A DNA stretch of 26,556 nt from a virus (Duplodnaviria; Caudoviricetes), in IMG/VR virus record IMGVR_UViG_3300043447_000329, positions 1 to 26,556 of that record; one strand, given 5' to 3'. The notes below the pieces were generated by a model. It was given only the letters and a program-made list of their open reading frames with translations, made no database searches and had not been told where the DNA came from. Position numbers and translations under genes: made by a program. Shown one piece after another: positions 1-26,556 of this stretch (position 1 is its first letter; every line of letters begins with the position of its first letter).

Positions 1-1
1 T

Positions 2-817
2 GTATTTCATACCTTGACGTGGTCCTTCACCTCTTACATCGTTTGCTTGAGTTCTTGCAGCTTCGGTAGCTTCAATTTCTTTAGAATCATCTTCTTCAGA
101 AACTTCTTCTTCCTCTTCTTCTTCCTCCTCGTCCAATTCAATTTCGTAAATTGTTTCTTCTTCCTCAACTTCAGAATCATCATCACCGGCCATATCATCA
201 GATACAGGAGGGAAATCAGTAGTGTCTTCTTCAGAATCTAAACCATCAAAAGGTGAACCCATTGTGTCTTCAGTTTCTAATGAATCGTCACCATCTAATT
301 TGATAATGTATTCATCATCACCAGTATTAAATTCGATATTTTCACCGTCTTTCTTAACTACGATACCATCTTCTGGTTTCATTGCTTTGAAAACTTTTAA
401 CACTTCATCATCTGAAGCGGATGTCATATCCAATACGTCATCGTCAGATTCAACGTCATCAGCATCGAAACTTGGTAATTCTAATGAATCTCCATTGTCT
501 TCAGCATCTCCGTCTAATCCTTCAATGTCTTTACTTGGTTCGTTATCGAGGTCTGTATCATTTTCAGTGTCGTCAGCCGCAGCTTCGTCATCTGACATAT
601 CGTCTTCCTCTTCTTCAGGTGTTGGTTGTTCGTCGATTGGAGTTTCTTCCTCTTCATCTTTCGCAACTTCTTCCTCTTCTTCCAATGATTCTTTAAGCAA
701 ATCTTTAAGTTCTTCCTTCATAGTTGAAGCAAGTATACCTTTTGCATTTTGCTTTACTGCTTCTTCAAGATTCTGTACTTGAAGTAACGCTTGTTCTAAA
801 ATAGATTTTTCAGTCAT
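2..817 (-). CDS. Putative prohead scaffold/core protein (partial, runs off the left edge)
   Basis: Not in the ORF track. ATG at 817 opens MTEKSILEQALLQVQNLEEAVKQNAKGILASTMKEELKDLLKESLEEEEE..., very D/E-rich and open to the edge. It follows the prohead protease, matching T4 gp21-gp22-gp23 order, and is preceded by TATTTATA. Confidence 0.75.
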   Translation of the reverse strand, partial: MTEKSILEQALLQVQNLEEAVKQNAKGILASTMKEELKDLLKESLEEEEEVAKDEEEETPIDEQPTPEEEEDDMSDDEAAADDTENDTDLDNEPSKDIEGLDGDAEDNGDSLELPSFDADDVESDDDVLDMTSASDDEVLKVFKAMKPEDGIVVKKDGENIEFNTGDDEYIIKLDGDDSLETEDTMGSPFDGLDSEEDTTDFPPVSDDMAGDDDSEVEEEETIYEIELDEEEEEEEEEVSEEDDSKEIEATEAARTQANDVRGEGPRQGMKY

Positions 818-843
818 TGTGAAAATTTGTTGTTTTATTACCT

Positions 844-851
844 TATAAATA
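844..851 (-). promoter_or_regulatory. TATTTATA motif (putative phage late promoter)
   Basis: Plus-strand TATAAATA, 26 nt upstream of ATG 817. The same octamer recurs before several minus-strand genes. Confidence 0.6.
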
Positions 852-905
852 GTGTGAAATATCGAAAAATTCTCATTTTCAATATAATCACCCCTATAAA
901 ATTTA

Positions 906-1589
906 TTATTTGGATAAAAAAGTATCTAGATTACCCATTAATTTTTTCATTCTATCCTCCATTGCTGGCTTCTTAATTTCAGATTCTTGATATTGTTCTC
1001 TATCGGATGGGTCACTAAAAATGTAGGCTCCTGGTGTGGATGGTGATGATACTAAATCAAAACAAACCAACTCAAAGTCCTCCTGAACGATGTTTTGACC
1101 TTTTACGTTCTTCAATGAACCAACACCGCGTGATGATATGCCTAAAGTTGCACCGTTCATAATTAACATTGCCGCTTGATCACCTTTTGTTGAAACTATA
1201 CCCATCTTTTTCCAACCTGGAGATGTGAATAATTTTATTTTACCCATAAGAATTTTACCATCCCACCAAGTTTCAAGAATTGAATGTGAGACCCTATCTA
1301 AATCGATAAGTGAAGATGAAGGGTGATTTAATTCGTTTAACGCACTACCCTTCTTAATAAGTGTTTGATATTTGTCGTTTTCTCTCTTTAATAAGACTTC
1401 AGGATATATTCTTCCATTCTTATTTGGAGTATCGTATTTTTGTAAAACGGCATAAAGAATAAGGTCTTGTGAAAAGTCCATATTCTTCATTTCCGATATG
1501 ATTTGTTTGTTGTCGTCTGGAGATACGTGTCCTGCGTCGTATTCAATTAAAATTCCGTGTCCAGTTTCCTTTGGTCCTAATATCTTCAT
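906..1589 (-). CDS. Prohead core protease (T4 gp21-like)
   Basis: Motifs NKNGRIYP, ELNHP (catalytic His), GISSRGVGS (catalytic Ser) and FDLVSSPSTPGA, in a head-module context. Confidence 0.93.
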   Translation of the reverse strand: MKILGPKETGHGILIEYDAGHVSPDDNKQIISEMKNMDFSQDLILYAVLQKYDTPNKNGRIYPEVLLKRENDKYQTLIKKGSALNELNHPSSSLIDLDRVSHSILETWWDGKILMGKIKLFTSPGWKKMGIVSTKGDQAAMLIMNGATLGISSRGVGSLKNVKGQNIVQEDFELVCFDLVSSPSTPGAYIFSDPSDREQYQESEIKKPAMEDRMKKLMGNLDTFLSK

Positions 1590-1605
1590 TTATAGATTTT
1601 ATTAC

Positions 1606-1613
1606 TATAAATA
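1606..1613 (-). promoter_or_regulatory. TATTTATA motif (putative late promoter)
   Basis: 16 nt upstream of the protease ATG. Confidence 0.6.
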
Positions 1614-1627
1614 CATCAATATCTAAG

Positions 1628-2053
1628 TTATTTTTTTGATTTGTAAAAATTGAATAACTTTTTATTAGAAAGACCCTCGTCAATCACGTTTAATAAGATA
1701 TCTTTTATGTTATTTTTGGTTTCTTTTGATTTAACGTCGAATTGTTTATCAACGTATAAAGTCACCTCTAAATTCATAAAAGACCTTTTTTCTAATTTAA
1801 TTCCTTTAGTCCTTACATCTAAATCAACAATTGATTGTTGTTTAAAGTTGGGATTTTTAAGGTTATAAATGATTTCTTTTACTTTTCTTCTTGTTTTATT
1901 AATCGTTAAATCAAAATCATCCGTCTCATTATCCGCCTGAATCCACGAATTTAATTTAAGATATATGGTTTTTAAATTTTTAAAATCCACGGTACCATAA
2001 CCGATTTTTACGTTTTGGTATGTCCCTAATGGGATATACTTACCTGTCTTCAT
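1628..2053 (-). CDS. Hypothetical protein (141 aa, basic)
   Basis: Clean ORF that fills the gap. No recognisable motif. Confidence 0.75.
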   Translation of the reverse strand: MKTGKYIPLGTYQNVKIGYGTVDFKNLKTIYLKLNSWIQADNETDDFDLTINKTRRKVKEIIYNLKNPNFKQQSIVDLDVRTKGIKLEKRSFMNLEVTLYVDKQFDVKSKETKNNIKDILLNVIDEGLSNKKLFNFYKSKK

Positions 2054-2130
2054 TAATTTTTCATATTATTTCATTTTATGGTGTAATTAAAAAATAAGAA
2101 AAAAAACTTACAATACCAAAAATATTTTTA

Positions 2131-2151
2131 TATATTTGTAATATACTTATA
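2131..2151 (+). promoter_or_regulatory. Candidate bS21 promoter elements: TATATTTG (host -7 type) and TACTTATA (late-motif variant)
   Basis: TAnnTTTG at 2131-2138. TACTTATA at 2144-2151, 4 nt before ATG 2156. Confidence 0.4.
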
Positions 2152-2155
2152 TATT

Positions 2156-2347
2156 ATGATTATAATTGACCTATCCAAAGAAAAAAGCATAGAAAGTGCA
2201 TTAAGAACTTATAAACAAAAAGTTCAAAAGACCAAACAAATTCAAAAATTGAGGGAAAGACAAGAGTTTACAAAACCTTCGGTTATTAAGAGAGAAGAAA
2301 GGTTAAAAGCTATCTATGTACAACAAATAAAAAATGGTCTTAATTAA
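2156..2347 (+). CDS. rpsU: Ribosomal protein bS21 (phage-encoded)
   Basis: SIESALRTYKQKV...LRERQEFTKPSVIKREERLKAIY matches the bS21 pattern (ALRxxKxK...FxKPS) in a Bacteroidota-like form. 63 aa, basic. Confidence 0.9.
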   Translation: MIIIDLSKEKSIESALRTYKQKVQKTKQIQKLRERQEFTKPSVIKREERLKAIYVQQIKNGLN

Positions 2348-2359
2348 GACCATTTTTTA
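2328..2359. terminator. 32-bp perfect palindrome, probable bidirectional terminator overlapping two stop codons
   Basis: TAAAAAATGGTCTTAATTAAGACCATTTTTTA, with a U-tract on both strands, at the junction of convergent genes. Confidence 0.7.
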
Positions 2360-3080
2360 ATTCTGTTAATCTGTAATAATTATATCTCGAGGTTTTCATT
2401 TCTTCGACCTCATCTTTTACTTTATTTAATTTACTTGACATTTCATTATCGGCTACAGCCTCATTTAAAAGTGAATTAACTTTTTCAGTTATTGATTCTT
2501 TTAATTCAATTGTTTTAGATTCTAATTCTTCTGTCGGTATAGATAAAATATTCTTTAATTCTTCTTGTTGTGATTCTGATAATGTATTTGAATATAATAC
2601 GTTAAAGTTATTTGCTAAAACTGCGTGCAGTAAATTTTCATTCTGTGAGTAAACTGTTTGTTTTGATTCAGTCACTTCTTTTTTAGTTGTTAAATGATTA
2701 ACTAATTTCTTTTTTGCAATTACTTTATTTTCAATATTAGATAATGAATCTTTCACGGTTAATTGGTCTAACGATTCGTACAACTCATTTTTAGATACTT
2801 CAACATCACCTAATTTTTCATTAAGTGTTTGACAGAAATTGGATAAATTTTCCGAATTTTGACCTAACATTGAACTAATACCTTCAACATATAACTTTGC
2901 AGTCTCTTTATCTTCGATATATTTGTTTTCAATCTCTTCATAGAACAAATACATTTCTTTAAAGTCTTTGTTTTCTTTAATTGTCTTTAATATATCTTTA
3001 ACTTCAGTCTTATTTTCTTTAGTATAAGATTCAGTTAATTTTGTTAACATTTTGGATTTTAATTCACCGAATTTGTTCAT
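2340..3080 (-). CDS. Hypothetical helical/coiled-coil protein, probable head-assembly component
   Basis: 246 aa, E/K/L-rich. Starts 2 nt after the portal stop and has many L/I/V-x-E motifs. Confidence 0.7.
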   Translation of the reverse strand: MNKFGELKSKMLTKLTESYTKENKTEVKDILKTIKENKDFKEMYLFYEEIENKYIEDKETAKLYVEGISSMLGQNSENLSNFCQTLNEKLGDVEVSKNELYESLDQLTVKDSLSNIENKVIAKKKLVNHLTTKKEVTESKQTVYSQNENLLHAVLANNFNVLYSNTLSESQQEELKNILSIPTEELESKTIELKESITEKVNSLLNEAVADNEMSSKLNKVKDEVEEMKTSRYNYYRLTELKNGLN

Positions 3081-3082
3081 TT

Positions 3083-4900
3083 TTAGTCGTTTAATATGTC
3101 TTTTATTTTTGTTTCTATTTCATAAATATTCTTCTGTGCTCTTTCCATATCAAATAAGATATTGAAATCTTCACTTTCCTCCCCCAACATACCTAATATT
3201 TTAGATTTCTTAGATTCACTTAAAGGTTCTTCCCCTCCTCCTCCGCCAGATGGTGGCGGTGGTGGCGCTCCACCCATATCCATTCCTCCACCTTCAGCAC
3301 CTTCACCCGATGCTGCGTCCATAGCCTTTTCTCTCTCTTCTTCAGGAATACCATACTTCTTATCGACCTCATCAAATACACCGGAACGTTTGATGACCAT
3401 TTGTGAATTTGTTAATTCAAATCCCATCGCTCTTTCTAAACGTTGTTGTTGTAAATCAAGTAATACTTCACTATCACTCATACCCAAGATATTCTTTTTA
3501 GCCCAAGTATGTGAAACCGGTAAAATACCAACTTGTGATTGGTCAGATGTTGCATCTTTATATAGAGTAATTTTTTCTTTCCATTGTTCAATACGTAATA
3601 AATCAGATTGTGCGGATGGGTTAGTTAGTGATAACGTAAAGTTATTTAACTCATCTTCCATACCCAACAAATATAATTGGATAAGTGCAATCTTATTTAA
3701 TTCTTGAATTAATGATTTTTGAATTCTATTAATTGTACGTGCAAAACGAATATCCATTAAGGCTAAACTCTTACCTTCACCTACCACCTCTTCAAATCCT
3801 AAGAACGCTTTTGGAATACGTAATGCCGCAAGTAATTTCTTTTGAATGTATTCAATATCTGCAATTTCACCTAAGTTTTGTGCACCTGGTAAAGTTTCAA
3901 TTGGATTAGTTTGTGATGGGTCACGAACAGGTATGAAATAATCTTGGTCAACCGCCATCTGATTATATCTCATATCTACTTGACCATTACGTGGGTCTGA
4001 TATTTGATCCCTTTTGAATTTGTTGGCAACACGTTGTACATATGGTTCGATATCTTTATCATCCATATTACCAACGAATACTTTGAATACACGTCTTTCA
4101 GGTGCTCTTGATGTTCTGTAAATTAACATAGCATCTTCAGCAAGTAAAAGTTGTTTCCAAATTCTTCTAATTTTATCTAACATAGAAGTACCGTATGGTA
4201 ATTTTCTATCATCACCTAACAATCTAAAGTGAGCAATTTCCCAAGCTTGGAATTCCATATCTTTGTTTTTCCAAGTGAATCTTAATTCTCTTGATGGGAC
4301 TTTTAAATCTCTATTTTGACCTCCACCTGTTTTAGTTGTTGCACCTTCTAATCTTTCGATTTCAATGTTAGGTAATTGTTGTACTCCAATAATACCTTTT
4401 TCAGGGTCAATCTTTAAATAAACAAAATCATCACCGTACTTACACATACCACGAGCCCACATTTGTAAGTTCGTATTAACATCTAATTGGTTATTAAATA
4501 AGTCTTCTAAAATTGTTTTAATTCTATCTGATTCAGAATATATTGTTAATATTTCTCCTTTCTCAGACATTGTTGTTGATTCTTCAGCATATATGTCTAA
4601 TGCTGCGGAAATTTCAGGAGTAAATTCCATTGATTCAAAATCATAATAGGCCGCTAATCTATTTGGTTCATAATAAACCGATTGATTGTATAATGATTGA
4701 TCAAGTTTTGTCCATTTATCGGCAATGTATTGACTCTGTTGAGCTTGCAACATTGCTTTTTCATATTCTTCTCTACTATCTGTTTTTAATAATTCATCCT
4801 TATTGAAATTGAAAGAAGGTGTGTTATCCTGTTTTACACGATTAGGATAACCAAACATTCTGGTCATTTTCTGGAATACTGTTAAATTTTGATTTGCCAT
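3083..4900 (-). CDS. Portal protein (T4 gp20-like)
   Basis: EDAMLIYRTSRAPERRVFKVFVGNM, DYFIP, IETLPGAQNLGEIADIEYIQKKLLAALRIPK. Adjacent to the terminase. Confidence 0.95.
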   Translation of the reverse strand: MANQNLTVFQKMTRMFGYPNRVKQDNTPSFNFNKDELLKTDSREEYEKAMLQAQQSQYIADKWTKLDQSLYNQSVYYEPNRLAAYYDFESMEFTPEISAALDIYAEESTTMSEKGEILTIYSESDRIKTILEDLFNNQLDVNTNLQMWARGMCKYGDDFVYLKIDPEKGIIGVQQLPNIEIERLEGATTKTGGGQNRDLKVPSRELRFTWKNKDMEFQAWEIAHFRLLGDDRKLPYGTSMLDKIRRIWKQLLLAEDAMLIYRTSRAPERRVFKVFVGNMDDKDIEPYVQRVANKFKRDQISDPRNGQVDMRYNQMAVDQDYFIPVRDPSQTNPIETLPGAQNLGEIADIEYIQKKLLAALRIPKAFLGFEEVVGEGKSLALMDIRFARTINRIQKSLIQELNKIALIQLYLLGMEDELNNFTLSLTNPSAQSDLLRIEQWKEKITLYKDATSDQSQVGILPVSHTWAKKNILGMSDSEVLLDLQQQRLERAMGFELTNSQMVIKRSGVFDEVDKKYGIPEEEREKAMDAASGEGAEGGGMDMGGAPPPPPSGGGGGEEPLSESKKSKILGMLGEESEDFNILFDMERAQKNIYEIETKIKDILND

Positions 4901-4904
4901 TGTA

Positions 4905-4912
4905 TATAAATA
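4905..4912 (-). promoter_or_regulatory. TATTTATA motif (putative late promoter)
   Basis: 4 nt upstream of the portal ATG. Confidence 0.6.
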
Positions 4913-4954
4913 CTTTTCTTTACAATATAAACTAAATAATTGATAATTGGAAGA

Positions 4955-6730
4955 TTACCTAGGCCTACCAAATAACCACATATTCTCTCTATAAACATCT
5001 TTTGATACATTCATCGAATTATTTTGATGATAAATGTGTTGATTATCCATACCCATAGACCCAATTTGGTCAAATGCGGTACCATAAGAATAGAATGATT
5101 TATTGGGTTCGTATGTTCTTTCTGTCATTGTCCAAGACTCTAACATCGCCTTATTTGCGTTCTCATTCTTTTGTAATTGATTGAATGACATATCGGCAAC
5201 ATAAAGTGCCATTGACATACTCATAATGGCATCGTCGTGTGCACCTTTCATATGGTCAGGTCTACCGTTGATGTAAACAAATGTATTTAATTCATTTAAT
5301 AGTCTATTTGACCTTACCTGAAAACCCTTTCTCAATTGCTCCTCGAATGCTGCAACAATTTGAGTTCTTTTATTATTAAAATTCAGACCTGGTATTTTTT
5401 CCATTGCCTTTGAATTATACTCCCATATATTTTTAGTATTAATACCATCAATATATAAATTTTTATAATTCATTTCTTGTAATTTTCTCGATGTTGCAAC
5501 ACCCATACCTCCCGTTATATCGATAACAATAAATGCTTCATATAATATTCCCCATTTATAACATATCGACGCCAAATCATCTGGTGGTATCTTACCCACA
5601 TATTCCGCAACTTGTTCACGTTCGTCAAAATCTATAATGTTAATGGATGAAAAGTCTTCACTATCACCCCTACTAACGTCAACACCCATAATGTAACGAT
5701 GACCTTGTATTGGTTCTTTCCATTGCCAAAACGTACCTTGCATATATTTTTCTTTAGGTACACGAATCATATTTTTTGCTATGTTTTCTTGAACTTCACC
5801 CGGTATAACACCATCACCTGATCCTAAGAAGTCACATTCTAATTCCTGAGCAATTTTACGTCTATCATATTTAAATTTCTTAGACATAGATTCAAACCAA
5901 GAAGAATACGGTTTATAACCTTGTTCCTCAAGTTCTTGATATTTTTCAATGTCAAAATCGGTTATAACAACTTCATCATCATTATATTGTTCCCTGTTTA
6001 ACATATAATGACAGATATCTGTACATTTAACCCAACGTAAATCTTTAGTATAACGAGGGTCTTTAAACCATCTTAAATCTGTAATATGAAAATCATTTAA
6101 TCCACGTACAGCTTGGTCATAAACACCGTAATAAATTGGGTCATAACCATTAGGAGTGGACACTAATATAATTTTACCTCCCGTAGATAGGGACGCCATA
6201 GATGCGGCCCAAAAATCTTCACCGGCCTCAATATATGCGGCCTCGTCAAATACAAGAATTGTTGGTGTGTAACCACGTAACGCATCGGGTGATGTTGCGA
6301 CCGCCTTTACTTCACAACCATTGTTTAATCTAAATCTACTTTCAGAGTTTTTATCTGGTGAAAATCCAACATTTAACCATTCAGGCCATTGTTCCAAAAA
6401 GTGACGAACTTTATTCGCCATTTCCACCGCAGTATCTTTCTTATTGGCAATTAACAAAACTCTTTCAGGTTCATCAGGTTTTGCTGTCTGTAACTTTTTT
6501 GAAATCCAAGCTGCAGTTACCGTAGTAACACCCGCCTGTCTATATTTTCTTGTGATATTTTCGTTATAGACCTCATAGTCCTTTATTAGTTGGACTTGGT
6601 CAGGGAATAGTTCTAACGGTACATATTTTTTTTGTGTATTGTCGTATGTTGTTAGATATGTTCTTAACGCATATGGTGCATCCTTAATAATTTTAGCATA
6701 CTCCATTAATTGTTCTGCTCTCGTATTCAT
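4955..6730 (-). CDS. terL: Terminase large subunit (T4 gp17-like)
   Basis: Walker A-like KYRQAGVTT, Walker B ILVFDEAAY, coupling motif VSTPNG, and RNase H-like nuclease motifs GVDVSRG..D and HDD. Confidence 0.95.
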   Translation of the reverse strand: MNTRAEQLMEYAKIIKDAPYALRTYLTTYDNTQKKYVPLELFPDQVQLIKDYEVYNENITRKYRQAGVTTVTAAWISKKLQTAKPDEPERVLLIANKKDTAVEMANKVRHFLEQWPEWLNVGFSPDKNSESRFRLNNGCEVKAVATSPDALRGYTPTILVFDEAAYIEAGEDFWAASMASLSTGGKIILVSTPNGYDPIYYGVYDQAVRGLNDFHITDLRWFKDPRYTKDLRWVKCTDICHYMLNREQYNDDEVVITDFDIEKYQELEEQGYKPYSSWFESMSKKFKYDRRKIAQELECDFLGSGDGVIPGEVQENIAKNMIRVPKEKYMQGTFWQWKEPIQGHRYIMGVDVSRGDSEDFSSINIIDFDEREQVAEYVGKIPPDDLASICYKWGILYEAFIVIDITGGMGVATSRKLQEMNYKNLYIDGINTKNIWEYNSKAMEKIPGLNFNNKRTQIVAAFEEQLRKGFQVRSNRLLNELNTFVYINGRPDHMKGAHDDAIMSMSMALYVADMSFNQLQKNENANKAMLESWTMTERTYEPNKSFYSYGTAFDQIGSMGMDNQHIYHQNNSMNVSKDVYRENMWLFGRPR

Positions 6731-6733
6731 ATA

Positions 6734-6741
6734 TATAAATA
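6734..6741 (-). promoter_or_regulatory. TATTTATA motif (putative late promoter)
   Basis: 3 nt upstream of the terL ATG, directly after a terminator. Confidence 0.6.
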
Positions 6742-6742
6742 C

Positions 6743-6767
6743 AAAAAAAGGGAGTTAAACTCCCTTT
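6743..6767 (-). terminator. Intrinsic terminator
   Basis: AAAGGGAGT-taa-ACTCCCTTT hairpin with A7 on plus (U-tract on minus), just after the stop at 6771. Confidence 0.8.
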
Positions 6768-6770
6768 ATA

Positions 6771-8102
6771 TTAATCTTTTGATGTTGTGATACCTAATGA
6801 ACCAAGGAAATCATCTAAATCATCTCCTCCACCGTCATTATCATCGTCATCATAATTATCCATTTCTCTATTGTATTCATCCTCTTCCCAATCCTCATTC
6901 CTTAAACTTTCTTCAATCTCTTGAACCATTCTTTCTACCACTTGTTTTGCTCTTGGGTCACCCTTAACTACCATATTCATTAATTTAGCAAAATCTTTTG
7001 TTGATAATTTTGAAATTCTTGAGAATAAATAATTTTGGATATGTCTATAATCCTCATCATATAATCTATCAGGATAAGTCGCTAAAAGTTTTTCCCAAAT
7101 GTACGGTCCAAATCTTAAATCCCATATTTCCATAGGTAAAGTGTCGGTAACACCCATTACCATATCCGCTTGTCTTTTTTCGTCAGGTAAACCTTGTGTT
7201 GCAATTATTTCCATTGTACCCTTAATTAATTCGTGTACTAAAACTGGAAAAAATACTCCACGTGCTCTAACTGTTGGTGGTTCTGTCTCAGGATCAACTT
7301 CTTCCTTACCGGCCTTAGTTCCTCCACCGTCACCACCTAACATCATTTCGTCAGGGAAAATCCAATATAACATATCATTAACCGACATCAATATACCGTA
7401 TAATCTAACAATGTTTGGTTTAAGTGCAGTTAATCTTTCAGACACTAATTCAAACATATAATGACCTTTTTTAGAAGAACCTTGAATTAATGCGTTCATT
7501 ACCTTTCTTTTAGCAACTTCATCGTTGAATATTTCAACCGCACTCATAAATTCTTCTACATCGTTTCCAGCTTCTTCAGGGTCAACACCAAACTCTTGTT
7601 CAATTTCTTCTTCAGTTGGGTTTTCAGATTGATTGGCAAAACCTTCGTTACTAATTTCACCAATACCCACTAATTTTGCATCATATTGTACAACACCCTC
7701 AGGTACTGCCAATTCTTTCTTAACAAGTTCAATTGCTAAGTTTTCTAACATTTCCTTATTCTCAGATTCAAACGCTAAAACTTCTTGCATTGCACCCATC
7801 ATAGACATTTGCAATTGTCTAAATGTATTACTATCAGTTACATTACCCTGTTGTCCGGTATATTGTTTTACTTTGTTAACAACATCAATAAAACGTTTTG
7901 ATGCAATTACCTCTTCAAAATTAGAAGGTACACCTTCAGGTTCGTCTTGTGGTATTGAAGGATTATCTTTATAAGGAGTTTCCTTATCCGCTAATTTTCT
8001 TTCCAAGTCAGGATTCATCCTTTCGGGGTTATTACCGTAGTCTACTGGCATCTCATTCAATGTTTCTTGAATTAAAGATAACAATTTTTTCTTAGAAAAC
8101 AT
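6771..8102 (-). CDS. Hypothetical protein (443 aa, acidic tail)
   Basis: Long clean ORF upstream of terL. Contains VLVHELIKG (HE without the second His). No confident family. Confidence 0.8.
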   Translation of the reverse strand: MFSKKKLLSLIQETLNEMPVDYGNNPERMNPDLERKLADKETPYKDNPSIPQDEPEGVPSNFEEVIASKRFIDVVNKVKQYTGQQGNVTDSNTFRQLQMSMMGAMQEVLAFESENKEMLENLAIELVKKELAVPEGVVQYDAKLVGIGEISNEGFANQSENPTEEEIEQEFGVDPEEAGNDVEEFMSAVEIFNDEVAKRKVMNALIQGSSKKGHYMFELVSERLTALKPNIVRLYGILMSVNDMLYWIFPDEMMLGGDGGGTKAGKEEVDPETEPPTVRARGVFFPVLVHELIKGTMEIIATQGLPDEKRQADMVMGVTDTLPMEIWDLRFGPYIWEKLLATYPDRLYDEDYRHIQNYLFSRISKLSTKDFAKLMNMVVKGDPRAKQVVERMVQEIEESLRNEDWEEDEYNREMDNYDDDDNDGGGDDLDDFLGSLGITTSKD

Positions 8103-8104
8103 AA

Positions 8105-8791
8105 TTAGTTTTGGTCTTTAAACTTAAAACCTAAATTTTTAAATTTCATAAACTCAGGCATTTTATTTTTTTCACCTTGTTCACCTAACGCTTTTGGTTT
8201 TGGTGAATGTTTCGGTTCAAAAGGATTTTCTCTTTTTGGTTTGCCTGGTTTGGTTGTTGGTTTCTCTCTAACCGGCGCATCCGTATCTGGTTTAGAAGGG
8301 GATGGTTTATTTTCATTAATTTTTACTTGAATCAATTCCATAATTTCGTTTTTTGATGTAAAACTATGAAATTTTTCATTCTCAACCAATCCTTTAACCC
8401 ATTCCTTTACTTTACTTTCTTTTAATTTTTTAGAGTCCATAAATTCAGGAACATTATTGTGTCCTTTAGTTACTTTTTTACCAAATTCAGGAGACTCTTC
8501 CAAATGAGATTGGTCACATTTACAATCTTTTACAGATTTACCACAATCATCACATTTTTTTGGATGTTTGTTTTCTTTTTCTCTCAATTCAACGTTAAGA
8601 CCTTGATCAGTTAATTTCTTTACATCATTAGGGTTAGATGTTGTTTTTGACATAACCACACTACCTTTTTTCATTTGCTCACTTAACATTCTTTCGGCTA
8701 ATGATAAAAGTTGATTGTCATTTAATCTAACTAATGTTTTCTCAGATAAACCTTCGGCAATTAACTTACCTACTATAACGTCTCTTTTCAT
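8105..8791 (-). CDS. Hypothetical protein (228 aa) with a small Cys cluster and Pro/Lys-rich tail
   Basis: CDDCGKSVKDCKC cluster and PEFM repeated twice. Overlaps the upstream gene by ATGA. Confidence 0.75.
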   Translation of the reverse strand: MKRDVIVGKLIAEGLSEKTLVRLNDNQLLSLAERMLSEQMKKGSVVMSKTTSNPNDVKKLTDQGLNVELREKENKHPKKCDDCGKSVKDCKCDQSHLEESPEFGKKVTKGHNNVPEFMDSKKLKESKVKEWVKGLVENEKFHSFTSKNEIMELIQVKINENKPSPSKPDTDAPVREKPTTKPGKPKRENPFEPKHSPKPKALGEQGEKNKMPEFMKFKNLGFKFKDQN

Positions 8792-9189
8792 ATATTCTTG
8801 AATTTTATTTCTTCATTTAAAAGAATGTAACTTCTTTGTTTTAATTTTTTAGTAACACTTTCAATTGATTCTCCAAATTTGAACGTAAGTCTTTCATTTT
8901 CAGAATCAAAATCAAATTTCTCCCAAGCCATTGCAATTACACCATCTACAGCATCAATAACTCCGAAATAATCGGAGTTTTGAATAAGTTCTAATTGTAA
9001 ATCTGTATTTTTTAAAAGTCCAACCAAATCAACATATTCAATATCCGGTGATTTAGGTTCGGAAGTTAATGAAGCGGGGATTTTAAACCATACGTCCATA
9101 TCAATTTCGGTGCTGGTACTGAATATAAATTCGTACTGTTTTTGACCTTTGTAATCTTCACCGATTTCATTGACATATATCAAATGCAT
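8788..9189 (-). CDS. Hypothetical protein (133 aa)
   Basis: Overlaps both neighbours, suggesting translational coupling. Confidence 0.75.
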   Translation of the reverse strand: MHLIYVNEIGEDYKGQKQYEFIFSTSTEIDMDVWFKIPASLTSEPKSPDIEYVDLVGLLKNTDLQLELIQNSDYFGVIDAVDGVIAMAWEKFDFDSENERLTFKFGESIESVTKKLKQRSYILLNEEIKFKNI

Positions 9190-10202
9190 TATTTAAAATG
9201 TTTACTTAAAATCTCGTTTGTCATTTTATTGATTTCGTTCTTAATCTCATCTAAATCAAGTTCTTTTATTTCGTCTTCTTGATTTTCAGATTCAGAAGGA
9301 ACTTCTTCATTTGTTTCTTTAATTGAATATCTACTTAAATCAATTTCATCTGTATCCATAGGTGTGTCAATGAATTCTTCTAAAGCACTAATTGAGTCAT
9401 ATTCATTCATATCTTCTTCAGGAGATGGTTCAGACACTGGTTCCTCAGATGGTAACTCTTCAGATGATTCTTCACCACCTAATTCACCTTCTTCTCTTTC
9501 AAATTTCTTACCAATTTCTTCAATATCTTCGTCATCCAATTTATCTAAATCAACTGCCGAGATAATCATATTTAAAATGTACTTGATATCATCACTTTCC
9601 ATTTTTTCTCTTAAATCTCTTAATTCTTGACCTAGCTTACCTGCGAATTTTTGAGCTTCAGCCATATAATCCGAACGTTTAGATTCTGCACTTTCTTCAC
9701 CACCCTCAGGTGTTGGTAATGAATCCATACCAGTATCGGTTGGTTCACTTCCACCCATATCAGGTGTTGGTGCCGAATCACCTGAAGCATCAGGTGCGGG
9801 TGCTGGAGGTAAATCTAATGACGGTTCCGCCATAGGTGCTTCAGCCTGAGGTTTGTTTTGTTTTAAAACATACTTTGTTGCCTCTTGTAATTCTTCTTGA
9901 CCTTTTAAAAGTTCAAGTCTCTTAAATGCTTCTGCGTATGATGAGAATTTATTTTTGTTCTTCATAAACATACCACCAATGTAATCCAATGATGATTCGT
10001 TTAAGCCTCTTTTTACATAGTATCCGTCTTTTTCTTTAACGACACCATATACACCACCCGTTTTAGATTCTTTCACTAATTCGGTCTTGTTTGAGGAATT
10101 ACTTTTATTGTTGTTGTTTTTAAAGTAAGTAAGTTCAAGGATTCTTTTTAATTTGTCATCCCCGTTTAATTTCTCACTACCTAGCGGTTTTAAATCTCCC
10201 AT
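9189..10202 (-). CDS. Hypothetical acidic protein (337 aa), probable virion/head-associated
   Basis: Pro-rich linker and acidic C-terminal half. First gene after a TATTTATA motif. Confidence 0.75.
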   Translation of the reverse strand: MGDLKPLGSEKLNGDDKLKRILELTYFKNNNNKSNSSNKTELVKESKTGGVYGVVKEKDGYYVKRGLNESSLDYIGGMFMKNKNKFSSYAEAFKRLELLKGQEELQEATKYVLKQNKPQAEAPMAEPSLDLPPAPAPDASGDSAPTPDMGGSEPTDTGMDSLPTPEGGEESAESKRSDYMAEAQKFAGKLGQELRDLREKMESDDIKYILNMIISAVDLDKLDDEDIEEIGKKFEREEGELGGEESSEELPSEEPVSEPSPEEDMNEYDSISALEEFIDTPMDTDEIDLSRYSIKETNEEVPSESENQEDEIKELDLDEIKNEINKMTNEILSKHFK

Positions 10203-10237
10203 TTTATAATTTTGTTAAGATATACTTATTCTTATCC

Positions 10238-10245
10238 TATAAATA
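10238..10245 (-). promoter_or_regulatory. TATTTATA motif (putative late promoter)
   Basis: 35 nt upstream of ATG 10202. Confidence 0.55.
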
Positions 10246-10274
10246 CATAGATATATAGAAAAAAATAAGGTTCT

Positions 10275-11048
10275 TTATTGTGTTATGGACAATTTCTTAT
10301 CTGTAATGTCCGTTTTAAGCTTTAATAACTTCCCTATATAACCATTTCTTCTTAGTAATTTGAACGTTAAGTTCTCATACGAATATTCACCACCCGAATC
10401 CAATCCACTTTGTCTAAATTTCTTAAGTTTCTTTCTAAGTTCATCAATTTTACTTGTAACATCAACTCCCTTTTCACCCAAACTTATTAACTTATCAATT
10501 TTATTACCATATTCTAAACCTTTTTCAAGAATAAGTCTATCGTCAATATTAGGTTTAGTTTTTTCAGGTTTTACTACCCATTCATTATGTAATATTGAAT
10601 ACACACCAGATGATATATGTTCCTCATCCACATCTTGTACGTAAATTTCAACATCATAACCTTTAATTGTTATGTTGTGTGTTTCATTCCACACGTTCTT
10701 TTTAGCATCGAAAAATTCTTTAACTATTTCATTAATACCTTTTGATGTTTTATCTCCAATCTCATCAAAATCAATTAAAATGTGTAAATCAACATCTGAA
10801 AAATCAGACCAATTATAATTTGATAACGACCCCGTCAACACAATATCGTGTACAAAAAATTCAACCCCCAACGTATCAATAAAATTATCTGAAATTTCTA
10901 ATAATTTTTTTCTAATGTCGTCACGCATTTGATAATTACCCTCACTCCCGTCAAATATTTGATTAGAAAGGGTGTCCTTAGATTTAAAAGACTTAACGAT
11001 TTTGTCGTCTAATTCTTTGTCCTCAATTAAATCTTCAAATAAACTCAT
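10275..11048 (-). CDS. Nucleotidyltransferase (Pol-beta superfamily)
   Basis: LTGSLSNYNWSDFSDVDLHI fits GS-x10-DxD, with a third acidic residue in YDVEIYVQD. Confidence 0.8.
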   Translation of the reverse strand: MSLFEDLIEDKELDDKIVKSFKSKDTLSNQIFDGSEGNYQMRDDIRKKLLEISDNFIDTLGVEFFVHDIVLTGSLSNYNWSDFSDVDLHILIDFDEIGDKTSKGINEIVKEFFDAKKNVWNETHNITIKGYDVEIYVQDVDEEHISSGVYSILHNEWVVKPEKTKPNIDDRLILEKGLEYGNKIDKLISLGEKGVDVTSKIDELRKKLKKFRQSGLDSGGEYSYENLTFKLLRRNGYIGKLLKLKTDITDKKLSITQ

Positions 11049-11290
11049 TACAATTTCTTATAGTTATGACTTCTGGCGATGTTTTCGTTGAAGTGTTTTC
11101 CTTGAGATTCGGCCATTCTAAATTTAGTGAACTTATTCCAAGGAACTTTATTATACTCATAAATACTTCCATTGTTGAAAGTCACAGTTAAGTCCTCAGT
11201 TTCTGTATTATAAACTGCTTCTTTTAGGTTACTTGATTGAATGGTAACCGTAATTAACTTACCCTCGATTTTTTCTGATATAATTCCCAT
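11048..11290 (-). CDS. KTSC domain protein
   Basis: SSNLKEAVYN...LTVTFNNGSIYEYNKVP...AESQGKHFNENI is the typical KTSC pattern. Confidence 0.9.
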   Translation of the reverse strand: MGIISEKIEGKLITVTIQSSNLKEAVYNTETEDLTVTFNNGSIYEYNKVPWNKFTKFRMAESQGKHFNENIARSHNYKKL

Positions 11291-11334
11291 ATTGTATATT
11301 GTTTATGTTATAATATACAAAATAAATAGTAAAT

Positions 11335-11357
11335 AAAAAACCCCGATTTCTCGGGGT
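11335..11357 (-). terminator. Intrinsic terminator of the Hsp20 gene
   Basis: ACCCCGA-tttc-TCGGGGT with A6 on plus. Confidence 0.8.
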
Positions 11358-11362
11358 CTTGG

Positions 11363-11719
11363 TTAATTTAGGGAGATTAAACGTTCGATGGTTTTCTTCT
11401 TATCGATTGGGAGAATCAATTCTAAAACACCGTTCTCAACCTTACCTTCGATGTCTCGTTCTTTTACATCCTCAGGGATGTCATAAGATTTAACGAAACT
11501 ACCCACAAAATATTGTGTTTTATCACTTTCCCTCTTATCGAATGAAATTCTTAACACACCTTCCTTCGTGGTTATTTTTATGTCCTCTTTAGTTAAGCCG
11601 GGGACACTAATTGAAACCTTATATTCGGTTTCGTTCTTTGTGATTTTAGTTTCAGGTGTTGATAGGAATCTTTCACCATCAAAACTCTTAAAAAATGGGT
11701 CGTTAAATAATGTTATCAT
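11363..11719 (-). CDS. Small heat-shock protein (Hsp20/alpha-crystallin)
   Basis: VPGLTKEDIKI, FVKSYDIPEDV, GKVENGVLELILP. Confidence 0.92.
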   Translation of the reverse strand: MITLFNDPFFKSFDGERFLSTPETKITKNETEYKVSISVPGLTKEDIKITTKEGVLRISFDKRESDKTQYFVGSFVKSYDIPEDVKERDIEGKVENGVLELILPIDKKKTIERLISLN

Positions 11720-11773
11720 AGTTTTTATATTTTTTAATTTACAATTTACAAATTGTAAACCAAATGTTTAAAA

Positions 11774-11818
11774 CTGACATTTAGACATTCGTTAGACATT
11801 TTTTTAGACATTTTGTCT
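11774..11818. repeat. GACAT repeat array plus palindrome between divergent hsp20 and clpC (candidate operator)
   Basis: CTGACAT followed by three TTAGACAT (GACAT at 11776, 11784, 11795, 11807), ending in AGACA-ttt-TGTCT. Confidence 0.65.
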
Positions 11819-11822
11819 TTTA

Positions 11823-11854
11823 TTTGTTTTTTAGAATGAAAAATGTTATGTTTG
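11823..11854 (+). promoter_or_regulatory. Bacteroidota sigma70-type promoter for clpC
   Basis: TTTG (11823-11826), 20-nt spacer, TATGTTTG (11847-11854): a full match to the -33/-7 consensus. Confidence 0.7.
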
Positions 11855-11876
11855 TATTGAACTAAACTTATGTAAA

Positions 11877-13895
11877 ATGTCTGTAGATTTTTTTGAAGAG
11901 GGACCAACCACAAATCCTAAAAAAGTAAGAAAAGGGTCGAACACTCCGATTCTTGATAATTTTTCTCGAGACTTAATTAAAATGGCCGAGGAAGGTAAAA
12001 TTGATCCCGTAGTTGGAAGGGACAAAGAGGTAAAAAGAATTGCACAGATTCTATCTCGTAAAAAGAAAAATAATGCTGTTATCGTTGGAGATGCGGGTGT
12101 TGGTAAATCGGCGTTAGTTGAGAAATTAGCCATTATGATTTATAAGGGTGAATGTCCTTCTAATCTGTTAGATAAACGAGTAATGTCACTTGATTTAACA
12201 TCGTTGGTCGCGGGTACAAAATATCGAGGTCAATTTGAAGAAAGAATTAAGGCAATCCTAAACGAATTACAAGAAAATCCAAACGTAATTGTATTCATTG
12301 ATGAATTACATACTATGGTGGGTGCCGGTAATGCGAGTGGTGCTATGGATGCTGCAAATATTCTTAAACCCGCATTGGCACGTGGTGAAATACAATGTAT
12401 CGGAGCAACTACATTTGATGAATTTAAAAAACACATCGAAAAAGATGCTGCTTTAGTTAGACGATTCCAAAAAGTAATCTTAAAAGAACCAACTCAAGAA
12501 GAAACAATTGAAATTTTAAGAAACCTACAAGAATCTTATCAAGAATTTCATAAAGTATCATATGATGAGGGGGTTGTTGAATCTATCGTAAAACTTTCAC
12601 ATCGTTATATTACGGATAGACAATTTCCCGATAAGGCTATTGACGTATTAGATGAATTAGGTTCAGAAAAACGAGTATCGAGTCGTATTCCTGAATCAAT
12701 TGAAAAATTGAAACGTGATGTTGATGAAATTAAAGAAAAGAAATTACAAGTAGTAAAAAATCAAAATTACGAACAAGCTGCAAAACTTCGTGATGAAGAA
12801 AAGAAAATTATTAATAAGCTTGAAGATGAGAAATTAAAGTGGGCGGACAAACAAAAGAATAATAAAACACCCGTTAGTGTAAACGATGTTTATGATATTA
12901 TTTCAGATATGACTGGTGTCCCAATTACAAAATTGGATAGTAAGGAAACACAAAAGTTACTCAAATTAGAATCTATTCTATCGGCAAAAGTAATCGGTCA
13001 AGATGAGGCTATAACGTCTATATCGAAATCTATTAGAAGAAACCGTGTTGGAATAAAAGATGGTAATAAACCAATTGGTTCGTTTATTTTTATTGGTTCA
13101 ACTGGTGTGGGTAAAACATTTTTAGCAAAATCGATTGCTGACATTTTATTCGGTGACCCCGAAAAAATTATTCGTGTGGATATGAGTGAGTTTATGGAGA
13201 AACACAATGTCTCTAAATTAATTGGTTCTCCTCCAGGATATGTTGGTTACGACGAAGGAGGTCAATTAACTGAAAAAGTTAAAAACAACCCATTCTCTGT
13301 GATTTTATTCGACGAAATCGAAAAGGCACACAAAGATGTTTTCAATTTGTTATTACAAATTTTAGATGAGGGTCATTTAACCGATTCGTTTGGTCGTAAG
13401 GTTAATTTCACTAACACCATTATTATTATGACATCCAATATTGGTGCTAAACGTGTATCTGAATTTGGTGGAGGTGTAGGATTTTCAACATCATCAAGCG
13501 AACAACAAAAGTATGAAGTTAAAAAGACGATGATTCAAAAATCGTTGAAGCAACAATTCAATCCTGAATTTTTAAATCGTATAGATGATGTTATTCTATT
13601 CAATTCTTTAGATACTGAAACTCTTAAGAAAATTATCACCATTGAAATGGGTAAACTTAATTCTCGTTTAAGTGATAAGAATTATAAGATTACATTTGAT
13701 AAAACTGTTATCAATAGAATTTTTGAATTAAACAGTCAAGAAGAATACGGAGCTCGTCCACTTAAAAGAATTATACAGAACCTTTGTGAGGATTTTTTAA
13801 GTGAAGAAATTCTAAAAGGTAATATTGTTGAAAATCAAGCATACACAATTAAGTACAAAAATGACGAATTAACCATTACTAAAAATTCTAAGTAA
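11877..13895 (+). CDS. clpC: ClpC-like AAA+ ATPase lacking the N-terminal Clp-repeat domain
   Basis: Two NBDs (GDAGVGKS/FIDELH and GSTGVGKT/LFDEIEK), pore loops KYRG and GYVG, UVR-type M-domain (QNYEQAAKLRDEE), and VGF ClpP-docking loop. Confidence 0.93.
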   Translation: MSVDFFEEGPTTNPKKVRKGSNTPILDNFSRDLIKMAEEGKIDPVVGRDKEVKRIAQILSRKKKNNAVIVGDAGVGKSALVEKLAIMIYKGECPSNLLDKRVMSLDLTSLVAGTKYRGQFEERIKAILNELQENPNVIVFIDELHTMVGAGNASGAMDAANILKPALARGEIQCIGATTFDEFKKHIEKDAALVRRFQKVILKEPTQEETIEILRNLQESYQEFHKVSYDEGVVESIVKLSHRYITDRQFPDKAIDVLDELGSEKRVSSRIPESIEKLKRDVDEIKEKKLQVVKNQNYEQAAKLRDEEKKIINKLEDEKLKWADKQKNNKTPVSVNDVYDIISDMTGVPITKLDSKETQKLLKLESILSAKVIGQDEAITSISKSIRRNRVGIKDGNKPIGSFIFIGSTGVGKTFLAKSIADILFGDPEKIIRVDMSEFMEKHNVSKLIGSPPGYVGYDEGGQLTEKVKNNPFSVILFDEIEKAHKDVFNLLLQILDEGHLTDSFGRKVNFTNTIIIMTSNIGAKRVSEFGGGVGFSTSSSEQQKYEVKKTMIQKSLKQQFNPEFLNRIDDVILFNSLDTETLKKIITIEMGKLNSRLSDKNYKITFDKTVINRIFELNSQEEYGARPLKRIIQNLCEDFLSEEILKGNIVENQAYTIKYKNDELTITKNSK

Positions 13896-14560
13896 TGGAA
13901 GATAAGAGAAATCTTTGGGTATTTGGTGATTCATTTTCGGTTCCATTTAAAAAAATCGAAAATGAACACCCTTATATCCCATATAAAGGTTACTGTCCTA
14001 AAATATTCTCGAATATATTATCTGAAGAGTTAAGTTTAAATTTGATGGATATGTCTATGGGTGGTTGTTCTAATCAATCGATATTTCATACTTATATAAA
14101 AAATATCGATAAGATAAAACCAAATGACATTTTAGTTTTTGGTTGGACCCAACCGATTAGATTTAGAATAGCGTCAAAACGTAACGATTTTTATGATGTC
14201 ATAATAGCCGTTGCTCCCCATATGAACGAGTTTATTGATATGTCAATAGACACATTAAACGACGTTACAATTAATAGATCCACCTATTCAATATTTTGGG
14301 ATGAGTTGATTGATTATATAAACATTATAAAAAGAGCATCAAATGAGTCGTTAGTTTTTAATTGGACTTGGGTTGAACCTACAAAGCAATTCAACTCAAA
14401 TATCTATGAAAGTAAATTTTACGATTTACTAATTCCCTTTAAAAAGTACAAAACCGTTAAAGAAGAAACTAATGGTGATGTTGATGATTTTCATTACGGT
14501 GAGGTCGGTCATAGTGAATTAGCTAATGATTTATTGGACAAAATTAAAAAAATGTTATAA
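13895..14560 (+). CDS. SGNH/GDSL-like hydrolase
   Basis: FGDSFS block I, GGCSN, and a C-terminal DFHYGEVGH (DxH). Confidence 0.65.
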   Translation: MEDKRNLWVFGDSFSVPFKKIENEHPYIPYKGYCPKIFSNILSEELSLNLMDMSMGGCSNQSIFHTYIKNIDKIKPNDILVFGWTQPIRFRIASKRNDFYDVIIAVAPHMNEFIDMSIDTLNDVTINRSTYSIFWDELIDYINIIKRASNESLVFNWTWVEPTKQFNSNIYESKFYDLLIPFKKYKTVKEETNGDVDDFHYGEVGHSELANDLLDKIKKML

Positions 14561-14597
14561 ATACTTTACTTTTTATTAAAAATATATATATTTATAT

Positions 14598-14704
14598 TCT
14601 CAGAGGTTCTCTTTGTCGATTACCTTTTCGTTTTTTTTCAATAAGTAAGTGGGGTTGAACCCACCGAAAGACCTTAAAACCCCGACAACTCGTTGGGGTT
14701 TTTT
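14598..14704 (+). ncRNA. Candidate small non-coding RNA 1
   Basis: Follows TATATTTA/TATTTATA (14587-14596). Has no ORF, an internal hairpin GTGGG/CCCAC and 5'-3' pairing AGGT/ACCT, and ends in a terminator. Confidence 0.4.
14676..14704 (+). terminator. Intrinsic terminator
   Basis: AAAACCCCGAC-aactc-GTTGGGGTTTTTT. Confidence 0.8.
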
Positions 14705-14710
14705 ATTGAA

Positions 14711-14742
14711 TTTGGTTTTCTCATTATAATTTCGTATATTTA
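14711..14742 (+). promoter_or_regulatory. Bacteroidota-type promoter
   Basis: TTTG, 20-nt spacer, TATATTTA, 6 nt before ATG 14749. Confidence 0.55.
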
Positions 14743-14748
14743 CTTTAT

Positions 14749-14964
14749 ATGAAAAAAGTAACATTTATTTTAGCTCTTGGTGTAATGTTTACACTAGCAG
14801 CTTGTGGTTCAGAGTCAACCGCAAATCAAACAACTGACTCAACTGCAGTTCAAGCTGATACTACCGCAGTATCAACTGATTCTACAACATCAGGCGCACC
14901 AGTTGAAGCAACTGAATTGAAATCAGATGTAGAGAAACCAACTTCTAACGAAGAAGTTAAATAA
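14749..14964 (+). CDS. Small lipoprotein (71 aa, Thr/Ser/acidic)
   Basis: MKK + hydrophobic core + LAAC lipobox. Has its own promoter and terminator. Confidence 0.85.
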   Translation: MKKVTFILALGVMFTLAACGSESTANQTTDSTAVQADTTAVSTDSTTSGAPVEATELKSDVEKPTSNEEVK

Positions 14965-14970
14965 GAAACA

Positions 14971-15000
14971 GGGTCGGTAATACCGACCCCATTTTCTTTT
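14971..15000 (+). terminator. Intrinsic terminator
   Basis: GGGTCGGT-aat-ACCGACCC followed by a T-rich tail. Confidence 0.7.
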
Positions 15001-15017
15001 CATTTAAATCTAAAGTA

Positions 15018-15440
15018 ATGGAAAATGTTTTTACGGGTGATTTAATTCTTTTAAGAGGAATACCCGGTTCGGGGAAAAGTACATTAGCAAATATAATTTT
15101 ATTACAACCAAATAATAATCCACAGGAAGTTTTATCCGCGGATGATTTTTTTGTTGACAATAACGGAGATTATGTTTTTGATGGAACTAAAATAAAAGAA
15201 GCGCACAATTATTGTCAATTTAGATGTTCAGAAAGAATGAGACAAGGTATTGCCAGAATTGTTGTTGCTAACACATTTACTCAAGAATGGGAAATGGAGA
15301 CTTATTTTAATATGGCCGAAAGATACAACTATAGGGTTCATAGTGTAATTGTAGAAAATAGACACGGGAATGAAAATGTTCACGGAGTTCCTGAAGATAA
15401 ACTTCATCAAATGAAGGATAGGTTTCAAATCAAATTATAA
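15018..15440 (+). CDS. P-loop kinase (AAA_33 / polynucleotide kinase-like)
   Basis: LLRGIPGSGKST, SADDFF, VVANTF, NVHGVP. Lies upstream of an RNA ligase. Confidence 0.85.
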   Translation: MENVFTGDLILLRGIPGSGKSTLANIILLQPNNNPQEVLSADDFFVDNNGDYVFDGTKIKEAHNYCQFRCSERMRQGIARIVVANTFTQEWEMETYFNMAERYNYRVHSVIVENRHGNENVHGVPEDKLHQMKDRFQIKL

Positions 15441-15554
15441 GTGAGTCAATTTATTGAATCTTTTATCAAATCAGTACACCCACCACAAAAAACACCAATC
15501 AAAAATTGTGTTAACTACATTAGAAAAATATTACGAAAATGGTTTGTTACATAA
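15441..15554 (+). CDS. Possible 37-aa ORF overlapping the ligase start
   Basis: GTG immediately after the kinase stop, giving MSQFIESFIKSVHPPQKTPIKNCVNYIRKILRKWFVT. Confidence 0.3.
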   Translation: MSQFIESFIKSVHPPQKTPIKNCVNYIRKILRKWFVT

Positions 15555-16716
15555 ACAAACCCACCCAACTCTTGATTTAACTATTTGGAATTATACACCA
15601 AAAGTTCAGTATGAAAGATTATGGGACGATATTACTATACAGTGTCGTGGATTAGTTACCAATTCAAAAGGTGAAATTGTTGCTCGACCATTCAAAAAAT
15701 TCTTTAATTATGAAGAACACAAGCCGGAAGATATTCCTAACGAAAATTATGTTGTCTATGAAAAAATGGATGGATCTTTAGGTATTCTTTTTTATTATGA
15801 ATATGAATTGAGTGATGAGAGGAGATATAACATATGGTTTAATAACAATTATGAGACGGGTATGGAAAGATTCTTTGACCCGAAAAACTTACCTGATTTT
15901 GATGACCCATATTACGAACCAACCCCAAAAAGAAAAGGTGAATGGATAATGGCAACTCGTGGTTCATTCACATCATCACAGGCAATAAAGGGGAAAGAGA
16001 TATTAGATAAAAAATATGACATTAGTTCATTAAGAAAAGATAACACATATTTGTTTGAAATAATTTTTCCTGAAAATAGAATTGTTGTTGATTATGGTGA
16101 TGAAGAAAAATTAGTTGTTCTTGGGGCTATACATACTGAAACCGGCGATGAAGTTCCTGACAGTAGTATATTTTTTATGCAAGAAGGTGGGTTTGAAATT
16201 GTCACAACGTATAAAACGTGGGGTGAGGGATATGATTTACTTAAAGAAGAAATTAGTAAAGATAAAGAAGGTTATGTAATTCGTTTTAAAAATGGTTTTC
16301 GTATGAAAATTAAAGGAGATGAATATGTTAGACTACATAAAATTTTAACTAACATCTCTAATCGTGATATATGGGAGTATTTGAAAGATAATAAACCATT
16401 TGATGAATTACTTGAACGAGTACCCGATGAATTTAACGATTGGGTTAAAGAAACGGTTCGAGATTTAAGATATACTTGTTATCATATCCGTGAAACTGCG
16501 GGTAAATTACACGATAGATTTAGGTACGGTTTATACAATGATGTGAACCCTGAACCAACTAAAAAGGAATTTGCCAACTATGTAATTAAACAACCAGAAC
16601 ACTTACACGCAATTATGTTTGCAATGTGGGATGGAAATAATAAAAAAGTAGATGAAATAATTTGGAAATTAATAAAACCAAAATATTCAAAACCATTTAA
16701 GAAAGATGAAAATTGA
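15454..16716 (+). CDS. RNA ligase, T4 Rnl1-like (true start possibly GTG 15508)
   Basis: CRGLV...ARPFKKFFN, motif I EKMDGS, ATRGSF, FEII, EGYVI, MKIK. Confidence 0.9.
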   Translation: MNLLSNQYTHHKKHQSKIVLTTLEKYYENGLLHKQTHPTLDLTIWNYTPKVQYERLWDDITIQCRGLVTNSKGEIVARPFKKFFNYEEHKPEDIPNENYVVYEKMDGSLGILFYYEYELSDERRYNIWFNNNYETGMERFFDPKNLPDFDDPYYEPTPKRKGEWIMATRGSFTSSQAIKGKEILDKKYDISSLRKDNTYLFEIIFPENRIVVDYGDEEKLVVLGAIHTETGDEVPDSSIFFMQEGGFEIVTTYKTWGEGYDLLKEEISKDKEGYVIRFKNGFRMKIKGDEYVRLHKILTNISNRDIWEYLKDNKPFDELLERVPDEFNDWVKETVRDLRYTCYHIRETAGKLHDRFRYGLYNDVNPEPTKKEFANYVIKQPEHLHAIMFAMWDGNNKKVDEIIWKLIKPKYSKPFKKDEN

Positions 16717-17185
16717 AAAAAAGAGAATATATCTTGATGACGTAAGAACACCATTACAAGATGATTGGATTGTGGTAAGAAATTATGATGATTTTGTTGG
16801 TAAAATAAAACTTCACGGTTTAGAAAATATTGAATCGATTTCTTTAGATCACGATTTAGGGGATAGTGCAATGTTTGAATATTACAATAACGTAAAGGAT
16901 AATTATGAATTAAATTATTCAAACATTACTGAAAAAACCGGTTATGACTGTTGTAAATTTTTGGTTGGTCACAGTATGGAAAAAAACATACCATTACCTC
17001 AAATATATGTACACTCAGCTAACCCAATAGGGAGTGCAAATATGGTAGGTTATATTAACAATTATTTTAAAAATTGTAAATCACCTCAAGTTTGTGTGCA
17101 GGTTAATATCCCACATACTATTAGTGAGGAATTTCATTTGTCACCTGAATTAAGAGAAAAAAAATGGAAAAGAAGAGGTGATTAA
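16706..17185 (+). CDS. Cyclic-phosphate-processing receiver-like domain protein
   Basis: IYLDDVR, ISLDHDLG, TGYD, VHSANPIG. Coupled to the RNA ligase. Confidence 0.8.
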   Translation: MKIEKKRIYLDDVRTPLQDDWIVVRNYDDFVGKIKLHGLENIESISLDHDLGDSAMFEYYNNVKDNYELNYSNITEKTGYDCCKFLVGHSMEKNIPLPQIYVHSANPIGSANMVGYINNYFKNCKSPQVCVQVNIPHTISEEFHLSPELREKKWKRRGD

Positions 17186-17236
17186 TTTTTTATTTCATAA
17201 AAATGATATATTTTTGCGTTAACTAACTAAATCCAT

Positions 17237-17572
17237 ATGACCAAAACTACTAACACCACCAAACAAAAGTATTTCAAAGAGTTAAAAATAGACGGGAAAT
17301 ACAATGATTTCAGTGACTTTTATGATGAAAACAAGGAAACTATTTATAAGTCAATTATTGAGGTTTTCAAGGAGTTTAAAGACACTAAGAAAAGGAAACT
17401 AACACTTAACATCTCAGCTAAAATCAAAGGTTTAGAATGGGATACCGAATTTAACTTCGATAGGACCGAAACAATCGTATTAAAAAGGGACGTGATGCCT
17501 TATTTTGAAGAAATTGAAGATTATGAGACTTGTGGTGAAATATTAAATTTACACAATTGCTTGACTTTGTAA
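17237..17572 (+). CDS. Hypothetical protein with a C-terminal UVR-like motif
   Basis: 111 aa ending FEEIEDYETCGEILNL. TATTTTTG (-7-like) at 17209-17216. Confidence 0.7.
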   Translation: MTKTTNTTKQKYFKELKIDGKYNDFSDFYDENKETIYKSIIEVFKEFKDTKKRKLTLNISAKIKGLEWDTEFNFDRTETIVLKRDVMPYFEEIEDYETCGEILNLHNCLTL

Positions 17573-17591
17573 AAATAATTACATAGATTTA
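17560..17591 (+). promoter_or_regulatory. Bacteroidota-like promoter for candidate sRNA 2
   Basis: CTTG, 20-nt spacer, TAGATTTA (one mismatch in each box). Confidence 0.45.
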
Positions 17592-17595
17592 TATT

Positions 17596-17663
17596 GTATC
17601 AGGAGAGAGGTACATTTATTTTTGTCATATCCCCAAGGGTTTCTAACTTTTGGGGATTTTTTT
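17596..17663 (+). ncRNA. Candidate antisense sRNA 2
   Basis: Promoter, ~32-nt single-stranded segment, then terminator. The segment is complementary to the start of the mRNA of the gene at 19402 (13/13 seed plus extension over the AUG). Confidence 0.5.
17629..17663 (+). terminator. Intrinsic terminator
   Basis: ATCCCCAAGGGTT-tct-AACTTTTGGGGAT followed by T6. Confidence 0.8.
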
Positions 17664-17776
17664 ATTTTAAAAATTTAATTGTACTTTATAAAGAACTTCT
17701 TGTTAATATCCTATTTTTCTTGGTATTCTAATATTTTTGTTGTACTTTTCTAATAGTTATATAAAAAAAATACAAT

Positions 17777-17926
17777 ATGTTAAATTTACTTATAGGTCTC
17801 TTCGTTTTATGTTCCTCATTTGGGATTACATTATCTAAAGTACAAACTCAATATGGAGTTCGTAAACAACGTCAACACATCAAACCATTAACTTTGGATA
17901 AAGATGTGTTACAACATAACTCTTGA
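17777..17926 (+). CDS. Small single-TM protein (49 aa)
   Basis: Not in the track: MLNLLIGLFVLCSSFGITLSKVQTQYGVRKQRQHIKPLTLDKDVLQHNS. TAGTTATA at 17754-17761. Overlaps the convergent gene by 18 nt. Confidence 0.5.
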   Translation: MLNLLIGLFVLCSSFGITLSKVQTQYGVRKQRQHIKPLTLDKDVLQHNS

Positions 17927-19402
17927 CCCAATCAAGAAGTTATTAAGCATTGGTGAACCTGGTTCGGTATTTAAATTTAATTTATAGTTAAAGCTAAATC
18001 CGAATCTCTTGGTTATTTTATAATCAATACTACTACCCAATAAGAAACCAACTTGTCTACCCACCATAGTACCTCCTGTGAATGTATTATACCCCAATGG
18101 TGAATACATAGTAAAAATTTGTGGCGATATCGTCAATTTCTTACTATACTGATACGGTTTAGTCCAAAATACAACGGCAGAAGTTGATAGACTCGTTGTA
18201 TATGATTCTTCTCCTTTCATTAATAAAGTTATTAAACCGATATTATAACCATACGTACCTAATTTTGGGTGAGGTTTAATCCAAGTGTAACCTAATAACC
18301 CCATTAACGTTCCTTTTAAATACGCTGACGTAAATGAATAACTATTAATTGAGTTTAATTGACCCTTATCTGTTAATTTCATTACTGTCACACCTGAGGA
18401 TAAAGCAAATTGGTCAAATGTGGAAAACGCCATACCATTTAGACTATATGACTTATCACCCATTAAAGAAGATTTAGACAAACCAACAGTCATAGCTAAT
18501 GAATAACTTCCATCTGGTGATTGTGCGGTTGTTAAATCAGAGGCGATTAACATCGGATTCATATTTTGTTGTTTTTTCTTTTCCTCTTTTTTCTTTTCTT
18601 CCTTTTTTTCTTCCTTTTTTTCTTCCTTTTTTTCTTCTTTCTTCTCTTCCTTTTTTTCTTCCTTTTTTTCCTCAGATTTTTTTTCTTCTTTTTTTTCCTC
18701 ATTCTTACTTTCCGATTTTTTTTCTTCCGACTTACTTTCCGATTTTGATTCACTCTTACTTTCTGATTTTGTTTCAGATTTAGTTTCAGTCTTTGTTTCA
18801 GTTTTACTTTCCGAAGATGAAGACGAACTTCCACTATTAGAAGATGAGCTATTAGAAGATGAAGAACTACTAGGTGGTGGAGTACTTGATGATGAACTTG
18901 GTGGTGGTGTACTCGCCGCAGCACTCGAACTTGCGGCAGACGACGCACTCGAACTTGCCGCACTTGATGCTGAACTACTTGCGGCCGAACTTGCAGCGGT
19001 AGAGGCCGCATTACTAGCGGCAGATGATGCACTTGAACTTGCAGCATTTGCGGCCGCGTTCGCCGCGGCATTTGCGGCCGCAGCAGCTGCTTGTGTAGTT
19101 GCTGCTGCTACTTGTTGAGTAACCGTTTGTTGAACAACTATATTAGTTGGACAAGCCATACTATTATATGCCGCATATGTTTGTTGTAACCAAGCTTGTA
19201 ACACCCCACTTTGAACTTGTGCGGGTGTGAATGTTTTTATTTGATTATAGAACATAACAACTGCATTACCATTAACATATGTGGTTGTTGCAATTTTAAT
19301 TTCACCAGAACATTTATCAACAAATGTTTGGGTCATTATCGTTTGACCTTTAGATGTGAAACTTAACAATATTATCAGGAGAGAGATAAATATTTTTTTC
19401 AT
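17909..19402 (-). CDS. Exported protein with a long low-complexity stalk and putative C-terminal beta-barrel
   Basis: Signal peptide, two-Cys N-domain, Ala/Ser, Pro/Ser, ETKS and EKKE tracts, then alternating beta-strands ending in FLIGSRVML. Confidence 0.7.
   Translation of the reverse strand: MKKIFISLLIILLSFTSKGQTIMTQTFVDKCSGEIKIATTTYVNGNAVVMFYNQIKTFTPAQVQSGVLQAWLQQTYAAYNSMACPTNIVVQQTVTQQVAAATTQAAAAAANAAANAAANAASSSASSAASNAASTAASSAASSSASSAASSSASSAASSSAAASTPPPSSSSSTPPPSSSSSSNSSSSNSGSSSSSSESKTETKTETKSETKSESKSESKSESKSEEKKSESKNEEKKEEKKSEEKKEEKKEEKKEEKKEEKKEEKKEEKKKEEKKKQQNMNPMLIASDLTTAQSPDGSYSLAMTVGLSKSSLMGDKSYSLNGMAFSTFDQFALSSGVTVMKLTDKGQLNSINSYSFTSAYLKGTLMGLLGYTWIKPHPKLGTYGYNIGLITLLMKGEESYTTSLSTSAVVFWTKPYQYSKKLTISPQIFTMYSPLGYNTFTGGTMVGRQVGFLLGSSIDYKITKRFGFSFNYKLNLNTEPGSPMLNNFLIGSRVML
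18570..18810. repeat. Coding 12-nt tandem repeats (EKKE / ESKS / ETKS units)
   Basis: Iterated (TTTTTTCTTCCT)-like units inside the 497-aa gene. Confidence 0.85.
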
Positions 19403-19411
19403 TATTCTTTT

Positions 19412-20143
19412 TTAATCCATCAATTTTAAATTGTAATCGTTTATTGTGAAGGGACTATAAACTGAATACCTAACATTATCAGATAAATTTTCAGTCACTT
19501 CGTGTGTGTAGTTATATTTTTGATGCTCTATCAAAATACATTTTCTGTAATCCGGTATAACATCAACAATTCCGTTTTCGGAATACAACTTTAAAATCGA
19601 ACCTTCTTCTATTGTTCTATTATCATTTAAAAAAAATAAAATAGTAAATAAACGATTACCGTCAGGATCATTATCCGTATGTTTCCTAATAAATGAACCT
19701 TTTGGGTAAACATTTATATTACCCATTAAACTTTCCTTATGTTCGTTCTTAACATTCTTACCAAACAAATCGAATAATATTTTTTCATATACATTCGATA
19801 AAATCGAATAGGTTCCATTATCTTTTAAACATTGTATTGGGTGAGTTAAAAAGAAATTAAAATAATCCTTATCGTCAAACCCAAATTCCCCATTTAAATT
19901 TCTCAGAAATTTAAAATCATCATATGTAATTTGATAATCAGAATCAATTCGATTATATCTTAATAAATCAATATCTTTAAATGTATTTTGTAGACTATCT
20001 GACCATTGTAAAAACCCTAAAGCACTTTTAATTTCGTTCAAGTTGATATTAAAATTATTTATCAATTCACCTAAACGTATAAATTCATTATTATCTAATA
20101 AATTTTCTAATTCGTAAACTTTATAATCGAAATCTAAAATCAT
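19412..20143 (-). CDS. 2OG-Fe(II) oxygenase
   Basis: FIRKHTD (HxD), RLFTILFFLN, HEVT, RYS. Confidence 0.85.
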   Translation of the reverse strand: MILDFDYKVYELENLLDNNEFIRLGELINNFNINLNEIKSALGFLQWSDSLQNTFKDIDLLRYNRIDSDYQITYDDFKFLRNLNGEFGFDDKDYFNFFLTHPIQCLKDNGTYSILSNVYEKILFDLFGKNVKNEHKESLMGNINVYPKGSFIRKHTDNDPDGNRLFTILFFLNDNRTIEEGSILKLYSENGIVDVIPDYRKCILIEHQKYNYTHEVTENLSDNVRYSVYSPFTINDYNLKLMD

Positions 20144-20952
20144 TATTTATTATTTAATCCTATACCAAATTCGGTATATCCTCTTATTGGGTCTCTATCT
20201 AATTTTAATGTAAAAAATTTGAAGTCTTTAATTAAACCAATTTTAAATGTCGTAAAATTTGAATTAGATTTTGGAAACGATATTCCACCAAGGTCATCTT
20301 TACCTTGATATCTAATCACCTCATTACCAAAACCTATCATTCCGTGAATACCTAAACTTCCGTACCTTTTACCAACACCAAGATATAATGCACCTTGTTT
20401 AATGAAGTCATTTTTACTCAAAGGAAAATCTACTTCGTTAATTTTACCGTAAGGAAAATATTGATTTCGGTCAATTTCGTAAGTTGTAACATAGTTTATT
20501 ATGAAATAGCTCTTACCACCACCAATTTCACCCCAATAAGACATTTGTTTGTTAGTTGTGTGACCAAGACCTACTGTGTAGTAAATTGGTTTTGAAATTG
20601 TGTCTCGTTTACCATTTTCATAAATTCTAATTTCACTTCTTTGTCTCCACCCATAGTTATCGTACCAAATATATGGGTAAGGTTGGTACCATCCGAATGC
20701 GTTATAGTGTAACCCATATGGATTTACAATTGTTGGTCTCCATCTACGAACTAATGGTTTGTCGGGAATTGATTGACCAGGTCTAATTGGTTCCGTTTGA
20801 GTTCTCCATCTACTAACATCACTTCTTTGAGGTATTGATGGTTGAATTCTCGGTGATTCGACACGTTGTTGTGGAGGATTACTTCTCCAAGATGACACTT
20901 GACCAAATAGGAATGTCGGAATTAATAGGATTGTGAATAAAATCGTTTTCAT
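20143..20952 (-). CDS. Exported protein, putative small outer-membrane beta-barrel with an R/P/W/Y-rich N-terminal region
   Basis: Signal peptide and amphipathic strands (LYLGVGKRY, FKIGLIKDF, TEFGIGLN). Confidence 0.65.
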   Translation of the reverse strand: MKTILFTILLIPTFLFGQVSSWRSNPPQQRVESPRIQPSIPQRSDVSRWRTQTEPIRPGQSIPDKPLVRRWRPTIVNPYGLHYNAFGWYQPYPYIWYDNYGWRQRSEIRIYENGKRDTISKPIYYTVGLGHTTNKQMSYWGEIGGGKSYFIINYVTTYEIDRNQYFPYGKINEVDFPLSKNDFIKQGALYLGVGKRYGSLGIHGMIGFGNEVIRYQGKDDLGGISFPKSNSNFTTFKIGLIKDFKFFTLKLDRDPIRGYTEFGIGLNNK

Positions 20953-21128
20953 ACACTTTTAGTTAAAATTGTTGTTATTATATAACCGGTTATTATAGGA
21001 ACAGGGGAAAATATTAGAAAAAAAAATAATAATCTCCAAACCAACGGATCTACGTTAGTGTGATGACCCAATCCCTCACATACACCAAAAAACACTTTAT
21101 TATCGTATATTCTATAAAACTTCTTCAT
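20949..21128 (-). CDS. pspC: PspC domain membrane protein (59 aa)
   Basis: Not in the track: MKKFYRIYDNKVFFGVCEGLGHHTNVDPLVWRLLFFFLIFSPVPIITGYII..., with the GVCxGL...D...R signature. Overlaps the next gene by ATGA. Confidence 0.85.
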   Translation of the reverse strand: MKKFYRIYDNKVFFGVCEGLGHHTNVDPLVWRLLFFFLIFSPVPIITGYIITTILTKSV

Positions 21129-21132
21129 ATCT

Positions 21133-21140
21133 TATAAATA
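21133..21140 (-). promoter_or_regulatory. TATTTATA motif (putative late promoter)
   Basis: 4 nt before the pspC ATG, immediately after a terminator. Confidence 0.6.
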
Positions 21141-21141
21141 T

Positions 21142-21167
21142 AAAAAAAGGGGTTATTACACCCCTTT
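21142..21167 (-). terminator. Intrinsic terminator
   Basis: AAAGGGGT-tattac-ACCCCTTT with A7 on plus. Confidence 0.75.
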
Positions 21168-21192
21168 GTTATACATTCTTTAAAATTGTTAA

Positions 21193-21915
21193 TTATTTAG
21201 TAAAAATACCCTTTTTAATCATCCTATCAAGAATATTGGCACAAGCTATGTCTAATGCTTTTTTAGTTGCAATTGATATTGTTGATTGATTAAATTTAAT
21301 CGGGTCTACGGTTGCGTCAGATAATAATGTTAATTCCCTTCTTGTTGTGGCCTCACCTAAACCTGAAGCCCCAAATAGGACACCAGTCTCGGCGTCGGTA
21401 AATCTAACCTGTAAACCAATACGAGTTACCATATTATCTTTAATACCATCTTTTAAATTAATAGTCTCATCTTCCGATATGGAGTAATCATAACATTCAA
21501 TTGTAACAAAGTATTTTGCTAAATTAATCTTACCACGACCATCTAATTTATTTTCAGAAATACCCGCTTGTGAGGCTTGGAATTGTTTTACCATACGATT
21601 CTTAATCTCCGTCTTATCTTCGGTAAATTTGAATCTATTCAAGTTTTCAAGATACTCCATTGATATATTAGCAACACCTAAACCTACACGTTTTTCCTTT
21701 AATTCAGGGTACATTTCATAAATTTCATCCGATATACCACATTTAAGAATTTGAATCGGTATTTGAGGACCTTCATAGTCCATATATGCGGAAATATCTC
21801 TTTTCTTTTCAAAATCCGCTTTATACTGTTCAGTTTTGGTTGAACCTATTGTTTGTCCATTAACGGCAACAGCGCTTAATAAAAAACCACTTAATAATAC
21901 TAATAATTTTTTCAT
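21193..21915 (-). CDS. CsgG/TolB-N-like exported protein
   Basis: Signal peptide, LENLNRFKFTE (cf. L..sgrF.vvE), AKYFVT, and IGLQVRFTDAETG...ASGLGEA pattern of the CsgG-like fold. Confidence 0.6.
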   Translation of the reverse strand: MKKLLVLLSGFLLSAVAVNGQTIGSTKTEQYKADFEKKRDISAYMDYEGPQIPIQILKCGISDEIYEMYPELKEKRVGLGVANISMEYLENLNRFKFTEDKTEIKNRMVKQFQASQAGISENKLDGRGKINLAKYFVTIECYDYSISEDETINLKDGIKDNMVTRIGLQVRFTDAETGVLFGASGLGEATTRRELTLLSDATVDPIKFNQSTISIATKKALDIACANILDRMIKKGIFTK

Positions 21916-21918
21916 ACA

Positions 21919-22152
21919 TTACATTTCTTTTAAACAAATTTTGTCTAATTCTTCTTGTCTAAGTGCTACGGTAGAAATTACATCTTCATTATCCGATAAA
22001 ATGTTCACTAACCACAAACCTAAACGTTTATCACCAATTTCAATTTTTTGACCCTCAATAAATCCCATTTCCATCATTCTTAGTCTCAAACAAGGTGTAC
22101 ATTTCTGACAATTTAATGGTTCTGGTATGTCTATGATGTCATAAATCTTCAT
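21919..22152 (-). CDS. feoA: FeoA-family SH3-like protein
   Basis: RLRMMEMGFIEGQKIEI...VALRQEE..KI, plus an extra CxxCxxC. Confidence 0.75.
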   Translation of the reverse strand: MKIYDIIDIPEPLNCQKCTPCLRLRMMEMGFIEGQKIEIGDKRLGLWLVNILSDNEDVISTVALRQEELDKICLKEM

Positions 22153-22157
22153 ATCAG

Positions 22158-22385
22158 TTATTTTTTCGGACCTTCATACCATATATTATCTGGATTATTT
22201 TTAAAAGTTCCGTCTATTTTCCAAGATATTTGATTTGATAAATTTCTAGCTCTTTCTTCTTGACCCGTAAAATGTAGGTATATACCAAAGCTTTGAAAAC
22301 TTAATGCAAAAACAAGCCAAATACCAACCAATCCAAGATAAAGTTGGAAAATTTTTTCTCCAATGTTTTTAAATGATAAAGTCAT
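22158..22385 (-). CDS. Small membrane protein (75 aa)
   Basis: One hydrophobic helix. TATTTATA 13 nt upstream. Confidence 0.7.
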   Translation of the reverse strand: MTLSFKNIGEKIFQLYLGLVGIWLVFALSFQSFGIYLHFTGQEERARNLSNQISWKIDGTFKNNPDNIWYEGPKK

Positions 22386-22398
22386 AAAATATTTTATA

Positions 22399-22406
22399 TA
22401 TAAATA
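22399..22406 (-). promoter_or_regulatory. TATTTATA motif (putative late promoter)
   Basis: Between a terminator and ATG 22385. Confidence 0.55.
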
Positions 22407-22411
22407 TATCG

Positions 22412-22440
22412 AAAAAAAAAGGAGGATTTAAATCCTCCTT
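22412..22440 (-). terminator. Intrinsic terminator
   Basis: 22-bp palindrome AAGGAGGATTTAAATCCTCCTT with A9 on plus. Confidence 0.8.
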
Positions 22441-22447
22441 CTTTATA

Positions 22448-22696
22448 TTAACCTTCGATTTCTTCTTTCTTTTTATGAGAGAATTTATCCATAGTATCGG
22501 CACCCATCCCAATTCCTGTAATAATCATTACCGCATTCACCAACTCAGGTGATGGTGCGAAATCCGCGTGAGAGAACGAATTTAAAATCATTGTAATACA
22601 TAGAAATAATGCTCCAATAAATGCTATCACTGGTTTTACCGAAATTGATCCCCTTTCATCTTTGAAAAGTTCAATAACCCATTCTTTAAAATTCAT
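22448..22696 (-). CDS. Two-TM membrane protein (holin-like topology)
   Basis: Two hydrophobic helices and a charged C-tail. No endolysin is visible in the window. Confidence 0.65.
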   Translation of the reverse strand: MNFKEWVIELFKDERGSISVKPVIAFIGALFLCITMILNSFSHADFAPSPELVNAVMIITGIGMGADTMDKFSHKKKEEIEG

Positions 22697-22734
22697 TTTT
22701 GTCGTTTTTATATTAGTTTATTTGGTCGTTTTAA

Positions 22735-23343
22735 TTATCCTTCCATATGCATTTCAGCATATTCGTCTTTAATTTTACCACATTTCAAACATTCTTCAGT
22801 ACCATCACCGTCTAAATCACCCCAAACGTGTTCACATTGTCTGTGTGCAAAATATTCATCAATTTTACCATCACCATCAAAATCTAAACCATCCATTACA
22901 CCATCACCGTCTTCATCGATTTCAACACCTTTCTTTTCTACTTTTGGAGTTTCAATTTCTACAATTTCTTGTATCGTCGATTCTGACAGTACTAATGGTG
23001 CGGTTGACATTGGTATAATCGGAGTATTAGGACCATCGGCAGTATTACTTAATGATATACCGTCTTCCTCGTCCATTTTTTGAACTAACATCTTATCTTT
23101 ATCAGTATCACTGAACCAATAATCGATAATTTTACCATAAGACCCGATAAAGGCACCCAATAACAATAATAGAAGTTCTTTCCACTCCCCCTCAATTGTT
23201 GATTTATTCAGAATAGCACCGAATATACCCATTATGATAATCATAAAACCACCTAATACGATGGCCGTGATGAACCATCTACGCTTCATCATACTACTCA
23301 ATAATTCTTTGAACCCACTTGGTGGTTGTTGTTGTTCACTCAT
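22735..23343 (-). CDS. Two-TM membrane protein with DxDxDG Ca-binding-like loops and a Cys/His cluster
   Basis: DEDGDG, DFDGDG, DLDGDG, and CEHVW...CLKC. Confidence 0.75.
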   Translation of the reverse strand: MSEQQQPPSGFKELLSSMMKRRWFITAIVLGGFMIIIMGIFGAILNKSTIEGEWKELLLLLLGAFIGSYGKIIDYWFSDTDKDKMLVQKMDEEDGISLSNTADGPNTPIIPMSTAPLVLSESTIQEIVEIETPKVEKKGVEIDEDGDGVMDGLDFDGDGKIDEYFAHRQCEHVWGDLDGDGTEECLKCGKIKDEYAEMHMEG

Positions 23344-23434
23344 CTTTTTTTTCTATTTTAAAACTATATCTTATTAGGAACAATAATAATCCCATAAAGA
23401 ATACTATTGTTCCGATTTGATAATAAATTACCAT
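23336..23434 (-). CDS. Possible 32-aa single-TM microprotein
   Basis: MVIYYQIGTIVFFMGLLLFLIRYSFKIEKKDE fills the gap and overlaps both neighbours. Confidence 0.5.
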   Translation of the reverse strand: MVIYYQIGTIVFFMGLLLFLIRYSFKIEKKDE

Positions 23435-23742
23435 TGAGCAGGTTTTTCCTTAAACTCGTCACCTTCTTTTTTCTTTACAGGTGCCGCTGGTTTAGCAGGT
23501 TCTACCGATTTTTCTTTAATAATAACAGTCTTACCACCTGCGGCTTGTTGTTGTGCCTGTTGGTTTGAATTTGTAATATTAATCACAGGTGCCGCTTGTT
23601 GTACCGGAGTCTCCTCTTTATCTCCACCCGTTAATTGTGTTGTGAACCAACCACCTACACCTAGTGTAATGGTTGATACAAGTCCTAATAGGATGTTCTT
23701 TAATGAACCACCTGTACTTTCTGATTTTTCTTCTTCTGCCAT
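23428..23742 (-). CDS. Single-TM protein with a disordered Gln/Pro/Lys tail
   Basis: ILLGLVSTITLGVGGWF helix. 104 aa. Confidence 0.7.
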   Translation of the reverse strand: MAEEEKSESTGGSLKNILLGLVSTITLGVGGWFTTQLTGGDKEETPVQQAAPVINITNSNQQAQQQAAGGKTVIIKEKSVEPAKPAAPVKKKEGDEFKEKPAQW

Positions 23743-23766
23743 TGTATTTTGTTTTATATATTATAA

Positions 23767-24138
23767 TTATTGTACTTTATTAAAATCTGTAATTCCTAAT
23801 TGTTTTCCGTTAGAATCAAATAAACCAATTCTATATGCTGATGATGGTAATGCGTTGGTGTAAACTTTTAAAAGATTGTCGCCAGCAACAACATTCATCG
23901 TTTCTTTAGATACTACTCTATTGGCGATATCAAATATTTTAACTGTTACCGAACCCGCCGTTTCAGTTTTAACATTCATTGCAACTTCAGATGTTACAAA
24001 AGCAGTTTGTAACTTAATACCCACTGAACTTGTCATCTTAAGTTCCTCCGATACTGACTGAGGTGTTGGTACTATATCCTCTTTATAACAACCTGTTAAA
24101 ATTGTGGATATTAGTACAATTGAGAGAATTTTTTTCAT
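23767..24138 (-). CDS. Lipoprotein consisting mostly of a T9SS type-A CTD-like Ig domain
   Basis: LTGC lipobox, then VTVKIFDIANRVV...NALPSSAYRIGL...TDFNK. Confidence 0.65.
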   Translation of the reverse strand: MKKILSIVLISTILTGCYKEDIVPTPQSVSEELKMTSSVGIKLQTAFVTSEVAMNVKTETAGSVTVKIFDIANRVVSKETMNVVAGDNLLKVYTNALPSSAYRIGLFDSNGKQLGITDFNKVQ

Positions 24139-24150
24139 TTTTGTTAATTT

Positions 24151-24492
24151 TTAATTTATAATTATTTTTGTCTTTTTTAATTCATTTTTATTCACATCCT
24201 CAAGTACTAAATATAAATATCCCTTAGGTAATGAATTAGTAAAAATCTTCTTTACATTTTCACCACTTTGTCCAATAAACCTTTCCCGACTTATAACTTG
24301 ATTAGTGTTGATGTCAATCAAACTTAACATAAACGTACCCGCTGACGGTAAATCAAAATATATAGATTGTCCGTTTATTACCTTACTTTCACCTACATTA
24401 AATATCTTTTCAACTGGCGCAATTGGTGTTGGTATATCTACTTTTGTACACCCAACCAATAAAAAAAATGGTATTAATATTATCTTTTTCAT
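24151..24492 (-). CDS. Lipoprotein with a T9SS CTD-like Ig domain (paralogue-like of its neighbour)
   Basis: LVGC lipobox, then LSLIDINTNQVI...NSLPKGYLYLVL...TKIIIN. Confidence 0.6.
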   Translation of the reverse strand: MKKIILIPFFLLVGCTKVDIPTPIAPVEKIFNVGESKVINGQSIYFDLPSAGTFMLSLIDINTNQVISRERFIGQSGENVKKIFTNSLPKGYLYLVLEDVNKNELKKTKIIIN

Positions 24493-26555
24493 TAGTTTAC
24501 TTTTACTTTTAATTGTGTCCCATTCTTATTAACCGCATCGGTATTTGAAACTGACGTCAATCCCAATGTACCATTCAACCCTATTAGTGGTAAGAATGTT
24601 ATTTTATATTCAGTTGTCTTATCCAATGTAGTTGAACCATCCGTTATCAATGAACCTAATGTTATAGATGAACCTCTATCAGTTCCAAAATTGGTAGGTG
24701 TTCCTTTTGTAGTGAATTCTACCTTTTCAAATTTTAGAGCAGTATTATCATAGTTTAAATTGAATTGAGTTCCCACTAATTCTTGTTGTAATGGGTCTAC
24801 TGATATAGTTACTATCAATTTACCACCAACATTTTCACCAATTAGATATGCGTTGATTTGATTTGAGACTGATTGGGTTGATAAACTCATAGTTCTCATT
24901 GAATTAGTTGCAACACTACTTACACTTTGTTGTGCTGAATGTGATAGATTCACATCACCCACCCAAGTCACGCTTATATTGTATGTATTATTTAACGAAC
25001 CTGTGTTTAAATTAAATGGATATAAACTTCTAGTTGAGTTAAACTTTGTATTCCAATTTGATTTGGTAATAGCATCATATTCTGATTTACTATATAACTT
25101 CATCAGATAAGTTAATGCTGAATATTGTGTAAGTGGTGCGACACCGGTTAGGTGTTGTAATAATTTATAGGTGTCCGCTTCGTTAAAAACACCATTACCA
25201 TCCACATCTGCATTCATATATTGTAAACCCGATGTGAATTCTAATCCACTTTCGTTTCCAAATAATCCACCCATTGATAGTTCTTTAAATGCTATGTAAA
25301 CATCTGACACACTCACAATACTATTATATAATGTATTTAATTCGGTTTGTGAATTTGCAATTATATCGATACCGTGTTGTTTGAATACTGATACTGGTGA
25401 AAATGAATATTCTGCTTTAAACGCGTACCACCCATCTTGCAATCTTATATTACTTTGAAATGAACTTGTTGACACTTTATTAGTTAAATCAATATTTCCT
25501 GGTACAACCCATTGTTTCCACCATCCGTTAAAATCCATAGGATTAATCGGACCTTCATATATGTCAAATAATTTTACGTATTTTATTGTGTTTAAATTAA
25601 TACCCGTTCCACTGAACACCCTTTCATCAATTTGTAATCTGTGTCCGTTTCTTGATGTTTCGTATGGATTTATAAGTGACCATTCTACTTGTCCTGGTAC
25701 TATTGTTGCTTTGATTCCATCACTTATTTTATTAGTATCCAAATCATTTGTAATATCCACCTTACCCAATCCACTTATTGATCTTGAAGTGTTATTTGTT
25801 ACACCCCATACGTTGTTTACGAAAGTGTTTGATTTAACAGAAAATTTAGTTTCGTCTACATTACCACCAAAATCAATATTAAATCGTGCAGTTAGGACTT
25901 CTCCGTTTGAGTGAGTGACTGAATTAGTATAAAACTCCGTAAATGTTGCATCATCAGGATTAGTCCAAGTTCCAAATTCAATTACATACGGATTCACAAA
26001 ATGGTTTGGTAAATCATTCCATTGGGAACCGTTCCATTTAGTTACCGCGTAATCTTCATTACCACTATTGTTTGGTTCACCTGGTGCCCAGTTATTGTAT
26101 TGACCAGGAATATTTCCATTTAATTGTCCATTATTGATTTTAATTAAAGTTCCCGCTTCAGGTCCCGCATCAATTGTCCATCTTGCTTCACTCGCTTCAT
26201 CGGTTAATGCAAACCAAATTGTGTTTTGAGGTACATTATTAAAAATAAACGCATCTTCATCCGCAGATGTAATTGTTACCAAATATCCTTGTTGTCCTTT
26301 AAATGTTTGTTGTGATGCTAATGTTCTAGCATTTGTATAAGTTGCTCCGGTTGATATTGGTCTATAAAAGTGTCCATTTGTTCCGTTATAAAAATATCCT
26401 GTTGGATTTACGGTTGCCGCCACCGATAATACAACATTACCTCTTACTGAACCTGTGTTTACTTTAAGAGATGATAATGCCGTATTGATATTTGCCATTG
26501 TACCTGTCACTACTAAACGAGTCTTATTACCCGATAAAATAAATCCACTCGCAGC
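24492..26555 (-). CDS. Large surface protein with C-type lectin, dockerin-like and cohesin-like domains (5' partial)
   Basis: Frame is open to the right edge. CTLD motifs GYLVTITSADED, YNNWAPGEPNN, WNDL. Dockerin-like ADVDGNGVFNEADTYKLLQHL and GDVNLS. Cohesin-like LVGTQFNLNYDNTALKF. Confidence 0.75.
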   Translation of the reverse strand, partial: AASGFILSGNKTRLVVTGTMANINTALSSLKVNTGSVRGNVVLSVAATVNPTGYFYNGTNGHFYRPISTGATYTNARTLASQQTFKGQQGYLVTITSADEDAFIFNNVPQNTIWFALTDEASEARWTIDAGPEAGTLIKINNGQLNGNIPGQYNNWAPGEPNNSGNEDYAVTKWNGSQWNDLPNHFVNPYVIEFGTWTNPDDATFTEFYTNSVTHSNGEVLTARFNIDFGGNVDETKFSVKSNTFVNNVWGVTNNTSRSISGLGKVDITNDLDTNKISDGIKATIVPGQVEWSLINPYETSRNGHRLQIDERVFSGTGINLNTIKYVKLFDIYEGPINPMDFNGWWKQWVVPGNIDLTNKVSTSSFQSNIRLQDGWYAFKAEYSFSPVSVFKQHGIDIIANSQTELNTLYNSIVSVSDVYIAFKELSMGGLFGNESGLEFTSGLQYMNADVDGNGVFNEADTYKLLQHLTGVAPLTQYSALTYLMKLYSKSEYDAITKSNWNTKFNSTRSLYPFNLNTGSLNNTYNISVTWVGDVNLSHSAQQSVSSVATNSMRTMSLSTQSVSNQINAYLIGENVGGKLIVTISVDPLQQELVGTQFNLNYDNTALKFEKVEFTTKGTPTNFGTDRGSSITLGSLITDGSTTLDKTTEYKITFLPLIGLNGTLGLTSVSNTDAVNKNGTQLKVKVN

Positions 26556-26556
26556 A

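Follow-up and report, generated by a model that had tools for sequence, protein, structure and literature searches.

A conserved small-RNA gene of large freshwater phages with predicted pairing to several starts of an envelope operon

Large freshwater phages possess a conserved gene for a predicted RNA of ~67 bases, which is likely to pair in trans with several starts of an envelope operon and would probably hold this likely late operon down. In the window (the whole stretch of 26,556 nucleotides analyzed here), the gene is found at 17596-17663 on the plus strand. It displays a promoter-body-terminator layout that is conserved in relatives, along with complementary sites in the operon that change jointly with the RNA. 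Because the RNA sequence mirrors several starts of the cluster and changes in step with them, we propose that it likely acts to keep the cluster down.

The phage in question is a large one, coding for a T4-type portal, a terminase, a prohead protease, an Hsp20 protein, and a Clp-type ATPase, and the metagenomes sharing at least half of the window's words (six runs) are all freshwater or aquatic. A bS21 gene (PF01165, E 9.9e-12) is located at 2156-2347 (+), on the opposite strand between the portal and prohead protease genes. This placement is shared with the bS21-encoding freshwater Bacteroidetes phages, for which the accessible part of PMC9723584 describes the same arrangement of bS21 among terminase, portal, and protease genes. 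The accessible main text of that study makes no mention of small RNA, sRNA, non-coding, or antisense, whereas the window phage carries a predicted sRNA gene.

Architecture and conservation of the RNA gene

The RNA gene (72.7 bits with our model R1; no conserved reading frame) follows a 111-aa gene of unassigned function (17237-17572, +), which also precedes it in relatives; a script called the RNA behind this gene in 201 of 224 loci, a total that includes repeats of one contig. Across large freshwater phages the gene recurs as 95 distinct sequences, and 87 sequences, including that of the window, were aligned. The layout is constant in relatives: the promoter is followed by a short (5-bp) hairpin, variable in its loop, then by U-rich sequence that closes with GUC, and lastly by the terminator. 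In the window, these elements are represented by a predicted promoter, TTGACT-17-TAGATT (17561-17589, +), which overlaps the last codons of the 111-aa gene; a probable 5-bp 5' hairpin (17596-17613, +), which is paired in relatives and whose purine loop (17601-17608) constitutes seed 1; the U-rich seed 2, ending in GUC (17614-17626, +), which is the most conserved part of the body and has complements at leaders and at the lipoprotein and holin-like starts; and an intrinsic terminator (17629-17663, +). The last, which the earlier note had described as strong, is indeed present as a stem (17629-17657) followed by a U tail, and the stem covaries in relatives.

The structure as a whole is paired in 96.5% of 1301 alignment cells, a value equaled by none of 500 shuffles. 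The terminator is paired in 95.4% of its cells, with two-sided changes in 8 of 10 pairs. For the 5' hairpin the figure is 98.6% (87 sequences), with a two-sided change in only one of five pairs; in the window's sequence alone, its pair probability is only 0.2, and another fold is lower in energy. The 13-mer at 17597-17609, which had been put forward as a free 5' seed, instead comprises the loop and one arm of this probable hairpin, and the better-conserved U-rich seed is situated 3' of it.

The promoter consensus is TTGAC-17-TAnAnT. Among 95 distinct promoters, the TA is seen in 94, the A in 85, and the final T in 93; the promoters were selected by TTGAC, and hence its 100% conservation is by construction, which is not the case for the -10 box. 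The first G lies 35 nt past TTGAC in 71 of the 95, the -10 box is at a fixed distance, and conservation of the body begins 7 nt after it. The sigma-A promoter of Bacteroidetes has a -7 box of the form TAnnTTTG, as given in the available part of PMC9723704. Its final G is present in only 9 of the 95 distinct promoters and absent from 86; hence, the promoter resembles the standard sigma-70 type more than the Bacteroidota type. Thus, the promoter predicted earlier is present and conserved, but its assignment as Bacteroidota-like is not borne out.

Several other roles for the same letters were considered and rejected. A small peptide from either strand of the RNA gene is ruled out by length changes in non-multiples of three, and pairing between TTGAC of the promoter and the GTCA that closes the body by the lack of joint change. 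It is also unlikely that the AGGAG loop mimics a Shine-Dalgarno or CsrA site, given that GGAGAG is missing from 17 of 71 pairs of RNA and barrel start and the RNA is nonetheless kept. Contigs from RNA runs (four runs, in small shares) are short only; one of them, 17469-17619, enters the RNA gene from the upstream gene. Such contigs show neither ends, strand, nor level, their gaps are uninformative, and the contig 17469-17619 may be DNA.

A relative of 316 kb contains only one strong copy of the RNA. Divergent versions, with new seeds matching their own leaders, were observed at 12644-12718 in locus L371, 17660-17722 in L475, and 19375-19445 in L467 (all on the minus strand). Rfam returned no family over the RNA at E values up to 5 and none at the gathering score in six related loci, and model R1 gave a best E of only 0.16 on Flavobacterium phage immuto (first 30 kb of 160 kb). 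A scan of 185,579 prokaryote genomes for the RNA pattern came back empty, and near-perfect complements of the RNA were restricted to two matches, in a Desulfobacula and an Enterousia record; scans of this kind would miss short host seeds.

In terms of class, the features recovered are those of a trans-encoded sRNA. Sequence and conservation place a promoter and a terminator around a short non-coding body; the RNA is encoded apart from its targets, with short and imperfect complementarity; and seed and target are conserved together at the operon leader, while for the barrel gene discussed below a tree-aware test is not significant. No overlap of the cis-encoded antisense kind was found, as the RNA ends at 17663, the barrel gene ends at 17909, and the nearest site is at 19373.

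Predicted sites at the operon leader and internal starts

Opposite the RNA gene, on the minus strand, is a stretch (17909-26556) that gene order in relatives identifies as the downstream part of an envelope gene cluster. Its products include a lectin and cohesin protein, lipoproteins with weak likeness to T9SS tails, PspC, a FeoA-like protein, membrane proteins, and the barrel protein. Another member, a 240-aa protein that we take to be CsgG-like, has a 54.8% homolog in Flavobacterium phage immuto and no Pfam or PDB sequence match. Judging from the sequences of relatives, the 5' end of the window's operon, which harbors the strongest site in those relatives, would lie past the window end.

Of the window's 25 minus-strand starts, 9 have the motif TATTTAT ahead of them, and these include the starts of the portal, terminase, and prohead protease genes; none of the seven plus-strand starts has it. 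From this strand bias and the association with structural genes, we infer a late promoter, and TATTTAT is accordingly a candidate for the late promoter of the phage group. It is seen 11-48 nt ahead of structural and envelope genes on the minus strand of the window (e.g., at 6741, 4912, 1613, 851, 22406, and 21140) and also ahead of the first cluster gene of the cultured Flavobacterium phage immuto (L550, gene at 10527).

When 20-kb loci were scanned with their own RNA, the best site in relatives was found to be the operon leader, located 5.5-8.5 kb upstream of the holin-like gene and directly behind TATTTAT. The leader outranks all other starts in 23 of the 24 loci. It beats all 20 shuffles in 24 of 24 (mean, -32.9; the leader of L410 was placed by hand after its match had been seen), while control leaders average -10.0 (n = 16, from loci lacking the 111-aa gene, with the window's RNA as the query; one of these, L467, carries a divergent RNA). 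In six further loci, which by locus identifier are outside the model alignment and most of which have divergent seeds, the leader again ranks at the top in all six. The site is kept with either type of first gene: in the 170-aa type it lies over the AUG, and in the 215-aa type it is non-coding, the best site in these leaders of 71-96 nt being tens of bases before the AUG. An activating refold of the leader was considered and set aside, as most of 11 leaders show no gain in start accessibility. A clade of six loci (L374, L377, L379, L384, L385, and L388), with no RNA gene in view, has another motif of ~15-20 nt common to the leader and the holin-like start; this clade may have an unrelated RNA of its own elsewhere.

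Within the window, the best starts after opening costs are those of the barrel (-21.2), lipoprotein (-13.2), and holin-like (-11.4) genes, followed by the next at -7.5 (n = 32); these three are the same families that carry sites in relatives. The lipoprotein site (24114-24144, -), second of the 32 starts, is predicted at the start of a 123-aa lipoprotein-like gene (23767-24138), near which a further GACAAAAAT occurs at 24164-24172. Among 30 pairs from relatives, 27 have a lipoprotein start that outscores every one of 20 shuffles. The third-ranked site (22691-22703, -) is predicted to form 13 bp, with one G-U, across the AUG of an 82-aa holin-like gene (22448-22696, -), whose start outscores the full set of 20 shuffles in just 16 of 33 pairs. 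The corresponding count for the start of a 550-aa gene is 10 of 23, and for three control genes it is 4 of 33, 3 of 30, and 3 of 31. 

The holin-like start is of particular relevance to the nearly invariant GUC of the RNA, which is unexplained by the barrel site and has its complement here. Where the RNA is of the GUC type, the holin-like leader has GACAAA in 25 of 30 rows, as against none of the four with other RNA types; the hexamer is also present in 2 of 21 rows without the 111-aa gene in view, many of which are kin and two of which are truncated. The exact match of this start to its own RNA extends over 19 nt in L363 and 14 nt in L410, and in L371, which has a different seed, its own holin-like leader matches that seed (-30.5). 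The 82-aa protein has no Pfam or PHROG match; its feature likeness of 0.92 to a cluster with DUF2644, a domain that is presumably holin-like, on 38% of members is a lead only.

Two other target proposals were dismissed. The lipoprotein start at 14749 has a raw value of -20 but falls outside the top ten after opening costs, and a genome-wide GACAAAA regulon is contradicted by the motif counts in the 316-kb relative (21 and 45), which equal the control (24 and 43). In three loci (L255, L015, and L246), the start of a homolog of the window's 75-aa membrane gene has gained a 15- to 18-nt match to seed 2 that is absent from the window's copy.

The barrel gene and joint change of sites and seeds

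The cluster ends with a gene that converges on the RNA gene and encodes a 497-aa beta-barrel protein (17909-19402, -) with a signal-peptide-like start, a low-complexity linker, and a C-terminal 12-stranded outer membrane beta-barrel. The model of the C-terminal 212 residues has a mean pLDDT of 83.3 (31.7 for single-sequence prediction), and the best folds are NanC, KdgM, FapF, and autotransporter barrels (Foldseek E of 1.2e-05 for NanC; TM of 0.65 for FapF). Hence, the view that the target is an outer membrane barrel in a late cluster is supported by the predicted 12-stranded fold, the lateness of the cluster being probable. The linker (18560-19110, -) consists of Ala/Ser, Ser/Pro, and Glu/Lys repeats and varies in length, giving proteins of ~435-600 aa in relatives. 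No match to the barrel domain or to the 111-aa and 82-aa proteins was found in any cultured phage searched.

The predicted site in this gene (19373-19402, -) runs from the AUG through codon 10. The original observation behind the earlier note, that the 13-mer at 17597-17609 is identical to 19373-19385, is reproduced: these are its only two occurrences in the window, even with two mismatches allowed, where chance gives a mean of 0.34 matches and at least two matches in 3 of 100 shuffles. As had been noted, the 13-mer is antisense to about codons 6-10 (precisely, codons 7-10 and the final base of codon 6), and the pairing extends across the AUG, with a predicted 27 bp within the first 30 bases of the gene. 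The predicted duplex comprises 16 bp (one G-U), a 4x2 internal loop, 7 bp, a G/A mismatch, and 4 bp over AUGA, with an energy of -32.4 kcal/mol (-21.2 after opening costs). The expectation that the 19402 site would stand above background is likewise upheld, as it ranks first of the 32 window starts whether or not opening costs are counted, and the RNA body, when shuffled by dinucleotides 150 times, never equals it (best shuffle, -23.9).

For the behavior of this site in relatives, 75 distinct pairs of RNA and barrel start were collected, of which 71 were kept after removal of starts other than M-K/R-K/R. CTCTCC is present at the barrel start in 41 of 54 pairs whose RNA has a GGAGAG loop and in none of the 17 pairs without GGAGAG. 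The register among the 41 also follows the RNA: long loops face CT in 28 of 30 cases, short loops of one type face AT in nine of nine, and those of the other type face AC in two of two, the AC register changing a Ser to Pro. The site uses CTC; across 14 genes of the window, this codon encodes just 2 of the 465 Leu residues. A tree test based on the barrel domain yields 6 independent pairs, of which a mean of 4.1 change the same way and none the opposite way, with a median p of 0.125 (not significant); the tree of the 111-aa protein offers only two independent pairs for the same test. Most relatives have a C/A mismatch in the barrel site where the window has a pair. The barrel start beats all 20 shuffles in 15 of 21 pairs and is the best of 36 starts in one whole relative (20 kb plus two 3-kb pieces scored). 

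Taken as a proposal that seed and target covary, the earlier note is therefore supported by their changing together, although the tree-aware test, which points the same way, is not significant. As a proposal about the target, it stands insofar as the barrel site is far above background, but the barrel gene is neither the only nor the main target. Given the absence of the site from 13 of the 54 pairs, we consider it secondary; in the window phage itself, it probably works.

Joint change is also seen at the leader. L491 and L511 have exact matches to their own leaders over 21 and 25 nt, respectively, and the two loci differ from each other at the same base in both RNA and leader, while the leaders of L467, L475, and L493 match their own divergent seeds. 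Permutation of partners gives p < 0.001 for each of the four kinds of site (barrel, holin-like, lipoprotein, and leader), yet a control gene also reaches 0.0002; as this indicates that the permutation p is inflated, we place weight on effect size and on single covarying pairs. The G-U orientation of substitutions fits a plus-strand RNA in 36 cases and the opposite in 19, a weak signal from cases that are not independent.

Proposed mode of action, rival readings, and known phage RNAs

Taking these findings together, we propose that a sigma-70-type promoter of its own would drive synthesis of the RNA ahead of activation of the operon led by TATTTAT, and that the RNA would present two seeds, the purine loop and the U-rich stretch ending in GUC. 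Both seeds are predicted to bind the first 30-35 bases of the operon message, and one or both to bind internal starts, which in this phage would be those of the barrel (the strongest in the window), lipoprotein, and holin-like genes. Where the AUG is paired, initiation would be blocked, for which base-pairing sRNAs as covered in the available part of the review PMC12197685 provide a basis. Pairing at the operon 5' end might promote decay and consume the RNA; being consumed there, the RNA would allow expression of the operon only when its output exceeds the RNA pool. We regard it as very probable that the RNA pairs with its targets and, given pairing, as quite probable that repression is the net effect. 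The likely purpose is to control when, and in what amounts, the phage makes membrane proteins, exported proteins, and possibly lysis proteins, whose early production would harm the host. A more far-reaching version, which we offer tentatively and with considerable doubt, is a developmental switch made of RNA only, with no protein regulator: an early sRNA would cover membrane, exported, and holin-like starts, the non-coding 5' end would serve as a loop-to-loop decoy, and envelope remodeling, perhaps with lysis, would start sharply past a threshold of late transcription.

The site in 215-aa-type operons is a reason to ask whether pairing might be real but mainly not repressive, with the 5' end acting as a decoy that spares other targets, host ones included, or with pairing protecting the message. 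There the best site falls in non-coding sequence; in 8 of 11 leaders, the start is almost as accessible with that site blocked as without, and several of these leaders fold as a small hairpin with a pyrimidine loop opposite the loop of the RNA. Against this are three further sites on start codons within the same operon and the position of the leader site over the AUG in 170-aa-type operons; for host targets in particular, the prokaryote genomes yielded no copy of the pattern and only two complements, with short seeds escaping the scan. Hence, we consider this reading unlikely. The original idea of a dedicated silencer of the beta-barrel gene draws on the best window site, which leads by 8 kcal/mol, and on the joint change, the Ser-to-Pro replacement included. 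However, the RNA is still kept where the site is missing, in 13 of 54 matching-loop pairs and all 17 others, and the leader site, found in each of the 24 loci, is the stronger of the two, making exclusive dedication to the barrel very improbable.

Repression of several starts by a discrete RNA must also be weighed against a different origin of the acting species, as the 3' end or a cut fragment of the upstream plus-strand message, which would follow the same pairing logic. The terminator also closes the upstream genes, and an RNA-library contig, possibly DNA, bridges the gene end and the RNA body, but a conserved -10 box at a fixed distance, with conservation of the body starting 7 nt behind it, makes such an origin quite improbable. 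The matches might, finally, reflect no RNA pairing at all but direct repeats at the DNA level (recombination relics, gene conversion, or a protein-binding motif) or the A-rich composition of starts. The RNA gene and its sites are indeed direct repeats on one strand, MKK starts are A-rich, and the clade without the RNA in view also has a motif common to the leader and the holin-like start. Nevertheless, the sites are confined to starts of one operon and to the coding strand, they follow lineage-specific seeds base by base, dinucleotide shuffles preserving composition fail to reproduce them, and neighboring starts of the MKK type and others mostly fail to score (4/33, 3/30, and 3/31), so that we hold this explanation to be most improbable.

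Several parallels are offered by known RNAs. In enterobacteria, MicA and RybB are trans-encoded envelope sRNAs with a seed and an intrinsic terminator, which act on several outer membrane protein messages by imperfect pairing near start codons and into the early coding sequence. The window RNA differs from these in being phage encoded and aimed at phage genes, in having two seeds, and in reaching up to 25 exact bases at the leader. In the available part of the same review (PMC12197685), the c4 antisense RNA of P1 and P7 is described as a factor in the immunity of these temperate phages that base-pairs with the mRNA for their antirepressor. The likeness, as far as that part describes c4, is that a phage RNA targets the translation start region of a message from the same phage and probably presents its pairing bases in loops; unlike c4, the predicted targets are several envelope operon starts rather than an antirepressor, and there is no Rfam c4 match. 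Our RNA would work like c4 and the enterobacterial envelope sRNAs but is outside c4 membership.

The sections available of that review also list PAK_P4as15 (endolysin), STnc6030 (BTP1 tailspike), OOP, sar, and aQ as antisense RNAs each tied to one gene (PMC12197685). The window RNA is predicted, like these, to be a phage RNA damping the phage's own lysis, structural, or regulatory genes; it is unlike them in having a gene without target overlap, its targets being 1.8 to ~13 kb away. IpeX, which derives from a phage porin transcript and acts on host OmpC (PMC12197685, available part), is comparable as a phage-derived small RNA linked to a porin gene that controls outer membrane protein levels, but the window RNA is on the opposite strand, has its own predicted promoter, and matches phage messages. 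In the portion of the review at hand, phage small RNAs act on host messages or on one phage gene, and mostly in temperate phages (PMC12197685). Our literature search retrieved no description of the window RNA, although a survey of over ten thousand candidate viral RNAs (PMC10690425) may list it. 

In a large and widespread group of lake phages, a single RNA appears to be aimed at multiple genes in the phage's own envelope operon. Its sites are gained and lost gene by gene, one change altering a signal-peptide residue, and so provide a rare natural record of the evolution of an sRNA target set as well as a clean test of trans regulation in Bacteroidota hosts. The finding would also mean that expression of this unexplained operon has to be timed tightly, and if the holin-like site is real, the timing of lysis would be tied to an RNA.

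The neighborhood of the RNA gene has other features of potential interest. Upstream of it is a row of RNA-repair genes (15018-17185, +) coding for a kinase-like AAA_33 protein, a T4-type RNA ligase, and a cyclic-phosphate receiver. Between the terminator and the barrel stop is a short reading frame (17776-17927, +), which an RNA-library contig covers in part, and a similar frame occupies roughly the same place in relatives without the RNA gene.
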